IMG/VR virus record: IMGVR_UViG_2872698443_000008 | Origin: a virus | Lineage: Duplodnaviria > Heunggongvirae > Uroviricota > Caudoviricetes | DNA: 42,559 nucleotides | Direction: 5' to 3' (one strand) | Shown: one piece after another, positions 1 through 42,559 of the stretch | How positions within the stretch are numbered: the stretch's first letter is position 1 | Layout: every line of letters starts with the position of its first letter | Notes under the pieces: model-generated | Told to the model about the DNA's origin: nothing | Databases searched by the model: none | What the model saw: only the letters and a program-made list of their open reading frames with translations | Made by a program: the position numbers and the translations under genes

Positions 1-2754
1 ATGAACTGGATTGGTTCTCGGTGGTGGAAATTCGACTTCCATAATCACACTCCGGCATCGGACGATTATGGAAAAGGCCCTAATCAGGCCCAGTATATGC
101 AGATCACTCATAAAGATTGGCTGCTCAACTACATGCGACAAGGCATCGATTGTGTCGCTGTCACGGACCATAATTCAGGCGCTTGGATTGATCCGCTCAA
201 GCAGGCACTCAAGGAACTGGCATCTGAGAGTCATGAAGATTATCGACCACTCTACTTATTCCCAGGTGTTGAGCTTACTGTTCAGGGGAATATCCATATT
301 CTGGCCATTTTCGGCGAAGACAAGACAACCTCTGATATCGACTCACTGCTTGGTGCGGTCAGGTATCGCGGCACCAAAGGAAAGAGCGACGGCTGCTCTG
401 AATGCTCAGCAGTTGAGGTGATCGACGAAATTGCTAGGTCAGGAGGACTTGCAATACCTGCTCATGTAGATCAGGCTAGCGGACTTTTTACGGTCTGTAC
501 GGGCAACACACTAGAGCAGGTGCTTGACAACAAATGTGTTTTTGCTATGGAGGTAACGGACCTTGCTAAAGCAAAACCGCAGCTCTATATTGGCAAGAAT
601 TTGAATTGGGCAGAGATTCTTGGAACCGATTCCCATCATCCGTCCGGTACCGGAAATCAACGCTACCCGGGTAGCCATTTCACTTGGGTAAAAATGTCGG
701 AGCCATCTTATGACGGATTACGGCTGGCGCTCGTTGATGGGGCTCTTTCACTGAAGCGGTCGGACAACTTCACTGGTGACCCAAATATCCATGGACAACT
801 TGCCATCGAAAGTATCGTGGTTGATGATGCGAAGTACTTAGGACGAGGGCAATCTTTAACTTGTCAACTGAACCCCTGGCTCAACACTATCATTGGTGGA
901 CGAGGCACTGGGAAATCGACTTCGTTGGAATTCCTGCGGATTGCTCTTAAACGAAAGGGAGAAATCCCCAAGAGCCTTGAAAAGGAATTTACCAAATACA
1001 GTCAAACTTCGAAAGACCGCCAAGATGAAGGGCTGTTAAAAGATTCCACGAAAATAACTGTAGGCTTTCGAAAAGACGGTGGCCGTTTCCGAATCACCTG
1101 GTCTAATACCGACGACATATACAGCATCGAGGAAGAGACCGCTCCCGGAGTCTGGTGTGATTCCGAGGGAGACATAGCACAACGATTTCCTGTCAGGATT
1201 TACAGCCAGAAACAGATATTCGAATTGGCAAAGCATCCCCAAGCACTCTTGCAGGTTGTCGATGATGCCCCGGAGGTCAATCATCGTGATTGGCAGCTTA
1301 AGTGGGATGAACTGGTTTCCAAATATCTCTCGCTTCGCGCCCAAGAGCGTGAAGTTCAGGCTGGGCTTCAGGAAGAATCGGTAACCAAAGGTCAGCTTGA
1401 AGACGTCAAACGCAAACTCGATGTTTTTGAAAAGGCGGGCCACGCGGATGTCCTTAAGGCTTACCAACTCAGACAGAACCAGAGTAAGGCTATGGACTCC
1501 TGGGTAACGACTTGGGAGGATTCCGCCGAACAGGTCCGAGATATTTCTGGAAGCCTACTGCCAGCAGAATTGGATTTACAATATTTCGACATTGGGAATG
1601 CGGATGACAAAGAACTCTTCGATACCATCAAGGACATCCGTGCGACGTTTGAGAAGCTTCAGACAGAGATGAACTCGATCGCGCAGCGGATTGATGATGT
1701 GAAGAACTCATGGAATCAAACTCGATCAGACTTGGGAATATCGAAAAGAATTACAGCGGCGAGCCATGAATACAACGCCCTCCTCGGTCAACTCAGCGCA
1801 GCAGACGCAGGTGATCCATCTGCATATGGTGTTCTGGTTAAGCAGCGACAAGATTTCGAAGATAAGCTCAAGGGATTCGACAAAAAGAGAGAAACTCTTG
1901 CGCAGCATCAGAAGAGCGCGGAAGAATACTTGGTCAAACTCCATGAGCATCGAGCATTGATAACCAAACTTCGTGAGGACTTTCTCAAGGATACTCTCGT
2001 CGGCAATTCATATGTACAGATCAATGTCATTCCGTTTGGAAACAAGATTACGGTTGAGGAAGAATTCCGTAACCTGATCGGCCGCAGTGGTGGCGGATTT
2101 GACCGCGACATTGGAGTTGTTGACGGGGATGAGGGCTTGCTGGCTTATTTAACGCAAGACCAATCCAATACTATGGATGATAAAATTGAGAAAATAAAAT
2201 CATCGCTACTTGCAATCCATGAAAACGATACTATGGCGGTGGAATCCTGCAAAGATCGACGTTTTGTATCCCTCATTCAGGGGCTAACTCCGGAACAGAT
2301 AGATCGAATTCAGTGCTGGTTTCCAGGCGATTCTCTGGATATCAGATATAGCCTCAAGAACGGCGAGAGTTTCAAACCCGTAGAGCAAGGATCTCCGGGG
2401 CAAAAAACGGCGGCTCTCCTTGCATTTATCCTTTCATATGGCAATGAGCCTCTTATACTTGATCAGCCTGAGGATGATCTTGATAACCACTTAATCTATG
2501 ATCTTATCGTGACGCAATTGCGTGAGATCAAACAAAAACGGCAGGTTTTAGTAGTCACGCACAACGCTAACATCGTCGTGAATGGTGACGCGGAAAACGT
2601 CATTGCCCTTGATATTCGGTCTGGTCAAACCAGAATTGTGGCGCAAGGGGGTCTTCAAGAACCTTCCATACGCGATGAGATATGCCGAGTGATGGAAGGT
2701 GGCAAAGAGGCCTTTACCCAAAGATATAAACGAATCAATGCAGCAATCAAATAG
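1..2754 (+). CDS. PHP-domain phosphoesterase fused to ABC/SMC-type ATPase with central coiled coil (917 aa); candidate single-gene defence protein
   Basis: Full-length ORF from position 1. N-terminal PHP motifs FDFHNHT, VTDHNS, PAHVD, GTDSHH. Walker A GGRGTGKST at nt 895-921. Long E/K/Q/L-rich region (aa ~400-700). C-terminal ABC signature-like SPGQKTAAL, Walker B LILDQPEDDLD (nt ~2461-2490), H-loop VVTHNANIV. Confidence 0.8.
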   Translation: MNWIGSRWWKFDFHNHTPASDDYGKGPNQAQYMQITHKDWLLNYMRQGIDCVAVTDHNSGAWIDPLKQALKELASESHEDYRPLYLFPGVELTVQGNIHILAIFGEDKTTSDIDSLLGAVRYRGTKGKSDGCSECSAVEVIDEIARSGGLAIPAHVDQASGLFTVCTGNTLEQVLDNKCVFAMEVTDLAKAKPQLYIGKNLNWAEILGTDSHHPSGTGNQRYPGSHFTWVKMSEPSYDGLRLALVDGALSLKRSDNFTGDPNIHGQLAIESIVVDDAKYLGRGQSLTCQLNPWLNTIIGGRGTGKSTSLEFLRIALKRKGEIPKSLEKEFTKYSQTSKDRQDEGLLKDSTKITVGFRKDGGRFRITWSNTDDIYSIEEETAPGVWCDSEGDIAQRFPVRIYSQKQIFELAKHPQALLQVVDDAPEVNHRDWQLKWDELVSKYLSLRAQEREVQAGLQEESVTKGQLEDVKRKLDVFEKAGHADVLKAYQLRQNQSKAMDSWVTTWEDSAEQVRDISGSLLPAELDLQYFDIGNADDKELFDTIKDIRATFEKLQTEMNSIAQRIDDVKNSWNQTRSDLGISKRITAASHEYNALLGQLSAADAGDPSAYGVLVKQRQDFEDKLKGFDKKRETLAQHQKSAEEYLVKLHEHRALITKLREDFLKDTLVGNSYVQINVIPFGNKITVEEEFRNLIGRSGGGFDRDIGVVDGDEGLLAYLTQDQSNTMDDKIEKIKSSLLAIHENDTMAVESCKDRRFVSLIQGLTPEQIDRIQCWFPGDSLDIRYSLKNGESFKPVEQGSPGQKTAALLAFILSYGNEPLILDQPEDDLDNHLIYDLIVTQLREIKQKRQVLVVTHNANIVVNGDAENVIALDIRSGQTRIVAQGGLQEPSIRDEICRVMEGGKEAFTQRYKRINAAIK

Positions 2755-2860
2755 AACGGAGTTGCACTTGAACGGCAATTGCGCTGAGCTCAATTGCCGC
2801 CAATGCTTGGTCGTTAACGTCTGCTCCTGGCACAGGGCTGCTGTTGCAGCCCTGACAACC

Positions 2861-3076
2861 TTAGACTTCAATCGATTCAGAGATCTCTAACGCATCATCG
2901 ACTTCAATGCCCAGATAACGGAATGTGCTTTCCAGTTTCTTATGACCCAACAGAAGTTGAATCACCCGAAGATTCTTGGTCAGCGGACAATAGGTGCAAC
3001 GCCATATTGAACCCTTAAGACTAAAGTGGACCGATATAGTAAGCGTTACACTGACCCGTTGCCAGCATCGAAATGC
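2861..3076 (-). pseudogene. Tyrosine recombinase C-terminal remnant (no start codon, ~70 codons open)
   Basis: Minus-strand translation reads ...TKNLRVIQLLLGHKKLESTFRYLGIEVDDALEISESIEV*, resembling the LLGH...Y box II region of integrases/Xer recombinases. Upstream frame closed by a stop at 3077-3079. Confidence 0.4.
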
Positions 3077-3344
3077 CTAAGCTACGAAAACTCTTTGACG
3101 GACATAATGTTCCTCATGTTTGCCACATGTCTCCGATTGAGCACAACTATAGTCTGCTGATGAGACTAATTATGGCACTGAGCAGACCTGCTCGCTAGGC
3201 GAGATCCGCTGTGAGCGAATTGCAGAGGTCTCGAATATGCTTGATAATAATGCTTGAAGATATAATTGGTATGAGCCTGAAAATTTATTTTTAAAGAATT
3301 ATTAAATACTGCCGATGTTAATAATTATACTAAAAAAAAGGAAC

Positions 3345-3851
3345 ATGGAATTTATGTTAAATTTAGACGAAATGTGCAGCGCATTAAGAAAACAATACTC
3401 TATAACGGCTGGTCAAGATGGTGAGAAATATGCTAGTAGATGGCTGGAAAAATCCAAGTGGAAATTTGAACATGTTGAGCAAGGAATAAATACTTTATCT
3501 GCAAACTTGAAATCATATGGGGGGAAACGCCCCGATTTCATTATTGACGCTGACGAATCCTCTTATATTCTTTTAGATGCGAAGTATCACTCAACAGATG
3601 GGTGTACCTCCTTTACACTTACTGATTGTGAAATAGGAAAGTATAGAGCACTTCAGCAATTCTTAAAAAATGTGTATAGTGATTGTACTTTCGAAGTAGT
3701 CTTTATGGTGTTTCCGAAAGAAAAAAATGGTGACGAATTTACATTTGTGAGTCTAGATGAGTTTGATAAAGGAGAGTGTACGACTCTAGCATCAAAAGAT
3801 GCAACGAAAATTAGTCTACTCTATCGAGATGACTTATGGTTTAAAAGTTGA
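3345..3851 (+). CDS. Small low-GC protein with PD-(D/E)xK nuclease-like motif (about 168 aa)
   Basis: ORF 3315-3851; ATG at 3345 follows AAGGA (ATG at 3354 is an alternative). Motif KRPDFIIDADESSYILLDAKYH (PD ... D-A-K). Markedly AT-rich relative to flanks. Confidence 0.6.
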   Translation: MEFMLNLDEMCSALRKQYSITAGQDGEKYASRWLEKSKWKFEHVEQGINTLSANLKSYGGKRPDFIIDADESSYILLDAKYHSTDGCTSFTLTDCEIGKYRALQQFLKNVYSDCTFEVVFMVFPKEKNGDEFTFVSLDEFDKGECTTLASKDATKISLLYRDDLWFKS

Positions 3852-4193
3852 TTAATAAAAAACAATTGGCTTTCACCATTTTTAATTACTTTTCCCAGCA
3901 TGCCGAAAATGTCTCATTTATTTGAATGATTGTATCTTTAATAGATATATCGCGACTATTCCTAAACTTATTTCTAGTTGTTAACAAAACTGTGTGCTAT
4001 GAATGTCTGCTGTTGGCACATAGCAGTTCTAGAGACAGTGGCGTAAAGTCATGGAGAATCGGTGGAAGGAGGTGCAAACCCTCTCATACAAAAATGCGTA
4101 AAATCAGTAACGGCTGGAAATCATTCAATACTCGCACTATCAAAAGTTCACCAGCCAACCGCGACACCTCCTGCATACGACATGTCTGCGGTT

Positions 4194-4748
4194 TTATATA
4201 ACCCTGGCTGGAAACCTCTTATACAAAGTTGACACACCAACATCATAGATAATAGCCACCTTCTGGCGAGGAACGCCTGATGCAATTAATCGCCCGGCCT
4301 GCGCCCATTGTTCTGGTGTAAGTTTGGGACGACGTCCACCAATTCGTCCCTGTGCGCGAGCAGCTTCCAGTCCAGCTTTTGTTCGTTCAACAATCAGTTC
4401 TCGTTCCATTTCAGCCAGGGCACCCATCACATGAAAGAAAAAACGCCCCATCGGTGTGCTGGTATCAATAGCATCCGTCAGGCTGCGAAAATTAACGCCA
4501 CGTTCGCGCAACTCCTCAACCAGAATGACCAGATGCCGCATACTACGTCCCAGCCGATCCAGCTTCCAGACAACCAGAGTGTCACCTGCCGATAATGTCC
4601 TGAGCAGTTTTTTCAGTCCCGGCCTTTCGGACTTTGTACCGCTTACCTTGTCTTCAAAAATCAGCTCGCATCCTGCACAGTTCAGCGCATTACGTTGTAG
4701 ATCTGTGTTCTGGTCATTTGTTGACACACGTACATAGCCAATAAGCAT
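4194..4748 (-). CDS. pin: Serine DNA invertase (Pin/Gin/Hin/Cin family)
   Basis: N-terminus MLIGYVRVSTNDQNTDLQ with catalytic Ser motif, C-terminal HTH; start taken at internal Met of ORF 4194-4784. Lies next to the invertible tail-fibre segment. Confidence 0.9.
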   Translation of the reverse strand: MLIGYVRVSTNDQNTDLQRNALNCAGCELIFEDKVSGTKSERPGLKKLLRTLSAGDTLVVWKLDRLGRSMRHLVILVEELRERGVNFRSLTDAIDTSTPMGRFFFHVMGALAEMERELIVERTKAGLEAARAQGRIGGRRPKLTPEQWAQAGRLIASGVPRQKVAIIYDVGVSTLYKRFPARVI

Positions 4749-4804
4749 GGTAGATCTCCCTGACAAAAGCAGGAATGATGCCATTTGCTCGTTATTTCTG
4801 CATT

Positions 4805-4828
4805 TTCATAAACGTTGGTTTGGGAGAA
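4805..4828. promoter_or_regulatory. Invertase crossover site (left boundary of invertible segment)
   Basis: ttcataaacgttggtttgggagaa; reverse complement TTCTCCCAAACCAACG shares the half-site plus AA core with the site at 7484-7509, in inverted orientation. Confidence 0.6.
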
Positions 4829-5164
4829 GCGGCAAAACGGAATGTGGGAACAGGGGAAAATCAGATACCAGATATGTCTGCATTTCCATCTGGCAAAAAC
4901 TGGTTTCAGTTACCAAGTGGTCATATTGTCCAAATGTTTTCGATGAATGTTTATGGGGCGGACACTAACGGAACTACAGGTAATTTCCCTATTGCATTTC
5001 CTTCAGGCGCACTGGCTGTTAGTGCCTTATGGTCAGATGGCACATTAACGGCTGCTCCGACCTTTAAACTTATGGGGTACACGACAACAAGGACATCAGT
5101 AACCTTAAAAGTATCAGCCGGAAATGGTTTGTATGGAACTATGATTATCGCAATAGGAAGATAA
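4829..5164 (+). CDS. Silent alternative tail-fibre C-terminal cassette (promoterless, no own start)
   Basis: Open frame 4775-5164 on the opposite strand to the expressed fibre, ending 1 nt before the alternative assembly gene; begins at the crossover site. Confidence 0.5.
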   Translation, partial: AAKRNVGTGENQIPDMSAFPSGKNWFQLPSGHIVQMFSMNVYGADTNGTTGNFPIAFPSGALAVSALWSDGTLTAAPTFKLMGYTTTRTSVTLKVSAGNGLYGTMIIAIGR

Positions 5165-5380
5165 TATGAATCAATATATTTATTCCCCTTCGGAAAATGC
5201 TTTTTATGCTGTTAATTTAAAAAACACTTATGAAGTAAATGGAACATGGCCTGCTGATGCATTAGATATTCCTGATGACATTTCTGTAAAATATATGGCG
5301 GAACCGCCACAAGGGAAAATCCGAGTTGCAGGGGAAAATGGTTTTCCCACATGGGTTGAAATACCGGTAATGACTCCAAC

Positions 5381-5884
5381 TTATTGATAGTGTTTTATGT
5401 TCAGATAATGCCCGATGACTTTGTCATGCAGCTCCACCGATTTTGAGAACGACAGCGACTTCCGTCCCAGCCGTGCCAGGTGCTGCCTCAGATTCAGGTT
5501 ATGCCGCTCAATTCGCTGCGTATATCGCTTGCTGATTACGTGCAGCTTTCCCTTCAGGCGGGATTCATACAGCGGCCAGCCATCCGTCATCCATATCACC
5601 ACGTCAAAGGGTGACAGCAGGCTCATAAGACGCCCCAGCGTCGCCATCGTGCGTTCACCGAATACGTGCGCAACAACCGTCTTCCGGAGCCTGTCATACG
5701 CGTAAAACAGCCAGCGCTGGCGCGATTTAGCCCCGACATAGCCCCACTGTTCGTCCATTTCCGCGCAGACGATGACGTCACTGCCCGGCTGTATGCGCGA
5801 GGTTACCGACTGCGGCCTGAGTTTTTTAAGTGACGTAAAATCGTGTTGAGGCCAACGCCCATAATGCGGGCAGTTGCCCGGCAT
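5381..5884 (-). CDS. insB: IS1 transposase InsB reading frame
   Basis: Overlaps insA 3' end in a different frame, as in IS1 (InsAB' by frameshift); sequence ...[41 protein letters not shown]... Confidence 0.9.
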
Positions 5885-6078
5885 CCAACGCCATTCATGG
5901 CCATATCAATGATTTTCTGGTGCGTACCGGGTTGAGAAGCGGTGTAAGTGAACTGCAGTTGCCATGTTTTACGGCAGTGAGAGCAGAGATAGCGCTGATG
6001 TCCGGCGGTGCTTTTGCCGTTACGCACCACCCCGTCAGTAGCTGAACAGGAGGGACAGCTGATAGAAACAGAAGCCAC
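5803..6078 (-). CDS. insA: IS1 InsA
   Basis: [43 protein letters not shown]... zinc-finger N-terminus typical of InsA. Confidence 0.9.
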
Positions 6079-6356
6079 TGGAGCACCTCAAAAACACCAT
6101 CATACACTAAATCAGTAAGTTGGCAGCATTACCGAAATACCTCCACCATCACATGAGGAACTTATTGAACAGGCCGAATCAGAGAGGCAATTATTGATTA
6201 ACCAGGCCAACGAATACATGAACAGTAAACAATGGCCCGGTAAAGCCGCTATTGGTCGTCTGAAAGGCGAGGAACTGGCACAATATAATTCGTGGCTGGA
6301 TTATCTGGACGCACTGGAACTGGTCGATACTTCCGGGGCGCCAGATATTGAATGGC

Positions 6357-6962
6357 CTACGCCTCCGGCAGTTCAGGCCAGATGACATCCGGCGCGGTGC
6401 TGGTATCTGTTGCCGTCACCGCGTCAATGTAATCCAGCACAGCGTTAAGGCGGGTTGTTTCTGCCTGCGTCAGTTTACGTCCGGCCTGTAATTTCAGCTG
6501 AATCAGACTGATGGAGGCCATTGCAGTATCAATCAGTGACTGGCGCTGTGCTTCTGCCGTGTCTACTGCGACGCTATGCTGTGCCTCAGTATCGGTCACC
6601 CATTTCTCACCATCCCATTTATCGTATGGTGTTAACGGGGCGATAGTTGTGGTATTTTCAGGGTAATCACCCGGAGCTGTGATTTCTTTTGACTCTCCCG
6701 TTTTGGTGCTATAGACGATTTCACCGCGATGGTCTGGCACATATTCCCATGAGTTAAAATTTGCAGAACGACAGATAGCATAACCCACCTTATATGTGCC
6801 AGGAGCATCTAAACAGGAATATGCGGGGATACCGACACCCACAGCAAGATATTCAATTGATGCAGAAATATACTCCCGTGTCTCACTGTCATAGTTATAA
6901 ACGGTAATCTCTCCTGCCTTTGTGGCAATAAATTTATTATTTAAGATGGCGTTATACATCAT
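6357..6962 (-). CDS. Tail-fibre assembly protein (active orientation)
   Basis: 201 aa, directly downstream of the tail-fibre gene with ATGA overlap; conserved C-terminal assembly-protein motif. Confidence 0.85.
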
Positions 6963-7786
6963 GCAGCCCTCACAATGTAATTAAATGAAATATTACGTGG
7001 GCGTGTCTCTGCTGCACCGACAATACTGGTGCTCAACCCCGTTGCCGTTCGTTTGTTATTTTTATTTCCTTCAATCAGACAGTTGTAATCATCATTACCA
7101 ATTAACGAATTGGTGGCATCAATACTGTCCGGGGACAAGGCATTAGTAGTGGAACTTAAAGTCAGCATCTCGTCTGAACTTGGAAGATTTTTTAATGGTG
7201 TTTCATTGCGTGAAATACCCGCGTAAAAAAAGGACTCATGCCTGTGAGCTTCAAAAGAGTCATCCTGAAGACTTAGCAAGGCTCGCCCCGCATCCACTCC
7301 ACGTCCATCATCCCAGCCACGAATAAATTCACCGCGTAAATCAGGCAATTTATTGGTCGGGTAAGCCTTTGCCAGTTCCGGGTATTCTTCAGCAGAAAAA
7401 GCCGCACCATTGCATTTCAGCCAGCCTGTTGGCGGAGTGGCTGAAGGCCACGGAACAGGCACCCCAACCGGTAATGCAGAGCCTTCTCCCAAACCAAGGT
7501 TTTCGAGAGCCGTTTTCACCGTGCCATCCGATTTGATATCGCCAAACGGATTCTTGCGGCTTAACAGCAGCGCACGAAGCGCGGTAAGCAACTGGTCGTG
7601 CCGCGCCTTCTCCAGGCTGGCACCGGATGCCTCCACCACGCTGCAGAGTTCTTCCTGCAACATATCAAAGTAGTCATCATCCAGATCGGTGGCAGGCGTG
7701 CCAGTCTGGGGGTTACCACGGGTAAAACCGTTCTTACCCGCGCCGAACTTATCCTTCTGCGCGGTTTTCGTGTCTATACGATGCAT
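6959..7786 (-). CDS. Tail-fibre protein (constant N-terminus outside, variable C-terminus inside the invertible segment)
   Basis: 275 aa; conserved fibre N-terminus [41 protein letters not shown]. Crossover site 7484-7509 lies inside the gene. Confidence 0.85.
7484..7509. promoter_or_regulatory. Invertase crossover site (right boundary, inside tail-fibre gene)
   Basis: ttctcccaaaccaaggttttcgagag, hix/gix-like with central AA. Confidence 0.6.
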
Positions 7787-7789
7787 GGA

Positions 7790-8374
7790 TTACTCCGGAT
7801 ATTTAAAAATTACGTAGGTATGCGACGGGCAGAGTTTGTTAAGCACACATTCGACAACGGTGTCGCCCCAGATACGCAGTGCGGAATCACAGGGATCGCC
7901 ACATGTCATCCAGGTGGTGTTGGTGGCGGCTGGCATGTTGATCTGCCAGTAATACCGCCATTCCGGCGCATTCACCGCGTCAGTACAGGCCGATGAGCAG
8001 GTGAACGTGCTTTTGTCGTATCGCGTGATGGTAGCATCTGGTCTGCCCAGGGCAGCAAGCTGTGCAAGATAAAAATCCTCGTTGATGCCACCCGACAGGT
8101 TAACCTTCGCATCCAGCCGTTGCTGGCGCTGGCGAAGGGTCTGTGTCCCTGTAGGAATACATTCATCCGGCAGGCCGCACAGACGCTCCCAGCGGTTTAT
8201 CAGTTCGGTGGTGGTGCGCGGATCCAGCTCCCGCATCAGGGCATCCGCACGCTGATGAACACGGGTTAATGACGGTGCCGTACCGGCAATCGCCGGATCG
8301 CTGGCTGACCACGCCGGACCGGGCGGCAGCAGTGCCGACAACAGACGGATGTAATCATCGTTTGTCACGTCCAT
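7790..8374 (-). CDS. Tail protein (Mu gp48-like)
   Basis: 194 aa; position between baseplate J-like gene and tail fibre; recognised as the family of e14 YmfQ-like tail proteins. Confidence 0.7.
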
Positions 8375-9423
8375 GAAATCGTCCCCAGAACCGCCAGTTC
8401 ATTTTTTGCAATGGAGATATTGTCCGCCGGTGCAAGCAATTGATGGCTGTATTCCCCGTTCGCACCGGAAATCGCCTCACTGATACGCGATACCTTCAGT
8501 TCTCCCTGCGGATAACCATCACGCAGCAGGAACGAACGCAACTCCGCGGTAATGGCAGCCCGTATTTCTGGTGTGTCCGGCGTCACGCGGATATGAAAAT
8601 CCACCGTATGCGCCGCCGGCCTGAACACATACAAATCAGAGCCTGCCACCGGGGCCAGTGGCCCGATATGTTGTCTTGCCGCCGTTTCCGTTGATTCTTC
8701 CGGAATGGGATTAATCAGGTCACTGCCGGCAATCATCACACCGACAGTCCCCGTTCCCATCCAGTGACGGTATGTCCATGCGCGGGTAATGCCGGGCACT
8801 TCTTTAGCCCAGACGACATAGTCCCCGTCAGCCCCGCCCTGCGGCGTCCAGTAATACCGCTCAATGACGCGGGCGCGCCACGTTTCCAGATCTTCAGTAT
8901 CGAATCCGCCAGTCAGGGTATCTGCCACACCGGAAGACGGCAGACCATTCACCGGCGTGACCAGGATTAATGCCGTACCGTCGTCAGCGTTACCGACCGC
9001 GCCTGCAGTTGAGCAGGCGATCGGCACGCGCAGGACTCCACCTGAGCTGGTTGCATCAGAAGTTGCCGTGTACTGAACCAGGTCATCGCGCTGAATAACA
9101 CTCCCGGCGGTCACCTTCAGGCCATCGCTGACACCTTCCCAGCGCATATACCCGCTGGCAGACGTGGCCCCCTTGCGCGGACACCGTTTCATCGCAGCAT
9201 GTCGCGCCAGCCAGGACTCATCGCACAGGTCAGGCAGCATGTTCATTGCCAGATAATCGATGTAACCGTAAACCGTATGCAGCGCCGCCGCATACACCTT
9301 TGCCCGCACGTCTTCATCCATGCGCCGGAGCGTGTCGCTGACGTCCAGCCTGGCGAATAAATCGTTACGGAGCATACTGATATTTTCTGCCAGCGTCGGG
9401 CGCTGAAATTCACTGTCCGCCAT
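8365..9423 (-). CDS. Baseplate J-like protein (Mu gp47-like)
   Basis: 352 aa; gene order and family resemblance within Mu-like baseplate module. Confidence 0.75.
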
Positions 9424-9838
9424 GCGTTATCGCACTCCACAGATCATCAAAAGAAATCATTACCGGTCCGTCACGACGCCAGAGAGTGATACTGTTACCC
9501 AGTTCATTAATCCCGGTGCGGCGGATATCCAGATCAATACGGGACACCACACCGTCATCAATCATCCATTGCAGGCATTCGCGGATATACCCCCTTACCG
9601 TCTGCACCAGCTGATTGGTCAGTTTGCCGCGCTGAAGCAGCCACAGCCGGGAGCCGTAACGGTCATTCTGTACCGCAGGCCAGGTATCCCCCCACCATCC
9701 CATCGGGACGTCGGCATTGTCATCAGGCTCCGCCCGCCGCCAGGTAAACAGGGAAATCACCACGGCGCGGGTCAGCGGATCCAGCGGTGCGCTGGCGCAG
9801 GTGCGTTTACCGTTCACCGTCAGCCACAGTTCCATCAT
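9410..9838 (-). CDS. Baseplate wedge protein (GPW/gp25-like, Mu gp46-like)
   Basis: 142 aa; position in the conserved baseplate order. Confidence 0.6.
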   Translation of the reverse strand: MMELWLTVNGKRTCASAPLDPLTRAVVISLFTWRRAEPDDNADVPMGWWGDTWPAVQNDRYGSRLWLLQRGKLTNQLVQTVRGYIRECLQWMIDDGVVSRIDLDIRRTGINELGNSITLWRRDGPVMISFDDLWSAITHGGQ

Positions 9839-10383
9839 GCCTCCATCGCTTTATCCGGTTTGTCGGTGTTACTGCCCTGACCGTTCTCTCTGTGACAATG
9901 GCCGTTATAGGCAAGCCGCATCGCTGACATGGTGGTGCCGCCGGAGTCGCACAGGTCTTTCACCTGTCCGGTCACTTCCAGGTCCATTTCAAAACGTGCT
10001 CTGGGCGCATTGCGAAACGTGATCGTTTTACCTGCACCGTCCACCACGATCCCCTCCCGGGTCAGCGTCACAGACTGCCCCTGATCGTCATAGACAGCCA
10101 CCTCACCCGTCTGCAGCCCTTTCAGGCGGTAGCGCCGGTCCGACACCGTAACAACCACCGCATGAGAACGGTCGCCATCCGGAAACAACACCACCGCTTC
10201 CGCACCGCTGTTTGCCCTTGCGGTAAAACCGTAGGGTTCAAGATGTTCAACCCCGGCTTTGGGTTCACCGGCAATCAGGGACACATCCACGGTCTGACAT
10301 TTCGTGGCGGCACTGATGCTTTTCACCACTGCCCGCCCAATCAGGCCGAGAAGTTGTCGCTGCATGGCTTCAATCGTCCTCAT
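9835..10383 (-). CDS. Baseplate assembly/central spike protein V-like (Mu gp45-like)
   Basis: 182 aa; position and composition. Confidence 0.65.
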   Translation of the reverse strand: MRTIEAMQRQLLGLIGRAVVKSISAATKCQTVDVSLIAGEPKAGVEHLEPYGFTARANSGAEAVVLFPDGDRSHAVVVTVSDRRYRLKGLQTGEVAVYDDQGQSVTLTREGIVVDGAGKTITFRNAPRARFEMDLEVTGQVKDLCDSGGTTMSAMRLAYNGHCHRENGQGSNTDKPDKAMEA

Positions 10384-11462
10384 CAGAACGGGTCCTCCTG
10401 TACTCTGGCTTTTTTCTTTTTCCGCGCGCCGGGGGCTTCAGGTTCAGGCAGATAAGCATCAGGCGGGCCGACACGGATTTCCGTCAGGGTGCCGTTCTGG
10501 TCCTGAGTAAACGTGACTTCCGAAACAAGCAGTTCGGTATTGTCAAAACCACAGACCGGATCAAAGACAATCACCCGCTGGTTGGGTTGCCACAGCGTAC
10601 CGTTACCCTGTCGCCAGCCCTGCACCACATAGGTGGTTTCATCCGTCCGCGCCGCCCGTTGCCGGGCTTCAAAGTCAGCACGCGCAATACAGCCTGCCCC
10701 CGTAGCCTGCCCTGTCTGCCTGATATACATCGGACGGTAACGGGCAATAAATGCGTCCTCTGTGCGGGCCCGCAGCGCGGTGGTGGTGGCCTCACCGAAA
10801 TCATCGTCGTTTCCGGCACGCTGCCCCGCCACCTGGTAAACAGAAAACCGCTCCCGGATACTCTTCTCCGTATCACAGGAAAGGATGTTTTCCCCAAGTA
10901 CCAGCGCGGTATGTGCCCGCGTTGAGCCAATACCGCCAATCACCAGCCTGCCGTGCGGGTCGTCGTAAGCCAGCGCCTGCTGCTGACCGAGTATTTTGTT
11001 GATTACCTCAATCACCGTTTCACCGTGATCAGGCTGAACATCAGGAATAACACCCGACGGCGCACCGCTGTTCACCACCTCAATACCGAAAGGCGCAGCA
11101 AGCGCCTGCGCAATCTGCACCAGCGAGCGTCCGTTAAACTGTGTCGGTTCGGCTGCACAGTCAATCAGGTCAGCCGTCAGACTACGTCCGGCAATACCGG
11201 TGCTGACCGAACGGGCATCGTACCGAACGGGCGTCGCCTCCACCCAGCCGGTGATCACCAGCTCATCACCAATCAGCACTTCCACTTTTGAACCGTTTTT
11301 AATGCGCGGCTGAAGCGTGGTGATACCCTCATCTCCCGGCCACTGGCGAGTGATCTCCACACTGAAATCCCGCGCCAGCCGTTCAATACCGGCACCGATG
11401 CGCACCGATGTCCAGCCATTCCACTCCCGGCCATTTACCCGTAGCGTGACGTTATCGTTCAT
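10383..11462 (-). CDS. Tail/baseplate hub protein (Mu P-like, P2 gpD-like)
   Basis: 359 aa, N-terminus MNDNVTLRVNGREWNGWTSVRIG...; gene order. Confidence 0.7.
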   Translation of the reverse strand: MNDNVTLRVNGREWNGWTSVRIGAGIERLARDFSVEITRQWPGDEGITTLQPRIKNGSKVEVLIGDELVITGWVEATPVRYDARSVSTGIAGRSLTADLIDCAAEPTQFNGRSLVQIAQALAAPFGIEVVNSGAPSGVIPDVQPDHGETVIEVINKILGQQQALAYDDPHGRLVIGGIGSTRAHTALVLGENILSCDTEKSIRERFSVYQVAGQRAGNDDDFGEATTTALRARTEDAFIARYRPMYIRQTGQATGAGCIARADFEARQRAARTDETTYVVQGWRQGNGTLWQPNQRVIVFDPVCGFDNTELLVSEVTFTQDQNGTLTEIRVGPPDAYLPEPEAPGARKKKKARVQEDPF

Positions 11463-12829
11463 TGCACTGGCACCTTCAGAGGGATCACCGGCACAAAGCC
11501 GGGATGCGTAATGGCATTACGCCGGATAATGTCCGCGTCACGCGCCGCGTTATCAAACCAGGTCGCCGCCAGCACCAGCGCGGGTAAAACCTCATCCGGC
11601 GTGCGCTGAATGATCCGTGCAGACTGTTCAAGGCGCGTGTTGATATCCGCATTCAGATCTGCTTTCACCCGGCGCAGCGCCAGAAACAGCGCATCACTGG
11701 TTGTACGGGACAACTCCTTATCAATTGCCGTATTCAGTGTGTCGCGAATGTCAGTCAGTTCTTCCCACGTCGGCAGGTCAACTGTGTTTTTCACCGCCGG
11801 TGCATTGTTCAGTGCCGGATGCGTGACGGAAGGCCAGCCAGTGCTCTGCGCAGGTGTTGTTGCCTGCCCCACTGCGGCATTCTGCATCACCGCGGAAGTT
11901 GTTGGCGTAGGCAATCGGGTGACGGCATACGCCGCTTCGCTGATTGCGGTCGTACGAAGGGTGCTGGCAACCACGTTACGCTGCTGCGTAGCCGTGGCGG
12001 TGGTTTTACTGTCCGTTTTCCAGACGCCGCGCGGTTGCAGATCGCTGCCGAGGCTGACACCGGAAAGCGTTTTGATCATGGTGACCAGGTCGCTGGCGTT
12101 ACCATAAAGGCGTTTCCCGGTACGCCACATTTTCTGCACCTGCTCAACGAAATTTTTGCCTGACGATGGCGGCGGCAGAAGTACCGAGATATCCCCCTGC
12201 AACAGCCTGGCGGCATCCGATACGGCAGAATCCACCACTTTCATCGCATCAGAAACATACCCAAGCATTGTGCTGGCATTACCGACGACGTCGTTCTGCA
12301 CAAAATCTGCCACGCCATCGATACTGAAACTACTGAAACTGTCACTGATGCAGTCATCCAGTGCAGAACAGGATGACATCAGCGTCTGCGCCGTCGCCGC
12401 ACCTGATGTGGGGTAAGAGAGTTCTCCCGCTTCGACAAACTTCAGGTCAAAGCGGACAATACGCCCTTCACTCTTCGATGTGCTGACCCGAACCTCTCCG
12501 TCAACACAGACTTTCAGCTCACCGTAAGTCGGATGGACAAGCGTGCCGGGACCGGGTTTATTCAGCGCGTCAATCAGGCGATCGCGCTGGTCAAAGCAGT
12601 CATCTCCCACCACATAAGCCGTGATGGACGGGCGGAAAGTGATTTTCCCCAGGTCTTCGGTATAGGGTTTGTCGCGGTTCGGGTATTCGTGCGTTTCCAC
12701 ACGACGACCGGTTCCCGCACTTTCTTCTTCAACCTTAAACGGCACACCGCGAAATGACGCGTCCTGAAGTCTGTCTTTCCACGTCATATAAACTCCGTAC
12801 ATAAAAAATCCCACCGGAGTGGGACTCAT
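11459..12829 (-). CDS. DNA circularisation protein N-like (Mu gp43-like)
   Basis: 456 aa, N-terminus ...MTWKDRLQDASFRGVPFKVEEE...; sits between tape measure and baseplate hub. Confidence 0.75.
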   Translation of the reverse strand: MSPTPVGFFMYGVYMTWKDRLQDASFRGVPFKVEEESAGTGRRVETHEYPNRDKPYTEDLGKITFRPSITAYVVGDDCFDQRDRLIDALNKPGPGTLVHPTYGELKVCVDGEVRVSTSKSEGRIVRFDLKFVEAGELSYPTSGAATAQTLMSSCSALDDCISDSFSSFSIDGVADFVQNDVVGNASTMLGYVSDAMKVVDSAVSDAARLLQGDISVLLPPPSSGKNFVEQVQKMWRTGKRLYGNASDLVTMIKTLSGVSLGSDLQPRGVWKTDSKTTATATQQRNVVASTLRTTAISEAAYAVTRLPTPTTSAVMQNAAVGQATTPAQSTGWPSVTHPALNNAPAVKNTVDLPTWEELTDIRDTLNTAIDKELSRTTSDALFLALRRVKADLNADINTRLEQSARIIQRTPDEVLPALVLAATWFDNAARDADIIRRNAITHPGFVPVIPLKVPVQ

Positions 12830-12847
12830 TAACAGATTAATTTTTCA

Positions 12848-14681
12848 TTACCTGCCAAAGCGCGTATAGCCAACATCATGGCTGACATCAAAACCGCTGG
12901 ATCGCGTTTCCATAACCCGCATACCCGGAGGCGAATTCACAAAAGAGACCTTGATCTCACCATCAACTTTTGGCGCAGAAGCTTTGTTAATCATGAAGGG
13001 ATTCAGGCCTGTGGCACCGGAGGCGTTGTTTGACTGAGCCGGATCTACCGCCGGATAAGGTGTGTATCCCCGCGCCGGTATTCCCGTCCCATAAGCATCA
13101 TAAGCACCCGCGCCCCACTGCGCAGAGTTAATGGCATCGACCGTGTCACCGGAACTGTCGGTAAACCACTCAATAATTGGCTTCAGCTTGTCCCACATAT
13201 CCTGAAACCACTTAACAACCGGTCCCCAGTTATTGATCACCATCCCCAGCGGCGACCAGGCAAAAACCTTCTTAAGAAGTTCCCAGCCAGTCTCAAAATA
13301 AGGACCAATGGTTTCCCAGAGTTTCTTAAAATAAGGTCCGACAACATCCCAGTTAGTGATAATTAATCCCGCAGCGAGGGCTATCGCCGTCGCAATCATG
13401 CCAATCGGCGTCATCGACATGATCCTGCTGACAATACTGATGGCACCGCCAACGCCCATCAATCCCAGTTTCAGAATCGCAAGACCGGCAGCAAGCCCGA
13501 CGACGCCGCGAATAACCCGGGGATTTTCATCCGCAAACTTCGTGAATTTTTCCCCTAACTCCCCAGCCATTGCGTGATATTTTTAGCGTCACCAGAAAAT
13601 GCGCCGCCAATAGCCGCAAGGCCGTTAGTTGCGGTCCCCGTCATTGCCTCCCACAGGTTGGACAGCGTACCAAGCTGAGCCTGAACACGTTTATTCAGGC
13701 TGGCCTGTTTATTCATCTTCTGCTGGATCTGATCGTAGCCATCCTTTCCTTTATCGATCAGCGCATTGACCACCTGAAGGGTTTCGGCATCATCACCAAA
13801 TATTGCCTTAAGTACACCGGTTCGCTTAACGTCGGTCAGTTTTCGCAGCTTTGCCAGTTGCCTGAACATGTTATCAAGACCGCCAAAACTCCCTTTGCCA
13901 TCAGTAAAATCGAGCTGTACCCCGAGTTTCTGGCGGGCCATGATTTTATTGACGTCCCTGATTTTCTTAACGCTTAATCCGGACTGGATAACTTTTCGCA
14001 GGGCATTACCTGCCGACTCCCCGTTCATCCCCATCTGATCCATCATGACACTGATGGGGCAAGACTCTGTGCAGCCTGAAGACCGTCCTTATTCACCATT
14101 TTCAGAACAGAACTGGTTTTAGTGAAGAAGGACAACATGTTGGTATCATCAACGCCCAGATAAAACGCCTTCTGGATAGTGTCGAACAGCCCCATCATGT
14201 CTTCTGACGCCGTTCCGGTAGCATCCTGCATCTTTGCAGCAAACTCAGCAGCCGCTTCCGGTGTTTTTTTCAGTTGTACCGCAAGATAAGCTGTCGCTTT
14301 ACCCACACCACCAAGAATGTTTTCTGCCGGGATCCCCTGACGCACCAGCATCTGCATCATGTTCTGGAAATCAGCCGTTGTACCGGGTAGCTGGTTACCC
14401 AGGCCAATAGCCAGTTTATTGATGTCCTGAAAGCTCTTTCCAACCTCGCCGTTCGCATCCATCATGGCGACTTTCAGCCCGGTGGCGGCGTTTTCCTGAT
14501 CGGCATAAGATTTCAGGGAAAGCGTCAGACCCGCTGCCAGTCCGCCACCAAGCGCCAGCCCACCCTGTGACGCTTCTTCCGCCTGGCGTTTAAATCCCCG
14601 GATTTTCTTTTGCATTTTCGACAGCGCGGGAGAAAGCCTGTCGACACCGGTGATCAACGCCTTAAGCTCAAATTCAGCCAT
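12848..14681 (-). pseudogene. Tail tape measure region split into three consecutive overlapping ORFs (212+163+240 aa)
   Basis: ORFs 14043-14681, 13555-14046, 12848-13570 overlap by 4 and 16 nt. Tape-measure-like composition (Ala/Gly-rich, C-terminal hydrophobic stretch). Either frameshifted or genuinely split. Confidence 0.55.
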
Positions 14682-15092
14682 GTGTGCGTTTCTCCTGCTC
14701 TATCCTGTTTGCCTGACTGACCAGCAAGGGAATTTCACTGATCGGCATATTCAGCAATTCGAAGGGATTAATGCGCCAGTAACTGGCGCAGTCAAAGAAG
14801 CGATCAGTGAGGTATTCAGCCGTCAGGCCTGGAGGAAAAAACCGGCCACAAGCCACGCCGCTGCATTCAGGTCTGCCGGAGACATCTGGTCGACAGAGCT
14901 TTGCGGCACTTTCGCCAGCCGCACGATGTATTTCGATACCACATGCGCCAGAAGTCTGACGGACTCATCCTGATTCATCTGGTAGGGATATCCCAGCTCG
15001 CGGACATCTTTCCCGGTGGGCTCATCAAACTCCAGTACGGAGAGTGTCTCGCCATGAGCGGTAATCGGTTTCTTTAACTCAAGCTCTTTCAT
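14674..15092 (-). CDS. Tail assembly chaperone pair (two overlapping frames, possible programmed frameshift)
   Basis: ORFs 14823-15092 (89 aa) and 14674-14856 (60 aa) overlap directly upstream of the tape measure, as for G/GT-type chaperones. Confidence 0.55.
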
Positions 15093-15447
15093 TACTGGTA
15101 ATCCCCTTCTTCACCGTGGAACTCAAGATCGACCGTGCCTTCTTCGGCATTATGGTTCGCTTCGCCGTGCAGCCAGGCAGACGACAGTACATAGACCTGA
15201 CCGTTTGCCAGCTCGGCAGTGATGGTCATCTCATCAGACGAGGTGATTTTGCTCACCGGAAAATTCTTCGGCACCTTGAAGGTCCCTTTGACATAAGGCG
15301 CACGGTGAGTTTCCTTGCGGTCCACTGAACCGTCCAGGCCGATGATGTCATCATTGACCGTCCTGTTCATGGCACCTCAATGCCGCCGGTCAGCGATAGC
15401 TGCTGACCGTCAATTTTGAAATAACAGGTTCCCCCGATACGGGCCAT
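15092..15447 (-). pseudogene. Tail tube protein with a frame break after about 25 codons
   Basis: ATG at 15447 gives MARIGGTCYFKIDGQQLSLTGGIEVP then TGA; the rest of the tube (NRTVNDDIIGLDG...) continues in another frame as ORF 15092-15370. Confidence 0.6.
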
Positions 15448-16940
15448 TATGCAGACTCCTCTGAATACTGAAGACGGAACTGGTTAACCACGGCAAAGAC
15501 ACGCAACTGGTTAACATAGTCAGGCGGGAACAGCGTGTTCAGGCGGTTCGGATCGCTGGCATCACGCTCCACAACCAGGTACTGCTTAAACAGTTCGTAG
15601 TTTTCCACGATCCCCCGCACGCTCAAGCTGACGGTAGGTTGCCAGCAGTTCCCCTTTGATCACCGCCGGTGTGACAATCGCCTGACCGGGACCAAAGCGG
15701 GTACCGTCGCTGGCAAGCTTGTGACGCCCGTACTTACTGGTAATGACGGATTTCAGTTTGCGCAGCACATACGCGCTGGTATGCAGCGTCTCGCTGTCGA
15801 GGTAGCTGTTATCCGCAACACCGTAAGCGTTTTTTCCTGTACGTGGTGACATCACGCTGAATGCGCAGCACCCCGCTTTCGACATACGCCGTTGCCACGC
15901 CATGAGACAGCAGGGTCTGTTGTTCGGTCATCGTGAACCGTTTCCCCTTCGGCGCAGGCAGCATACCCACCAGCTCACCGGTCTGCGTGGGACGTGCCGG
16001 ATCGTTGCGAATAAACACCGCTGCGCGGGCGGTACGGCTTGCCGCCAGCTCGTCGGCAGGCGTCTGGGTCTCTTTTTCGTATCCCGCCAGGGTAATGTGC
16101 TGCTGGTTAAACTGGTCACCTGCGTTCACCAGTTCTGACAGCGTGCCGATCTTTGCCGTATACACATGACCATACAGCTGACGCGCATAGCTCCAGCGAC
16201 CGCTGGTATCGTTCATCTCTGTCACCAGCGTGTTAACGGAGGCCGTGTCGTTGAACGGCAGGCCAATATAATCAAACGGCTCATCCGCCATTGCAGCCAC
16301 CGCGCCGGTGAGAACCGGAGCGCCCGTTCCGGCGCTCCCCGTCGCCACAGCAATCTGTACGCCGCTGGCAGCACTTCGCCCCCACCAAAGCCGTAGTAAT
16401 TGAGGCTGACAGGAATTTCATTCCCGCAAAGCCCTTATGACGCGCGGTCAGCGTGACCACGCCTGCCGAAGATGAGGCCGTAAACGCAGGGCCGGAACGG
16501 CATTAATGGCATCTTTGATACTGCTGGCAATCGTCGTGACGTTATCGCGTTGGTTCACCGGTGCCTGCACGCGGGTACGTCCCACATAAACATTCACCGT
16601 GCCGGTTTCGTTGCCGCCCCGGTCACCGTCAGCGTAACCGTTGCCGCCGCGCCCGTGGATTCAGGAACGGCAATTACATACAGTTCACCAAACGGGTCGG
16701 TCTGGCGATAAGCCTCGACCATACGCGCCAGCTGACTTCCCGCACCACAAATCTGGCGTGCATAGTCTGCGATGGCATCAGCACCAGACTGTTGGCAACA
16801 ATCTCTGCACCGTTATTGGCATGACCAATCAGCAGCGATGCTCCGCTGTCCTGTGCAGTATTCGCCGCCGAGTTATCCATTTCCGCATAAAAAATCGGAA
16901 CCAGCGTATTCGACGGAATGGTGTTAAAGCTTATCGTCAT
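15447..16940 (-). pseudogene. Tail sheath gene fragmented by several frameshifts
   Basis: N-terminus MTISFNTIPSNTLVPIFYAEMDNS at 16940. Further sheath-like pieces in ORFs 15809-16348 and 15586-15903. C-terminal frame ...IVENYELFKQYLVVERDASDPNRL... reached only after a shift at a poly-G run; stop overlaps the tube ATG. Confidence 0.6.
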
Positions 16941-17830
16941 CGGTATTCACCTTTTTATTCACGCGCCGGATATCACCGCTGCTTCACGGCGCAGCCAGTA
17001 GTTGTTCTCATCAACATTTCGCCCCTCGGCGGCAAAAGGTCGCCGCGGGCAGGGTCAGGAACTGACCGCCTTTAACAGGTTTCACAAACATGAAGATTCT
17101 CAGGAAGGAAGGGTTATTTCGGTGTGATGTTCGATATCGCCGTCAGGCCGTTACCGGATCGAGATAATCAACATCAATCGCCAGCGTTCGCAGTTCATCA
17201 GACTGTTCAGGTCATCCTGCTGGCGGGTATCGTCTTCGGTCAGCTCGCTGATGACCGAAAAATCGAACTGATAAATCAGCTCATGACGATTCAGATCCAG
17301 CAGCGTGCCGCCGTCATAAGTAATCGGGTTACCGCACGCTTCCGGGTTCCAGCCCAGCATGGCCTTAAAGAGCATCTGCGGACATCGTCCACCACATCAT
17401 ACGAGCAAACTGACCGCGCTCATCACGCCCGTTACTCAGTATGACAACCACGGAGAAGCCCTCTTTCAGCTCCTGCCAGTAGTCGGTCTGGCTTTTGTTT
17501 TCTCCCCGGAGAATCATCACCCGTGTCACAACCATATGCCGCCGGGAGTTTCAGCTTTCCGACCTCCGGCAGATTTTTGAACTGGGCCGCGCCTGCAACC
17601 CGGTTTTCAAAATACGGACAACGGCACGCAGGCAGTGCAGCAATAACAGGCGTCAGTTTCATCTGTGTCGTCGCTCCGGCTTCAGTGATTTACGCAATTC
17701 CCGCGCCCAATAGCCGTCCAGCTGCGGTTCTTTTCAAGCGTTTCCACCATGAAGTTATTACGTGGAGCCAGTCGCCAGCCGCTGCCACCGGATGCACCAC
17801 GATGATGGCTGCGACGACGCTTTGCCCCTC
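16941..17830 (-). pseudogene. Tail completion / virion protein gene(s), fragmented
   Basis: Only short ORFs (17432-17662, 17151-17375) of coding character between the HK97 gp10-like gene and the sheath; no intact gene fills the interval. Confidence 0.35.
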
Positions 17831-17833
17831 GCC

Positions 17834-18172
17834 TCACGCCATAGAACAAAAAAGCCGGATAAAAATCACCGGTGATACGGCGGTTTCCCTCTCCATTACG
17901 CTGGTTAGGGCTATACGTGCCATAAAACCAGGGCGATGTTTACTGGCTCTGGGTACCATATACCCAATCGAACGTGCCAGGCGTCCGGTCTGATAACCGG
18001 GGTTTTCACCCGGTGCCGACCGCGCACGGCGCATCACCAGCCGACGGGCATCACGCATATGACGCTGACCAATCGTGACAAACGCCCGCCGGACACGGGC
18101 GCGGTTAAAGCGCATCTCCGCGGGCTGCTGAAAATCAACGTGCAAAAAGGAAGTCGTCATTGTTGCCTCCAT
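17834..18172 (-). CDS. Tail-component protein (HK97 gp10-like)
   Basis: 112 aa; position after head closure gene. Confidence 0.55.
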   Translation of the reverse strand: MEATMTTSFLHVDFQQPAEMRFNRARVRRAFVTIGQRHMRDARRLVMRRARSAPGENPGYQTGRLARSIGYMVPRASKHRPGFMARIALTSVMERETAVSPVIFIRLFCSMA

Positions 18173-18545
18173 GACTCTGCCTATATTCGCCCAGCTCCGT
18201 ACACTCCAGCAGCAGAAAGCGCCGCGCCCCGTTCAGATCGCGCTGACGTTTCACCCGGTACACACTGTCATCACAGACCACCTCATAATCAGCAGTGATC
18301 CCCCGGCGGTAGCGAATGGTGATGTAATGGGTGATGGCGTCCCCGGTCTGCGCGGTTTCCTGCCAGGTGGTGGCACTGGTCTGGATAACCTTCGCCCATG
18401 TCCGGAACGTAACCGGGTATTGAGACTCCACACCAAAGTTATCCGCGGGCATATCCACCCGCTGGCGGATCAGGACGCGTTTATTCAGTTCACCGGGGTC
18501 CGGCAGAATGTAGGTTGCGCTGGTCTGCGCCTGACGAATTTTCAT
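18135..18545 (-). CDS. Head closure / head-tail adaptor protein
   Basis: 136 aa; position after gp6-like connector. Confidence 0.6.
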   Translation of the reverse strand: MKIRQAQTSATYILPDPGELNKRVLIRQRVDMPADNFGVESQYPVTFRTWAKVIQTSATTWQETAQTGDAITHYITIRYRRGITADYEVVCDDSVYRVKRQRDLNGARRFLLLECTELGEYRQSHGGNNDDFLFAR

Positions 18546-18865
18546 TGCGGAAAGTACCTGTACGGGCCGACAAGCCAGCCAAAACTCTGCGGCATGTCGA
18601 GTTTCTCCACTTCCGTAACCGACGAGCGGTTTTCGTAAAAATGGCTGATAAGCATCAGCATCCCCAGGCGAATATCATCCGGCAGGTGCAGCCCGTCTGG
18701 ATCGCTATCCGGAATGGTTTCATCCGGTGCATAGAGCTTCCGGTTCAGATACGTTTCCGTCCGCTTTTGCGCCGCACAGGCCAGCAGTTGCAGATGGCGG
18801 TCATCAGCATCGAAATCCTCATCCAGCCGGAGTTGGGCTTTAATCTCTTCCATTGTCAGAAGCAT
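18542..18865 (-). CDS. Head-tail connector protein (gp6-like)
   Basis: 107 aa, MLLTMEEIKAQLRLDEDFDADD...; gene order. Confidence 0.6.
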   Translation of the reverse strand: MLLTMEEIKAQLRLDEDFDADDRHLQLLACAAQKRTETYLNRKLYAPDETIPDSDPDGLHLPDDIRLGMLMLISHFYENRSSVTEVEKLDMPQSFGWLVGPYRYFPQ

Positions 18866-18867
18866 AC

Positions 18868-19068
18868 TCAGCCCTCTTTACTGGTCGTGGCTTTTTTCTC
18901 TTTTGCCGCTTTACTGCTTTTTGCACTGATTCCGCGCTCTGCTAACCCGGCCTGAAGTGCAATCTCCTGCACCCGGGCAGGAAGCGCCCCGTCGTCATAC
19001 TCACCGGCCCGAATGACCTCAACACGCATACCGTCCGGTGACCATTTCAGATCTTGTTTCAGGATCAT
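18868..19068 (-). CDS. Small hypothetical virion-module protein
   Basis: 66 aa ORF with upstream GGGTGAAG spacing to ATG, between capsid and connector genes. Confidence 0.4.
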   Translation of the reverse strand: MILKQDLKWSPDGMRVEVIRAGEYDDGALPARVQEIALQAGLAERGISAKSSKAAKEKKATTSKEG

Positions 19069-19075
19069 GATTCTT

Positions 19076-19095
19076 CACCCGTCAGAACAGGGGGC
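19076..19095 (-). terminator. Strong GC hairpin immediately downstream of the major capsid gene
   Basis: GGGGCGCGG-TT/AA-CCGCGCCCC, perfect 9-bp stem; no clean U-tract, so likely a partial terminator or RNA stabiliser. Confidence 0.4.
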
Positions 19096-19117
19096 GCGGT
19101 TCCGCGCCCCTGAGTGA

Positions 19118-20323
19118 TTACGCCGCTGCAATCTTCAGCAGTTTGATGGCCTGCGAATCGACCAGCATCCCGCCGGTGCGCTTGGTGGTATAAAAACCGA
19201 CAAACGGTTTATTGGTGTACGGGTCACGCAGAATGCGGGTGCCGATACGGTCAACGATGGTGTAACCCCGTTTGAAGTTACCAAATGCAATGGCTTTCGC
19301 ATCAGCGGCGATATCCGGCATCTGTTCGTTTTCAGCGATACCGTAACCCGCCAGAGAGGACGGCTGCCCCAGCTCCAGCCCCGGACGCCACAGATAGTTA
19401 CCCTCGCTGTCTTTCAGCAGACGGATGGCAAACAGGCTATTGTTGTTCATCATGAACTTCGCGCCGGTGCGGTGTGCCTTACGCAGCGTGTAAATCAGTT
19501 TGATAATGGCGTCTGCGGTCACCGCCGTCGCGTCGCCGGATACAATATGCTGAAGTTTGCCGAACGCCCGGACCTTATCGGTTTCATCCGTGGATTCATA
19601 CGCCAGGAACCCTTTCGGCTTCTTGGTACCATCGCCGGTGGTAAAGGCAATTTCTTCCTGTTCGGCAAATTCGGTTGCCAGCTCGCTGTTGATCCATGCT
19701 TCCACGTTGAAAAAGGCATCATCCAGCATTTTCTGGGTGGCCTGCGGGTTACCGTAGATTTCCCCCATGAAAGGTTCAATCAGGCCCAGTTTTGAGGTGG
19801 CAGTCTGGGAGCGCGCGTCAGTCTCGCCAACCCATCCGGAAGCCGTGCCGCCCAGATTCACCAGTTTTTTGTAGTCGGAACCACCAACGGTGATCACCGT
19901 GGCTTCCTGGCGCATCACCACTTCATCTTTCAGCAGGGTGAGAATGTTGCGATCCAGTGCTTCCGGCACGGCATAGCCGCCGTCTTCATCGGTGCCCACC
20001 TGTAATGCCTTGCGCTCCAGATCGCGCAGACCATCTTCACGGCCTTTACGCAGGAAGCCCACAAACGCTTCTTTATGCTCGGTGGCCAGTTTATTTTGCG
20101 CACCACCTGCCGGACGTTTCAGCTCAAGCAGCTCTTTTTCAAGATCGCTTTTGAGGTTTTCCAGCTCGCTGAGTTTCCCGTTCAGGGTTTCCACCTGCCC
20201 GGCAAGCTTGCCTTTTTCCTGCTCAATCGCATCCACGCGCTTGTCGTTCTTTGCTTTGAAGTCGTCAAACTTCTGCTGCAGCTCCTGCGCGACCTGTTCG
20301 ACATCTTTAATATCAACCGCCAT
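19118..20323 (-). CDS. Major capsid protein (HK97 fold)
   Basis: 401 aa, coiled N-terminal delta-domain-like start MAVDIKDVEQVAQELQQKFDDFKAKNDK...; follows prohead protease. Confidence 0.85.
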   Translation of the reverse strand: MAVDIKDVEQVAQELQQKFDDFKAKNDKRVDAIEQEKGKLAGQVETLNGKLSELENLKSDLEKELLELKRPAGGAQNKLATEHKEAFVGFLRKGREDGLRDLERKALQVGTDEDGGYAVPEALDRNILTLLKDEVVMRQEATVITVGGSDYKKLVNLGGTASGWVGETDARSQTATSKLGLIEPFMGEIYGNPQATQKMLDDAFFNVEAWINSELATEFAEQEEIAFTTGDGTKKPKGFLAYESTDETDKVRAFGKLQHIVSGDATAVTADAIIKLIYTLRKAHRTGAKFMMNNNSLFAIRLLKDSEGNYLWRPGLELGQPSSLAGYGIAENEQMPDIAADAKAIAFGNFKRGYTIVDRIGTRILRDPYTNKPFVGFYTTKRTGGMLVDSQAIKLLKIAAA

Positions 20324-20337
20324 CGTATTTCTCCTGA

Positions 20338-21024
20338 TTAGAAGTTCAGATTTTTCAGTGCATTCAGTGCAGAGCCCACATCCTCAGCGTCGCGCAGGGA
20401 CAGTGCGCCATAGCCCCCGGCCATGAATGCTTTGGCCTGGGTACGGGAGAGTCCGACATCACGCAGGACTCTTTCGATTTTTTTCTGTTCGGGGATTTCC
20501 CCGCGGGCCAGTGCGTTCTTGACGTCGCTGATCCGCGCCTCGTCGTTAGACGGGAACGTCACCAGGCTGACTTCCCAGAGGTCGATTTCTTTCAGCAGAA
20601 AGGCTTCTTTGCTCCGGTCGTATTCCCAGTCTTTCAGGACGTACCCAATAGAAAGGCCGGTTAACGAACCGGCCTTCATGTGTGCATGTGCGCGTTTTGC
20701 GAGGGGATCATCATCAATAAGCAACCGTCCCCTGACGTAAAGCCCGACATCGTCTTCCTTCATTTCGGTGTAAACACCGATGGGTTCATCCATGCGGTGC
20801 TGCCAGAGCAGCGCAGGTAACGCTTTTCTGTCACTCCACGCCCGCAGGGAAGCAGCAAATGCCCCGGACATCACCACATCATCGTGGCTGTCCTTTACAC
20901 CAAAGACGGAGCCATACCCTTCAAACTCACCGGAGTCACTGACAGATTTCAGACTCAGCGGTACATCAAGACGTTGTTTCGTCTGCATTGGCGTTATCCT
21001 TCTGCTTACCGGCTTTACTGCCAT
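20338..21024 (-). CDS. Prohead protease (HK97 family)
   Basis: 228 aa; ...GYGSVFGVKDSHDDVVMSGAFA... protease motif region; between portal and capsid. Confidence 0.8.
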   Translation of the reverse strand: MAVKPVSRRITPMQTKQRLDVPLSLKSVSDSGEFEGYGSVFGVKDSHDDVVMSGAFAASLRAWSDRKALPALLWQHRMDEPIGVYTEMKEDDVGLYVRGRLLIDDDPLAKRAHAHMKAGSLTGLSIGYVLKDWEYDRSKEAFLLKEIDLWEVSLVTFPSNDEARISDVKNALARGEIPEQKKIERVLRDVGLSRTQAKAFMAGGYGALSLRDAEDVGSALNALKNLNF

Positions 21025-22207
21025 CGGAGGGTTTCGTGGTCATGTTCATCGGTGTGAGATAGACATCACCACCGGGACGCGGATTCATATCTTCCAGGTC
21101 GCGGCAGTCATTGGGAGAGTAAATTCCCCAGTTAATCCCGGTGGCGTAGGCTTCAAAACGGGACTTCATATCCCCGCGCAGTAACGCCCCGGCGTTAAAT
21201 TTGGCGTAATAAACGCCCTGCTTACTTTTTCGTACCAGTCCGGTGTTGATCCGCTGTTCGATGCGGGTCAGATACGGCACCAGTGAATAGTTGATAAATC
21301 CAAGCCCCAGTTCTTCGATATTGTTGAAGGTGGCGCGATCGGTGTTCTGCACCATGTGCAACGGTACCCGGAACAGACGACAGATTTCTTCAAGTTGAAA
21401 CTTGCGGGTTTCCAGGAACTGGCTGTCCTCGGCGTTCAGCGCCATCGACTTCCAGTCCAGCCCCATCTCAAGGATCATCGGGCGGTGAGCATTGCCAAGC
21501 CCGGTGTGACGCTCCTCAAAATCTTTCTTCAGGCGCTCGTAAGCCTGATCTGACAGCGTCTGCTCTGTACGCAACACACCCGACGTCACCGCGCCATTGC
21601 TGAACAGTCTGGCCCCGTGCTCTTCGGTCGCTGCCGCCAGCGATATTGCCTCGCGGGCATAGGCGATGGGATTCAGCCCCACCAGTCCGTCCAGCGTCAG
21701 CGTGCGCACATGCCAGATATCCTCCTGGCTCAGTACATCCGTGGAGCCATCCGGGAATGTGACCTGATAGACCGGCTCCCAGCTACTGTTAAGCTTCGGT
21801 ACCACACAGCCGGGATCGACGGGCAGCAGTTCAGCCACTTCGCCAAATGCTTTCACTTTGTAGGCGTAAAAGTTTCCCCGCAGGCACAGACAGGTGACCA
21901 CCAGCTCCCAGAACTCCTGCGGCGTCATATAGCCATTGGGATGCGTGGAGATCAGCTTATGCAGACGTTCGCCAGTGGCTCTCTGCTTCAGGCTGCCGTT
22001 CAGGTGATACAGGTTGCAGGGCAACATCCCGACCGACTCCGCCAGCACCCTGACGCAGGAAAAAACCGCCGTCAGTCGCATGGCCCTCTGGCTGCTGATC
22101 TGCTTTCCGGTATAGGTGTCGTATGACAGCCCGATAGCATCCACCAGCTCTGCTGGCGTGGTCACCGGTGCGTCACTTTTTCGTTGAAATAATCCCGAAA
22201 AGAACAC
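20966..22207 (-). CDS. Portal protein
   Basis: 413 aa, downstream of terminase large subunit. Confidence 0.85.
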   Translation of the reverse strand: MFFSGLFQRKSDAPVTTPAELVDAIGLSYDTYTGKQISSQRAMRLTAVFSCVRVLAESVGMLPCNLYHLNGSLKQRATGERLHKLISTHPNGYMTPQEFWELVVTCLCLRGNFYAYKVKAFGEVAELLPVDPGCVVPKLNSSWEPVYQVTFPDGSTDVLSQEDIWHVRTLTLDGLVGLNPIAYAREAISLAAATEEHGARLFSNGAVTSGVLRTEQTLSDQAYERLKKDFEERHTGLGNAHRPMILEMGLDWKSMALNAEDSQFLETRKFQLEEICRLFRVPLHMVQNTDRATFNNIEELGLGFINYSLVPYLTRIEQRINTGLVRKSKQGVYYAKFNAGALLRGDMKSRFEAYATGINWGIYSPNDCRDLEDMNPRPGGDVYLTPMNMTTKPSDGSKAGKQKDNANADETTS

Positions 22208-22389
22208 TATTTACCTCCACCAACAGACATCTGTGTACGGTCGAGATATCGCGCTACCAGCCACGACCAGAACAGGCACAACGCCCCGGCAACAACAAAC
22301 CCCGCCGGGGGATAAATCAGCCAGGCACCATACGCCAGCAAAAGCACCCCCAGCACGCCCACCAGAGGCGCGAGAATCAGCATGATCAT
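22207..22389 (-). CDS. Small two-helix membrane protein
   Basis: 60 aa, [49 protein letters not shown]; AGGT 5 nt upstream of ATG; wedged between terminase and portal. Confidence 0.4.
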
Positions 22390-22400
22390 AATTACCTCAG

Positions 22401-24134
22401 TTAAAGCGAGCGGATCCCGTAGGACTCAATGTGGTCGGACAGCGTGTCTTCTTTCTCATACAGCATGGCTCTGCCAACCGCCATAATCAGCGCAACTGCA
22501 CCATCGATTTTGTTTTCCGCCTGCTCTTTGACGGGCTTCACCACATCATCGTTACCCGGAATGGTTTTGCCGACCACGTTGCCGATACACCAGGTCATGA
22601 TGGGATTGCCGTCATGATGAAAGCGCCCCGATTCAATTGCCGCTTCCAGCTCTTTCATCGGGTCGGACATGTTGGTGTAGTTCTGAATGATGGTGATGGG
22701 ATTCAGGTCTTCATCAGCAAGGTCATGTGACAGCCCGGTCGCCCCGAAGGGGTCGATGGGTGACTCGCTGACCGGGCTGATTTTGTTCGCTGCTTTGGCC
22801 TCTTCGAGGATGTAGCGATAATCCACCTCTGCACCATCGGTAACGGTCAGGACGCCCATTTCCACCCATTTCTGAAAGCGTTCGGCTGTCCGGCGATCTT
22901 CATTTTTCTCGACGCTGTACACCGTGTCATACGGTACCCAGAAACGCGGGGCCACACTGTAGTAATGCGTTTTACCGTCAATCTCGCGGGTATAAAGTCG
23001 CGCCATGCTGTTCATATCCAGCTTACGCGCCAGGTCAAAGGCCAGAATGCACGGCTGCCCCTCGAACTGCTCAAGGGTCAGTGATTTATCCTCGCAGCTC
23101 TGCCAGCTCACCAGGTTGAAATACGCCGAACGCGCCGACACCCAGATATTGAGGTGTTTTGTTTTAAAGACGTTTGCCAGACGGGCGTTATTTTTCGCAC
23201 GCTGCTGCTGACTTAACAAAAATTCGCGATAAACCGACACGCCAATATTTGGATTGGCTTTTTCCAGCACCTGCGGGTCGGTCCAGTCGTCACCTTCATC
23301 AACGGTATAGATGATCCCGAACAGTTCATCGTTGGGCACCGAGCCGTTGAGCATCTCGATGACTTCCCGCCGCTTGTCGTAGCACGGCCCCTCAATGTTG
23401 TACCCGGCAGTAGTAATGGCCCACATCAGTGGCTGACGTCGCGCCCCCATCCCGGTAAGCATCGTGGTGTAAAGCGCATCGGTGGCGTGCTCGTGATATT
23501 CATCCACCACCGCACAGTGGGGTGATGATCCATCACCGGGGTTACCGATCAGCGGTTCAAACCGCGCGCCATCCTCCGGACGGTTCATGTTTGAGGCGTT
23601 AACCTCAATCCCGAACGCTTCCGTCAGCATGGGCGTGCGTTTACACATCAGTCGCGCCGGGCGAAAGACTTCCCACGCCTGTTTCTCTGTCGTGGCACCG
23701 GAATACACTTCCGCGCCAAACTCGTTATCACAGGCAAAACAATACAGGGCAACACCGGCAGAGATTGCCGATTTGCCGTTCTTACGGGGGATTTCGGTAT
23801 ACACCTCCCGGAAGCGGCGCAGCCGGGACCCTTTATTGACCCAGCCAAACGCACAGCAGACCACAAATAGCTGCCACGGCTCCAGCGTGATGGGCATCCT
23901 CTTGAATGCCCACTCACCCTTGGTGTGCGGCAACAGCTGAATAAATTTGGCGGCCCGTTCAGCCAGGTCCTTGTCGAAGCGGTAACGAAACGACTTACTT
24001 TTTTCCGCCATCAGGTCATCAAGATGGCGCTGGCAGGCCTGAATCACAAACTGGCAGGCCACAATCTTTCCGCGAACGACATCCCGGGCATACTGATTGG
24101 CAGCATTTACGTTGGGGTAAGATTTCCGGCTCAT
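22401..24134 (-). CDS. Terminase large subunit
   Basis: 577 aa with ATPase region (...[20 protein letters not shown]...) and nuclease C-terminus. Confidence 0.9.
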
Positions 24135-24634
24135 GATTCGATGATTTTCAGAAACGGGTTAGTAGCTTTCTTCTGCCCCGCCAGGCCAATCAGACGCTGG
24201 CGGCTGCTGGGGTCGAGTCCGAGCATTGCCCCCGTGCTGCTCATCTCGGACTCCTGTTCTTTTTTGGCGGTCAGCTCAGGATTTTTGACCATACCGCCCA
24301 TTGCACCGGTGATGGTGTTGCCCTGTCTGGCAATATTTTTCACGGCACGTCGCCAGAACTCATAGGCCACACACCACCGCTCAAGCACCGCGAGGTCAGT
24401 CACGCACAGCAGGCCCTGACCGCAAAGTTCTTTAGTTGTCAATTGCCACATGATCGTGGCGAGAGGGAGATCTTCTTCAGCGAACCACTCCGGTGGCTCA
24501 ACACCTTTGATGGGCGTAAAAACAGGTTCATCTTTATTCAGGGCTCGCTTGCCGGGGTTTCCGGCCAGCGCCTTGCGCGCCGTTGGCTTGGGGCGACGCC
24601 CGGAACGCCCCGCCGTTCCAGCCATATGCGGCAC
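24131..24634 (-). CDS. Terminase small subunit
   Basis: 167 aa, basic N-terminus, ATGA overlap with the large subunit gene. Confidence 0.8.
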
Positions 24635-24675
24635 TCCTGGTTAAATTTCATTTTTCGCGGGTATAAAAAAACGAT

Positions 24676-24724
24676 GGGGCGGGCAGTCCGGAAGACGTCA
24701 GGTCACAGGGATTTGACCCGCCCC
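24676..24724. promoter_or_regulatory. GC-rich palindrome between HNH and terminase small subunit (candidate cos/packaging site)
   Basis: GGGGCGGG (24676-24683) ... CCCGCCCC (24717-24724) perfect 8-bp inverted arms around a 33-bp spacer. Confidence 0.3.
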
Positions 24725-24750
24725 TCCCCTCTGGCAGTGGGAACTGGTTC

Positions 24751-25101
24751 TTACTTAATCCGTTCACGGGCCGTCTTCGCCTTATGACACGGCCAGCACA
24801 GACTCTGTAGGTTACTGTCTGCATCGGTGCCGCCATGCGCTTTAGGGATGATGTGGTCAACGGTTTTCGCCTCGCGCACCACACCGGCACGCAGGCACAA
24901 CTGGCACAGGCCTTTGTCACGCTTCAGCACACGCGCGCGGATAACGTCCCACTTCGAACCATAACCGCGCTGATGACGGGACTGGCCAGACTTGTATTGC
25001 TTCCAGCCTTCGCTTTTGTGGCTTTCGCAGTAGCCTGATGGGTCAGTCGTGGTATGGCGGCAGCCGCGAACGCGGCAGGCTTTTGGGGTTCGTGGAGGCA
25101 T
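24751..25101 (-). CDS. HNH endonuclease (terminase-associated)
   Basis: 116 aa, Cys-rich with ...VDHIIPKAHGGTDADSNLQSLCWPCHKAKT... HNH motif. Confidence 0.85.
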   Translation of the reverse strand: MPPRTPKACRVRGCRHTTTDPSGYCESHKSEGWKQYKSGQSRHQRGYGSKWDVIRARVLKRDKGLCQLCLRAGVVREAKTVDHIIPKAHGGTDADSNLQSLCWPCHKAKTARERIK

Positions 25102-25228
25102 CTATTATCCCTGTAGTTTTCGTTAAATATCTAACCATAACTGCAATCAGAAACCGCTTTAACACGGTTTGCTAAATAGACTTTTCAATCCAATGAATAA
25201 ACGGCAAGTAAATACCAATCGTTCATTT

Positions 25229-25675
25229 TCATTTGAATACAAACTGTTCTGAAAGAATATTATGACAAATATATTTCGCCTGAATACTATTATCTCTCAT
25301 TCTAATATATTCTTTGTGGGCAACAGATAAAGAACGACAACCGCTGTTTACACGTGGGTATTTTTCCAACATATGTTCGCATATCAAAAAAGCATTATTA
25401 ATAGCATTTAATTTATGGCTTAACTCTCGTAGCTCGGCCCTTTTTTCAATACGAACATTACGACTAAGAGATAAAGGTAGCTGTGATAATGCATTTGAAT
25501 AATCAGCCACTGCCATTTTCAGAGCCATTTTGGCCTTCAGAGCCTCCTGTCGCCGCCAAACATTCATTGCCCAAAAACCTAATGTAACAGTTACAATTGA
25601 ACCTAAAGCCGATACAGCTGACCACACAGTTCCCCAAGGCCAGTTAAGTAATGTATGCCACATCATAACCTCCAC
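25229..25675 (-). CDS. Low-GC membrane-anchored hypothetical protein (moron)
   Basis: 148 aa; N-terminal hydrophobic helix WGTVWSAVSALGSIVTVTLGFWAMNVW; AT-rich, with a 350-bp AT-rich upstream region. Confidence 0.5.
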   Translation of the reverse strand: MEVMMWHTLLNWPWGTVWSAVSALGSIVTVTLGFWAMNVWRRQEALKAKMALKMAVADYSNALSQLPLSLSRNVRIEKRAELRELSHKLNAINNAFLICEHMLEKYPRVNSGCRSLSVAHKEYIRMRDNSIQAKYICHNILSEQFVFK

Positions 25676-26031
25676 TGAATGAAAAGGTTAGTTTATCGTA
25701 AGTGAACATCACTGGCACTATCTAAAGATTAGCTGCTCTACTAGTTGTACTCTCGATAATCTAAACAAAATGATACGTAATAAACCTGTTCATGACTAGC
25801 TCTACTAGACACATGTTTAATCATCTACAAACGATTTGTACAAACTTCCACTTTCATATTGGTCCAAAATGTTGGACTAATAGTTAATCACGATGCATAT
25901 TTTATGTAAGCTGCTACATTACACTATAAAAACGCTGGCGTCTGAATTTAAGCCCATAAGTTTTATAAAATTATCATAATACACAGCTTTATTAGGCGCA
26001 TTCGCACTGATAATGAAAAATATAACTCGAG

Positions 26032-26304
26032 CTATTTGTCTTTCGAATGCAAAATAGCGCGCCGTGATTCAATCTTTCTGATTCCAGTTTTATCAAAATT
26101 ACATTGTCCCAAGGCTGACAATAGAGCAACATTCAACTCCAGACTGGTACCATACGTCAGCGGATTGGGTATAAACGGTACAGGAGTATCAGAAGTCAGG
26201 CTGGCTGGCAGTGGTGCCACCGGAGCGCTCACGTAAACCGTTCGCGAATTTCCGCAACCGGTCAGCAGCGGCAGCAGGCACAGGACGTGAAGCACAATCA
26301 TCAT
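26032..26304 (-). CDS. Rz1-like outer-membrane spanin (lipoprotein)
   Basis: Internal start MMIVLHVLCLLPLLTGC (lipobox LTGC), overlapping the Rz gene out of frame. Confidence 0.6.
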   Translation of the reverse strand: MMIVLHVLCLLPLLTGCGNSRTVYVSAPVAPLPASLTSDTPVPFIPNPLTYGTSLELNVALLSALGQCNFDKTGIRKIESRRAILHSKDK

Positions 26305-26581
26305 CCGCAACAGCCACTTTGATATCTTCCTGGGTTCTCTGTGACTCCAGTGCGATCTGCTGTTTTGCATGCTGGTTAACCTCTATAACTGTATTGACGA
26401 TTTGCAGTGATTGCAGGACGTTACGGGTAATGGCTGTTGCAGATTCAACATTTTGTACAGCCTCATCAGCACGTTTCTTTTCGTGCTGATATTTGCTGTA
26501 GTAGTGGTTGGCAGACCAGATGAAAGAACCGATGACAGTAAAGAAGAATGCAGCGATAACCAGCTTATAGCTCAACTTCAT
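26189..26581 (-). CDS. Rz-like inner-membrane spanin
   Basis: 130 aa, N-terminal TM then coiled region; follows endolysin. Confidence 0.7.
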   Translation of the reverse strand: MKLSYKLVIAAFFFTVIGSFIWSANHYYSKYQHEKKRADEAVQNVESATAITRNVLQSLQIVNTVIEVNQHAKQQIALESQRTQEDIKVAVADDDCASRPVPAAAADRLRKFANGLRERSGGTTASQPDF

Positions 26582-27041
26582 TTACCACCCCACCAGCCTC
26601 TTTAAACCGGGAAATCAGGTCACCGATTTTATGTTCATACTGACCGTAACCTGCACCAGGTAACGACGCCCAGATATTGCTGCAACGATCGATAGCCTGA
26701 CGGATATCACCGCGATCAATCATCGGTAAAGCGCCACGCTCTTTAATCTGCTGCAATGCCACTGCGTCCTGGCTTTTGGGGGAGAAGTCTTTCAAACCAA
26801 GCTGTTTACGGTAAGCATCCCACCAGCGTGAAAGAAGCTGATAACGTCCGGCGGCTGTTGATTTGAGTTTGGGGTTTAACGTGACAAGTTTGCGAGGGTG
26901 ATCAGAGTAATCAGTAAACAGTTCGCCGCCAACAATAACATCATAACCGTGGTTACGTGTCGGTTGTCGCCCGTTATCCGTTCCTTCTGACCATGCAACC
27001 ATATCCAGGAAAGCTTTACGCTGGGAATTTAGTACCTGCAT
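26565..27041 (-). CDS. Endolysin (lambda R-like lytic transglycosylase)
   Basis: 158 aa, ...NSQRKAFLDMVAWSEGTDNGRQPTRNHGYDVIVGGELFTDYSDHPR... closely resembles lambda R. Confidence 0.9.
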   Translation of the reverse strand: MQVLNSQRKAFLDMVAWSEGTDNGRQPTRNHGYDVIVGGELFTDYSDHPRKLVTLNPKLKSTAAGRYQLLSRWWDAYRKQLGLKDFSPKSQDAVALQQIKERGALPMIDRGDIRQAIDRCSNIWASLPGAGYGQYEHKIGDLISRFKEAGGVVNEVEL

Positions 27042-27044
27042 AAA

Positions 27045-27380
27045 TTACTCCTTCGAGCTACCAAACTTGTTACCGATTACTCTCATTGCAGCCCCACGAA
27101 TAGCATCGACACCGATCAGCCCCACCCCACCACCAATGGCAACAGAAAGCGATTTAGGCCATCCGACATACTCAAGCGCGGATGCAAAGGTCAACGTCAG
27201 AGCGCCACATAGCAAAATCTCGAGCGTTTTTCGCTTCCAGCCACCACCACCGCCAAAATAGGCGATGCGCAAACCAGCCATAACAATCGACATAATCACT
27301 GCGCCCAGCGGCGTATCTCCACGCCACCAGCTCTGAAACAACTCCAGCCAGTCCGGCCAGGTATTTGGGTTATGAGGCAT
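27045..27380 (-). CDS. Putative holin
   Basis: About 111 aa from internal Met (MPHNPNTWPDW...) chosen because the longer ORF would run through the terminator; hydrophobic segments; immediately upstream of endolysin. Confidence 0.5.
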   Translation of the reverse strand: MPHNPNTWPDWLELFQSWWRGDTPLGAVIMSIVMAGLRIAYFGGGGGWKRKTLEILLCGALTLTFASALEYVGWPKSLSVAIGGGVGLIGVDAIRGAAMRVIGNKFGSSKE

Positions 27381-27420
27381 TTCGTCATCTCTCACCTCGC
27401 GATATTTGCGGGTGCTGTGT

Positions 27421-27449
27421 TGGAAATAAAAAGGCCACGCAACGTGGCC
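27421..27449 (-). terminator. Intrinsic terminator after the methyltransferase gene
   Basis: Minus strand reads GGCCACG-TTG-CGTGGCC followed by TTTTTATTT. Confidence 0.6.
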
Positions 27450-27456
27450 ACCAGAA

Positions 27457-28509
27457 TTATTTCCCCACCAGTTCACTTACCTCTTTCACCGTCTGATTAA
27501 ACCGCTCTGACTCAAGTTCAACACCTAACGCCCGACGCCCCAGCGCCATTGCCGCTTTTATTGTGGAACCGGATCCCATAAAGAAATCAGCAACCAGATC
27601 GCCTTGTCGACTACTGGCACTGATTATTTGCCGGAGCATATCCGCAGGCTTCTCACACGGATGTTTACCCGGGTAGAACTGAACGGGTTTATGCGTCCAG
27701 ACGTCGGTATAAGGCACGGAAACTGATACGGAGAAATAGCGCCGGAGAGTTTTAAACTCATCCAGCAATTCATAATATTTGCGATTCAGTGAATCATAAG
27801 ATGCCACCAGCTGGTGGTGTGGTTGTTCCAGTTGTTGTTCCTGAAACTTCTCTGCCGCTATACGGGAAAACAGTGCCTGCAACTTCCGGTAGTCAGCCTC
27901 ATTCGGCAACTGCCACTGACTGGCACCAAACCAGTGGGAAACCATATTTTTCTTACCAGTGGCTTCGGCAATCTGTTTTGCCGTTATACCCAGTTCGGCA
28001 CGAGCATCCCTGAAATACGATATCAGCGGTGCCATTATGTGCTGTTTGAGTTCCCTTTCTTTTGCCGCATAGCCGTCACTTTTGCCGCGATATGGCCCCT
28101 GGTAATGTTCAGCAAACAGAACGCGCTCTGTGGCAGGAAAATATGCGCGCAGACTTTCTTTATTACACCCATTCCAACGTCCGGACGGCTTCGCCCAGAT
28201 GATATGGTTAAGCACGTTGAAACGTTCACGCATCATGATCTCAATATCAGATGCCAGGCGATGCCCACAGAACAGGTAAAGGCTTCCGGCAGGTTTCAAC
28301 ACCCGCCAGAACTGGGCCAGACAGTGGTCCAGCCACTTAAGGTAATCTTCGTCCCCTTTCCACTGATTGTCCCAGCCGTTGGGTTTCACCTTGAAGTAAG
28401 GCGGATCGGTAACAATCAGGTCAATGGAATCATCAGGCAGGGACTGAATAAAATGCAGGCAATCAGCGTTGATTAAATCAACACTGTTTATTTTTACAGT
28501 ATTTTTCAT
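27457..28509 (-). CDS. DNA methyltransferase (DPPY motif, N6A/N4C class)
   Basis: 350 aa; LIVTDPPYF near N-terminus, FMGSGST near C-terminus; no adjacent endonuclease. Confidence 0.85.
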   Translation of the reverse strand: MKNTVKINSVDLINADCLHFIQSLPDDSIDLIVTDPPYFKVKPNGWDNQWKGDEDYLKWLDHCLAQFWRVLKPAGSLYLFCGHRLASDIEIMMRERFNVLNHIIWAKPSGRWNGCNKESLRAYFPATERVLFAEHYQGPYRGKSDGYAAKERELKQHIMAPLISYFRDARAELGITAKQIAEATGKKNMVSHWFGASQWQLPNEADYRKLQALFSRIAAEKFQEQQLEQPHHQLVASYDSLNRKYYELLDEFKTLRRYFSVSVSVPYTDVWTHKPVQFYPGKHPCEKPADMLRQIISASSRQGDLVADFFMGSGSTIKAAMALGRRALGVELESERFNQTVKEVSELVGK

Positions 28510-28659
28510 GGATCAGTAAGCGTAACTCTGGTAGGCTCACTCTGCTTTTGCGCTAAAGCAGTGGGCCGTGGTTCGCTTGTGACCAGTAGGCATGAGCGAA
28601 TGGCTGGCAGGTGCTACCAACACCCACCAGCCGCCCATTTTCACAGCAGGAAACCGCCA

Positions 28660-28887
28660 TTACTGGCAGCGTCTGAATTTATTCCCGTACCCGCCGTTAT
28701 CCTTCGCCAGACCCGCCAGAACTAACTGAGTCAGTATTAACTGGCACCGGGCTTCGCTTACTCCGGTAGTTCTCGTCATCATGCGTGGCGTTACCCACTT
28801 GTCAGCAGGTAAGAAATGAAGGACTGCGGCGGCGGTTTCTGTCATATCTTGCTGTTTTAGCATGTCTTTTTCCCTTCTGGTTAACAT
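28660..28887 (-). CDS. Small hypothetical protein
   Basis: 75 aa ORF between late-promoter region and methyltransferase. Confidence 0.35.
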   Translation of the reverse strand: MLTRREKDMLKQQDMTETAAAVLHFLPADKWVTPRMMTRTTGVSEARCQLILTQLVLAGLAKDNGGYGNKFRRCQ

Positions 28888-29182
28888 GACATACCAATAA
28901 CTCTTGTCTAAAAAGCCAGCAAGATAAAAAGTCAGTATTCACGACCACCAGCGTGTTTACTGTGCTGCACCAAGTTTACAGGTACAAAAAAACCGCTCAG
29001 CGGCGGGTTTAAGTTGTGTGGCGAAGTAACCACTCTTAACACAGTAATCTAGAAAATGCGGACCGCGTTAGTGATTTTTATCTGTTTTTCCATTATTTTT
29101 TTGCCACACAGCTTAAAACGAAAAATAAAGCAGGCGTTGCCAAACCTCACGGTGACAGTTGGCTTAGAATGAGGACATATTT
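28888..29182. promoter_or_regulatory. AT-rich intergenic region downstream of Q: expected late promoter/terminator region and promoter of the reverse-oriented gene
   Basis: Position after the Q gene; minus-strand hairpin CCGC-TGA-GCGG followed by T7 (about 28986-29003); GAGGA 7 nt before the TTG start at 29183. Confidence 0.35.
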
Positions 29183-30202
29183 TTGGATAAGTTTGATGAG
29201 ATTCATGTAGACATTGAATCTGAGCAGCAAGCCTTCGATTTGCTTGAAAGCTATCTTGATGGTTATGGTTTACCTGACAGTTTAAGTTTCAACGGATGGC
29301 CAAACCTTACCATCAGATTAACCGGTGAAAAATTCAACAGATCGCTAACACCTTCAGTTATGAAGGGATTTGTTGAAATGCAAGCTCAAATCAACAAATC
29401 ATATGCCCTTGCCAAGTACGGTGTCCCTGACGTCCGCAAACTGACCAAAGAAGAACTTGATGCCCTAGAAATAGAAGTTACGGTAGAACAGGGTTCTTCA
29501 ATAGTAGAAATCAACATTGATGGCTTTTTAACCAAACTCACACAGGAACTTGTTGGTAAAATGAACGCAACTGAGATCATGTTTACTGTTCTCGGCGCAG
29601 CAGTCATCTGGGGCGGAGTAACAGTATTTAAACGGTTCTTGGACAACCGTAAAGATATTCGCCTTGCAGAAATTGCTAAGGATGGAGAGAAAGAACATCT
29701 CCGGACTATGCAGATCATGAGCGAGCAAGAAACTAAACGCCTGCGGGTTATTTCAGAAATGATTGCGGAAAAACCACTTCTCGATAACATGGACCGTATG
29801 TCGTATGACGCTAAAACCCAAATGGTCAAATCCTTTGTGCGTTCAGATAACGCTCAAATTGATGGCGTTACTATTGATTCTGAAATGGCGAAAGAGTTGG
29901 TTACGAATGCTCGTAGACGTTCATCAGAAATGAGGATTGATGGTATTTACCGAATTGAAGAAGTCAATAATACTGACCCAGAGAGTTTCAAAGTTAAGGT
30001 CCGACGCGTAGATACCGACCAACGTCTAACCTGCGTAGTTCAGGATGTTTTCCTTGATGAATCCGGAAACAAAGAAGCATTGCAGCGAGCTGAGTGGGAA
30101 AGAAAGCCTGTACATTTGAGCATTAACGCAAAACACGTCGATGGTGACATTAAGTCAGCAGTAATTCTCTATGTTCGAGATGTGGAACAAAAGCCCGAGT
30201 AA
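29183..30202 (+). CDS. Reverse-oriented low-GC protein with single central transmembrane helix (339 aa)
   Basis: Long ORF opposite to all neighbours; TTG start with GAGGA at 29171-29175; central hydrophobic segment ATEIMFTVLGAAVIWGGVTVF. Confidence 0.6.
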   Translation: MDKFDEIHVDIESEQQAFDLLESYLDGYGLPDSLSFNGWPNLTIRLTGEKFNRSLTPSVMKGFVEMQAQINKSYALAKYGVPDVRKLTKEELDALEIEVTVEQGSSIVEINIDGFLTKLTQELVGKMNATEIMFTVLGAAVIWGGVTVFKRFLDNRKDIRLAEIAKDGEKEHLRTMQIMSEQETKRLRVISEMIAEKPLLDNMDRMSYDAKTQMVKSFVRSDNAQIDGVTIDSEMAKELVTNARRRSSEMRIDGIYRIEEVNNTDPESFKVKVRRVDTDQRLTCVVQDVFLDESGNKEALQRAEWERKPVHLSINAKHVDGDIKSAVILYVRDVEQKPE

Positions 30203-30216
30203 TCGGGCTTCAATAA

Positions 30217-30609
30217 TCAATCTTTAATTTCGGGGTCCATCTCTAGACTAATTTCCAGCATCGATAGGCAGCCATCAATAAACCCCTCAGCCATCTGTAT
30301 CTCAATGCGTATTAGTTTCTCATCCTTTTTACGAGCCTTGGCGAGCTTTCTTTTAGAGATACCGTATAGGTAATGGGCAACAAGAAGCGAATGTTCGTCC
30401 GGCCTTTTTTGCCTTAGACGAGCAAGACAACCTTCAATAATTAATGCATCACTATCTGAACATGCCTGACGTGTTTTGCTTGTATAGGGAAGAAGCCCTT
30501 TAAACCCAGCAGCTATAGGAGAATAGTCTACTCCTGAACTATCACTCGCCGCCCATGCTCCCCAACGATCCAGAACCATTTGAATATCACGCATCAACTT
30601 TCTCCACAA
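30217..30609 (-). CDS. Late-gene antiterminator Q (phage 82/21 type)
   Basis: MRDIQMVLDRWGAWAASDSSGVDYSPIAAGFKGLL... resembles Q-family N-termini; true start may be the Met 5 codons in. Confidence 0.7.
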   Translation of the reverse strand: MWRKLMRDIQMVLDRWGAWAASDSSGVDYSPIAAGFKGLLPYTSKTRQACSDSDALIIEGCLARLRQKRPDEHSLLVAHYLYGISKRKLAKARKKDEKLIRIEIQMAEGFIDGCLSMLEISLEMDPEIKD

Positions 30610-30611
30610 AA

Positions 30612-31607
30612 TCAGGCCAGCACGCCAATTGCCAGCGCACGATCGATAAAACGAAATATCAGCTCCAACTGAGAGCCATACTTTTCTTCAAATACCACGG
30701 TATCCGCATGCAGCTCGTCGTGATGCTTTCTGCACAAAGGCAGCACGAAGAGGTCATGCGCTTTTGTACCCATTCCACCCTGACCGTGGCCTATCAGGTG
30801 GTGGGGATCATCTGCAGGCTTTCCACAACATGCACACGGCTGCGTCTTAACCCAGCGCGTGTACTTTTCGTTAACCCAGCGGCGACGTTTGGGACGTAAC
30901 ATAAAAGACTCCGGCGACTCCGGATCCACTTTCAGCGCCAGCACCTTTTTCGCTTTATCCTGGATGATGCTGGTGGCAGGAACCGAAGGCACAAGGTCAC
31001 TTTCCCGGGTGACAGACGGCACAACAGGCTTCGGTAATCTCAGTGCCTTACGGGCTGCGCTTTCCGGTAAGGCATCCGCCAGGTCATTACGAACCAGCCA
31101 CCAGCACAGTTCCGGCATTGTCACAACGTGACTGTCATCAAAACCGAGATCCCGACGCACGACAGACAACACCCAGCGGGCACAGTTATCCGTTGCCATT
31201 GATTCCAGCCGTTCCGTGAATTGATCGCGCAGCTGGTTATCGCAGTGCCAGCACAGACGGATTGCGCCCGGAGCATGTCGCATTGTGGTCATGTTCTCGC
31301 TGTGCCAGCCGGAATGAGGCCACTGACAGCCTTTTTCACGAAGTAACCAGCTTTCAAGACATTCCACGCCACCAGCACGACGGATCACTGCCTCATTACG
31401 GAACACGGCCCGAACGGCAGGATCATCCGCCAGTGGTTGTGATGCCGCCGGAACGGCACCACTGGCAAAAGATGAATAACGTTCCGGCTCAGGCTCCAGC
31501 AGGACACGCCCCTGCATAAACAGGGGCATCAGCTCTGAACCAGGCCTGAATAATACGATCCCCATACGCGGGGCAATTTCAGGGGTCAGTAGTGCTCTCA
31601 CGGTCAC
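30612..31607 (-). CDS. Nin-region protein with C-terminal Cys/His HNH-like motif (DUF968-like)
   Basis: 331 aa, ...CACCGKPADDPHHLIGHGQGGMGTKAHDLFVLPLCRKHHDELH. Confidence 0.55.
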   Translation of the reverse strand: MTVRALLTPEIAPRMGIVLFRPGSELMPLFMQGRVLLEPEPERYSSFASGAVPAASQPLADDPAVRAVFRNEAVIRRAGGVECLESWLLREKGCQWPHSGWHSENMTTMRHAPGAIRLCWHCDNQLRDQFTERLESMATDNCARWVLSVVRRDLGFDDSHVVTMPELCWWLVRNDLADALPESAARKALRLPKPVVPSVTRESDLVPSVPATSIIQDKAKKVLALKVDPESPESFMLRPKRRRWVNEKYTRWVKTQPCACCGKPADDPHHLIGHGQGGMGTKAHDLFVLPLCRKHHDELHADTVVFEEKYGSQLELIFRFIDRALAIGVLA

Positions 31608-31608
31608 C

Positions 31609-32439
31609 TCAATGAACGGTATCGAGCAGCTTTAACAGCTCAGGGAATCGGGATTCGAAGAAATGCGGCTGCGTCTCGCGCGGATTTGCAGGACTGGTAA
31701 TGTTCTTGCCGAACATGCAGCCTTTCGCCGTCAGCGACCAGAATTTTTTGATGTTGTTAATCGCGGTACGGCTGTATCGTTCGCGTTGTTCAACGATCCC
31801 CAGCTTCGCCATCTGGTGATATGCCTGATTAGCTGTCAGGCGGATACCATACTGCCTCAGCAGTGCACTCAGTGACAGCGTGGGGCGGCTTGAGCCATCA
31901 GGCGCGTCAGCAGGAGCATCAATGGCATAGCGCGGTGCCAGATTCGGTAAGCCAACAGCCTCCTGGAGTTTCTGACAGGCACCAAGCACTGAAGAGTTAG
32001 ACAGGTTTAATTCCCGGCGCATAAAGTCCAGCAGAATCACACCAGCCTGCATCTTGTCAGCAGCCTGTCCGGATAATTTTTCCGGTGCGCTGGTTACCAT
32101 GTCGAAAGTACGGATCACCTTCAGATGGAATGACGGGCTGATCCACATTGCATAGGCATACACCAGTTCTTTGCAGACATACGTCCCCTGGTTATTTCCG
32201 CCACGAATAACGTTAACTGGCTCTATATTGACCGAGTTGCAAATCTGCAACTCGCTTATTAAACGTTCAGTTTGCTCATTGCGGAGCCAGAATGCAGGCT
32301 TATGCTTATCCAGAGAACCGGCAGCCCTGTGCAGATCGTTCAGGCTGTAACGTCCATAAGCATCACGACGAACTTCAATACCATCAATGACCATCAGATT
32401 ATTCATACTTCGTTTCTCCTCTTGATCAGGCGGCTGCAC
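31609..32439 (-). CDS. KilA-N domain antirepressor-like protein
   Basis: N-terminal ...LMVIDGIEVRRDAYGRYSLNDLHRAAG...; probable start at Met 12. Confidence 0.65.
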   Translation of the reverse strand: MQPPDQEEKRSMNNLMVIDGIEVRRDAYGRYSLNDLHRAAGSLDKHKPAFWLRNEQTERLISELQICNSVNIEPVNVIRGGNNQGTYVCKELVYAYAMWISPSFHLKVIRTFDMVTSAPEKLSGQAADKMQAGVILLDFMRRELNLSNSSVLGACQKLQEAVGLPNLAPRYAIDAPADAPDGSSRPTLSLSALLRQYGIRLTANQAYHQMAKLGIVEQRERYSRTAINNIKKFWSLTAKGCMFGKNITSPANPRETQPHFFESRFPELLKLLDTVH

Positions 32440-32815
32440 CCGCCGTTTTCTCGTACTTACTGATAGTGATCTCGACCTTCCCTTCCGGGATAACCGGTCC
32501 CCACTCCACCAGCATTCTTTTCACCTGGCTGTCGTCTTCCCACACACCCGCGTGGGTCAGGGCGTCAAACAGTGCCTTGTTATAGTTGTCCAGATCGCGG
32601 ATCCGGTTATCCGGAGGAAACAACACGATCTCCACTGAAGCAGGTGCCGACGTTGGTTTTGGCAGACGACGTAACTGCTCAACTATTGCTGCACACGCCG
32701 CGCTCTGAAATTTTCGCCCCGCCGCGCTTATCAGGCTCTTACCAGCAAATGCCCCTTTGTTGGGGTGTCGCCAGTACGTGTTCACGCTGGGCGGGAAAGG
32801 AAGGATCAACTTCAT
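32426..32815 (-). CDS. rusA: Holliday junction resolvase RusA
   Basis: 129 aa, MKLILPFPPSVNTYWRH...DLDNYNKALFDALTHAGVWEDDSQV..., RusA signature. Confidence 0.85.
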   Translation of the reverse strand: MKLILPFPPSVNTYWRHPNKGAFAGKSLISAAGRKFQSAACAAIVEQLRRLPKPTSAPASVEIVLFPPDNRIRDLDNYNKALFDALTHAGVWEDDSQVKRMLVEWGPVIPEGKVEITISKYEKTAGAAA

Positions 32816-33138
32816 ACTTTCAGGCCCCTCTCATGTAACCAGTGGGCTGCACGCAGCCTGGCGTTTTCCTCACCGGCAAGCAGTGAGCGGATAATCCCGA
32901 CCGCCTCGCTGTCGTCGTCCTTCACCGCGGTATGAAGCGTGATGCCCCGGGCCACGCCACGCTTTATCGTGATGACGCCTTTTTTCTCCAGTGCGCGAAG
33001 ATGCTCCACCGCTGCATTCACTGAACGGTATCCCAGCATGGTTGCCACCTCCTGATTGGTTGGCGGGAAGCCACGTTCTTTCTGATAAGAAATCAGCATA
33101 TCCAGCACCTGCTGCTGGCATTGAGTTAACGTCGTCAT
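32812..33138 (-). CDS. LexA-type DNA-binding domain protein (no peptidase domain)
   Basis: 108 aa, ...QQQVLDMLISYQKERGFPPTNQEVATMLGYRSVNAAVEHLRALEKKGVI... Confidence 0.6.
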   Translation of the reverse strand: MTTLTQCQQQVLDMLISYQKERGFPPTNQEVATMLGYRSVNAAVEHLRALEKKGVITIKRGVARGITLHTAVKDDDSEAVGIIRSLLAGEENARLRAAHWLHERGLKV

Positions 33139-33788
33139 GCCGCCATCTCCCTGACCAGTTTTTCTGCCTGCTGGCGAACCTGCGCCAGAAAGGCCTCACC
33201 ACATGCCTCAAGTTCATCGCGCCCGATGTAGCTGATTGCCGGTCCCTTCCAGGTCTTGTCGAAAACAGCAATAGCACCAGCGAAGAAAGCGCCTGTCGGC
33301 ACCTGCTTCTCATCCTTCGGGATAAACCAGGCAGGCAGTTCAAAACCAATACGCCCGCGAATAAAAGCAATATGATCTGCATCTTCCGGCCACCACACTT
33401 CGCTGGTGGCAGCTTTGATCAGGAAAACATAGCGCCCGCCTTTATCACGCATGGCACTGGCATGCTTCATGATGTAACGCATGCCGGTGATGTATTGCCC
33501 CTCATGCTGACTGGCGCGGCTGTATGGGGGATTACCAAAGGCAGCACCTTTAAGCTCCGCAAGGCGTTCTGACCAGTCATGCGCCAGCGCGTTGTCTTCC
33601 GCCGTGTAATACGCAGCACATTTGGCGTTATCACCGTCAGTGAACAGATCCAGAACAAACGGGCCAAACAGGGTGTTAATTCCCCAGAAAATGTTGTCCG
33701 GCGTGCGCCACTGATCGCCCACTTCCTTCAGTTCATGGGCTGGTTTGTTCCGCAGTTCCGCCAGCGCCTGGCAATATTTATTACTCAT
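33135..33788 (-). CDS. Phage Dam-like N6-adenine DNA methyltransferase
   Basis: NPPY motif (...AAFGNPPYSRA...); start taken at MSNKYCQ. Confidence 0.85.
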   Translation of the reverse strand: MSNKYCQALAELRNKPAHELKEVGDQWRTPDNIFWGINTLFGPFVLDLFTDGDNAKCAAYYTAEDNALAHDWSERLAELKGAAFGNPPYSRASQHEGQYITGMRYIMKHASAMRDKGGRYVFLIKAATSEVWWPEDADHIAFIRGRIGFELPAWFIPKDEKQVPTGAFFAGAIAVFDKTWKGPAISYIGRDELEACGEAFLAQVRQQAEKLVREMAA

Positions 33789-34282
33789 TAAGCCCCCACG
33801 TAATTCCCTGAGAGATACCACTCTTCACCTGATGCAGCCTGCTTACTGCTTTTCCGTAAACACCGTTCACGACGCGCCAGAAAATTGTTTCGTTCTGGCT
33901 GGGAGTGGCTTTCACGGAATGCCGCCATCCACACGGTTGCAGCACGACGGTATAAGCCCCTGGACTCCAGTTCTTCAGCCTGGCGGGTCAGGCACAAAAT
34001 CACCTGGGGATCGTTAGTGCCGACATAGAAATTGCGCACAGGTCTGGTTTCTCGAACTGGTTGTGGTTCCGGTTCCTGCGCTCTCTCAGTCAGGCGCGGG
34101 AAATGTCTGCGTGTATCTCCTTCACAACGGTGAGCCACACGCCCACTCTGACGTAACTTGCTTGCTGACTGCAGAACGCGCTGCCGTGAGTAACCTGCAA
34201 AAGCATCCGCAATGTCTCCGGAAGTACATCCCGGATGGGCTTCAATGAATTTCTGAACTTCATTCAAAAGACTCATGATCAC
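33788..34282 (-). CDS. Hypothetical protein (C-terminal region loosely PerC-like)
   Basis: 164 aa; ...AEELESRGLYRRAATVWMAAFRES... Confidence 0.35.
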   Translation of the reverse strand: MIMSLLNEVQKFIEAHPGCTSGDIADAFAGYSRQRVLQSASKLRQSGRVAHRCEGDTRRHFPRLTERAQEPEPQPVRETRPVRNFYVGTNDPQVILCLTRQAEELESRGLYRRAATVWMAAFRESHSQPERNNFLARRERCLRKSSKQAASGEEWYLSGNYVGA

Positions 34283-35220
34283 CCCCTGAATCCTGCCGGG
34301 ATCTGGCTGTAGTCCACGTTGTCGTAACTGGATTTGAAGTACGGGTCTTCGCGTTTTTCGGTGTACGTGCTAACGGACGGTGATAAGCGCAGGGAAAGCT
34401 CATCCCATTTTTCCCGCAACTTCGACGGGCTGAGCACGTTACGGCACCAGAACGGATCGCGGCTGACGCGGCTGTACATCTCGCAGATTTGTTTGTGAGT
34501 ACGACCATCCTGCACACACATCAGGCGAATTTCGTTTGCCCAGGCTGTCCAGTTCGGTTCTTTGGGACGAACCACCTCGCCGTCACATTCGGCGGCTTGC
34601 TCGTACAGGGCGATGATTTTTTTCCAGAGCCACTGTGCGCAGGTCAAATCATCCTGCGTTCCCCACTGGCGCTTTTTAGGGCTGAATACAACCGCATCAG
34701 GATGGCGAGTTAAAAAATCCTGTTCATCCGTCTGCGTGTCCGGTTGCGAAGCGTCCGGACGAGAAGGTTTTTTATCTGACGGATCATGTTTTGATTTTAC
34801 TGACGGATCCCCGCCAGATTCTGACGGGTGAAAACCCGCTTTTTTGCCAGATTTCGACGCATCAAATTTTGACGGGTCAGATTTTGATGCGTCAGATTTT
34901 GACGGGTCAGAATCTGACAGTTGAGAAAATGCCGCTGCCTGAAGCTTCGCAACGTTAAGCTGATAAACATTCGACGCATTGCGGTTACCCTGGCGACGCG
35001 CCTTACGCGTTAACCAGCCTTCTGCTTCCAGCCGTGCGATAGCCGTTCTGACGGTACTCATTCCCGCGCCAATCTGGCGGGCAATGGTTTCAATTGATGG
35101 CCAGCACACACCTTCGTCATTACTGAAATCAGCCAGGCGGGCCATAATTGCCACGCTGGATAATTTCATGCCTGATGCAGCGCAACCATCCCATACATAG
35201 CCGGTTAATTTAGTGCTCAT
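34279..35220 (-). CDS. Replication initiator (lambda O-like: N-terminal HTH, iterons inside gene)
   Basis: 313 aa; N-terminal HTH ...WPSIETIARQIGAGMSTVRTAIARLEAEGWL...; internal Ser/Asp/Lys repeats encoded by the iteron array. Confidence 0.7.
   Translation of the reverse strand: MSTKLTGYVWDGCAASGMKLSSVAIMARLADFSNDEGVCWPSIETIARQIGAGMSTVRTAIARLEAEGWLTRKARRQGNRNASNVYQLNVAKLQAAAFSQLSDSDPSKSDASKSDPSKFDASKSGKKAGFHPSESGGDPSVKSKHDPSDKKPSRPDASQPDTQTDEQDFLTRHPDAVVFSPKKRQWGTQDDLTCAQWLWKKIIALYEQAAECDGEVVRPKEPNWTAWANEIRLMCVQDGRTHKQICEMYSRVSRDPFWCRNVLSPSKLREKWDELSLRLSPSVSTYTEKREDPYFKSSYDNVDYSQIPAGFRG
34780..34920. repeat. Iteron array (candidate replication origin) inside the initiator gene
   Basis: About eight tandem copies of a 12-14 bp unit, e.g. 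cagattttgacggg, cagattttgatgcg, aaattttgacggg, gattctgacggg. Confidence 0.55.
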
Positions 35221-35229
35221 GACCGACCT

Positions 35230-35568
35230 CTATTTCCCTGAATTTACGACGAAACTGTTCGAGCGGGCTGAAGCACTCATGCTCATAACCTTCGCGGAGG
35301 TAGATAACCCGTTGTGTTTCCGGCTCCCAACGAATGACTCTGACGGGCACTCCGTAGTGATCTTTGAACCAGCGGTTAACTTGTCGCAAAGGACTGTCTC
35401 CTTCTGCCGGTTGAAATCACCCACAGCCCACTCTGCAAAGCTGTGGGTTACAATTTCCCTGTCACCTGGTACATTTACTGCATAGCAATACTCCACCTTC
35501 GCTTTTCCACCCGGTACAGGAAGCGCAATCAGTTGCGAGCGACGGTAGTGTGTTGTTAAACTGTTCAT
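35230..35568 (-). CDS. Hypothetical protein
   Basis: 112 aa ORF translationally coupled to flanking genes. Confidence 0.4.
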
Positions 35569-36128
35569 GCGTTAGTTTCTCCACAGTCACGACACGCCAC
35601 GGCGCCCGGAGCTGCACACTCGCGGGCGTCATTACTTTCTGAAATGCAAAAAATTTTGTAGACCAGTGCTGCATGCTCCTGCAGCTTCGAAATTGAGAGG
35701 TACAGCTCGTCGTTAATTGCTGTCTTCTCATGCGGTTCCACTACACCGTCTTCAATTGCTGAACGAATCTGTTTTGAATAACTGCCGATCTGTTCAATGA
35801 CTTCCAGCAGGCGCTGGTTAATATCGGCGTTGTCCACATCCTCGACGTCAGGAAGAGACACAAAGACGCCATTTGCAGACTGCGCCACAGCGTCAGCAAT
35901 GAAGTGAGTTCCACCAGCACGTTGCAAAATCATTGCCCATCCCAGCGGGAAAATCTGATCGCCATCGGCACGAAGGCGGTTAAATAATGCGTTCTCTGTT
36001 ACATCCAGCCAGTCAGCTGCTTCAGCGTAACCACCCGGCAACTTTGCGATAGTTTTTCTGACAGCTTTCACGTACCACTCAGGCTGTTTTTCTACTTTCC
36101 AGTGATGCTTACCCACGGTTAGCCTCAT
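35565..36128 (-). CDS. CII-position protein, tentatively YdaT-like
   Basis: 187 aa immediately downstream of the Cro/YdaS-like gene; assignment by position and loose resemblance only. Confidence 0.45.
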
Positions 36129-36159
36129 CGTTCTGTGGTTAAAAATTGAAAGTGTTCTG

Positions 36160-36360
36160 CTAATCTTTCGGATAGATATCCGGTCTTAAGTCAGATTTCG
36201 TAATTGCACCTGACGTGCATTGCTCAAGTTTTTTAGCCAGCACAAAACTGGCTTTTTTATAGCCATTGAAAACCAGCCGTAAGTAGCCAGGTGTTGAGCC
36301 AACTTTTCCGGCCAACTCGCCCTGCTGTTCTTTGGTTAAAGAGTCCCAATACGCTTTCAT
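36160..36360 (-). CDS. Cro/YdaS-like HTH regulator
   Basis: 66 aa from internal ATG at 36360, MKAYWDSLTKEQQGELAGKVGSTPGYLRLVFNG...ITKSDLRPDI; divergent from the repressor gene. Confidence 0.7.
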   Translation of the reverse strand: MKAYWDSLTKEQQGELAGKVGSTPGYLRLVFNGYKKASFVLAKKLEQCTSGAITKSDLRPDIYPKD

Positions 36361-36363
36361 ACA

Positions 36364-36435
36364 ATATGTACCTCCGGTGTACATATTACATGATTGAAAT
36401 GAACCTTCAAGATACTTGTACCTTAACGGTACAAG
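36364..36435. promoter_or_regulatory. Operator region between the divergent cro-like and cI-like genes
   Basis: Two palindromes with GTAC cores: ATATGTAC-ctccggt-GTACATAT (36364-36386) and CTTGTACC-ttaac-GGTACAAG (36415-36435). Confidence 0.55.
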
Positions 36436-36450
36436 GGTTTTAATTTCGTT

Positions 36451-37125
36451 ATGAAAACAATCCATGACATCCGGCGGTCTAACGCCAGAAAACTGAGAGA
36501 TGGTGTTGGCGGGAATTCTTCCTTTGCCACTATGATTGATCGCGAGCCAACCCAGACCAGCAGGTTTATGGGAGATGGTGCTACTAAAAATATCGGTGAC
36601 AGCATGGCACGACACATCGAAAAATGTTTCGACCTGCCTGTCGGATGGCTCGATCAAGAACACCAGACAACGAACATCACAAAAAAACCTGATGTTTCAA
36701 TCACTAATAAACAAATCACATTAGTCCCTGTCATATCATGGGTACAGGCCGGAGCATGGAAAGAAGTTGGATATTCTGAGGTTGATTTGAGCACAGCAGA
36801 AACGTATCCCTGCCCTGTACCCTGTGGGGAAATGACTTATATCTTGCGGGTGATAGGTGATTCAATGATTGATGAGTACCGCCCGGGAGACATGATTTTT
36901 GTCGATCCTGAAGTACCTGCCTGCCACGGTGACGACGTTATTGCATTGATGCACGATACAGGCGAAACCACCTTCAAAAGGTTGATAGAAGATGGGACAC
37001 AGCGTTATCTCAAAGCGTTAAACCCAAACTGGCCTGAGCCTTACATTAAGATCAACGGTAATTGCTCTATAATTGGTACAGTGATTTTCTCAGGAAAACC
37101 AAGAAGATACAAAATCAAAGCCTAA
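36451..37125 (+). CDS. CI-like repressor with S24 (LexA-type) autocleavage domain
   Basis: 224 aa; C-terminal ...RVIGDSMIDEYRPGDMIFVD...TTFKRL... (Ser/Lys dyad context). Confidence 0.8.
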   Translation: MKTIHDIRRSNARKLRDGVGGNSSFATMIDREPTQTSRFMGDGATKNIGDSMARHIEKCFDLPVGWLDQEHQTTNITKKPDVSITNKQITLVPVISWVQAGAWKEVGYSEVDLSTAETYPCPVPCGEMTYILRVIGDSMIDEYRPGDMIFVDPEVPACHGDDVIALMHDTGETTFKRLIEDGTQRYLKALNPNWPEPYIKINGNCSIIGTVIFSGKPRRYKIKA

Positions 37126-37139
37126 TCAATGTTTATGAA

Positions 37140-37160
37140 CCTGCTTCGGCAGGTTTTTTT
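37140..37160 (+). terminator. Intrinsic terminator after the repressor gene
   Basis: CCTGC-TTCG-GCAGG followed by TTTTTTT. Confidence 0.7.
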
Positions 37161-37164
37161 ATAC

Positions 37165-37197
37165 TTGACAATGTACCTTTGAGATACATAATGTACC
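37165..37197 (+). promoter_or_regulatory. PL-like promoter with operator-like repeats
   Basis: TTGACA (37165-37170), 17-nt spacer, ATAATG; two copies of AATGTACC overlapping, sharing the GTAC core of the 36364-36435 palindromes. Confidence 0.5.
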
Positions 37198-37296
37198 CAA
37201 GCGAAACAACGAACAGGCAGGACGCCCACGAAGTAGCCGCCTGGGGCATATGAAGTCCAGGATGATTCGTTAGCAACAAAAAAGCGCCCTACAGGA

Positions 37297-37314
37297 CGCT
37301 TAGCTCTTTAACAA
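37297..37314 (+). promoter_or_regulatory. boxA-like antitermination motif in the early-left leader
   Basis: cgcttaGCTCTTTAACAA matches the boxA consensus (GCTCTTTAACAA as in rrn boxA; CGCTCTT in lambda nut). Confidence 0.35.
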
Positions 37315-37359
37315 TCTGGTCCCCATCAACAAGTAACTGATAACTTGAGGAGGTGTGAA

Positions 37360-37566
37360 ATGCACAAAACAGAACCCAAAATCGTCGCGCCTGGCTACAC
37401 AGATGAGGAAATTTATGAGTGGATGACAAAGAAGCTGGCAGCTATAAACCAGCTTCGTGAAGTGCTGTCTTATCGACAGGAAACAATAGACTCCTTAAAA
37501 AAACTGGATCAGGAAATCACAGTTTTATCACAGGATGTTACTTTAGATATTGTGCAGACAAATTAG
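37360..37566 (+). CDS. Small hypothetical early protein (68 aa)
   Basis: ATG at 37360 preceded by GAGGAGG (37347-37353); first ORF after the PL-like promoter. Confidence 0.5.
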   Translation: MHKTEPKIVAPGYTDEEIYEWMTKKLAAINQLREVLSYRQETIDSLKKLDQEITVLSQDVTLDIVQTN

Positions 37567-37972
37567 GATCCCATTCATTTTCGTCAAAATTATCAAAGTG
37601 ATGAATTTGTGATCTCCAGTCTCGATAATCTAAAAATTTCTGGGCGGTTACGCTTATTTTATCAAGTGTGAGTTCATCCTGAATTGAAAGAAGAAGTTCA
37701 TCAAATTTCATCTCATTAATCTGTTTTGGCATCCAGTGATGCTTCATCAGAATAAGGTGAACCAGAGCCTTTTTCCCATTCAACTGATTATAGGGAGTGC
37801 CGAATTTCTTCCGGTGCTCATGTAAGACAAGGTCCAGAAGAGTAAGTAATGTTGCCCTTGATTCAACTTTGCTTATTTCGACTGATGACACTACCCCACT
37901 GATTTCAATGCCCCGATACTTTCCAACATTTTCACAGTGGGATTTGTACAGCGTGTAGATATTACCGGACAT
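37538..37972 (-). CDS. Low-GC hypothetical protein transcribed against the early-left operon
   Basis: 144 aa ORF, AT-rich, AAAGGA before ATG; direct repeats immediately upstream. Confidence 0.55.
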   Translation of the reverse strand: MSGNIYTLYKSHCENVGKYRGIEISGVVSSVEISKVESRATLLTLLDLVLHEHRKKFGTPYNQLNGKKALVHLILMKHHWMPKQINEMKFDELLLSIQDELTLDKISVTAQKFLDYRDWRSQIHHFDNFDENEWDPNLSAQYLK

Positions 37973-37987
37973 TTCTTTTCCTTTTGC

Positions 37988-38039
37988 GTTGTTGGGGATA
38001 ACCAGATTAACCGAATCCTTGTTGTTGGGGAATAACCAG
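37988..38039. repeat. Two direct repeats upstream of the antisense gene
   Basis: gttgttggggataaccag (37988-38005) and gttgttggggaataaccag (38021-38039). Confidence 0.6.
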
Positions 38040-38099
38040 GTCCACCTCGCCTGATGTGGCTAAAAGCAGGCACATAACAGCTAAGTATTTTTAACCAGA

Positions 38100-38470
38100 G
38101 AGAATCCTTAGCGTTGTGGTGAATGCGGCTCAGCGCACGCGGGTTAAGGTTGAGGCTGACAGTCGACCTTCTGTGGATACCCACCCGTCTGGTGTGCAAC
38201 CTTCGCCAGGCACCGGGAGGCACCCGGCACCACAACTTTATGCTGTGTGTAGTCCTGGAGGTACCAGTTTGTACCCTTGCTTCCGGCTGGTACCGTCCTT
38301 TTTACAAAACAGAGAAGAGCATCACCGGACGACGGGCTCATAACCCAATCCATCCGGGCGGCTGCCACCGCAGGTGTTCTTCTCTGTTTTGTGGAGAAAC
38401 TAACCGCCCCTACGGGGGCATTCATGGAAATGTAATTGACTCAATAATCGCCGGACGGTGAGGGCTTCCT
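38100..38470 (+). other. GC-rich non-coding region with nested inverted repeats (candidate structured RNA)
   Basis: No protein-like ORF on any strand. TTGTGGTG (38114-38121) pairs with CACCACAA (38228-38235); AAGGTTG/CAACCTT nested inside; AAAACAGAGAAGAG (38301-38314) pairs with CTTCTCTGTTTT (38377-38390). Confidence 0.3.
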
Positions 38471-38516
38471 TTTACCCGAATTCAGCGCGGTGCAGCGCAT
38501 ATACGTGGAGAACAAA

Positions 38517-39053
38517 ATGTCATTTATTAAAACTTTTTCCGGGAAGCATTTTTATTATGACAGGATAAATAAAGACGACATCGTTATTAACGATATCGCG
38601 GTTTCCCTTTCAAATATCTGTCGCTTTGCAGGACATCTTTCACACTTCTACAGTGTCGCCCAACATGCGGTGCTTTGCAGCCAGCTGGTGCCGCAGGAAT
38701 TTGCTTTTGAAGCTTTAATGCATGATGCAACAGAAGCATATTGCCAGGACATCCCCGCACCACTGAAACGACTTCTTCCTGACTATAAACGTATGGAAGA
38801 AAAAATAGACGCCGTAATCCGTGAGAAATACGGGTTACCTCCTGTTATGAGCACGCCAGTGAAATATGCCGATCTCATTATGCTGGCAACCGAACGCCGC
38901 GATCTCGGGCTTGATGATGGCTCTTTCTGGCCTGTACTGGAAGGTATCCCGGCAACAGAGATGTTCAAAGTGATTCCACAGGCACCGGGCCATGCCTACG
39001 GGATGTTTATGGAACGTTTTAACGAGTTATCGGAGTTACGCAAATGCGCATGA
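38517..39053 (+). CDS. HD-domain phosphohydrolase (YfdR-like 5'-deoxynucleotidase)
   Basis: Start at MSFIKTFSGKHFYY; H...HD motif (AQHAV ... ALMHDATEAY). Confidence 0.75.
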   Translation: MSFIKTFSGKHFYYDRINKDDIVINDIAVSLSNICRFAGHLSHFYSVAQHAVLCSQLVPQEFAFEALMHDATEAYCQDIPAPLKRLLPDYKRMEEKIDAVIREKYGLPPVMSTPVKYADLIMLATERRDLGLDDGSFWPVLEGIPATEMFKVIPQAPGHAYGMFMERFNELSELRKCA

Positions 39054-39406
39054 ATGTTTTCGAAATGGAAGGGTTTCTTCGTGGGAGATGTGTACCGCGA
39101 GATCTGAAAGTGAATGAAACAGATGCTGAATACCTGGTACGTAAATTCGATGCGCTTGAAGCTAAATGTACAGCACTGGAAAACAAAGTAATACCAGTGT
39201 CAGCTGAACTGCCGCCAGCAAATGAAAGTGTTCTGTTATTTGATGCTAATGGAGAAGGCTGGCTGATTGGCTGGCGTTCTCTCTGGTACACCTGGGGACA
39301 AAAAGAAACCGGAGAATGGCAGTGGACATTTCAGGTCGGGGACCTTGAAAACGTCAATATCACTCACTGGGCAGTAATGCCAAAAGCACCGGAGGCTGGA
39401 GCATAA
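39044..39406 (+). CDS. Hypothetical early protein (DUF551-like)
   Basis: 120 aa, Trp-rich C-terminus; overlaps preceding gene end. Confidence 0.45.
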   Translation: MRMNVFEMEGFLRGRCVPRDLKVNETDAEYLVRKFDALEAKCTALENKVIPVSAELPPANESVLLFDANGEGWLIGWRSLWYTWGQKETGEWQWTFQVGDLENVNITHWAVMPKAPEAGA

Positions 39407-39711
39407 TGACCACTTTTACCGACAAAGAACTGATTAAAGAAATTAAAGAGCGTATCAGCAGCCTTGACGTGCGAGACGATATTGAGCGCCGTGCTTATGA
39501 AATCGCACTCCTATCTCTGGAAGTAGAACCAGATGAACGCGAAGCTTATGAATTATTCATGGAAAAGCGTTTCGGTGACTTAGTAGATCGTCGGAGAGCA
39601 AAAAACGGCGATAACGAATACATGGCATGGGATATGACTCTCGGTTGGATCGTCTGGCAGCAACGAGCTGGTATCCATTTTTCAACAATGTCACAACAAG
39701 AGGTGAAATAA
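39406..39711 (+). CDS. Hypothetical early protein
   Basis: 101 aa, acidic; ATGA-coupled to the preceding gene. Confidence 0.45.
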   Translation: MTTFTDKELIKEIKERISSLDVRDDIERRAYEIALLSLEVEPDEREAYELFMEKRFGDLVDRRRAKNGDNEYMAWDMTLGWIVWQQRAGIHFSTMSQQEVK

Positions 39712-40061
39712 TGGAGCCATACAGCCTCACACTCGATGAGGCCTGTCATTTTCTCAAGATATCCAGACCGACTGCCATTAACTGGATACGCACAGGGCGT
39801 CTTCAGGCAACACGTAAAGATCCCACTAAGAATAAATCTCCTTACCTCACAACACGACAAGCCTGCATTGCGGCTCTTCAGTCTCCGCTGCATACTGTCC
39901 AGGTGAGCGCGGGTGATGGCATAACAGAGGAAAGAAAATGTCACTCTTCCGCAGAGGTGAAATATGGTACGCCAGTTTCACATTGCCGAACGGTAAAAGA
40001 TTTAAACAGTCTCTTGGAACAAAGGACAAAAGGCAGGCGACAGAACTCCATGACAAGCTAA
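39711..40061 (+). CDS. xis: Excisionase (AlpA/Xis-type HTH)
   Basis: Start at [36 protein letters not shown]; 116 aa frame overlapping the integrase start by about 120 nt. Confidence 0.7.
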
Positions 40062-41101
40062 AGGCTGAAGCATGGCGGGTCAGCAAACTTGGTGAAATAC
40101 CTGATATAACGTTCGAGGAAGCTTGTGTCAGGTGGCTTGAAGAGAAAGCACATAAAAAATCACTGGACGATGACAAAAGCCGGATCGGATTCTGGCTTCA
40201 ACATTTCGCAGGAATGCAACTAAGAGACATTACTGAATCAAAAATTTATTCAGCAATGCAGAAAATGACGAACCGGCGTCATGAGGAAAACTGGAAACTC
40301 AGGGCAGAAGCATGCAGAAAAAAAGGGAAACCTGTTCCAGAATACACGCCAAAACCAGCGTCCGTTGCAACGAAGGCTACGCATCTTTCATTTATAAAGG
40401 CCCTACTAAGAGCCGCAGAGCGTGAATGGAAAATGCTGGATAAGGCACCAATTATTAAAGTGCCTCAACCAAAGAATAAACGGATCCGCTGGCTGGAGCC
40501 CCATGAAGCACAAAGGCTGATTGATGAATGTCCGGAGCCATTAAAGTCTGTTGTTGAATTTGCACTGGCAACAGGCTTAAGACGCTCGAACATCATCAAC
40601 CTTGAATGGCAACAAATAGATATGCAGCGCCGGGTGGCATGGATAAACCCGGAAGAGAGTAAATCAAACCGCGCAATTGGCGTTGCGCTGAATGATACTG
40701 CATGTCGCGTATTGAAAAAACAAATCGGGAATCATCACCGTTGGGTATTTGTGTACAAGGAAAGCTGTACCAAACCAGACGGAACGAAAGCGCCAACAGT
40801 AAGGAAGATGCGGTATGACGCAAACACAGCCTGGAAAGCGGCGCTGAGACGGGCTGGTATTGATGATTTCAGATTTCACGACTTGAGACACACCTGGGCA
40901 AGTTGGCTGGTTCAAGCCGGAGTCCCGTTGTCAGTGTTACAGGAAATGGGAGGCTGGGAGTCTATCGAAATGGTTCGTCGATATGCTCACCTTGCACCTA
41001 ATCACCTTACCGAACACGCACGGCAAATAGACTCGATCCTGAACCCATCGGTCCCAAATTTGTCCCAGTCAAAAAATAAGGAAGGTACTAATGATGTGTA
41101 A
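39938..41101 (+). CDS. int: Tyrosine integrase (P22 Int type, thrW-specific)
   Basis: 387 aa, [40 protein letters not shown]...; catalytic region ...[20 protein letters not shown]...VRRYAHL; ends 15 nt from the tRNA. Confidence 0.95.
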
Positions 41102-41115
41102 CTTATTGATTTAAA

Positions 41116-41191
41116 TGGTGCCGATAATAGGAGTCGAACCTACGACCTTCGCATTACGAATGCGCTGCTCTACCAACTGAGCTATATCGGC
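41116..41191 (-). tRNA. thrW: tRNA-Thr (anticodon CGU)
   Basis: Reverse complement reads GCCGATATAGCTCAGTTGGTAGAGCAGCGCATTCGTAATGCGAAGGTCGTAGGTTCGACTCCTATTATCGGCACCA. Confidence 0.9.
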
Positions 41192-41305
41192 CCTGAAAGG
41201 ACATGTTCACGAACGTGAATCACGGTGGACAAGGTTAAAACTAACCGGGCGATGCGTCAATGGCCTTGTGAATCAAATGGCTACTTTTGCATCACCCGGT
41301 TTTAT

Positions 41306-42559
41306 TTACGCACGAATGGTGTAATCACCAATGCCGATCCACTTGTAAGTGGTCAGTGCTTCCAGCCCCATTGGGCCACGCGCGTGGAGTTTTTGTGTGC
41401 TTACCGCCACTTCCGCACCCAGACCAAACTGGCCGCCGTCGGTAAAACGCGTAGAGGCGTTAACGTAAACAGCGGACGAATCCACTTCGTTAACAAAACG
41501 CTGGGCGTTGCGCATATCGCGGGTCAGGATCGCATCGGAGTGTTGTGTGCCGTGTTCACGAATATGGGCGATGGCATCGTCAAGATCGCTGACGATTTTG
41601 ACGTTCAAATCTAATGACAGAAACTCATCGTCATACTCTTCGGCTTTAACAGCAACCACCTTCGCAGGGCCTGCCTGCAACTGCGCCAGTGCAGCTGCAT
41701 CTGCGTGTAATGTCACGCCGCTTTCCGCCATTTGTTTGCTTAATGCGGGCAGGAAGCTATCGGCGATGTTTTTATTCACCAGCAACGTTTCAACCGTATT
41801 ACATGTGCTCGGACGCTGAGTTTTCGCGTTGACGATCACTTTTAATGCTTCAGCGATCTCTACACTTTCATCAACGTAAATATGGCATACGCCTATACCA
41901 CCTGTGATCACCGGGATTGTCGACTGTTCACGGCACAGTTTATGCAAACCAGCGCCACCACGCGGGATCAGCATGTCGATGTATTTATCCATACGCAGCA
42001 TTTCACTGACCAGCGCACGGTCAGGATTATCAATCGCCTGCACGGCACCCGCCGGTAAGCCGCAGGATTTCAGGACGTCCTGAATCACCGCCACCGTTGC
42101 AGCGTTAGTGCGACACGTTTCTTTGCCACCGCGCAGGATCACCGCATTACCGGTTTTCAGGCACAGCGAAGCGACATCAACCGTCACGTTCGGGCGCGCT
42201 TCATAAATCACGCCAATAACCCCCAGCGGTACGCGACGACGCTCAAGACGCAGGCCGCTGTCCAGTACGCCGCCATCGATTACCTGCCCCACCGGATCGG
42301 CGAGGTTGCACACCTGACGTACATCGTCGGCAATGCCTTTCAGCCGTGCGGGCGTCAGTGCCAGACGGTCAAGCATCGCTTCGCTAAGGCCATTGGCTCG
42401 CGCGTCAGCAACATCCTGGGCGTTAGCGTTGAGGATGATTTCGCTTTGTGCTTCCAGTTCATCGGCGATTTTTTCCAGCACGCGATTTTTTTCGCGGCTG
42501 GAGAGTTGCGCTAATTTATACGAGGCTTGCTTCGCGGCAATGCCCATTTGTTCCAGCAT
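41306..42559 (-). CDS. proA: Gamma-glutamyl phosphate reductase
   Basis: 417 aa, [34 protein letters not shown]...; aldehyde dehydrogenase family; start coincides with the window end. Confidence 0.95.

Follow-up and report, generated by a model that had tools for sequence, protein, structure and literature searches.

The window analysed here is a stretch of 42,559 nucleotides from a virus of the Caudoviricetes (IMG/VR record IMGVR_UViG_2872698443_000008). One of its genes, at 29183..30202, runs on the plus strand where all the real neighbours lie on the minus strand. It sits between the gene for the late antiterminator Q and the genes that Q would be expected to serve, and its product is not recognisable at sight. 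What is a gene that faces the late operon doing in this place? It could protect the lysogen from other phages, as an earlier note made from the sequence alone had proposed. It could also influence the phage's own development, or contribute to lytic growth in spite of its orientation. Evidence that bears on these readings comes from the gene itself, the layout of its locus, the positions taken by its relatives and the predicted structure of the protein.

A genuine gene of foreign composition

The open reading frame encodes 339 amino acids from a TTG start codon (29183..30202, +), with a GAGGA Shine-Dalgarno sequence 7 nt upstream (29171..29175, +). The list of open reading frames, the sequence and RefSeq agree on this call, as the earlier note had made it; an identical 1020-nt coding sequence is held by RefSeq/PGAP under WP_000357056.1 as a "hypothetical protein". 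The note was also right about the strand, which is opposite to that of the neighbours, and about the low GC content, which is 42.0% (GC3 38.5%) against 51.0% for the window.

The reading frame is a genuine gene under strong purifying selection, with dN/dS near 0.02. Comparisons with orthologs of 95–98% protein identity give dN/dS values of 0.014–0.021, and the product is still 86–88% identical in orthologs in which the synonymous sites are saturated, so a chance open reading frame can be set aside. The TTG start and the Shine-Dalgarno sequence are retained in diverged orthologs, the latter as GAGG[AG] in those linked to Q, and of the 103 loci examined, 75 have TTG as their first start codon. 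The exact DNA of the gene occurs in 87 of 5,426 complete Escherichia coli genomes (~1.6%).

A slot between Q and a conserved late-control block

The gene converges tail to tail on Q (30217..30609, −; PF06530, E 2e-52), a distant relative of Q21 (E 7e-4), whose end lies 14 bp from the stop of the gene. Beyond Q is a DUF968/HNH gene (30612..31607, −). The opposite flank holds a 75-aa phrog_331 gene (28660..28887, −), an N6/N4 DNA methylase of 350 aa (27457..28509, −; orphan type II MTase model, E 3e-152), a class 3 holin (27045..27476, −) and a presumed lysozyme (26565..27041, −), which itself matches nothing in Pfam and is assigned by position and by the annotation of related loci.

Alignment of the region upstream of the gene in 18 Q-linked loci, whose proteins are 68–100% identical, brings out a block of ~66–70 nt (29013..29078, −) that is nearly invariant in all of them. 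The sequence to the left of this block is unrelated between Q-linked loci, and in cargo-free phages such as PhiR49_2 the block abuts the stop codon of Q. On the late strand it is always followed by a GC hairpin and a run of T, which in the window form a tR'-like terminator of that strand (28985..29006, −); the element is annotated "terminator" in phage Ayreon. From this arrangement we infer that the block is probably the Q-specific late promoter or Q-utilisation region, with the putative tR'-like terminator after it. No −35, −10 or QBE element could be pinpointed in the block, and promoter prediction on the late strand gave no clear call. The QBE repeat of Q21 is TGAGCA (PMC6606751), and direct reading of 29013–29182 finds this repeat absent. 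An Rfam match to the enterobacterial sRNA STnc130 at 28882–29018 (+) overlaps the terminator region; it scores 25 bits (E 0.65) where the gathering score is 55, and is probably noise.

With the tR'-like terminator on one side and the holin on the other, the phrog_331 gene and the methylase (27457–28887, −) stand first in the late operon; the same pair is present in mEp460 and cdtI.

Similarity to cargo-free phages ends at ~29042–29079. From there to the start codon extends an AT-rich region specific to the cassette (29079..29182, +), presumed to hold the gene's own promoter. A search of 29079–29182 gave no convincing sigma-70 consensus and no conserved promoter-like element, and the sole sigma-70-like match (29152–29181) would start transcription within the reading frame; the want of a convincing promoter upstream of the gene counts against the anti-phage role preferred below. 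The other end of the cassette is better defined. An 8-bp hairpin, AAGCCCGA-GTAA-TCGGGCTT (30191..30210), holds the stop codon in its loop and ends 6 nt from the stop of Q. It folds on both strands (−13.6/−13.8 kcal/mol, z −2.5/−2.8) and is kept in 16 of 16 diverged Q-linked loci, in most of them with a run of T after it. The hairpin is likely to terminate transcription in both directions and to shield the cassette from Q.

Other phages use the same slot for other genes. In cdtI it holds orf53, encoding 147 aa, and orf54, encoding a DUF6731 protein (L094 2743–4131), in SfIV it holds SfIV_48 and SfIV_49 (L096 2405–3827) and in the DLP12 prophage of E. coli K-12 it holds the porin gene nmpC, reversed between quuD and essD (L095 3530–5826). 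The cargo of all three is oriented against the late genes. These cargos were excluded as relatives of the family described below (hhalign probability below 1%), and the uncharacterised ones have no match in PADLOC. Reverse-oriented cargo thus recurs between Q and the late-control block, which makes this gap a hotspot. The likeness to DLP12 extends to slot and orientation, with quuD (+), nmpC (−) and essD/rrrD/rzpD (+) in order; NmpC is an outer-membrane porin unrelated to the window protein, and a search of DLP12 did not reveal the window's conserved late-control block. A further case is the lc gene of phage PA-2, which we take to be a reverse-oriented moron after a QuuD-type Q, like nmpC.

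A gene lodged between Q and the late-control block would be inherited together with Q. If the block is the cis-acting site of Q, this position would also explain why Q and the DUF968 gene are the constant neighbours, adjoining the gene in about 50 of 80 IMG/VR loci, and why the opposite flank is variable.

The gene is absent from the otherwise colinear PhiR49_2, the slot can hold other cargo, the GC content deviates from that of the window and relatives occupy at least six other kinds of slot. The gene is accordingly a mobile, self-contained prophage moron of foreign composition, a conclusion with strong support that upholds what the earlier note had said of it.

A widespread family of unnamed proteins

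The note had not recognised the protein, and homology searches lead to a single family, phrog_6191 of PHROGs v4, labelled "unknown function". The match (E 1.6e-152, 508 bits) spans residues 3–337 of 339 and positions 2–337 of the 338 in the profile, and the window protein is a typical, full-length member. A profile search of 1.84 billion representatives recovers at least 1,518 clusters at 50% identity, 591 of them at E <= 1e-30. The homologs are of constant length (~335 aa) and all unnamed. Their hosts are Enterobacterales, Pseudomonas, Acinetobacter, Moraxella, Pasteurella, Halomonadaceae and Burkholderiales, and the family is widespread in prophages of Salmonella, Klebsiella, Pseudomonas and Acinetobacter. 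A few homologs are carried on plasmids, including plasmids of Vibrio and Syntrophotalea.

Comparison with curated families suggests that this member of phrog_6191 belongs to no named family. Pfam and NCBIfam scans of the window protein and of remote homologs return nothing above threshold. PADLOC-DB v2.0.0 has no family that matches the window protein at E <= 0.1 or any of three remote homologs at E <= 0.01. A search of PDB sequences with the family profile gives none at E < 0.1, the best being HEXIM1 at E 0.12, which is noise. This lack of sequence similarity in PADLOC, Pfam, NCBIfam and the PDB weighs against an anti-phage role. Literature searches by accession, family and domain names turned up nothing on a phrog_6191 protein, and no expression or phenotype data were found there for the family.

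Several matches were considered and set aside. Pfam DUF7947 matches the C-terminal domain of 9 of 39 members, distant ones, all below the gathering threshold of 27 bits (best 18.7 bits), and the window protein has no match to it. A GpJ FNIII-A match is likewise below its cutoff (18.6 bits against 27). Neither identity is adopted, as the scores fall under threshold. A fold search of BFVD returned three phage proteins that resemble the window protein in layout and are themselves uncharacterised (E ~1e-5, TM 0.24–0.32). One of these carries DUF6575, which is among the new defence domains in Vassallo et al. 2022; this link is not adopted either, as no HMM match backs it.

Predicted architecture and a marginal hydrophobic helix

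An AlphaFold2 model built on an alignment of 39 sequences is confident (pLDDT 83.3, pTM 0.68). It predicts an acidic alpha/beta domain at the N terminus (aa 1–125, modelled over ~8–123; 29183..29557, +), then helices from 129 to 218, the first of them hydrophobic, a small beta-hairpin plus helix, and a five-stranded OB-fold barrel at the C terminus (aa 248–333; 29924..30181, +). The hydrophobic helix is rich in glycine (aa 131–149, IMFTVLGAAVIWGGVTVF; 29573..29629, +) and may be a marginal transmembrane helix or an oligomerisation helix; it is followed by a charged helical stalk (aa ~151–219; 29633..29839, +). The earlier note had divided the protein into a soluble N-terminal domain, a single transmembrane helix and a C-terminal domain. 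The N-terminal domain and the central helix stand, the last ~190 aa resolve in the model into the helical stalk plus the OB-fold barrel, and the helix is marginal as a membrane span.

The N-terminal and OB domains are the best-conserved parts of the family, and the N-terminal domain is the part that can still be aligned by BLAST in the remotest members. The fold searches gave no match for the N-terminal domain. Residues G48, T56, Q67, L87, G104 and S105 of the N-terminal domain are invariant, as are Y256 and A326; no catalytic motif is evident among these invariant residues. The pI of the N-terminal domain is ~4.4–4.8, with a net charge of about −8. The OB domain is mildly acidic, with a pI of 5.4 (family median 5.7) and a net charge of about −2, unlike typical nucleic-acid-binding OB folds. 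No basic nucleic-acid-binding surface was found on it, and this acidity (pI ~5.4) is a point against an anti-phage role for the protein. The likeness to the OB-fold superfamily (SilF/CusF, AB5-toxin B subunits, SSB/PriB/RecO, Teb1/Cdc13) is at the level of the fold only, covers a quarter of the window protein and comes with 5–17% identity.

The note's central transmembrane helix is present as a hydrophobic, glycine-rich helix at aa 131–149, and its insertion looks marginal. The Kyte-Doolittle value of the best 19-mer, 1.77, is borderline. The uncharged run is only 18 residues long in the window protein and 12–15 in many distant members, where K, H or E intrude. A Hessa-type estimate for the best 19-mer, a crude and position-independent sum with scale values reportedly those of Hessa et al. 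2005, is about +2.7 kcal/mol, and it exceeds +2 in 33 of 39 members. The C-terminal flank of the helix is rich in K and R (5 in 15 aa) and the N-terminal flank is not, so that if the helix spans the membrane the positive-inside rule predicts an N-out/C-in topology. This topology would require the 128-aa N-terminal domain to be translocated without a signal peptide, and neither a signal peptide nor a lipobox was found in the window protein. Since the helix is marginal and such translocation would be needed, membrane insertion is about as likely as not; otherwise the helix would be buried or serve in oligomerisation. In most members it lacks the length or the hydrophobicity for a confident transmembrane call, which also counts against the preferred anti-phage reading.

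The same features bear on the main rival mechanism, itself conjectural, which is superinfection exclusion at the envelope. The protein would then be a bitopic inner-membrane protein whose acidic N-terminal domain, in the periplasm, blocks genome entry in the manner of HK97 gp15, P22 SieA or T4 Imm. The K/R-rich flank and the charge of the N-terminal domain fit an N-out/C-in arrangement, relatives are found next to the tail-tip gene J and the tape-measure gene, and the weak match to the FNIII-A domain of GpJ points the same way. Set against this are the unaided passage of the N-terminal domain across the membrane, a helix that is marginal for insertion in most members and a protein much larger than known Sie proteins. 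The broad spread among hosts and the presence of a relative in a restriction-modification operon outside any prophage are, moreover, atypical for exclusion proteins that are specific to a receptor or to entry. Envelope-level exclusion is on this balance unlikely.

Relatives downstream of CI and in many other slots

Outside the clade linked to Q, the dominant slot is directly downstream of a CI-type repressor gene on the same strand, and the slot directly downstream of cI is the position of rexAB in lambda. Relatives with this placement include one from Salmonella, Klebsiella and E. coli (63% identity, hundreds of contigs) and a remote member in E. coli phage phi458 (hhalign 98.4% over 316 columns). 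Others are found in Morganella, Moraxella phage Mcat17, Acinetobacter, Pseudomonas (read from the map of open reading frames) and metagenomic phages. Among 135 de-duplicated neighbour proteins, the commonest families are the S24-peptidase (8) and HTH_3 (8) repressor domains and CII. No partner gene is conserved across the clades of phrog_6191 loci.

At least six other accessory-gene slots of unrelated temperate phages are occupied as well. They lie between tail genes I and J in Pseudomonas aeruginosa, between the tail tube/DUF6246 genes and the tape-measure gene, between the integrase and tail-fibre genes, within the Mu-like head module of Vreelandella, at the early/late junction of Mu-like phages and next to gpD in a P2-like phage. 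One of these loci (L107) had been considered as a restriction-modification locus; it was rejected as such, being a Mu-like head module.

These positions bear on a non-defence accessory role, in which the gene would tune the lysis-lysogeny decision or the induction of its own prophage, serve in counter-defence or give the host a fitness trait. The commonest slot apart from Q, directly downstream of CI, is one where switch regulators also reside, a gene next to Q could in principle affect late gene control, and the protein has no homology to defence proteins. The slots are nonetheless many and unrelated (tail, head, Mu-like, P2-like, beside the integrase), so that the function cannot depend on CI or Q, and members also occur outside prophages, in a restriction-modification island and on a few plasmids. 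Neither Pfam nor the AlphaFold model gives the window protein a DNA-binding HTH or another recognisable regulatory domain. The probability of such a role is judged low, about the same as that of envelope exclusion.

In some phages the gene shares its orientation with the structural or late operon that contains it (L005, L091 and L107), which leaves room for a lytic-cycle protein, whether structural, assembly or lysis accessory, and to that extent detracts from an anti-phage role. These cases are the Pseudomonas copy between tail genes I and J, the Vreelandella copy in the Mu-like head module and the copy in the late operon of L091, and OB-like barrels do occur in tail proteins. In the window and in ~50 related loci, in contrast, the gene runs antisense to the late operon, from a site upstream of the late-control block. 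It is also missing from closely related functional phages, found beside CI and in a restriction-modification operon that is not of phage origin, and given no structural category by PHROGs. A part in the lytic cycle is therefore very improbable, more so than the two alternatives above.

Bona fide defence genes adjoin a family member at two loci. In Pasteurella phage Pmp14 the relative directly follows a complete type VI retron (HTH_VI 2e-32, RT_VI 2e-88), and a metagenome-assembled genome of the Burkholderiaceae has one flanked by hsdS and hsdM, within a type I restriction-modification operon outside any prophage (HsdS 2e-78, HsdM 3e-117, HsdR 4e-107). Short reading frames of this operon look, by eye, like an MNT/HEPN-like pair.

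The retron of the temperate phage Pmp14 (L003 4653–5907) is annotated merely as "transcriptional regulator" and "polymerase". The Burkholderiaceae operon (L106 2627–12090) also holds a PDDEXK_2 protein and two small reading frames, its hsdS is seemingly split into pieces of 84 aa and 308 aa, and the phrog_6191 member lies on the opposite strand.

Some other neighbourhoods have content of their own. Two Acinetobacter prophages (L110 8308–12193 and L114 4550–7700) carry an accessory cluster downstream of CI on the same strand. Both encode the family member together with a GGDEF-domain protein and a conserved protein of 100 aa, L110 encodes an HSDR_N nuclease-like protein as well, and the two are possibly multi-gene lysogenic-conversion or defence clusters. 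One Mu-like and one P2-like phage (L117 4245–4730 and L118 3536–4060) each encode, upstream of their family member, a protein of 161–174 aa (24% identity between the two, E 1e-7) that may be a clade-specific partner. The most divergent member examined, on a metagenomic contig (L121 1419–4935), has surroundings that are not phage-like: a glutaredoxin gene lies upstream of it, and NfeD and two Band_7 (SPFH) genes follow downstream on the other strand.

A candidate single-gene anti-phage system

A general anti-phage role is the best explanation for the gene, with a probability of roughly one half from its genomic context. It is favoured because of the broad host range, the mobility between slots, the absence of secretion signals, the weak start codon and the occasional defence neighbours, although these last amount to two loci. 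Since the gene is strongly conserved and carried in slots where temperate phages usually keep host-protecting genes, it is a good candidate for a new single-gene anti-phage defence and, as a prophage moron, is probably protective. The superinfection-exclusion or abortive-infection role proposed earlier thus draws on context, in the form of the position downstream of CI, the type VI retron and the restriction-modification operon, and finds no homology or structure match to known defence families.

Expression from a repressed prophage would suit such a role. The orientation away from late transcription and convergent on Q fits expression from a repressed prophage rather than in lytic growth, and the hairpin that appears to insulate the gene, like the place of its relatives in cI operons, is consistent with the same timing. 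A lysogen would express the gene from its own unit, with a ribosome-binding site, a weak TTG start and the stop-codon hairpin as terminator. During lytic growth, transcripts reading through from the early operon would be antisense to it.

The preferred mechanism, which is conjectural, is an intracellular sensor of the Abi/Rex type coupled to the membrane. The protein would act alone, as an anti-phage protein of the abortive-infection or exclusion type expressed in the lysogen. With the OB fold or the N-terminal domain, its soluble domains would sense a component of the incoming phage, whether protein or nucleic acid. The hydrophobic helix would couple this recognition to the inner membrane by anchoring or by oligomerisation, and the net effect would be a Rex-like function within one polypeptide. 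In its full form, the proposal makes phrog_6191 a new and very widespread single-protein Abi/exclusion system, an analogue of RexAB in one polypeptide, with a sensor in the OB fold or N-terminal domain and a glycine-rich helix that oligomerises in or perturbs the inner membrane. The family would persist in lambdoid phages partly through its position between Q and the cis-acting site. All these parts together are put forward tentatively, and the whole is doubtful to a degree that the general anti-phage role is not.

The comparison with RexAB is positional. Many relatives share the slot of lambda rexA/rexB, downstream of cI on the same strand, and the logic of a soluble sensor with a membrane element would be shared by inference, the membrane element of the window protein being putative. 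Lambda rexAB is a gene pair, whereas phrog_6191 is a single gene, and the window copy adjoins Q rather than cI. Beyond a generic OB barrel, no likeness in sequence or fold to solved proteins was found for the family.

Single-gene exclusion or abortive-infection proteins of prophages include HK97 gp15, P22 SieA and BTP1 BstA. Gifsy-1 HepS is another single-gene defence protein of a prophage (PMC13043305). These four, too, come from stand-alone prophage genes, found in moron slots such as tail modules or the site that follows the repressor gene. Their features, namely small polytopic membrane proteins, KilA-N or HEPN, are absent from the window protein, and no homology to them was found. The elements described in the papers on HepS and svsR are unrelated to phrog_6191.

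Defence genes of the PrrC/RloC type lie embedded in type I restriction-modification operons. One phrog_6191 member likewise lies inside such an operon, between hsdS and hsdM, as a single instance. Unlike PrrC and RloC, the family has no ATPase or anticodon-nuclease domain, and this member and the hsd genes are on different strands.

If the family is anti-phage, a common defence gene that current predictors miss would be added to those known, with an architecture that matches no known defence protein. Cargo that lies between Q and its late-control block is genetically tied to Q, and this arrangement could serve to mine more accessory genes. The gene is worth experimental testing, though it is not surprising in itself.

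Other features of the prophage

Three further patches of the window have low GC content (34–38%), at 3001–4000, 25001–26000 and 37501–38000. Their reading frames (3315..3851, +; 25229..25675, −; 37538..37972, −) are likely additional morons. The last of them lies just past the CI-like gene of the prophage (36451..37125, +). A reading frame of 387 aa (39938..41101, +) is presumed from its size and position to encode the integrase, and it ends 15 bp from a tRNA-Thr(CGT) gene (41116–41191, −). This arrangement at 39938–41191 probably indicates where the attachment site and one boundary of the prophage lie.

Follow-up and report, generated by a model that had tools for sequence, protein, structure and literature searches.

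Within the window, by which we mean the whole 42,559-nt stretch of viral DNA that was analysed, the early rightward operon is ordered cro, a cII-like gene, a small ORF and a replication initiator gene encoding a protein of 313 aa (34279..35220, minus strand). This ORF matches PHROG 391 ('replication initiation O-like') over its full length in a profile search (E 1e-135), its product is 98-99% identical to SfIV gp41 and to the SfII 'O protein family protein', and its counterpart in the CPS-53 prophage remnant of K-12 is yfdO. The prophage that hosts the gene is SfII/SfIV-like and lambdoid. SfIV is an isolated and characterised phage (PMC3851460), and the near identity to the SfIV and SfII genes places the initiator gene among those of working phages. 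Genome pipelines label it just 'helix-turn-helix domain-containing protein'.

The initiator has two folded domains joined by a disordered linker. The N-terminal domain (aa 1-98; 34927..35220, minus strand) belongs to Pfam HTH_36 (PF13730; E 4e-11, 42.9 bits against a curated cut-off of 25), and its AF2 model, with four helices and a two-strand wing, is that of a winged-helix domain; Foldseek searches with the initiator model returned generic MarR/ArsR-type winged-helix proteins only, all at E > 0.001. Phage_rep_O (PF04492) is absent from the initiator N-terminus at E <= 0.01 in a Pfam search that, under the same test, recognised it in lambda O (6e-36) and in P22 gp18 (7e-38). Plasmid Rep families were likewise sought, and none scored above threshold (RP-C, 17.2 bits against a cut-off of 24.4). 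The C-terminal domain (aa about 166-280; 34381..34725, minus strand) is modelled by AF2 as helical with pLDDT 84-95, and neither a sequence search nor Foldseek matched it to a solved structure. BLASTP aligns the initiator to lambda O at E 7e-26 with 31% identity across 216 aligned columns (aa 70-277), the conserved block being aa 172-277. Judged from these alignments, the homology to lambda O covers the C-terminal domain and does not extend to the N-terminal one, so that the term 'O-like', which a first-pass annotation had applied to the gene, holds for the C-terminal half and fails for the HTH_36 N-terminus. Between the two lies the linker (aa 102-162; 34735..34917, minus strand), whose AF2 pLDDT below 50 implies low constraint on the protein, making this a place where a cis element could be tolerated.

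Such an element occupies 34762-34920, codons 101-152 of the 313, within the linker-coding part of the gene, and comprises two classes of repeat: six palindromic iterons and, at 34762-34809, two GATC-bearing repeats of 24 nt. The iteron unit is a 13-bp palindrome, GTCAGA-W-TCTGAC, present in six copies at codons 101-135. We scored these with a position weight matrix (PWM) built from 83 related loci; scores are given here for the minus and then the plus strand, the features of the element themselves being listed without a strand. Reading along the gene, iteron 1 (CTGTCAGATTCTGACCC on the gene strand; 34904..34920; 20.2 and 20.5 bits) contains the perfect 13-bp palindrome GTCAGATTCTGAC, and is followed by iteron 2 (CCGTCAAAATCTGACGC; 34889..34905; 26.7 / 19.5 bits), iteron 3 (GCATCAAAATCTGACCC; 34874..34890; 24.0 / 16.0 bits), iteron 4 (CCGTCAAAATTTGATGC; 34859..34875; 21.7 / 18.8 bits) and the weakest, iteron 5 (GCGTCGAAATCTGGCAA; 34844..34860; 17.6 bits, minus strand only). 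These five are spaced at exactly 15 bp. A spacer with an A6 and a T4 tract (AAAAAAGCGGGTTTTCAC on the gene strand; 34828..34843), which is kept in relatives, then puts the isolated iteron 6 (CCGTCAGAATCTGGCGG; 34811..34827; 23.8 / 20.1 bits) at 33 nt from iteron 5. It is the isolation of iteron 6 that defines the palindrome as the unit, and since five of the six iterons also reach 16-20.5 bits when the opposite strand is scored at identical coordinates, those five are palindromic. The six lie in 34811-34920 and score 17.6-26.7 bits, against 11.4 bits for the best site elsewhere in the 42.5 kb, and 100 shuffles gave at most two hits per 150-nt span. The PWM scan found no second iteron cluster in the window.

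The first-pass annotation had described the array as about eight tandem copies of an (A/T)TTTYGACGG-type unit. Eight GACGG units do lie in the initiator ORF where it had placed them; only five are tandem, at the 15-bp spacing, and the other three stand at irregular in-frame distances. A search for WTTTYGACGG on the plus strand with up to two mismatches gave matches at 34773, 34797, 34818, 34851, 34866, 34881 and 34896, together with a spurious one at 34841, and the eighth unit was recognised by inspection near 34911 (AATCTGACAG). In the rest of the window such matches turn up about once per 550 nt, both strands combined. As a unit the decamer is out of register with the palindrome and has to be given up in its favour. 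Tandem Repeats Finder detects 4.3 copies of a 15-nt period at 34848-34911. In translation the array gives LSDSDPSKSDASKSDPSKFDASKSG (aa 101-125), and in this the earlier description of an SD/SK-rich linker mirroring the repeats was right.

Beyond the iterons in the direction of transcription lie the second-class repeats, each consisting of GATCCGTCAG and an A-rich tail over 24 nt and each with one conserved GATC. Repeat 1 (GATCCGTCAGTAAAATCAAAACAT on the gene strand; 34786..34809, with GATC at 34806-34809) is identified by its conservation across genera, and repeat 2 (GATCCGTCAGATAAAAAACCTTCT; 34762..34785, with GATC at 34782-34785) by both stability and conservation. The least stable 30- and 40-nt windows of the initiator gene start at 34770 and 34762, respectively, and both fall in the bottom 2.4-2.9% of the window for stability. 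Taken together, the two repeats are a candidate DNA unwinding element, albeit one in which the pair is only about 69% AT over 35 nt, counted from the sequence, and the AT-rich segment of lambda is stronger. GATC is not enriched in the window (164 observed, 168 expected); only the two sites inside the element stand out, owing to their conservation.

Several further signals in and around the element were considered and set aside. The RNA fold of the region has z = -5.7, which we take as a by-product of the arrayed palindromes rather than as an RNA element, since each palindrome has a centre of 1 nt. A promoter and terminator scan picked up nothing but a terminator-like hairpin on the antisense strand of the spacer, lacking conservation in relatives, and a possible IHF site noticed by eye in second-class repeat 1 had one mismatch, was not conserved and was dropped. 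DnaA boxes (TTWTNCACA) number 0 in the whole window against 3.7 expected; a DnaA-dependent origin of the oriC type was rejected, there being no such box beside the candidate unwinding element or anywhere else in the window.

A repeat array that encodes a repetitive peptide might have no function as DNA and be merely a low-complexity Ser/Asp/Lys/Pro linker expanded by replication slippage. All eight units share one reading frame in the window, the copy number of the iterons ranges from 2 to 11 between loci, as slippage would give, and the AF2 model predicts the segment to be disordered. Against this stands codon usage in the 83 related loci, which come from many Enterobacterales, are phylogenetically related and were all retrieved via the N-domain. 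In the Ser-x-Ser motifs of the linker, the first serine is TCA in 313 of 348 cases (90%) and never TCT (0/348), while the second is TCT in 277/348 (80%) and TCA in one (1/348); between them stands AAA 175 times and AAG 0 times, or GAA 101 times against GAG twice. Ser-x-Ser outside the linker of the same proteins has mixed codons, and TCA and TCT, which account for 0.43 and 0.40 of serine codons in the linker, make up 0.11 and 0.09 in the N-domain. Synonymous sites are otherwise near saturation, the N-domain's 29 conserved four-fold sites having a mean of only 0.35 bit. The GATC sites are conserved too: Asp-Pro is encoded with GAT 150 times and with GAC 19 times.

Two loci separate DNA from peptide directly. 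In phiP27 (locus L007) and in locus L079 a -1/+1 indel pair causes the DNA of iteron 6 to be read in another frame, turning the peptide FHPSESGG into LTLQNLDP and FTRQNLTP, respectively, and yet the DNA TTTT(G/C)ACCC(T/G)TCAGAATCTG is retained. Spacing is kept as well: among the 433 iteron gaps of the related loci, 340 are 15 bp and 66 are 33 nt, the pattern A-tract-N5-TTTT(C/G)AC recurs in relatives, and the second-class repeat is nearly invariant across genera, with a spacing of 24 nt in 64 of 76 gaps. By these comparisons the repeats are constrained as nucleotides rather than as amino acids. Slippage would account neither for position-specific codons maintained across many genera beside N-domain synonymous sites that are close to random, nor for the palindromes, for which a peptide repeat has no reason, and we regard it as extremely improbable.

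The array also behaves as part of a module. The N-domain and array pair with five types of C-domain, namely Phg_2220_C (61 loci), the lambda-O type (17), the phiP27 type (2) and two singleton types; these were assigned by reference, single-linkage clustering having merged all of them through shared tails. The mosaic joints lie directly after the element. Initiators with HTH_36 N-domains that are about 40% identical carry different repeats in the same place: GGGGCAGGAGCTGCCCC three times at the linker position of Min27, about four imperfect copies of a GTGCA...TTCAC type in mEp460/ST64B and TATGCCA-N4-TGGCAC in RAH1, all palindromic by inspection. Inside the family, variant iterons change symmetrically in both half-sites (TTCAGAATCTGAA, CCTCCAGAATCTGGAGG), and by inspection the loci that carry them also differ in the presumed recognition-helix segment. 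From this pattern of sequence variation, array and N-terminal winged-helix domain are passed on together and C-domains are exchanged, and the N-domain is presumed to be the part of the protein that binds the iterons.

Alternatively, the element could be unrelated to the N-domain, serving as a site for another factor (a host protein, the PerC-like or cII-like regulator encoded nearby, or a SeqA/Dam-related system) or as the recombination hotspot that makes the mosaic joint. In its favour are the position of the joints, the conserved GATC sites along with methylase genes that are often adjacent to the initiator gene in the related loci, and a second-class repeat that in the sister subfamilies (GAACCAGTCA) resembles GATCCGTCAG though the iterons differ. 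Against this, N-domain and iterons stay together while flanking genes and C-domains vary, and the iteron sequence changes with the N-domain family, which leaves this explanation very unlikely.

The remaining rival grants that the initiator binds the repeats and supposes that they act mainly as an operator, a roadblock or a copy-control site working by titration or handcuffing, with strand opening and the start of replication elsewhere in the phage. Plasmid initiators of the Rep type that bind iterons commonly regulate themselves and pair origins, the AT-rich part of the element is modest, DNA of lower stability is found in the intergenic regions around cI/cro 1.3-1.9 kb away, and the window is devoid of DnaA boxes. 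The conserved A-rich GATC repeats, however, always adjoin the iterons and travel with them, the layout copies that of the lambda and P22 origins, and the window holds no other iteron cluster; we consider a mainly regulatory role unlikely, if the least so of the three rivals.

The repeats exist, and what has been conserved in them is the DNA and not the protein; they are therefore very probably a replication origin, and the reading that we favour, on sequence comparison and analogy, is that 34762-34920 is probably the vegetative (theta-type) origin of this SfII/SfIV-like lambdoid prophage, lying inside the linker-coding part of its initiator gene. The suggestion of a candidate origin in the first-pass annotation is thereby borne out to the extent that the comparisons speak for a cis-acting element, linked to the initiator and arranged like the origin of a lambdoid phage. 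From the established lambda O/ori system we infer, by analogy, initiator binding, strand opening, helicase loading and origin activity as follows. Transcription of the early rightward operon would pass through the site and yield the initiator, whose N-terminal winged-helix domains would attach as dimers to the six 13-bp iterons with dyad symmetry (TCAGA-W-TCTGA), of which five are packed at 15 bp and one lies past the phased A/T-tract. The complex would destabilise the adjoining pair of 24-nt repeats, with its A-rich coding strand, its GATC sites and the lowest stability in the gene, and the lambda-O-homologous C-domain would recruit the host DnaB helicase.

The gene next to the initiator in the window encodes the PerC-like protein YfdN, and no similarity to lambda P was seen; tblastn of the window with P, gp12, a DnaC-like protein, RAH1 P and Min27 P found nothing, and a P, DnaC-like or DnaB-like gene was not found there. 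Recruitment would therefore have to proceed directly via host factors or via an unrecognised phage partner. A DnaC-like gene lies downstream of the initiator in only 5 of the 82 classified loci. We tentatively raise, as a possibility that we rate well below even, an initiator-only origin, for which the phage supplies no helicase loader of its own. In such a system a C-domain of the lambda-O or Phg_2220_C type, or else the recurrent extreme C-terminal tail ...VDYS..P.GFR(G/S/T), could bring in host DnaB either directly or by way of host DnaC, and the copies of GATCCGTCAG with their A-rich tails, set 24 nt apart, would form a conserved element in their own right, for opening or for licensing, with GAACCAGTCA as its sister-subfamily counterpart. 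Recognition of this element might take place on single-stranded DNA, or adenine methylation at its two invariant GATC sites might control it, a link worth testing because methyltransferase genes so often adjoin the initiator gene.

A 401-nt probe across the element finds a match in 2104 of 5426 complete E. coli genomes, and the family, which includes the serotype-converting Shigella phages SfII and SfIV as well as the CPS-53 remnant, occurs in prophages of many Enterobacterales genera. A search of the accessible literature that covered the repeat sequence, SfII/SfIV origins, lambdoid iterons, reviews of replication modules and Stx-phage replication regions found no description of these repeats. 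A known origin and specificity module would improve prophage annotation and help predict replication incompatibility or interference among co-resident prophages. The element is also a clean natural case of dual coding, in which a cis element determines which codons the disordered linker of a protein uses, and the absence of a helicase loader from the window poses a testable question, namely how such initiators load the host helicase.

Among known systems, iteron plasmids (Rep/pi/RepA) resemble the element in that winged-helix initiators act on direct-repeat arrays beside an AT-rich region. They differ in spacing, plasmid iterons being about 22 bp apart, in that the present element is inside the ORF, and in the missing DnaA boxes. 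We rejected a plasmid iteron origin of the Rep_3, RepA or pi kind, given that no Rep family passed threshold and that the predominant gap is 15 bp, not 19-22 bp in helical phase. GATC-bearing repeats have a precedent in P1 oriR, where they depend on Dam methylation.

The lambda origin in O is the closest parallel in layout. Dyad-symmetric repeats occupy the middle of the initiator gene, where the linker is encoded (in lambda, O codons 117-145 of 299), transcription runs from the iterons into DNA whose coding strand is A-rich, and the gene follows a cII-type gene in the early rightward operon and encodes the homologous C-domain. The comparison with lambda ori drawn in the first-pass annotation was apt, as the position at the junction of two domains agrees with both lambda and P22 and an A-rich segment of low stability follows the iterons. 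Lambda has four iterons, 18-bp units at 20-24 bp, unlike the 13-bp palindromes here, five at 15 bp plus one; its N-domain is Phage_rep_O rather than HTH_36, the AT-rich part here consists of two 24-nt GATC repeats, and the P gene has no counterpart found in the window. The 15-bp spacing is out of helical phase, differs from the 20-24 bp of lambda and speaks against the origin reading, as do the modest AT-rich part, the lack of a DnaA box in the window, the lack of a helicase or loader gene found beside the initiator, and the relatedness and N-domain-based retrieval of the 83 loci. In P22 the annotated rep_origin lies at the same relative position within gene 18, at about codons 118-166 of 271; its repeats are unrelated (GGTAAAAC-type), gp18 has a Phage_rep_O N-domain, and the next gene encodes a DnaB-type helicase. 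P22 gene 18 was rejected as a homologue of the initiator, the N-domain family and the repeats being different.

A published genome paper regards as origins the repeats that lambda, P22 and L carry within their initiator genes, and that of phage L was inferred from six imprecise 11-bp repeats in gene 18 (PMC8022706). O of the lambdoid Stx prophages of E. coli is described as binding six-iteron origins within its own gene, in replication regions highly similar to that of lambda (PMC7466680); the N-domain and iterons studied here are of another family. The sister HTH_36 initiators, namely those of SfV, mEp460 and ST64B (Sb42), 'O' of Min27 and 'O' of Klebsiella RAH1, have N-domains of the same fold family (39-45% identity), with palindromic-looking repeats at the same linker position and then the short second-class repeat; their iteron sequences differ, and in RAH1 and Min27 a gene annotated 'P' follows. 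An origin inside the initiator gene is thus a well-known arrangement, here with another DNA-binding domain and another repeat.

In the window, a lambdoid prophage resembling SfII and SfIV, the repeat region lies within a 313-aa initiator ORF (34279-35220, minus strand). At the DNA level this ORF shares 98-99% identity with SfIV gp41 ('primosomal protein'), with the 'O protein family protein' gene of SfII and with several 'replication protein O' genes of E. coli phages. Genes on the minus strand are arranged as in a typical early rightward operon. From a divergent cI-type repressor gene (Peptidase_S24; 36451-37125, plus strand) onwards, the order is a cro-like ORF, a cII-like gene (Phage_CP76; 35565-36128), a small ORF, the initiator, a 164-aa PerC-family gene (yfdN homologue; 33788-34282) and a Dam-family methylase gene (33135-33821), followed by a LexA-like gene, RusA, other genes and a Q-like antiterminator. 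Just upstream of the initiator, two family-supported minus-strand ORFs overlap in different frames, one of 59 aa (35210-35389; Pfam DUF4222, E 9e-19; PHROG 1343) and one of 112 aa (35230-35568; PHROG 1170, E 3e-70); of the two, the longer is annotated in SfIV. At its right end (38490-42559), the window resembles CPS-53 and serotype-converting phages, with a YfdR-like 5'-deoxynucleotidase (38490-39053), an integrase (39938-41101) and, reaching the window edge, a minus-strand 417-aa ORF (PHROG 13417) that may encode a serotype-specific O-antigen glucosyltransferase. A 401-nt probe over the repeat region found matches in 2104 of 5426 complete E. coli genomes, among them the K-12 CPS-53 yfdO pseudogene, which is N-terminally truncated and adjoins yfdN and yfdM. 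In the CPS-53 prophage of E. coli K-12 J53 (L095), this truncated initiator copy (2130-2837), where the probe match stops at window position 34987, keeps the iterons and C-domain and has lost most of the DNA-binding domain; its neighbours are yfdN and the truncated methylase gene yfdM.

The first-pass annotation had described about eight tandem (A/T)TTTYGACGG units in this gene, reflected in the protein. With up to two mismatches, WTTTYGACGG matches the plus strand at 34773, 34797, 34818, 34851, 34866, 34881 and 34896, with an eighth copy near 34911, and Tandem Repeats Finder reports a 15-nt period over 34848-34911. The units are therefore present, and the protein does mirror them, since on the gene strand all share one reading frame, coding for LSDSDPSKSDASKSDPSKFDASKSG...HPSESGGDPSVKSKHDPSD; only five are tandem, however, and their natural register is a different one, as a repeat search found them to be inverted repeats of one another, the natural unit being the 13-bp palindrome GTCAGA-W-TCTGAC. 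A 17-nt position weight matrix, refined on related loci with the window included, gave six sites at 17.6-26.7 bits (34904-34920, 34889-34905, 34874-34890, 34859-34875, 34844-34860 and 34811-34827), five of which also score 16-20.5 bits on the opposite strand at the same coordinates. No other site in the 42.5 kb exceeded 11.4 bits with this matrix, and 100 shuffles yielded at most 2 matches per 150 nt. A second repeat class accounts for the other two 'GACGG' units and is formed by 24-nt GATCCGTCAGTAAAATCAAAACAT (34786-34809) and 24-nt GATCCGTCAGATAAAAAACCTTCT (34762-34785). In the A/T-tract spacer before the sixth iteron, the strand antisense to the initiator gene carries a terminator-like hairpin (CGGGTGAAAACCCG then CTTTTTT; 34825-34848, plus strand); the hairpin is not conserved among relatives, whereas the A-tract/T-tract pattern is. 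As a single strand, 34760-34930 (minus) folds at -53.2 kcal/mol (z = -5.7 against shuffled controls), an automatic result of the repeat structure because the palindromes pair with each other, and this fold could be relevant to an unwound or single-stranded state.

To compare relatives we combined 7 phage loci with 80 loci from the genomes of numerous Enterobacterales genera (N-domains of these genomic loci 52-100% identical to the query), which left 83 distinct loci once truncated copies were removed. The array was present in 83/83 of these phylogenetically related loci, all retrieved through the N-domain, and gave 516 matrix matches. A locus carries from 2 to 11 copies (mode 6); their consensus is sCgTCArAaTCTGac, and they are spaced by 15 nt in 340 and by 33 nt in 66 of 433 gaps. 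Since the matrix was trained on the loci compared, including the window, we placed our reliance on two codon tests that are independent of it. Region-wide, linker serines use TCA and TCT at 0.43 and 0.40, whereas the N-domain parts of these genes use them at 0.11 and 0.09; for lysine, AAA stands at 0.94 in the linker against 0.59. Among 348 Ser-x-Ser tripeptides in the linkers, the first serine is TCA in 313 and TCT in 0, the second TCT in 277 and TCA in 1, and the middle codon AAA rather than AAG (175 vs 0) or GAA rather than GAG (101 vs 2), whereas Ser-x-Ser outside the linker in the same proteins has mixed codons. As a control, 29 conserved four-fold-degenerate N-domain sites average 0.35 bit (maximum 0.76), so synonymous sites are otherwise near saturation in this sample. 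Together, these codon patterns show that conservation in the linker acts on nucleotides and not on amino acids. The strongest single observation for such DNA-level conservation comes from phiP27 and a Citrobacter locus (L079), in which a -1/+1 indel pair flanks the T-tract and sixth iteron on either side and changes their frame: the DNA TTTT(G/C)ACCC(T/G)TCAGAATCTG is kept while the peptide reads LTLQNLDP or FTRQNLTP, not FHPSESGG.

Conservation extends to the second repeat class, where GGGGATCCGTCAGTAAAWTCAA....GATCCATCAGATAAAAAACC is nearly invariant from Escherichia through Providencia, Rahnella and Pantoea. Most loci (59) carry two copies and eight carry three or four, spaced by 24 nt in 64/76 gaps; in sister subfamilies with other iterons, a comparable short repeat (GAACCAGTCA) occurs two or three times. 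Where Asp precedes Pro, its codon is GAT in 150 cases and GAC in 19, a choice that creates GATC, whereas Asp inside the iteron array is GAC in 280 and GAT in 125. Duplex stability in the gene is lowest in the 30-nt segment beginning at 34770 and the 40-nt segment beginning at 34762. Both lie within the 24-nt repeats and rank in the bottom 2.4-2.9% of the window for stability; the repeats are taken to be a candidate unwinding element. Methyltransferase genes stand directly after or near the initiator in many loci (33135-33821, minus strand, here; L002-L006, L011, L012, L091 and L093 among the related loci) and look like at least four families (PF05869 Dam, E. coli Dam-like, DPAW-motif adenine methylase and cytosine-C5). 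The putative origin itself carries two conserved GATC sites, which may have some part in methylation or sequestration.

The array travels with the N-terminal 98 residues of the initiator, a winged helix (Pfam HTH_36, 42.9 bits) modelled by AF2 as four helices and a two-strand wing, for which Foldseek returned generic MarR/ArsR-type matches. N-domain and array remain joined while the C-domain is swapped (Phg_2220_C in 61 loci, lambda-O-type in 17, phiP27-type in 2, and two singleton types), with the mosaic joint directly past the 24-nt repeats. Initiators with HTH_36 N-domains of only about 40% identity have different repeats at the equivalent place, palindromic by inspection: GGGGCAGGAGCTGCCCC three times in Min27, about four imperfect GTGCA...TTCAC-type copies in mEp460/ST64B, and TATGCCA-N4-TGGCAC in RAH1. 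Divergent lineages within the family change both half-sites symmetrically, to TTCAGAATCTGAA or to CCTCCAGAATCTGGAGG, a perfect 17-bp palindrome, and among the listed sequences these variants go together with a changed presumed recognition helix, in which STVRTAI is replaced by STVITAI, STIRGAI or STVYGAL. Such paired changes are the pattern expected if a dimeric protein reads a dyad-symmetric site.

A lambda-like origin is the best-supported model, under which we infer binding, opening and origin activity: N-domain dimers would load onto the six palindromes, the neighbouring A-rich repeats would then open, and the C-domain would bring in the helicase. The 15-bp centre-to-centre spacing sets successive iterons about 154 degrees apart round the helix, and this phasing suggests a protein coat or filament, unlike lambda-style wrapping. 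Half-site centres are separated by 6 bp inside a unit and by 9 bp from one unit to the next, and either pairing may be the actual dimer site. No P, DnaC-like or DnaB-like gene was found in the window, and helicase loading must therefore use host factors or an unrecognised partner. Directly downstream of the initiator, related loci most often have a PerC-like yfdN homologue (24) or a Dam-family methylase (22), several more have other methyltransferase types, and only 5 have a DnaC-like loader. The PerC-family gene here occupies the lambda P position, with a 4-nt overlap at the initiator stop codon; its product has no similarity to lambda P. The DnaA-box consensus TTWTNCACA has 0 matches on both strands of the 42.5 kb, where shuffles predict 3.7. 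SfV, mEp460, cdtI and Stx2 phages, whose initiators otherwise differ, share the final 76 nt of the initiator gene at 96-97% identity, which puts a mosaic joint inside the C-terminal tail. Two C-terminal tails recur independently of C-domain type (34279-34360, minus strand, here; loci L002-L088), ...VDYS..P.GFR(G/S/T), in the window IPAGFRG, and ...W..IW.(E/Q)...; neither is present in phiP27-type proteins, whose genes precede a DnaC-like gene. As short motifs, the tails may serve to recruit host factors.

The layout parallels known origins. In lambda, four iterons at O codons 117-145 of 299 precede an A-rich coding-strand stretch, and the annotated P22 rep_origin covers about codons 118-166 of 271 in gene 18 with the same polarity; here, the iterons are codons 101-135 and the A-rich 24-nt repeats codons 137-152 of 313. 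AF2 pLDDT is below 50 for residues 102-162, which places the cis element exactly in the disordered inter-domain linker. The label 'O-like' given to the gene earlier is half right, as the C-domain (aa 172-277) is homologous to that of lambda O (BLASTP, E 7e-26), but the N-domain lies outside the Phage_rep_O family of lambda and P22 and thus constitutes a different origin-recognition module. Iterons inside a lambdoid initiator gene are textbook knowledge for lambda, and the P22 origin is annotated within its initiator gene. For phage L, origin repeats within the initiator gene have been inferred (PMC8022706), and for Stx phages, iterons so placed have been studied (PMC7466680). Our search of the literature returned no description of this initiator/iteron family. 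The finding is a correct and well-supported identification of an additional probable lambdoid origin-in-initiator, a new case of an established type, whose unusual details are the missing loader gene, the recognition domain of HTH_36 type, the dense phasing at 15 bp and the conserved GATC-bearing repeats.

Follow-up and report, generated by a model that had tools for sequence, protein, structure and literature searches.

A probable lambda-type switch of the e14/SfV immunity group and a conserved structured RNA behind its early-left promoter

Genes and transcription signals of the region

The window considered here is the whole stretch of 42,559 nucleotides held in IMG/VR record IMGVR_UViG_2872698443_000008, from a virus of the Caudoviricetes. 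Its immunity region is built around two divergent genes, 90 bp apart. On the minus strand there is a cro-like open reading frame of 66 aa (36160-36360, ymfT/croE type), the product of which has weak Pfam matches to YdaS_toxin and HTH_3 and matches the transcriptional repressors of PHROG 35 (E 3e-15). On the plus strand is the cI repressor gene (36451-37125, 224 aa, ymfK/cohE type), an open reading frame whose product has a Peptidase_S24 domain (E 1.5e-26) and matches PHROG 4, transcriptional repressor. RefSeq names the two genes ymfT and ymfK, respectively. The repressor is of the lambda CI type, with an HTH plus an S24 autopeptidase: its AlphaFold model combines a 4-helix N-terminal domain with a beta-rich C-terminal domain, the best PDB match of this model is the full-length lambda repressor 3BDN (E 1.3e-8), and the C-terminal domain is homologous to that of lambda CI. 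In the alignment of relatives, the VQAG cleavage motif (QAG), Ser138 (GDSM), and Lys176 are all conserved.

The first-pass annotation had described a clean terminator after cI followed by a near-consensus promoter, and this order is indeed found. The terminator scan places an intrinsic terminator on the plus strand (37137-37163), made of the stem-loop GAACCTGC-TTCG-GCAGGTTT (37137-37156) and seven T residues, 12 nt past the cI stop codon and ahead of the promoter PL. In relatives the stems at this position differ, and a T run always comes next, abutting the PL -35 hexamer; the terminator is annotated in the SfV and Ayreon records. As for PL itself (37165-37192, plus strand, promoter scan), the promoter does start at 37165, but the earlier reading of its -10 element as ATAATG with a spacer of 17 was one base off: TTGACA (37165-37170), a 16-nt spacer, and CATAAT (37187-37192) make a better match (11/12), with a predicted start at about 37199. 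PL is conserved in relatives, and the GenBank record of phage Ayreon has a promoter annotation there.

The other two promoters were read by hand. The predicted PR (36383-36410, minus strand) consists of TTGAAG (36410-36405), a 16-nt spacer, and TAATAT (36388-36383), with a start predicted at about 36376, and its position is kept in relatives, for example in Edwardsiella phage EPP-1 as TTGCAG-16-CATAAT. The predicted PRM (36416-36444, plus strand) consists of TTGTAC (36416-36421), a 17-nt spacer, and TTTAAT (36439-36444). Neither was picked up by the promoter scan; the hexamers of each match at 8/12, which for PR is below the scan threshold and explains the miss. The cI ATG lies 6 nt after the predicted PRM -10 and has no Shine-Dalgarno sequence, so that the cI transcript is probably leaderless (predicted start about 36451), like the one from lambda PRM. 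In most relatives, TNTAAT is found 6-8 nt upstream of this ATG.

The region is of the e14/SfV immunity type (ymfK/ymfT), which is very common among E. coli and Shigella prophages and was found in 24% of complete E. coli genomes. Positions 36100-37400 are 98.8% identical to SfIV and 98.2% to SfV, and in the e14 element of E. coli K-12 the OR, terminator, PL, and OL are identical to those of the window. Because these phages are mosaic, the flanking modules differ among the window, e14, SfV, and SfIV: the integrase adjoins the tRNA-Thr gene thrW in the window, whereas e14 is at icd, and K-12 e14 is without a hairpin/boxA module that the window has. The GenBank record of SfV carries a "putative operator region" (26377-26445, 69 bp) equivalent to 36366-36434 of the window; individual operators and OL sites are not annotated in any database record compared. 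A literature search, with the genome papers of SfV (2002) and e14 (2004) outside its scope, returned general mentions of the SfV/e14 operators and no binding, footprint, or reporter work on them, and searching with the operator and leader sequences gave no match. With regard to expression, a transcriptome-derived "YmfT iModulon" joins both e14 arms (ymfJ, xisE, intE; ymfT, ymfL, ymfM, among others) with the SOS genes sulA and recN (PMC12132413).

Operators and their conservation

Two palindromes had been noticed between the divergent genes, and both are present. The first pairs ATATGTAC (36364-36371) with GTACATAT (36379-36386) and extends to AATATGTAC-N7-GTACATATT (36363-36387); the second pairs CTTGTACC (36415-36422) with GGTACAAG (36428-36435) as a perfect 8+5+8 dyad. 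The intergenic region thus holds two exact TGTAC-N7-GTACA dyads. The claim that their core recurs at PL also holds, and it can be made precise: five 17-bp operators share the consensus TGTACC-N5-GGTACA, three of them at OR (starting at 36367, 36400, and 36417) and two at OL (37172 and 37192). The middle OR site, a weaker one, had been missed. The two copies of AATGTACC pointed out at the promoter (37170-37177 and 37190-37197) exist as well; they are not plain direct repeats but the left halves of the 17-bp OL dyads.

Each operator has a distinct relation to a promoter. OR1 (TGTACCTCCGGTGTACA, 36367-36383), an exact TGTAC-N7-GTACA dyad, spans the predicted PR start and contains in its centre the Shine-Dalgarno sequence of cro (GGAGG, minus strand). 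OR2 (TGAACCTTCAAGATACT, 36400-36416), which was recovered from a repeat family and as a 3-mismatch match and agrees with the consensus at 9/12, overlaps the PR -35, and its centre falls at -43 of the predicted PRM start. The motif scan gave the remaining three: OR3 (TGTACCTTAACGGTACA, 36417-36433), a 12/12 match between the predicted PRM -35 and -10; OL1 (TGTACCTTTGAGATACA, 37172-37188), within the PL spacer; and OL2 (TGTACCCAAGCGAAACA, 37192-37208), a 10/12 match that starts at the final T of the PL -10 and spans the PL start, placed with respect to the -10 just as OR1 is at PR.

Counts in the window speak against chance. Allowing up to one mismatch, TGTAC-N7-GTACA occurs 4 times in the 42.5 kb, where 0.69 matches would be expected; only 1 of 100 shuffles reaches that number, and 3 of the 4 are within the 0.85-kb immunity stretch. 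For the 12-base consensus with up to two mismatches, all five matches in the window fall in 36367-37208. A LexA box (CTGT-N8-ACAG) was also considered and does not fit the dyads.

The phylogenetic footprint drew on about 36 diverged relatives, made up of 34 genome loci and 2 phages, with protein identity as low as about 42%. Throughout these loci the OR sites stand at the fixed offsets 0, +33, and +50 and the OL sites at an offset of +20; half-sites are conserved while the centres drift. At OR3, positions 1-6 and 12-17 carry about 2 bits of information each, as opposed to 0.1-0.4 bits for the five central positions, a profile repeated at OL1, which reads TGTACC-N5-GGTACA or -GATACA. OR1 takes the form TGTACCTCC-NN-RTACA. 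OR2 is TGAACC-N5-GGTACT in most relatives (10/12), with TGTACC in some, always +33 from OR1, and OL2 keeps its left half better than its right (EPP-1 has TGTACTTATAAGATACA). GTAC sites are kept wherever relatives keep the REPTQxSR recognition helix of CI, down to 42% identity, and in relatives whose helix is TNSSYLSQ or REPSYISR the palindromes are different ones and no GTAC site is present. This pattern of half-sites and helices is the one expected of sites that set immunity specificity, and it supports the earlier suggestion that these would be such sites.

Proposed working of the switch and rival readings

Gene order, the S24 repressor, and the conserved GTAC sites all argue for the OR/OL-type arrangement that had been proposed, and we put at roughly 85% the probability that the region works as a lysis/lysogeny switch of the lambda type, within the e14/SfV immunity group. 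How would it work? A CI dimer would bind the 17-bp dyads. With OL1 (in the spacer) and OL2 (at the start site) occupied, the strong PL and the early-left operon would be off; with OR1 (over the start of PR and the ribosome-binding site of cro) and OR2 (on the PR -35) occupied, PR would be off as well, silencing the arm with cro, a cII-like gene, and the replication genes. From about -43 of PRM, the position whence lambda CI activates this promoter, CI at OR2 could do the same, and OR3, inside the PRM core, would serve negative autoregulation and is likely to be what the Cro-like protein binds first. Read-through of the cI transcript into PL would be prevented by the terminator that follows the gene. 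After DNA damage, RecA-stimulated self-cleavage of CI at Gln-Ala-Gly would derepress both arms.

Is CI the protein that reads these sites? The main or sole ligand of the GTAC dyads might instead be the Cro-like YmfT (a YdaS-family HTH protein) or a further phage regulator, such as the CII-like CP76 protein, with CI recognising some other sequence, a reading we regard as unlikely. A second HTH protein is encoded beside OR, and the best site, OR3, sits where Cro acts first in lambda; but the dyads recur at PL, directly behind cI, where a maintenance repressor should act, and across relatives the site sequence follows the recognition helix of CI. CI and Cro are known to use common operators in all characterised lambdoid switches, so that Cro binding would be additional rather than alternative.

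Or, do the palindromes act as nucleic acid hairpins, such as a terminator or attenuator before cI, or are they simply clustered restriction sites of the RsaI/KpnI type? Either is very improbable. The scan does list 36415-36435 as terminator-like, with CTTGTACCTTAACGGTACAAG and then GGTTTTAATT, but in relatives the arms (TGTACC/GGTACA) are invariant and the centre alone changes, whereas a hairpin should show compensatory arm changes, which are seen in the real cI terminator and not in the dyads. The conserved half-site, of 6 bp, is longer than GTAC, and the spacing to the promoter hexamers is fixed. Finally, chance resemblance in AT-rich promoter DNA, which would agree with the chance level of 2-3-mismatch matches across the window, is excluded: matches that are exact or have one mismatch exceed expectation about 6-fold and are clustered, all five matches with up to two mismatches lie within 0.85 kb, and the comparative data refute it, the sites being conserved across genera.

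In itself, a lambda-type switch here is an ordinary one of an already-known immunity type, and it has little importance beyond annotation. What is gained is an explicit model of the operators, with three OR sites and two OL sites of the form TGTACC-N5-GGTACA, and it applies to an immunity type present in about a quarter of sequenced E. coli. Among the carriers of this type are the e14 of K-12, phages that convert the serotype of Shigella, and phages of the Stx2c and Cdt-I kinds, and from the model it can be predicted which of these prophages confer immunity to each other.

A leader RNA and the comparison with known systems

The one unexpected result, more interesting than the switch, is found just downstream of PL, where covariation and a covariance model define a conserved, structured leader RNA of 69 nt (37206-37274, plus strand). 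That this is a real structured RNA is well supported by the covariation: compensatory changes occur in 11 of 14 pairs, and 94.9% of the alignment cells are paired, against 71% in shuffles. The predicted fold is compact and of the junction type, with a closing stem P1 (37208-37213/37266-37271), the short P2a (37216-37218/37224-37226), a well-supported hairpin P3 (37240-37244/37257-37261), and some 35 unpaired nucleotides that hardly vary. At 37206-37274 the covariance model gives a score of 91 bits, and the RNA is single copy in the window. It recurs in over 120 phage contexts whose repressors are unrelated, temperate phages without N being among the carriers, and 34% of E. coli genomes, including K-12, have it. 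P1 begins about 9 nt past the predicted PL start, and a strong promoter precedes P1 in 57 of 106 contexts, its end lying 10-21 nt away. The RNA also occurs behind an early promoter of a lytic, T5-like Providencia phage.

Several known RNAs were compared with it. An Rfam scan of 35500-38600, with E up to 1, gave no match at OR, OL, or the leader; elsewhere in this interval there are weak matches to STnc100 and STnc310. C0293, the known sRNA of e14, adjoins icd rather than PL, and svsR, which resembles C0293, is placed at the 3' end of cI (PMC12803456), so neither corresponds to the leader. Hammerhead or kink-turn readings of its GAUGA and CGAAG motifs were judged by eye and dropped, since the junction strands come in the wrong order.

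Downstream of the leader on the plus strand, the scan finds a second module (37282-37314), in which a hairpin (37282-37301) that reads as a terminator on the minus strand is followed by an rrn-type boxA, GCTCTTTAACAA (37303-37314). The latter is the one exact match to the consensus GCUCUUUAACAA, with 0.15 matches expected at up to one mismatch, and by this consensus it is a putative NusB/NusE site. The module is present in only a subset of relatives.

What might the leader do? Our leading guess is a cis-acting antitermination leader. The RNA, perhaps with the downstream boxA, would act on the transcribing polymerase, and the early-left operon would be read through about 0.9 kb of untranslated RNA, containing antisense genes, to xis and int. 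In the window, intrinsic terminators downstream of PL are weak plus-strand candidates only; a case for antitermination being needed would thus draw on the length of the untranslated stretch and not on a clear terminator. Among the ORFs that follow PL, none matches an N-like family in Pfam or PHROG, and SfIV and SfV are reported to be without N (PMC3851460). It is only tentatively that we see here an undescribed class of RNA that would act in cis on the host RNA polymerase and confer resistance to Rho-dependent or intrinsic termination; an sRNA or sponge, a leader that senses a ligand, or a stability element would fit the computed evidence equally well. The leader, unannotated and strongly covarying, is possibly of more weight than the switch: it sits where phages put their antitermination devices, and its function can be tested directly in the bacterium that has been studied best.

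How do these elements compare with known phages? The model for the switch is lambda, which has the same gene order, cro(-)/OR/cI(+)/terminator/PL(+), with divergent PR and PRM, a two-domain repressor of the same build (HTH and S24), and 17-bp, partially symmetric operators, three of them at OR. OR2 is likewise near -43 of PRM, and PL is repressed in lambda by the same sites, the OL1 and OL2 of the window overlapping the predicted PL. Unlike lambda, the operator sequence here is TGTACC-N5-GGTACA, there are two OL sites instead of three, OR2 and OR3 abut with centres 17 bp apart (23-24 bp in lambda), and OR1 is 33 bp from OR2; the cooperative geometry must therefore differ. The PRM-proximal OR3 is the best consensus match, whereas OR3 of lambda is its weakest site, so that the lambda order of occupancy would not apply if affinity follows the consensus. 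OL is 0.8 kb from OR, where lambda has 2.3 kb between the two; rex genes are absent from this interval, and there is no N gene. The Shiga-toxin phage 933W, a lambdoid switch described by Koudelka and co-workers in 2004, reportedly has three OR sites and only two OL sites too, with repressor and operator sequences said to be unrelated to those of the window.

For the leader, the nearest relation in position is putL of HK022 and HK639, which has a similar length (about 70 nt) and also opens the PL transcript of lambdoid phages without N; putL of HK022, a lambdoid phage without N, is described at this place (PMC9378689), and the HK639 record annotates a put element. The covariance model matches neither HK022 nor HK639, and for this reason the leader was not filed as put. 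Its topology is also different, a closing stem around two hairpins as opposed to the two consecutive long stem-loops of put, and it is single copy per phage, with no second copy like putR. If the antitermination reading is true, the leader would be a third solution to lambdoid early antitermination, beside N/nut and put.

Repressor and operators

The immunity region holds two divergent genes, a cro-like gene of 66 aa (36160-36360, minus strand) and a cI repressor gene of 224 aa (36451-37125, plus strand), separated by a 90-bp spacer. The cI product is a Peptidase_S24 protein (Pfam), and PDB sequence searches match it to the C-terminal domain of lambda CI, with the Salmonella phage SPC32H repressor Rep as a weak match for residues 1-76. 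In its AlphaFold model (mean pLDDT 77), a disordered linker joins four N-terminal helices to a beta-rich C-terminal domain; among PDB structures, the model matches full-length lambda repressor best (3BDN, E 1.3e-8). In an alignment of relatives, the VQAG motif falls on the lambda cleavage site, and the GDSM serine and FK lysine are conserved.

The first-pass annotation had proposed that GTAC-core sites in this spacer recur at a promoter beyond cI, in an OR/OL-like arrangement. The elements are present: the palindromes ATATGTAC/GTACATAT (36364-36371 / 36379-36386) and CTTGTACC/GGTACAAG (36415-36422 / 36428-36435), a terminator beginning 12 nt past the cI stop (stem-loop 37137-37156 with a tail of seven T residues), and two copies of AATGTACC (37170-37177 and 37190-37197). 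The reading itself is supported by a comparative footprint and by co-variation of repressor helix and site, and it widens to five operators: OR1, OR2, and OR3 in the spacer (starting at 36367, 36400, and 36417) and OL1 and OL2 (37172 and 37192) at PL, the early-left promoter.

For the footprint, relatives of the repressor were collected, a spread of them was aligned, and 79 genomic loci encoding relatives were fetched; Hafnia phage yong2 and Edwardsiella phage EPP-1 were included. Three sites, at start-to-start offsets of 0, +33, and +50, occupy the cro-cI spacer in all relatives whose N-terminal domain is kept; these extend from E. coli to Serratia, Proteus, and Morganella, and a Halomonas/Salinicola group also has three, in a slightly different register. 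OR1 reads TGTACCTCC-NN-RTACA, its centre being the cro Shine-Dalgarno sequence on the opposite strand; OR2 reads TGAACC-N5-GGTACT or similar, and OR3 TGTACC-N5-GGTACA. In most Enterobacterales relatives a terminator hairpin of differing sequence stands 3' of cI and is followed directly by TTGACA-ATGTACC-N5-RRTACATAATGTACC, with OL1 in the promoter spacer and OL2 running from the last T of the -10.

Could these dyads be hairpins? Hairpin arms would co-vary, and the profile of OR3 and OL1 does not fit: positions 1-6 and 12-17 carry about 2 bits and the five central positions 0.1-0.4 bits, and such high-information halves around a variable centre are the signature of a site for a dimeric HTH protein. 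The best available computational evidence that this repressor would read the sites is that helix and site change together. Relatives with a REPTQxSR helix retain GTAC dyads down to 42% identity (for example, Vreelandella locus L067), while those with a TNSSYLSQ helix have TTAGCA/TGCTAA-type repeats instead and those with a REPSYISR helix TTACCC-ATGGGTAA-type palindromes; in these last two groups GTAC is missing from the upstream 130 nt in 18 of 18 loci examined.

Within the window, TGTAC-N7-GTACA with at most one mismatch has four matches in 42.5 kb against 0.69 expected, a number reached in just 1 of 100 shuffles, and three of the four lie in the immunity region. All five matches to the 12-base consensus derived from the relatives, TGTACC-N5-GGTACA, with at most two mismatches fall between 36367 and 37208. 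One of them, the operator-like half-site TGTACCCTGTGGGGAAA (36816-36832, plus strand, two mismatches), lies within the cI coding sequence, where the conserved CPVPCGE is encoded, and probably arose by chance. Matches with three mismatches are at chance level; therefore, the weak middle site is not callable from the window alone, and the putative OR2 rests on comparison with relatives.

Promoters and a proposed switch

At PL, the TTGACA (37165-37170, plus strand) stands as first annotated, and the rest shifts by one base: the promoter scan favours TTGACA-16-CATAAT (11/12) over TTGACA-17-ATAATG. OL1 then spans -28 to -12 and OL2 about -7 to +10, so that their occupancy would shut RNA polymerase out of PL.

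We infer the other two promoters, each 8/12 and absent from the output of the scan. PR, on the cro-like side (minus strand), is predicted as TTGAAG (36410-36405), a 16-nt spacer, and TAATAT (36388-36383); its position is kept in relatives, EPP-1 having TTGCAG-16-CATAAT. OR1 would start at the last T of its -10, exactly like OL2 at PL, and OR2 would cover its -35. PRM, for cI (plus strand), is predicted as TTGTAC-17-TTTAAT, with the cI ATG 6 nt past the -10. No Shine-Dalgarno sequence precedes this ATG, and a TNTAAT hexamer is conserved 6-8 nt from it in most relatives, which argues for a leaderless, lambda-like cI message. On the predicted PRM, OR2 would be centred at -43, from where CI activates PRM in lambda; OR3, centred at -26, would lie within the promoter core.

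RefSeq E. coli genomes name the repressor gene ymfK (LexA family protein) and the cro-like gene ymfT (YdaS family HTH); in the cryptic prophage e14 these form the repressor/cro pair. In K-12, the YmfT iModulon puts sulA and recN together with genes from the two arms of e14 (PMC12132413). An SOS-cleavable repressor at work on both OR and OL would produce such a grouping, which lends indirect in vivo support.

A structured leader RNA of PL

The PL transcript carries at its 5' end a structured leader RNA of 69 nt (37206-37274, plus strand). Taken alone, 37205-37275 matches about 50 phages with unrelated immunity genes by BLAST, among them SfII, ST64B, mEp237, mEp460, SPN3UB, ZF40, and YeP1 as well as Klebsiella, Citrobacter, Aeromonas, and Providencia phages; an IMG/VR scan found the exact core at 120 or more loci, and phage contexts with unrelated repressors number more than 120. 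Three helices make up the RNAalifold consensus of 38 diverse copies. P1, the closing stem, comes in three sequence classes (GCGAA/UUCGC, GUCAUC/GAUGAC, and CCACC/GGUGG), P2a is small and invariant, and P3 is a hairpin whose stem takes at least eight different sequences. Both sides change in 11 of 14 pairs, compensatory changes being abundant in P1 and P3. Paired cells amount to 94.9%; shuffles give 71%, with none of 500 reaching the observed value, and slid partners give 24-43%. A few G-U pairs fit the plus strand only. The segments CCCACGAAGUAGCC, the P3 loop GGCAUAUGAA, and the AUGA before P1 are unpaired and nearly invariant.

A promoter of at least 9/12 ends 10-21 nt 5' of P1 in 57 of 106 distinct contexts, and 88 contexts have a same-strand ORF upstream, with at least 57 different N-termini and the S24 GDSM motif in 48; because of these contexts, the element is read as the stretch with which PL transcripts of many immunity types begin. 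It is absent from phages with the same cI and a different leader (Stx2c phages, Ayreon) and is therefore a separable module, not part of the immunity determinant. A covariance model finds a single copy in the window (91 bits). Of 5426 complete E. coli genomes, 1865 (34%) have the element, including K-12, where the e14 copy lies 5' of ymfJ; these genomes never annotate it, and Rfam 15 has no match. In a Klebsiella spallanzanii prophage (locus L013, 2223-2284), a truncated copy, its 3' half only, is fused straight to OL2, which shows deletion or recombination inside it. Hafnia phage yong2 (locus L004, 2582-2655) has a tRNA-Gly(CCC) gene in its PL leader, at the position that the structured RNA takes in the window.

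In the window, the element is followed by a hairpin and, directly after that, an exact rrn-type boxA, GCTCTTTAACAA (37282-37314, boxA 37303-37314, plus strand), a module found in a subset of relatives only. On the minus strand this hairpin is intrinsic-terminator-like (37301-37282) and lies downstream of an antisense gene of unknown function inside the PL operon (37538-37972, minus strand; 144 aa, PHROG 5286). The lytic T5-like Providencia phage PR1 has a leader-RNA copy behind a promoter in its terminal repeat, with CGCTCTTTAA 3' of it. 

What might the element do? About 0.9 kb of the PL transcript (37567-38490, plus strand) has no plus-strand ORF before the next plus-strand genes, xis and int, and Rho-dependent termination would be expected along it; N is reported to be missing from SfV, SfII, and SfIV (PMC3851460). 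The leading hypothesis is a cis-acting antitermination role, analogous and not homologous to put: the covariance model finds no copy in HK022 or HK639, whose put RNAs are unrelated to it by this search, and the HK639 record annotates a putL-like RNA. The same untranslated stretch has a sub-threshold Rfam match to the sRNA family STnc100 (38083-38305, plus strand; 38.4 bits, gathering score 47, E 4e-6), and Stx2c phages have similar sequence within their long noncoding PL leader (locus L006, about 2850-3130).

Known relatives and comparison with lambda

The window is an SfV/SfIV-like prophage. The 1.3 kb around the region is 98.8% identical to Shigella phage SfIV, 98.2% to SfV, and about 96% to phages cdtI, Ayreon, 2H10, and a dozen Stx2c-converting phages. 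Of 5426 complete E. coli genomes, 1324 contain segment 36340-37215 with at least 90% identity, and in K-12 MG1655 the OR region, terminator, PL, and both OL sites are letter-identical. The prophage is a mosaic: its immunity region is of the e14 type, and since the integrase gene (39938-41101, plus strand) adjoins tRNA-Thr(CGT) (41116-41191, minus strand), 15 nt further on, its end is at thrW, not at icd as in e14.

The region as such is already annotated: the SfV GenBank record has a "putative operator region" at window 36366-36434 and calls the hairpin 3' of cI a "putative rho-independent terminator", and the Ayreon record marks a terminator and a promoter, the latter at the PL position. The searchable literature, apart from the SfV and e14 genome papers, yielded no experimental dissection of these operators. 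The immunity system is ordinary and was essentially annotated before; the leader RNA merits follow-up of its own.

The switch adds a further specificity to the lambda CI/Cro family. Unlike lambda, it has its best site at OR3 and two sites at OL; OR2 directly adjoins OR3, three helical turns separate OR1 from OR2, and OL and OR are separated by just 0.8 kb.

Follow-up and report, generated by a model that had tools for sequence, protein, structure and literature searches.

The early-left leader of the prophage analysed here carries an exact rrn-type boxA, and the comparisons described below support it as a real, correctly placed element that is under selection. Our data establish what its sequence matches, where it lies, that its conservation is selective and that it recurs in association with this leader. 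The reading that accounts best for these observations, to which we assign an even chance, is that boxA would act as an N-independent loading site for NusB/NusE and keep transcription from the early-left promoter (PL) resistant to Rho across ~0.95 kb; the phage would then probably recruit host Nus factors directly. Upstream of boxA there is a 68-nt leader RNA, strongly covarying and uncatalogued, and of the two objects it is the more novel one.

For N-less lambdoid phages (SfV, SfII, SfIV, ST64B, e14, LLS-like), it is an acknowledged gap how early transcription gets past Rho, terminators and antisense morons; SfII, SfV and SfIV have been reported to be without N (PMC3851460). A consensus boxA without N would add the early operons of phages to the rRNA, suhB and CRISPR leaders as places where Nus antitermination works with host factors only.

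boxA and its early-left setting

The window, that is, the whole stretch of 42,559 nucleotides that was analysed, is an SfV/SfIV/e14-like lambdoid prophage with tRNA-Thr, beside proA, as its integration site. Over the region considered here its identity to Shigella phage SfIV is 98.6%, and prophages in E. coli chromosomes match it at 100%. From the layout of the repressor and cro genes, together with the annotations, it follows that early-left transcription runs rightwards, on the plus strand, toward xis and int (39938-41101). The features referred to in the text are these:

30217-30609, minus strand: Q-like late antiterminator, from the PHROGs/Pfam scan
36160-36360, minus strand: cro (ymfT), in the immunity region
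36451-37125, plus strand: cI-like repressor gene of the LexA family (ymfK), an open reading frame (ORF) with an identical locus in RefSeq, called cI in the SfV and SfIV annotation
37137-37163, plus strand: intrinsic terminator of the repressor gene, an 8-bp stem (37137-37156) and a T run; SfV annotates a terminator
37165-37192, plus strand: predicted PL-type early-left promoter, TTGACA (-35 at 37165), 16 nt, CATAAT (-10 at 37187-37192)
37206-37273, plus strand: three-way-junction leader RNA motif of 68 nt, from covariation, RNAalifold and a covariance model
37272-37301, minus strand: intrinsic terminator (stem 37301-37282, U-run 37281-37272), from folding and the U-run
37303-37314, plus strand: rrn-type boxA GCUCUUUAACAA, from exact match, conservation and enrichment 3' of the RNA motif
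37360-37566, plus strand: first sense ORF, 68 aa, not N-like
37538-37972, minus strand: antisense moron of the ECs1072 family (phrog_5286), from the ORF, the RefSeq locus and the PHROG
38083-38305, plus strand: STnc100/PasD-like sRNA, a full-length match to RF02076 in the PL sense
38304-38392, plus strand: conserved long hairpin upstream of the yfdP/yfdR block, from MAFFT and RNAalifold on 38 distinct homologues
38517-41101, plus strand: distal early-left genes (yfdR, a phage protein, yfdT, xis-like, int)

The predicted promoter is a strong one, with 11/12 matches to sigma-70 and with TGTAC operator-like half-sites repeated on its flanks, and its transcription start is predicted at ~37199. Relative to this predicted start, boxA lies at about +105, in the sense orientation. 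A preliminary description had placed an element at 37297-37314 in the early-left leader, and this assignment stands, the ymfK end, the terminator and the sigma-70 promoter all being upstream.

The interval reads CGCTTAGCTCTTTAACAA on the plus strand, as had been stated, and the close match to boxA claimed for it is in fact exact. boxA proper is the rrn-type 12-mer GCTCTTTAACAA at 37303-37314, which agrees with the rrn sequence UGCUCUUUAACAA at 12/12 positions and occurs in a single zero-mismatch copy in the window, and 13 consecutive bases are common to the window and the E. coli rrnH leader (GCTCTTTAACAAT). GYTCTTTAANA, the experimentally derived functional consensus (PMC5725501), has one match in the window compared to 0.13 expected from shuffles; the locus was not found in the supplement of the boxA-target paper. 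The first five bases of the interval, CGCTT (37297-37301), belong to a hairpin, of which they form the 3' arm, and a spacer A (37302) comes next. This hairpin, which is the better terminator on the opposite strand, was missed in the preliminary description.

The window scan found no second boxA in the PR operon. Nor was a nutR found there, the nearest match having 2 mismatches and lying within cro. At 36333-36344 on the minus strand, within the cro coding sequence, there is a boxA-like sequence with 2 mismatches, ACTCTTTAACCA, which we judge to be a chance match (7 such in the window, 3.1 expected).

Conservation of boxA and the adjoining hairpin

For the conservation test, cassettes were found through the hairpin alone, so the result for boxA is not circular. 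Across the 23 distinct hairpin-boxA cassettes obtained, 11/12 boxA positions are invariant, and the single variable one is position 10, the N of the consensus (C18/A4/G1). In the same set there is variation in the hairpin stem, in its loop (12 or more variants), in the spacer (2-3 nt) and in the 3' flank. It is important to point out that these cassettes have a common origin, so that the count of 23 overstates their independence; the truly independent boxA contexts are perhaps 4-6.

The second line of evidence is the enrichment of the consensus behind the leader RNA motif. Within 200 nt 3' of the motif, it is found in sense in 17 of 171 viral contexts, where ~0.06 would be expected, while the same scan gives 0 in antisense and 0 upstream in 48.8 kb. 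Among species-representative genomes, 15-16 of 90 contexts have it 3' of the motif. About 83-90% of the motifs are thus without boxA, and many of the motif leaders with sizeable antisense ORFs also do without it, which means that boxA is not obligatory.

Furthermore, boxA recurs after the motif in places that have no terminator hairpin, namely in T5-like Providencia phages, Xenorhabdus and Kluyvera. In the T5-like phages PR1 and PSTCR5 it is located in the terminal repeat, 9 nt after helix P1 of the motif, and sense genes follow. The presence of motif and boxA in a T5-like virulent phage shows that the element is not confined to lambdoid phages. At the Xenorhabdus loci (L272, L320, L321 and L336, in our numbering) boxA comes 2 to 43 nt after P1, and the Kluyvera locus (L300) is likewise boxA-bearing. 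We also observed that at L132 1200-1285, in the PR1 terminal repeat, and also in PSTCR5, the motif and CGCUCUUUAAAAA open the pre-early operon, upstream of A2.

Because of this conservation, the enrichment and the hairpin-free recurrences, neither chance nor a role as mere 5' flank of a minus-strand terminator explains boxA well. The preliminary description had left room for a coincidental match; the selective conservation and the enrichment 3' of the motif dispose of that option, and we regard chance resemblance as hardly credible. The sequence is indeed AT-rich and U-rich, and at least one consensus match arises in 11/100 shuffles of the window, but the position, the orientation, the 13-nt rrn identity, the selective conservation and the independent recurrences all go against it.

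We now turn to the hairpin. Read on the minus strand it has 8 bp including a U.G pair, folds at -11.5 kcal/mol and has a U6 tail, the sequence after the stem being UUUUUUGU; in the plus-strand reading a C.A mismatch replaces the U.G pair and the energy is -7.5 kcal/mol. The A-run/U-run is kept in all cassettes, and the weak Rfam hits over the hairpin are all to minus-strand terminator ends. The hairpin has no compensatory changes, and its strand was called from the energy and the U-run.

In every context long enough to judge, the hairpin-boxA cassette leads to the 3' end of an antisense gene within 15-240 nt; in one short contig a sense ORF alone was seen after it. In the ORF survey, in which the ORF calls in related loci are mechanical, an antisense gene is present in 12/12 cassette contexts, as compared to 43/81 contexts without boxA, and the sense transcript is therefore untranslated there. 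The slot holds at least four unrelated antisense families, of 144 aa (ECs1072, the one here), ~255 aa, 171-175 aa and 150-166 aa. Of the serotype-converting phages of Shigella flexneri, SfIV has been described as the sole carrier of the ECs1072-family moron (PMC3851460). Considering the stronger minus-strand fold together with the antisense genes, the hairpin is best read as mainly the terminator of the moron, and this terminator as a shield of PL and cI against convergent transcription. The locus thus illustrates how antisense morons come in as cassettes, each with a terminator of its own and perhaps with an anti-Rho signal to compensate. In many of the cassette contexts the STnc100-like region is again found downstream, which would fit a shared right-hand linker of the moron slot.

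Two further observations concern this slot. It is a hot spot, seen at 37320-38040 in the window and at L009, L010, L012, L069, L078, L087, L093 and L130. A second terminator-like hairpin, with a 9-bp stem followed by UUUGU, lies at 37431-37456 on the minus strand; it falls inside the 68-aa sense ORF, with the antisense moron on one side and the terminator at 37282-37301 on the other.

The cassette structure gives rise to another interpretation, in which hairpin and boxA together would be the terminator and recombination linker of swappable morons and boxA itself a relic or hitch-hiker, a nutL remnant of little function. The better terminator on the minus strand with its conserved U-run, the succession of unrelated antisense genes (at least four) behind the same cassette with the STnc100-like region downstream of many, and the ancestral-looking Xenorhabdus order of motif, boxA, boxB and N are all in line with it. 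A relic would be expected to drift, though, and here 11/12 positions are frozen and the sole variable one is the consensus N. In addition, the T5-like PR1 boxA follows the motif without a hairpin, an antisense gene or an N-like ORF, and the 17 nt 5' of the stem are not required for terminator function. Taken as a whole, we find this interpretation quite unlikely.

We have also considered a suhB-type repressor, in which the Nus factors bound to boxA would keep ribosomes from loading on the 68-aa ORF that lies 46 nt further on, and so promote Rho termination and damp early-left expression. This is improbable in our view. boxA is less than 50 nt from the start codon, which is the criterion for suhB-like targets (PMC5725501), and a good Shine-Dalgarno sequence, GAGGAGG, and a local hairpin, CAAGU...ACUUG, are found between boxA and the ORF. 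In most other cassettes, on the other hand, the 3' end of an antisense gene comes right after boxA and there is no sense start nearby, and repression of this kind can therefore not be the conserved role.

N, nut sites and the proposed role of boxA

All early ORFs of both operons that seemed plausible, including the Arg-rich frames at 38100-38460, were scanned with PHROGs and Pfam, and no N-like protein was found among them. These are the profile searches that the preliminary description had called for, and its remark that the first downstream ORF (68 aa) is neither Arg-rich nor N-like is borne out as well, this protein having 2 Arg and a single match, to phrog_1744, a PHROG with no assigned function. 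The same scans did find a CII-like protein, RusA and others, as well as the Q-like late antiterminator. As positive control, the N-like protein of Xenorhabdus was detected as phrog_271 (E 3e-6), with Pfam N_peptide sub-threshold. Since the libraries can detect this distant N-like protein, the negative result for N is meaningful.

boxB was not found 3' of the window boxA either. The sole hairpin there, at a distance of 15 nt, has a loop of 8 nt instead of a GNRA-like pentaloop, and the other cassettes lack it. In the Xenorhabdus prophages L320, L321 and L336, a consensus boxA comes after the motif, and behind it lie a boxB-like hairpin and a gene for an N-like protein. The boxB of L320 is GCGCUGAAAAAGCGC, and the N-like protein (phrog_271) has the arginine-rich motif DYAARRYERRAAFLAK. 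What these loci hold 3' of the new RNA motif is thus predicted to be a complete nutL/N system.

In the light of these searches it is highly improbable that boxA belongs to a lambda-type nut site for which the window codes an N analogue that went unrecognised. Such a reading could appeal to the nutL position of boxA and to the Arg-rich frames at 38100-38460, which exist on both strands. There is, however, no conserved boxB, the nearest hairpin being context-specific with its 8-nt loop, and no second nut in the PR operon other than the 2-mismatch near match within cro. The N families are unmatched despite their ability to detect the distant Xenorhabdus N, and the Arg-rich frames overlap the sRNA/structured-RNA region and change length between relatives.

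In two other loci (L196, ~698, and L203, ~103) the first gene after the motif gives a 70-aa protein with an Arg-rich N terminus, MNAAQRRKAYRK. It matches no PHROG or Pfam family and could be an unrecognised RNA-binding regulator.

With neither N nor boxB, the simplest model is the one known from rrn, suhB and CRISPR leaders. In rrn, boxA alone suffices for anti-Rho antitermination, and in E. coli it is chiefly Rho that silences prophage operons. For suhB and CRISPR leaders there is precedent for Nus loading and Rho resistance of the boxA type (PMC5725501, PMC7665894), and untranslated CRISPR arrays are protected by boxA (PMC7665894). Nus-factor binding and Rho resistance are what we infer for the window boxA.

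The mechanism would be as follows. Upon loss of the repressor, RNA polymerase would start at PL (~37199) and transcribe the 68-nt three-way-junction RNA, then the A-run and hairpin, which form the other-strand terminator of the antisense moron, and then boxA at about +105. Host NusB-S10 would bind the boxA RNA and form, with NusA, NusG and SuhB, a complex that rides with the polymerase and makes it Rho-resistant. The protected transcript would cross 37567-38516, first antisense to the ECs1072-family moron and then through the STnc100-like region, and reach yfdR, xis and int. Rho resistance would matter here because the ~0.95 kb of PL sense strand from 37567 to 38516 is without an intact sense ORF.

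The comparison with known systems brings out what is particular to this element. With the rrn leader (boxB-boxA-boxC; NusA, NusB, NusE, NusG, SuhB) it has in common the identical boxA core, a hairpin just 5' of it and, as proposed here, independence from phage proteins and the expected Rho resistance on untranslated RNA. The rrn leader has a GU-rich boxC, which the window lacks; in the window the 5' hairpin is primarily an opposite-strand terminator, the promoter is a repressor-controlled phage promoter, and a 68-nt RNA lies upstream. The suhB and CRISPR leaders have a stand-alone consensus boxA outside rRNA that uses host Nus factors only, and in the CRISPR leaders boxA shields long untranslated RNA against Rho, as we propose for the window boxA. 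Those elements are chromosomal, whereas the present one belongs to a mobile cassette within the early operon of a phage, beside an antisense moron. The nutL sites of lambda, P22 and phi21 agree with the window in having boxA in the PL leader, but the window is without boxB, N and nutR; relatives of the leader in Xenorhabdus do carry boxA together with boxB and an N-like gene, as lambda-type nutL does.

Besides the common origin of the cassettes and the many motif leaders without boxA, four points stand against the N-independent reading. First, there is an intrinsic terminator at 38257-38303 downstream, and boxA-Nus complexes perform poorly at such terminators. Second, the hairpin and the U-rich boxA could act as a weak terminator on the plus strand. 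Third, the Xenorhabdus boxA lies within a canonical nut site with an N-like gene, so the E. coli boxA could be the retained half of an ancestral nutL. Fourth, a GC-skew scan for a rut site gave no striking C-rich region. As for the first point, the weakness of boxA-Nus complexes at intrinsic terminators suggests that something else, possibly the upstream motif, may be needed at 38303. This motif is a separate and far more widespread leader element, which may cooperate with boxA or handle the terminator at 38257-38303.

The terminator in question belongs to the STnc100/PasD-like sRNA, which is no part of boxA (RF02076; bioRxiv 10.64898/2026.05.13.724894). The full model aligns at 38083-38305, including the terminator, with a score of 38.4 bits that is below the gathering score of 47 (E 4e-7). 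The terminator consists of a stem at 38257-38298 and U5 at 38299-38303, with -18.5 kcal/mol and z -2.4. The SfV annotation also has a terminator inside the early-left operon. RefSeq labels the region of the sRNA as a 'frameshifted hypothetical protein'.

The long hairpin that follows, at 38304-38392, shows compensatory changes, for example ACAGAGAAG/CUUCUCUGU versus ACACACAAG/CUUUUGUGU, and no Rfam family was found for it. Its homologue in K-12 e14 overlaps the annotated ymfH.

The 68-nt leader RNA

The motif at 37206-37273 is 30 nt upstream of the interval in the preliminary description, where it was missed. It forms a three-way junction, in which P1 (6 bp) pairs 37208-37213 with 37266-37271, P2 pairs 37216-37218 with 37224-37226 as a GGC/GCC mini-hairpin with the loop AGGAC, and P3 (5 bp) pairs 37240-37244 with 37257-37261 around the loop GGCAUAUGAAGU; the junction is AUGA. 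Three unpaired segments are near-invariant, namely CACGAAGUAGC after P2, GGCRUAYGAA and AUGA. Here it should be noted that CACGAAGUAGC and the P3 loop were fixed by the search patterns in the main motif collection; with CACGAAGUAGC left free in the pattern, it is exact in 78/96 matches and 1-2 bases off in 15, the other 3 being chance matches. The P2 loop is variable, with 5-7 nt, and its GGA is nearly always kept.

The helices are supported by covariation. P1 occurs as AACGAA/UUCGUU, GUCAUC/GAUGAC, CCACC/GGUGG and GGAAC/GUUCC, and P3 as CCUGG/CCAGG, CCGGU/ACCGG, CUACC/GGUAG and CCGAC/GUCGG. In 58 distinct sequences, 95.7% of the cells are paired and 10/14 pairs have changes on both sides; the covariation score is reached by 0/500 shuffles, and slid controls collapse. 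RNAalifold independently recovers P1, P2 and P3, and the G.U pairs weakly favour the plus strand. Our covariance model (R1) scores 90.6 bits on the window copy and finds no other copy in the window. Rfam 15 gave no plus-strand match for the motif at the gathering threshold, nor when the limit was relaxed to E 10, and no papers were found in the literature for its sequence. In single-sequence folding, the whole leader is not unusually stable (z = -0.3).

Two early candidates were dropped. A structure drawn by eye, CAGGC...GCCUG, was abandoned after comparison of homologues, and the idea of a CsrA site, based on the GGA in the P2 loop and GGAUGA after P3, leaves the other invariant segments unexplained.

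Turning to the distribution, BLAST shows 37205-37271 to be conserved in unannotated intergenic DNA just 3' of the repressor gene or the early promoter, in phages that differ in their immunity regions and downstream genes. The carriers include ST64B, SEN34, SPN3UB, ZF40, YeP1-3, phiNP, mEp237 and mEp460, and Klebsiella, Pantoea and Citrobacter phages. The IMG/VR scan gives more than 170 distinct viral contexts, with the motif within 5-10 nt of the early-left transcript start, and annotated N is absent in most of the phages. In species-representative genomes there are ~87 motif contexts (90 distinct pattern matches, 3 of them chance). The carriers are almost all Enterobacterales.

One copy is present in E. 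coli K-12, which makes the RNA easy to study. It belongs to e14, where it lies between ymfK and ymfJ as the 5' UTR of ymfJ, scores 74 bits and has no boxA:

L254 6111-6179, minus strand, equal to MG1655 1202110-1202178: the K-12 e14 copy of the motif, from the covariance model

A degenerate remnant of the motif is found in Rac, upstream of ydaG.

The closest known counterpart is the put RNA of HK022 and HK639; RNAs of the HK022 put type need no protein factors and act on the zinc-binding domain of RNA polymerase beta-prime. Put-like antitermination had been suggested for the window in the preliminary description. In a 2025 paper, the antitermination of LLS was also guessed to be 'put-like' (PMC12315714). 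Like put, the motif is ~70 nt long, is located at the 5' end of the PL transcript of N-less lambdoid phages, has conserved unpaired nucleotides and shows a similar host range. The suggestion is thus upheld to the extent that a conserved, structured RNA lies just upstream of boxA. It fails in other respects. Compared with the published structure (PMC9378689), put is two adjacent stems and the motif a closed three-way junction, and put has copies at both PL and PR, while the motif is present once per genome with no PR-side partner. The covariance model gave no match to HK022, neither putL nor putR, and the motif coexists with N/nut in Xenorhabdus prophages. A homology to put through the shared ACGAAC and CAGGAUGA was also considered and rejected, as these strings lie partly in variable stem positions and there is no covariance-model match. 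With a different architecture, no PR partner and N present alongside it, the motif is neither a put homologue nor a simple substitute for N.

This raises the question of whether the three-way-junction RNA could be the real antiterminator, put-like and either protein-independent or host-factor-dependent, with boxA as an optional helper as in rrn boxB-boxA. We consider this unlikely. The location at early-left 5' ends in more than 170 contexts, most of them phages without annotated N, is what one would expect, and so are the near-invariant unpaired segments between covarying helices and the restriction to Enterobacterales, which would fit an RNA that docks onto a host machine. There are terminators to overcome as well, the sense intrinsic terminator downstream in the window and the SfV terminator inside the operon, and boxA is strongly enriched just 3' of the motif. 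Set against this are the HK022 putL and putR, which the covariance model leaves unscored and whose architecture differs, the single copy per genome with none in the PR operon, the full N/nut system alongside the motif in Xenorhabdus prophages, the ordinary single-sequence fold and the roughly 83-90% of motifs that have no boxA.

In a broader formulation, the motif would represent a new class of leader RNA that acts in cis to reprogram the RNA polymerase of the host, either alone or with the boxA-loaded Nus complex. This we hold to be conceivable, though doubtful. If it is true, HK022 put would have in the motif a second counterpart, unrelated to it in structure, with the orphan boxA as an optional co-signal, and the carriers of such an RNA would include hundreds of Enterobacterales prophages, K-12 e14 and even T5-like phages.

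Finally, we observed a second leader module, GCGCAGCAGGUUUAAACGUUCCGCC..GGCGAUAAGGGCA, which has a covarying hairpin and occurs in Gifsy/Rac-like early-left leaders. It is located 3' of the three-way-junction motif, sometimes 5' of it, and often right before a start codon. Examples are:

L008 1565-1625: second leader module
L133 1250-1300: second leader module
L010 1960-2000: second leader module
L255 8475-8520, minus strand: second leader module, in Rac

Follow-up and report, generated by a model that had tools for sequence, protein, structure and literature searches.

Organization of the locus

The window, by which we mean the whole stretch of 42,559 nucleotides that was analyzed, is an SfIV/SfV-like lambdoid prophage adjoining proA, and over 37100-38409 it shares 98.6% identity with Shigella phage SfIV. 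On the plus strand, a cI-like repressor gene is followed by its terminator, a PL-like promoter, a hairpin with a boxA and orf73 (Table 1). The latter opens the PL operon and codes for a small protein predicted to be helical. Facing it on the minus strand is ORF144; the two genes are convergent, with 29 nt of overlap at their 3' ends. The initial annotation had described a low-GC 144-aa ORF antisense to a PL-like operon, with two near-identical repeats directly upstream, and both lie where it placed them: the GC content of the ORF is 38.2% as against 51.0% for the whole window, and the second repeat copy is 19 nt long through one extra A. Past ORF144 come 110 bp that hold the repeats, then an STnc100-like RNA, a very stable long hairpin and the early-left genes, which end with xis and int.

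The boxA is of the rrn/nut type, and the nutL boxA of P22 is annotated at the equivalent position. In nearly all related loci the distance from the boxA to the leader upstream of the antisense gene is 545-790 nt. When read on the minus strand (37301->37282), the hairpin preceding the boxA is followed by a T-run and is scored as intrinsic-terminator-like by the terminator scan; it could end the ORF144 transcript short of PL. A further terminator-like hairpin, which lies antisense inside orf73, folds with -15.6 kcal/mol (z = -3.3) and is conserved in the related locus L004.

The structured RNA beyond the leader aligns with the STnc100 model (RF02076) over its full length, including the terminator, at 38.4 bits (E 4.6e-06), short of the gathering score of 47. 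Judging from this match, it is likely a divergent STnc100 relative and a neighbor of the repeats rather than a part of them. It is the only plus-strand match of the Rfam scan, in which the minus strand was empty. The region is also present in SfV, which is without ORF144. The known RNAs that this neighbor of the leader resembles are the STnc100/PasD prophage sRNAs (RF02076; bioRxiv 10.64898/2026.05.13.724894). A comparison with HK022, the phage of the put RNA, found no sequence similarity in either the PL leader or the STnc100-like region.

Table 1. Coordinates of the features of the ORF144 locus in the window
Feature	Position	Strand	Description and basis
cI-like S24 repressor gene	36451-37125	plus	Pfam Peptidase_S24, E 1.5e-26
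Terminator of the cI-like gene	37137-37156	plus	Terminator scan
PL-like early-left promoter	37165-37192	plus	TTGACA-16-CATAAT, 11/12 matches; promoter scan
Operator-like motifs AATGTACC, repeated	37170-37208		Direct-repeat search
Hairpin	37282-37301	plus	Sequence, terminator scan
rrn/nut-type boxA GCTCTTTAACAA	37303-37314	plus	Directly after hairpin 37282-37301
Third, inverted copy of the leader unit, AATCTGGTCCCCATCAACAAG	37313-37333	plus	In the orf73 leader; inverted-repeat and motif searches
orf73	37360-37566	plus	68 aa from ATG 37360; phrog_1744; alternative 73 aa from TTG 37345
Intrinsic-terminator-like hairpin	37431-37456	minus	About 80 nt past the ORF144 stop, antisense inside orf73
ORF144	37538-37972	minus	144 aa, ATG start; cargo gene of the sieB-type slot
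Template of putative sas-like antisense RNA	37968-38085	plus	PL direction; inferred, ends set from the 127-nt P22 sas read cluster by homology
Repeat copy GTTGTTGGGGATAACCAG	37988-38005	plus reading	Sequence
Unit 2 CTGGTTATCCCCAACAAC	38005->37988	minus	3' of spacer AAGGATTCGGTTAAT
Inferred ORF144 RNA start	near 37997, in unit 2	minus	Homology with P22
-10-like TAATCT	38009->38004	minus	Homology with P22 sieB promoter (TAAACT)
Repeat copy GTTGTTGGGGAATAACCAG	38021-38039	plus reading	One extra A, 19 nt; sequence
Unit 1 CTGGTTATTCCCCAACAAC	38039->38021	minus	Followed by spacer AAGGATTCGGTTAAT, then unit 2
-35-like TTATTC/TTCCCC	38035->38027	minus	Homology with annotated P22 sieB promoter
Conserved 30-nt element GCCTGCTTTTAGCCACATCAGGCGAGGTGG	38042-38071	minus	5' of all cargo genes in the slot
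STnc100-like structured RNA with own terminator	38083-38305	plus	Rfam RF02076; directly adjoins the leader

ORF144 is an ECs1072-family protein with a conserved partner

ORF144 matches the NCBIfam model NF033230, "ECs1072 family phage-associated protein", with 156 bits as against a cut-off of 70, and it does so over nearly its full length (residues 4-144 on profile positions 2-142 of 142); it also matches phrog_5286 (E 4.7e-90). An exhaustive search for relatives recovered 64 cluster representatives of about 145-155 aa, with H72 and W134 invariant throughout their alignment and R54, L64, G66, A69 and W80 nearly so. The AlphaFold2 model has a mean pLDDT of 94 and a pTM of 0.88. The family matches, the relatives, the conserved residues and the confident model confirm that ORF144 is a genuine gene. 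Its start codon is preceded, at 9 nt, by the Shine-Dalgarno sequence AAGGA. According to the model, the product is a soluble, all-α protein. The ECs1072 family is uncharacterized, without an assigned function, and the SfIV counterpart of ORF144 is annotated merely as the hypothetical protein gp36.

No match was returned by Pfam, PADLOC and PDB sequence searches with ORF144, either singly or as a 50-sequence family, and no structural relatives of its model were found; neither did the protein show homology to any housekeeping phage function. The membrane or nuclease features typical of effectors are absent from it, as judged by Pfam, PADLOC and the AlphaFold2 model. It is likewise unrelated to SieB, with a probability of only 0.2% in an hhalign comparison of the ECs1072 profile with P22 SieB and no match to the Pfam SieB model. 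In P22 and lambda, SieB is accompanied by the shorter in-frame product Esc, but the family alignment shows no conservation of the methionine codons (76, 81 and 88) that could serve as an Esc-like internal start in ORF144.

A separate gene, orf73, appears in place of such an internal product. An orf73-family gene is convergent and overlapping with the ECs1072 homolog in nearly every locus with enough flanking sequence, and the pairing holds even where identity is only 30-40% (loci L009, L034, L100, L166, L178, L180 and L189). Members of the orf73 family are nearly absent from loci carrying other genes at this position. An exception is locus L003, where the ECs1072 homolog occurs without an orf73 partner. 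Hence, orf73 is nearly always present as a conserved partner of ORF144.

The ORF144 leader corresponds to the sieB control region

The sequence of the P22 antisense RNA sas has been printed in Table 2 of a 2026 RNA-seq paper (PMC13397905). Positions 37990-38074 of the plus strand are identical to it at 63 of 87 positions (72%; E 2e-11), and the relationship is also apparent in a multiple alignment with P22 and lambda. In P22, sas maps just 5' of sieB and slightly into it; in lambda, it maps just 5' of sieB. The P22virB-3 record further bears the annotation "promoter; sieB RNA start site" over TGTACCCCTACAGCGAGAAATCGGATAAACT, a stretch equivalent to repeat 1, the spacer and the -10 of the present locus. 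According to this annotation, repeat 1 contains the -35 side and the spacer the -10 (TAAACT), and the RNA begins in repeat 2. The lambda sieB leader was recovered by a scan with the 30-nt element, and it combines the same element with two CCCCTACAG repeats that occupy the positions of the CCCCAACAAC repeats seen here. In lambda contigs this leader runs into ATGAGTATAGAAATGGATCC, which we take to be the start of lambda sieB (34482; BamHI site, 34499). In P22, PL is followed by the nutL boxA, an early gene, the oppositely oriented sieB and then the leader, an order identical to that of the present locus. From these sequence comparisons, the 110 bp 5' of ORF144 are very probably homologous to the sieB control region of P22 and lambda. 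The initial annotation had likened the position of ORF144 to that of rexAB or sieB; the sieB comparison is borne out by the promoter/leader and sas matches and by the shared layout with P22, while the rexAB comparison fails, in that ORF144 lies downstream of PL and has no PADLOC or Pfam match.

A scan for sigma-70 promoters over 37973-38100 on both strands returned no consensus promoter. The ORF144 promoter is placed by P22 homology only, and its hexamers are weak (3/6 and 3/6), below the threshold of the scanner. A sas-like RNA transcribed in the PL direction would span the start codon and Shine-Dalgarno sequence of ORF144, both repeats and the 30-nt element, with the plus strand of the latter constituting its 3' part. 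No separate sigma-70 promoter is visible for such an RNA and Rfam has no family for sas; in the literature within reach of our search there was no description of sas conservation well beyond sieB. Of 200 shuffled sequences, 197 fold better than the minus-strand leader RNA (z = +1.97), and a leader so unusually unstructured would favor fast pairing.

A gapped motif search found the repeat unit only in this cassette and in none of 100 shuffles. The two copies are alike over 18-19 nt of each 33-34-nt period. Within any one leader both copies share the same allele, either CCCCAACAAC or CCCCTACAG, indicating concerted evolution. Other leaders contain a single unit, which resembles unit 2 of the present locus (TATGCTGGAGTTCTCACACAGC versus TAATCTGGATATCCCCAACAAC). 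In these, the 30-nt element supplies the -35 and the spacer of an extended -10 promoter (TGgTATnCT), with the extended -10 directly following the element. The P22 promoter annotation and the resemblance of the single-unit leaders to unit 2 together point to a tandem duplication of a promoter/leader unit. This establishes the two repeats as tandem copies of such a unit and not as a stand-alone operator. They had initially been taken for binding sites of a regulator; the P22 sieB promoter annotation and sas account for the sequence, and hence no protein operator needs to be invoked, although a protein may bind the repeats in addition to their promoter/leader role.

The 30-nt element contains the interleaved inverted repeats GCCTG..CAGGC and CCAC..GTGG. 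An RNA pseudoknot formed by these (GCCUG/CAGGC and CCAC/GUGG) was rejected, as natural variants break the pairs without compensation. Two further candidates were set aside, since repeat 1 and the spacer fall 5' of the RNA start by the P22 annotation. One was a CsrA site (ACAAGGAU in the spacer, with a csrA gene adjoining the homolog in L009), and the other was a GcvB target in the C/A-rich repeats.

One control region precedes many unrelated genes

A 29-mer bridging both repeats is present as an exact match in more than 120 viral contigs, in which homology ends right after repeat 2. The genes behind the leader include, besides members of the ECs1072 family, those for a coiled-coil protein of 155-208 aa with four cysteines, a peptide of 25-28 aa followed by a protein with two membrane helices, and a secreted protein weakly similar to LprI. 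Some of the membrane proteins in this slot are weakly similar to models of CBASS 2TM effectors. A scan with the 30-nt element, restricted to one genome per species, yielded 62 loci, mostly in prophages of Enterobacterales. When all loci are pooled, the first ORF after the element belongs to about 27 unrelated families, the SieB proteins of lambda and P22 included. The occurrence of one control region before so many unrelated families marks the site as a swap-in slot for accessory genes.

In SfV, a different gene, of 81 aa, occupies the site. Homology to SfV breaks at 37271 and 38042, from which it follows that the repeats are part of a 770-bp cassette. The whole cassette is found in 408 of 5,426 complete E. 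coli genomes (about 7.5%). Conservation is far stronger in the leader than in the cargo; locus L010 retains the leader even though the protein is just 34% identical.

An ST64B pair in a different setting

Phage ST64B contains an unannotated 144-aa homolog of ORF144 (29% identity, E 3e-15), which is encoded antisense in the late region, with Q on one side and the holin gene on the other, and has no sieB-type leader. It overlaps by 71 nt with sb50, a distant member of the orf73 family (profile E 2e-5). Matched by the coordinates that Owen et al. 2020 (PMC7067206) list in their supplement, the pair corresponds to STMMW_20121 and STMMW_20131 (sb50); we equate STMMW_20121 with the ST64B homolog because it has the same length of 435 nt, the same neighbors and an overlap that is likewise 71 nt. 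Owen et al. 2020 (PMC7067206) describe STMMW_20121 as having a promoter of its own and as being transcribed under almost all conditions, with values of roughly 60-270 in all but one of those shown and with lower values for the lytic genes listed alongside. The same supplement gives substantial expression values for STMMW_20121 and STMMW_20131 alike (PMC7067206). As both partners are transcribed in lysogens, a toxin-antitoxin-like pair fits these data better than an antidote restricted to the lytic phase. ECs1072 itself is included in a table of growth-phase-regulated genes from an array study of O157 Sakai. Direct expression evidence for the ECs1072 family consists solely of the ST64B data and this array entry.

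A proposed mechanism and its alternatives

We propose that the locus is a prophage accessory module of the sieB type, with an unrelated two-gene cargo having taken the place of the SieB gene, and put the probability of this reading, the mechanism of which we infer as follows, at about one half. In the lysogen, cI would repress PL, and ORF144 would be transcribed from the weak sieB-type promoter with a start in repeat 2, its message being translated from a short, unstructured, C/A-rich leader. Once PL fires, be it that of the phage itself or of an incoming relative, antisense transcription would run through ORF144. The sas-like RNA, which we assume to arise by read-through from PL and processing, would then pair with the ORF144 start codon, Shine-Dalgarno sequence and leader and turn off new synthesis. 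As the first PL gene, orf73 would be made at once and could act on the ORF144 protein already present, much as Esc acts on SieB. ORF144 itself would act against other phages, as an effector of exclusion or abortive infection. By analogy, such a function as an effector with an antidote is plausible, at somewhat less than even odds; given that ORF144 has no kinship to SieB, no PADLOC match and no structural relatives, the anti-phage role is argued from position and analogy.

Certain observations run counter to parts of this proposal. Some of the cargo in the slot, for example the LprI-like secreted protein, does not look anti-phage. The absence of a conserved internal start in ORF144, the locus L003 lacking orf73 and the ST64B partners that are both on in lysogens speak against an Esc-like antidote.

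The roles of the two proteins could instead be reversed, with orf73 being a harmful early protein of the kil-like or host-takeover kind and ORF144 the antidote that shields the lysogen from leaky PL. The antisense shut-off of ORF144 at induction would then free orf73, and any exclusion of relatives would be a by-product of neutralizing their orf73-like proteins. This would account for the strict co-occurrence and convergent overlap of the two families, for the transcription of both genes in ST64B lysogens, for the position of orf73 first after PL and for an ORF144 that is devoid of membrane or nuclease effector features. We nevertheless regard the reversal as unlikely: there is no sign of toxicity in orf73, the other cargo of the slot includes known exclusion proteins (SieB) and CBASS 2TM-like membrane proteins, and in L003 the ECs1072 homolog is alone.

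It is quite unlikely that ORF144 serves lysogenic conversion or host physiology and has no part in phage-phage conflict, its leader acting as a portable promoter and recombination linker and the sas-like strand being a relic. Such a role would sit well with the very varied cargo of the slot, some of it seemingly unrelated to defense, with the empty PADLOC search and with the growth-phase regulation of ECs1072 in the array study, and also with the 30-nt element acting like a DNA-level promoter sequence free of compensatory changes. Against it, the leader is conserved far beyond its cargo, as in L010, and this conservation extends over repeat 1 and the 30-nt element, which in P22 are transcribed only in the antisense direction. 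The concerted evolution of the repeats and the obligatory partner on the PL side, which points to the lytic program, likewise tell against it.

The repeats could also be operator sites through which a DNA-binding regulator, either the repressor or a host factor, controls ORF144; they are two similar sites about three helical turns apart (33-34 bp) that flank the -10-like hexamer and evolve in concert, and the interleaved inverted repeats of the 30-nt element could also bind a protein. We hold this to be improbable all the same, as the repeats are unlike the cI operator motif AATGTACC, single-unit leaders drive like cargo without any repeat, the P22 annotation and the sas RNA explain the sequence without a protein, and the repeats are not accompanied by any candidate regulator gene. 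A toxin-antitoxin system of type III (the ToxIN, CptIN or TenpIN kind) with the repeats as RNA antitoxin, which direct repeats immediately 5' of a small prophage gene might call to mind, is effectively refuted: there are just two copies, alike in only 18-19 nt of the 33-34-nt period, they overlap the promoter (repeat 1 falling outside the sense transcript if the start matches P22), no terminator separates them from ORF144, ToxN/AbiQ or other PADLOC matches are missing, and identical repeats precede unrelated proteins.

Relationship to known exclusion and accessory loci

The closest parallel to the ORF144 locus is sieB-esc-sas. In P22, SieB is an exclusion factor that is inhibited by Esc, its in-frame shorter product, and the sas RNA of an infecting phage blocks the translation of SieB while letting that of Esc through (PMC12197685, PMC10002423, PMC3224144). 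In both P22 and lambda the gene is, like ORF144, antisense inside the PL operon after the nutL/boxA and the first early gene, and it shares with the present locus the 30-nt element, the two C-rich repeats, a TAAnCT -10 and the plus-strand sas match. By analogy, expression of ORF144 from the prophage and a built-in off-switch would be expected. The two systems differ in that SieB is a membrane protein to which ORF144 is unrelated, in that a separate convergent gene, orf73, is found instead of an in-frame Esc, and in that the repeat allele is CCCCAACAAC rather than CCCCTACAG.

STMMW_20121 of ST64B resembles ORF144 in being antisense to lytic genes and in having a small, convergent and overlapping partner, and its transcription in the lysogen has been seen (PMC7067206). 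It differs in its location between Q and the holin gene and in lacking a sieB-type leader. A parallel in the proposed logic may be offered by BstA, which Owen and colleagues reportedly described in 2021 as a protein that aborts infection and has a cognate self-immunity element. In prophage BTP1, it is named as a constitutively transcribed accessory locus (PMC7067206). By analogy, both could combine an accessory gene expressed from the prophage near the immunity region with a means of escape for the phage's own kind. There is no sequence relation between BstA and ORF144, the latter having no PADLOC match, and whereas the self-immunity of BstA resides in a DNA element inside the gene, that of ORF144 would be conferred by an antisense RNA and possibly by a partner protein.

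In lambda, rexAB lies between cI and PL, upstream of PL, and is co-transcribed with cI. It is comparable to the role proposed for ORF144 as a prophage-expressed exclusion function of the immunity region; in contrast, ORF144 is found past PL, is encoded on the opposite strand behind a promoter of its own and has no homology to rexAB. A terminator and PL separate the cI-like gene from ORF144, and homology to RexA or RexB is absent by PADLOC and Pfam.

The sieB control region as a socket for prophage genes

The P22/lambda sieB-esc-sas system is classic but has been little studied. Through the present comparisons, what was a hypothetical gene with odd repeats becomes a module that can be tested, in which the control logic of sieB-esc-sas would be borrowed while the effector and its partner would be new. 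They also present the sieB control region as a conserved socket that has accommodated about 27 unrelated families of small genes across prophages of Enterobacterales. The 30-nt element provides a sequence handle with which candidate accessory or anti-phage genes of prophages, most of them unannotated, can be harvested. The cassette described here is common in E. coli and Shigella, the serotype-converting phage SfIV included, and is experimentally tractable.

More tentatively, and with rather less conviction than we attach to the module itself, the sieB promoter/sas unit may serve lambdoid prophages of enterobacteria as a general socket, behind which any inserted gene would be expressed in the lysogen and automatically silenced by the PL transcript of the phage itself. 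ECs1072 and orf73 would then represent a two-protein system with a new fold, of either the exclusion/anti-exclusion or the toxin/antidote type, and the flanking units at 37313-37333 and 37988-38039 might make both genes targets of one antisense RNA. If the socket reading is true, ECs1072 and orf73 would constitute a previously unrecognized system in about 7.5% of complete E. coli genomes.

The first of these flanking units, the inverted third copy in the orf73 leader, had gone unseen in the initial annotation. It is complementary at 13 of 14 positions to 38018-38031, that is, to the region of repeat 1, and could be a second promoter unit or the target of an antisense RNA. In L100, the counterpart of this third copy shares the CAACAATG variant with the cargo-side unit of the same locus.

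Structured RNAs and RNA-like elements of the early-left region

Immediately beyond the start point of transcription from the PL-like early-left promoter lies a conserved RNA-like element (see table), which is common to many phages of differing immunity regions, including Yersinia YeP1, Pectobacterium ZF40, Salmonella SEN34 and mEp237. One of its hairpins shows compensatory changes across loci (CCUGG/CCAGG, CCCGG/CCGGG, CCCCA/UGGGG and CCGGU/ACCGG). Since the window codes for no N-like protein, this element may function in cis as an antiterminator RNA of the put type; in sequence it shows no similarity to HK022.

Two further structured elements occur downstream in the PL direction. The first, which adjoins the sas-like region (the inferred antisense-RNA template), resembles STnc100/PasD and possesses its own intrinsic terminator, with an RF02076 score of 38.4 bits, under the Rfam gathering score of 47. 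It is also carried by SfV, which lacks ORF144, the ECs1072-family gene opposing the PL operon. The second is a very stable hairpin that also occurs in Stx2c phages, mEp460 and cdtI phage, and an analogous hairpin of different sequence occupies the same relative position in the related locus L010. Shortly thereafter the window, relative to SfIV, lacks about 1.3 kb in which gp34 and gp33 (a DUF2303 gene) lie, either a clean deletion or an alternative junction.

Coordinates of features in the window and at related loci
Feature	Position	Strand	Remarks
Conserved RNA-like element	37199-37271	+	~70 nt; immediately 3' of PL start
STnc100/PasD-like RNA	38083-38305	+	Rfam RF02076 match, sub-gathering
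Long hairpin	38300-38396		24-bp stem, branched top; folding -49.7 kcal/mol, z = -7.7
Difference from SfIV	38403-38406		versus L001 3805-5110
ECs1072-family gene of ST64B (NC_004313)	L194 10436-10870 = ST64B record 36435-36869	-	144 aa; unannotated
GC-rich non-coding stretch	L003 4560-4930		after ECs1072 homologue
Phage CsrA homologue	L009 2-169		divergent

Homologues and alternative cargo

In ST64B the ECs1072-family gene lies in antisense orientation, flanked by Q (sb49) and the holin gene (sb51). It overlaps sb50, which is annotated, and is the counterpart of STMMW_20121 in strain D23580. Locus L003 has the one homologue (55% identity) that is without the convergent partner gene orf73, and this homologue is followed by an apparently structured GC-rich stretch. 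In gut metagenome contigs adjoining proA (L005-L008), the decayed remains of a prophage carry a truncated ECs1072 gene that forms a fusion with part of Caudo_TAP. The fusion is succeeded by genes for a UvrD-like helicase and a 212-aa protein, and in L006 also by an AbiTii-domain gene; hence, this neighborhood resembles a defence island. A 37%-identical homologue in L009 is directly preceded by a phage-encoded CsrA homologue. In the window, the spacer separating the two repeats contains ACAAGGAU, which resembles a CsrA binding core.

The same sieB-type leader precedes other uncharacterised cargo in L014, L035, L089, L074, L028 and further viral loci. Examples include a coiled-coil protein of 155-208 aa that carries a four-cysteine motif and a secreted protein weakly similar to LprI. 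In another case a proline-rich peptide of 25-28 aa comes first, and behind it is a protein of 150-162 aa that has two membrane helices and weakly matches CBASS 2TM effector models (E 0.004).

Follow-up and report, generated by a model that had tools for sequence, protein, structure and literature searches.

The early-left leader and its conserved block

The window, i.e. the whole 42,559-nucleotide stretch of viral DNA that was analysed, carries at 38041-38420 (plus strand) a conserved non-coding RNA region, which lies within an SfV/SfII-like prophage situated at thrW, in its early-left operon. In this block, a diverged version of the STnc100/PasD prophage small-RNA fold precedes a set of terminator hairpins, and five parts can be told apart: hairpin P0, the core termed module A, the terminator-like hairpin t1, module B, and hairpin C. 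The promoter of the operon, pL (TTGACA-16-CATAAT, 37165-37192, plus strand), is found directly after the cI terminator (37137-37156) and about 900 nt upstream of the block. It reached 11/12 in our promoter scan and encloses between its hexamers a CI-type operator, TGTACC-N5-GATACA, whose half-sites agree with those between cI and cro (36370-36440). The placement given by the initial annotation, on the early-left transcript between an antisense gene and an HD-domain gene, fits such a pL operon, and the order cI, pL, leader, block, first early gene is common to e14, mEp460, ST64B, and SfV. A PADLOC and NCBIfam scan of the neighbouring ORFs assigned the antisense ORF to the ECs1072 family, whose function is unknown, and found no defence system among these neighbours.

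Next to pL, a leader RNA with an outer stem and an inner hairpin around the invariant GGCAGGACGCCCACGAAGUAGCC (37208-37274, plus strand) is conserved in related loci, where it occurs in 38 sequence variants with compensatory changes in 7 of 16 predicted pairs and lies upstream of a window-type module A at 33 of 38 loci. Our guess is that it may be an antitermination element. Between pL and the block, the promoter scan detected no second sigma-70-like promoter, and on either strand of 37960-38125 no candidate with at least 7/12 matches, although a consensus scan can miss real promoters. The negative search beside the block thus lends no support to a stand-alone gene at this site, and with no promoter directly upstream, a discrete small RNA would need to be processed out of the leader.

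Conservation delimits the block sharply. In an alignment of relatives, column identity is 0.92-1.0 inside the block as against 0.66-0.73 at 37980-38040, and in the window-like group the corresponding values are 0.95-1.0 for the block and 0.6-0.87 for its flanks. From the extent originally proposed, 37980-38480, the part 38041-38420 is therefore retained as conserved, whereas 37980-38040 is poorly so; a direct repeat inside the latter is part of the sequence preceding the antisense ORF, and two 19-nt direct repeats at 37994-38046 are 79 % alike with a spacing of 34 nt. The left boundary at 38041, evident from both column identity and BLAST, opens a conserved 5' flank with a small CCAC...GTGG hairpin (38041-38079, plus strand), and the BLAST matches in SfII, SfV, and e14 start at query position 63, equivalent to 38042. 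The region is also as GC-rich as first described (0.51-0.585 over 38000-38400 compared with 0.34-0.45 in the flanks). Of 5426 complete E. coli genomes, 3213 carry at least part of the block, and a 631-nt dicF-kilR stretch bearing a related copy was matched at least partly in 4722. Both the window-type block and the dicF-kilR copy are overlooked by standard Rfam annotation because their scores fall below the cut-off.

The initial annotation had described only ORFs that do not resemble proteins. The missing coding signature was borne out, but the region is in fact traversed by ORFs of 93-114 aa, and one of them is annotated as YmfH in e14 of K-12. That the equivalent ORF of the window (38123-38461, 112 aa) encodes a small protein would agree with an ORF of 110-112 aa being open in most close relatives, with its annotation as YmfH or, in many RefSeq genomes, as "hypothetical protein", and with a ymfH clone that triggered a retron toxin (bioRxiv 10.1101/2020.06.22.160242), a phenotype equally explicable as an RNA effect. 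However, variable columns distribute over the codon positions as 31/33/41 with no third-position excess (p = 0.45), indels that shift the frame are found in many close relatives, and early stops in 10 of 42. Furthermore, the ORF is not conserved in ST64B or other subtypes, where the RNA pairing is kept, and has no match in Pfam, PHROG, or NCBIfam, so we give a YmfH-like protein next to no credence. Nor did codon positions, indels, and family searches uncover the frameshift-corrected gene that had been raised as the counter-explanation to an RNA. Gene callers turn window-type blocks into hypothetical proteins such as K-12 YmfH, and recognising the block as RNA removes a false protein family.

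A pseudoknotted fold related to STnc100

On the plus strand, the region folds with -147.2 kcal/mol (z = -5.18), and none of 100 shuffles folded as well; the minus strand gave z = -2.87. All inverted repeats named in the initial annotation are present: TTGTGGTG/CACCACAA corresponds to stem P1, whose arms GTTGTGGTG/CACCACAAC (38113-38121/38228-38236) pair at 9 of 9 positions, AAGGTTG (38146-38152) is complementary to CAACCTT (38197-38203) and forms a pseudoknot, and the AAAACAGAGAAGAG pair is module B. The plus-strand fold contains many G-U pairs, at which the opposite strand would have A-C mismatches; as many such G-U pairs are found among the covarying pairs, it is the plus strand that carries the RNA structure.

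Directly 5' of module A, the P0 hairpin GCUAAGUAUU...AAUCCUUAGC (38080-38112, plus strand) appears in both the MFE and the centroid fold, and its stem has changed with pairing kept to GAUAAGAGUU/AACUCUUAUC in ST64B and to AAGAGCAUUG/CAGUGCUCUU in the Pantoea/lambda copies. Module A itself, an STnc100-like core of 124 nt (38113-38236, plus strand) supported by a sub-threshold Rfam match, covariance model, and covariation, arranges five helices around one junction with linkers of 0-3 nt, to which the pseudoknot is added. On the same strand, P1 and a subsequent AAU are followed by P2 (38125-38129/38135-38140), P3 (38141-38144/38183-38186), P4 (38187-38194/38204-38211), the single A38212, and P5 (38213-38217/38223-38227) with the loop AGGCA, while the pseudoknot connects the start of the P3 insert with the P4 loop.

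Our own covariance model, built from the window copy, recovered 105 copies of this core. Over the 101 distinct copies, 97 % of cells pair, a value somewhat inflated by fitting the alignment to the covariance model, and 29 of the 31 pairs show compensatory changes. The folding and covariation analysis that the initial annotation had called for thereby backs its proposal of a structured RNA, on the plus strand. The covariation score amounts to 0.474 compared with 0.115 in shuffles, none of 500 reaching the observed value, and slid controls scored at most 0.09. The pseudoknot, encountered in 58 sequence variants, averages 6.47 bp against 4.58 +/- 0.11 in shuffles (about 17 SD above). Internal arms of other subtypes are unrelated in sequence with their pairing kept; these subtypes were aligned by the covariance model, and plain MAFFT misaligned the 5' strand of P4. 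The P5 hairpin and the junction bases are near-invariant, also in copies outside the search-pattern selection; the e14 copy has a damaged P5.

Module A is followed by a linker, CUUUAUGCUGUGUGUAGUCC (38237-38256, plus strand), which is unpaired in the fold and in which GYWGUGUGWAGUC is kept in ST64B and the L180 and L072 subtypes, whose internal arms differ. We regard this linker as a candidate seed region; its complementarity to target sites inside the window was no better than chance. Next comes t1 (38257-38303, plus strand), an intrinsic-terminator-like hairpin with arms at 38257-38267/38287-38297, including the inverted repeat GGTACCAG/CTGGTACC (38260-38267/38287-38294), and a U-run at 38299-38303. 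Its stem consists of 8 bp, an A.G mismatch, where most relatives have C-G, and 2 further bp, and its loop measures 19 nt, for which reason t1 was missed by a simple terminator scan with a loop limit of 8 nt. It is nevertheless part of the predicted fold, aligns with the terminator hairpin of the STnc100 model, and has stem pairs that covary with ST64B and e14. Given the mismatch and only five U, termination at t1 may be partial. Module B (38304-38392, plus strand; inverted repeat I1) is a long hairpin that opens into a three-way junction and is followed by UUUUGUGGAGAAAC. Its 25-nt arms (38304-38328/38368-38392) are 84 % complementary and can be extended to 38299-38398, its alifold consensus comprises 52 pairs, of which 8 show compensatory changes, and its terminal hairpin occurs as GCGG/CCGC, CUGUGG/CCACAG, or GCUG/CAGC. 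Module B ends in a U-run and is, by its length, a possible RNase III substrate. Hairpin C (GCCCC-UACG-GGGGC, 38405-38420, plus strand), found by terminator scan and fold, is present in all relatives with variable sequence, for instance CGACCUUGCAGGGUCG in mEp460 and others, CGACCGUGCAGGGUCG in e14, and CUGGCGGUGGCAACCCGCCA in ST64B; further terminators lie in the same leader of SfV and ST64B.

The earlier statement that the region matches no standard family holds at the Rfam gathering threshold, where only a tRNA is reported, but not in a permissive search, which gave a match to STnc100 (RF02076) over the full model (1-206) at 38.4 bits and E = 1.2e-6, below the 47-bit gathering cut-off. Other type II copies score 29-39.5 bits against the same model, and the permissive matches to STnc310, MIR1094, ftsZ-DE, PhotoRC-I, and the hairpin ribozyme were discarded with E of at least 0.15. 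Furthermore, the model built from the window recovers copies that pass the Rfam cut-off (L009, 77.9 bits; L040, 74.6 bits). The window copy has the core architecture of STnc100 (closing stem, AAU, P2, internal hairpins, P5) and, with t1, an intrinsic terminator 3' of the core; a promoter of its own just upstream of the core is lacking. Across the family, such a promoter directly precedes 25 of the 105 copies, its -10 box ending 3-9 nt before P1, and a terminator follows the domain in 52, the others including copies directly before an RBS. The domain is always oriented as the next gene, these genes being heterogeneous (KdgM porin, holin/lysozyme, dicB/kilR, small lipoprotein, HD-domain gene), and tandem arrays of promoter-domain-terminator units occur as well. 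Homologues of the block are found in many unrelated contexts.

The block, which the initial annotation could not match to tmRNA, contains no tRNA or tmRNA according to ARAGORN and Rfam, which find only a tRNA-Thr at 41116-41191. Among the scanned proteins of 35565-40061 (37538-37972 on the minus strand, 37360-37566, and 38517-40061 on the plus strand), no reverse-transcriptase family, as would accompany a retron msr/msd, was matched, and Tandem Repeats Finder detected no tandem repeats in 37900-38560. A type III toxin-antitoxin RNA (ToxI-like) was rejected on account of these absent repeats and of an adjacent ORF without PADLOC match.

A proposed small RNA within the leader, and its alternatives

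With a probability of roughly 0.55, we favour the block as the untranslated distal end of the pL leader, in which an sRNA-type module is embedded and whose tandem terminators would gate xis and int. Once CI repression of pL is lifted, the leader would be transcribed, and polymerase stopping at t1 would yield an RNA that is 5'-trimmed, in a DicF-like manner, to about 220 nt comprising P0/A, the linker, and t1. Its compact pseudoknotted domain would then offer a stable 5' scaffold or factor-binding site, with target specificity carried by the linker or the variable arms. The tandem terminators would act as a gate, passed on to the HD-domain gene, xis, and int by terminator-resistant polymerase only, with the pL-proximal leader RNA as a possible source of this resistance. 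In its succession of core, linker, and t1, the block is organised as the Hfq-dependent small RNAs of the family are; that it is processed, binds Hfq, and has trans targets, as well as the logic of gate and antitermination, we infer.

In Qin/Rac-like operons, the domain stands directly before an RBS with no terminator after it, and such copies imply that the core has a role independent of being the 5' part of a terminated sRNA. In addition, the near-invariance of the P5 hairpin and the junction bases indicates a specific partner, for which the sRNA model offers no candidate. At a low probability, the core common to STnc100, PasD-like RNAs, and this leader copy could be more than a scaffold for base-pairing sRNAs, namely a structured RNA domain of a new class. 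Its specific, conserved partner might be RNA polymerase, a ribonuclease, a chaperone, or a small ligand, through which it would act in cis on the fate of prophage transcripts. If true, this would influence whether transcripts end at t1, how they are processed, and how far xis/int, dicB/kilR, and lysis genes are expressed. It would also explain why P5 and junction bases hardly change and the arms vary freely, and why the domain occurs in three layouts, namely heading stand-alone RNAs, preceding terminators in pL leaders, and immediately ahead of the RBS in genes for toxic small proteins. Another idea, which we consider unlikely, takes module A as a cis-acting sensor/effector (a riboswitch-like aptamer or factor-binding site) that decides on termination at t1 and module B or on use of the downstream mRNA, the "sRNA" being a mere terminated leader. 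The complex pseudoknotted fold with near-invariant unpaired bases and almost invariant P5 would suit a sensor, as would the constant orientation with the next gene, the frequent location at a transcript 5' end (25/105, by the -10 box before P1), and the terminator (52/105) or RBS directly after the domain. However, the complementarity of the 3' part of the domain to the 5' arm of the terminator (4.36) is no higher than in shuffles (4.62 +/- 0.14), hence no classical antiterminator switch is visible; with neither alternative pairing nor a coherent regulated gene set, a transcriptional riboswitch was rejected. The heterogeneous downstream genes and the tandem arrays, which resemble sRNA genes, likewise speak against a sensor, and the relatives depend on Hfq and have many partners by RIL-seq (PMC8550237).

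The block might instead do nothing beyond termination and Rho avoidance, as a mosaic of stacked terminator hairpins and GC-rich structure that insulates xis/int and in which module A is what an sRNA gene has left behind, without function. In this phage group, leaders do contain several terminators, the lambda late leader keeps only a degenerate module A, and P5 is damaged in e14, yet in the window-like group the block is better conserved than its flanks, and compensatory changes across genera have preserved each helix as well as the pseudoknot, which calls for selection on the fold itself and leaves an inert relic quite improbable. We give even less weight to module A as a processive antiterminator, a polymerase-bound analogue of the HK022 put RNAs that would carry the enzyme through t1, module B, and later terminators. 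Its place upstream of tandem terminators in an early operon, the failure to recognise an N-like protein between cI and int, and the many family members that, as putL, start at the transcript 5' end are consistent with such a role. On the other hand, put is architecturally unrelated, consisting of two adjacent stem-loops of about 70 nt, and copies with constitutive-looking promoters and a terminator sit between Q and lysis genes, where an autonomous antiterminator would render the lysis genes constitutive. Moreover, the DicF terminator of dicBF-type operons lies upstream of the domain and not downstream, and the site directly after pL, where a put-like element is expected, holds a different conserved RNA. 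Identity of module A with put was rejected because of its 124-nt five-helix junction and the logic of the late-region copies.

Beyond the small RNA embedded in the leader that we prefer, an explicit architecture, with five helices, a pseudoknot, and a P5 loop that is invariant, is now available for mutational tests of the poorly understood STnc100/PasD/EcOnc27 RNAs. The block also makes experiments possible on how toxic and excision genes of cryptic prophages are silenced and then released.

Comparison with known systems

STnc100 and the window copy share a closing stem with AAU, a P2 with an AGCG-containing loop, a P4 hairpin, and a near-identical P5 (CCGGGAGGCACCCGG) abutting the 3' strand of P1, followed by a linker and an intrinsic terminator, and the pseudoknot is present in both groups. 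Both are prophage-borne and located in regions normally read by antiterminated polymerase. However, P2 is GCG/CGC in the window and CCCC/GGGG in STnc100, and the window copy has the extra P0 hairpin and no promoter of its own. It also resides in an early-left leader after cI, whereas STnc100 is found between Q and lysis genes or downstream of stx2. An Hfq-binding sRNA that overlaps STnc100, EcOnc27/sRNA103, is indeed located downstream of stx2B (PMC12711010). PasD1 and PasD2 of EPEC E2348/69, which are Hfq-dependent, validated by northern blot, and have many RIL-seq partners (PMC8550237), are reportedly related to STnc100 in structure (bioRxiv 10.64898/2026.05.13.724894), in a preprint that does not contain the word "pseudoknot". 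Like the window copy, they are prophage-encoded and end in an intrinsic terminator, the link running through STnc100 and not through the PasD sequences; the PasD genes stand alone near Q and lpxR, whereas the window copy is inside the pL leader.

The put RNAs of HK022 are cis-acting elements in the early operons of an N-less lambdoid phage, upstream of terminators. The pL-proximal leader shares with putL and putR the motifs CGAAC(R)G and CARGGAUGA in the same order, which are short and could agree by chance, but its outer stem encloses a hairpin, whereas putL and putR each form two side-by-side stems. The lambda late leader, with the pR'-tR' 6S RNA and further terminators before S, is likewise long, untranslated, and equipped with tandem terminators that only a modified polymerase reads through. 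At 44795-44910, lambda has a flank in common with the Pantoea copies and keeps a degenerate relic of module A without P2-P4, which both our own model and Rfam missed.

The proposed scheme resembles that of DicF, which lacks a dedicated promoter and is set free through RNase III/E processing together with termination at its own terminator (bioRxiv 10.1101/2023.04.14.536235). Within Qin, DicF represents an sRNA module in an early operon (dicBF) under a CI-like repressor, as we propose for the window, and 11 nt downstream of it, immediately ahead of dicB or kilR, a type II copy of module A follows. With 53 nt and two hairpins, DicF does not share the fold of module A, and the order is inverted: in the dicBF operon the terminator precedes the domain, whereas in the window the domain precedes the terminator.

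The block and its place in the early-left operon

The stretch 38041-38420 of this SfV/SfII/SfIV-like prophage, which adjoins tRNA-Thr, is non-coding and carries on its + strand a pseudoknotted STnc100-type domain followed by terminator-type hairpins, all inside the operon of the early-left promoter pL. Among 42 close relatives, column identity is 0.92-1.0 within these limits versus 0.6-0.87 outside, and they define the conserved unit. The initial annotation had proposed a GC-rich structured RNA at 37980-38480. GC content is indeed 0.51-0.585 over 38000-38400 versus 0.34-0.45 in both flanks, and all the inverted repeats it named were located. The conserved unit lies within that interval, whose first 60 nt are poorly conserved, fall outside the unit and hold a direct repeat, GTTGTTGGGGA(A)TAACCAG, in two copies 34 nt apart (37985-38046) just upstream of the antisense ORF.

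The repressor gene cI (S24 peptidase, 36451-37125) is followed by a terminator and directly thereafter by a strong promoter, TTGACA-16-CATAAT (37165-37192), whose hexamers enclose a CI-type operator (TGTACC-N5-GATACA). The palindromes TGTAC-N7-GTACA and TTGTACC-N5-GGTACAA in the cI/cro intergenic region (36370-36440) match it, and with TGTAC...GTACA-type half-sites common to both places this promoter is taken to be pL. Downstream follow a leader RNA, a 68-aa ORF, the antisense ORF, the block, a YfbR/YfdR-like HD-domain gene, two small genes, xis (HTH excisionase-like, 39711-40061) and the integrase gene (39938-41101), so that the placement originally given to the block, between the antisense ORF and the HD-domain gene, holds. 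This gene order is shared with e14, mEp460, ST64B and SfV; the SfV record leaves the block without annotation, and in ST64B all 800 nt from cI to the first early gene are non-coding, with three terminator-like hairpins. The antisense ORF (37538-37972, - strand, 144 aa) belongs to the ECs1072 family (NF033230, phrog_5286), to which no function is assigned; it gave no PADLOC hit, and no consensus promoter was found for it. The antirepressor regions of mEp460 (L002 1323-1511) and ST64B (L003 1409-1597) hold C4 antisense RNA and isrK-type RNAs above the Rfam cut-off.

Directly downstream of pL, the conserved leader RNA (37208-37274) comprises an outer stem and an inner hairpin around the invariant GGCAGGACGCCCACGAAGUAGCC. 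Its 38 variants show compensatory changes in 7 of 16 predicted pairs, in outer stem and inner hairpin alike, and it is present upstream of 33 of the 38 window-type copies of the block.

The view that the region holds only non-protein-like ORFs needs qualification, as ORFs of 93-114 aa do span it, one of which RefSeq labels a hypothetical protein (YmfH in prophage e14 of K-12). No coding signature was found: variable columns are distributed 31/33/41 over the three codon positions (p = 0.45), frame-shifting indels occur in many relatives and early stops in 10 of 42, and searches of Pfam, PHROG and NCBIfam assigned the ORF to no family. Across subtypes the arms share pairing, not sequence. A protein-coding reading, including the frameshift-corrected gene considered in the initial annotation, is thus ruled out as far as sequence analysis reaches. 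The e14 copy annotated as YmfH (L001 4076-4387) has a damaged P5 hairpin, CCGGGGGCACCCGA. In a published screen, a ymfH clone triggered the retron-Sen2 toxin RcaT (bioRxiv 10.1101/2020.06.22.160242); as the evidence speaks against coding, the RNA may be what caused this.

Architecture of the RNA

The core, module A (38113-38236), consists of five helices round a single junction, assigned to the + strand by their frequent G-U pairs: P1 (38113-38121/38228-38236), followed by AAU; P2 (38125-38129/38135-38140); P3 (38141-38144/38183-38186); P4 (38187-38194/38204-38211), followed by one A; and P5 (38213-38217/38223-38227) with the loop AGGCA. Over 101 distinct sequences, standard pairs fill 97.0% of cells and compensatory changes affect 29 of 31 pairs, with P4 sequences unrelated from one subtype to another. 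Covariation scored 0.474 versus 0.115 for shuffles (0/500 as high) and at most 0.09 for slid partners, a margin that is still large considering that the alignment was fitted to a covariance model and hence biased toward pairing. In 24 copies outside the search-pattern selection, P1 varies freely (e.g. CAGAUG/CAUCUG), and conservation is 88-100% for the P5 hairpin and its AGGCA loop, for the AU that follows P1 and for the GC in the P2 loop.

One of the originally named repeats, AAGGTTG/CAACCTT, proved to be a pseudoknot joining the start of the P3 insert to the P4 loop. Every subtype has it, the sequence differing from one to another; the 58 variants include AGCUGGC/GCCAGCU, CAGUUAA/UUAACUG, GACUGACAAA/UUUGUCAGUC and GUCGAU/GUCGAC. 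The best complementary run averages 6.47 bp, compared to 4.58 +/- 0.11 with shuffled loops, 4.98 with reversed loops and 4.97 with the next 18 nt of the insert. The fold z-score against dinucleotide shuffles is -5.18 for the + strand and -2.87 for the - strand. The initial observation is thereby confirmed, and its interpretation as a structured RNA is supported by helices and a pseudoknot kept through compensatory change.

Upstream of the core, the pairing of P0 (38080-38112) is kept with different sequences in the ST64B and Pantoea/lambda copies. Downstream, an unpaired linker with the motif GYWGUGUGWAGUC, conserved in three subtypes, leads to t1 (38257-38303), a covarying hairpin that aligns to the STnc100 family terminator and has in the window an A.G mismatch where most relatives have C-G. 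Module B (38304-38392) continues with a long stem leading into a three-way junction, a covarying terminal hairpin and a UUUU tail, and hairpin C varies in sequence among relatives, the hairpin always being kept. The t1 5' arm (CCUGGAGGUACCAG, 38257-38271) nearly repeats the P5 hairpin (CCGGGAGGCACCCGG, 38213-38227), a similarity that could stem from an ancient duplication or point to an alternative small hairpin.

Family membership and genomic contexts

At Rfam gathering scores nothing but tRNA was found, in line with the initial failure to name a family. A permissive search, however, matched 38083-38305 to full-length STnc100 (RF02076) below threshold (38.4 bits, E = 1.2e-6; cut-off 47). A pattern scan of one genome per species gave 59 loci in many Enterobacteriaceae genera, a scan of viral contigs at least 120 more, and a covariance model built from the window copy recovered 105 copies in 82 sources, exactly one of them in the window. 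Type I copies pass the STnc100 cut-off (e.g. 77.9 and 74.6 bits); type II copies, namely those of the window, ST64B, e14, SfV, Pantoea prophages and Qin/Rac-like operons, score 29-39.5 bits. The block adds a novel variant, scoring below threshold, to an already described prophage RNA family of obscure function; it lies in a leader, and its pseudoknotted architecture is newly defined here.

Within the family, a sigma-70-like promoter with its -10 box ending 3-9 nt ahead of P1 was found for 25 of 105 copies, and a terminator no more than 140 nt away for 52 of 105. Copies of type I are flanked by Q antiterminator genes (PF03589, PF06323) on one side and holin/lysozyme genes on the other; at some Enterobacteriaceae loci, 3-5 STnc100-type units stand in tandem over a few kb, and several of these units have a promoter and a terminator of their own (L032 132-1632, L025 6359-7009, L034 2769-7103, L024, L055). 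In Klebsiella, Kosakonia, Enterobacter and their relatives, a KdgM-family porin gene (PF06178) is preceded, at a distance of 80-220 nt, by a type I copy reading in the same direction (L009, L017-L020, L026, L027, L029, L033, L035, L037, L038, L041-L046, L056, L062), a context that appears chromosomal rather than prophage. Published work places STnc100 at 75 nt from stx2 on its downstream side (PMC12370729) and has it overlapping EcOnc27/sRNA103, an sRNA that binds Hfq (PMC12711010); the PasD RNAs, Hfq-dependent and detected by northern blot (PMC8550237), are related to it (bioRxiv 10.64898/2026.05.13.724894). The lambda late leader after tR' (L064 995-1110 = lambda 44795-44910) shares the flank CACAACAGGTAAGAGCATTG...GTGCTCTTTCCGTTGTG with the Pantoea prophage copies L022 and L053 and contains a degenerate relic of the domain, GTTGTGCTGAATTAAGCG...CCGGAAGCAGAACCGGATCACCA, detected by neither Rfam nor the window-based model.

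Type II copies sit in repressor-controlled early operons, and a promoter scan found none of their own, including for the block. One subtype fills the spacer that separates DicF (RF00039, 76.7 bits) from the dicB (PF05358) or kilR gene downstream in Qin/Rac-like operons, at a distance of 11 nt from the former and 27-32 nt from the latter (L146 4236-4444, L091 4228-4466, both on the - strand); of 5426 E. coli genomes, 4722 have matches to parts of the 631-nt dicF-kilR stretch, for the most part without annotation. DicF itself is made from the operon transcript by RNase III/E processing and termination, without an internal promoter (bioRxiv 10.1101/2023.04.14.536235); the phrase "secondary structure" does not occur in the text of the dicBF regulation preprint.

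Possible function and likeness to known systems

A classical riboswitch, controlling termination through an alternative fold, is unlikely, as a search for alternative pairing with the terminator found none and the genes that follow are of heterogeneous kinds. Nor is an autonomous antiterminator of the put type likely: the architecture is unlike put, and late-region copies with their own promoters stand before lysis genes. Pure insulation by the terminators does not explain why six pairings are maintained by compensatory change across genera. The core could also bind a specific partner and act in cis, a less likely reading suggested by the nearly invariant junction and P5 beside freely varying arms and by the same domain in three layouts, which are otherwise unexplained.

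In the most likely mechanism, once pL is derepressed, polymerase stopping at t1 would yield an RNA that, by analogy to DicF, is trimmed to a ~220 nt species; the compact domain would stabilise this species or recruit a partner, with specificity coming from the conserved unpaired linker or the variable arms. Because of the tandem terminators, only terminator-resistant polymerase would express the HD-domain gene, xis and int, and the leader RNA next to pL is a candidate source of such resistance. A role for it as antitermination element in SfV-like phages is a guess: it has the motifs CGAAC(R)G and CARGGAUGA in common with HK022 putL/putR, in identical order, but lacks the two-stem fold of these RNAs.

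The core itself is reminiscent of another structure. Although neither ARAGORN nor the Rfam tRNA model recognised module A, and tRNA has no counterpart to its pseudoknot, its five helices, joined by linkers of 0-3 nt, are connected in the manner of the class II tRNA cloverleaf, matching acceptor, D, anticodon, long variable and T arms, and the last hairpin directly adjoins the closing stem's 3' strand.
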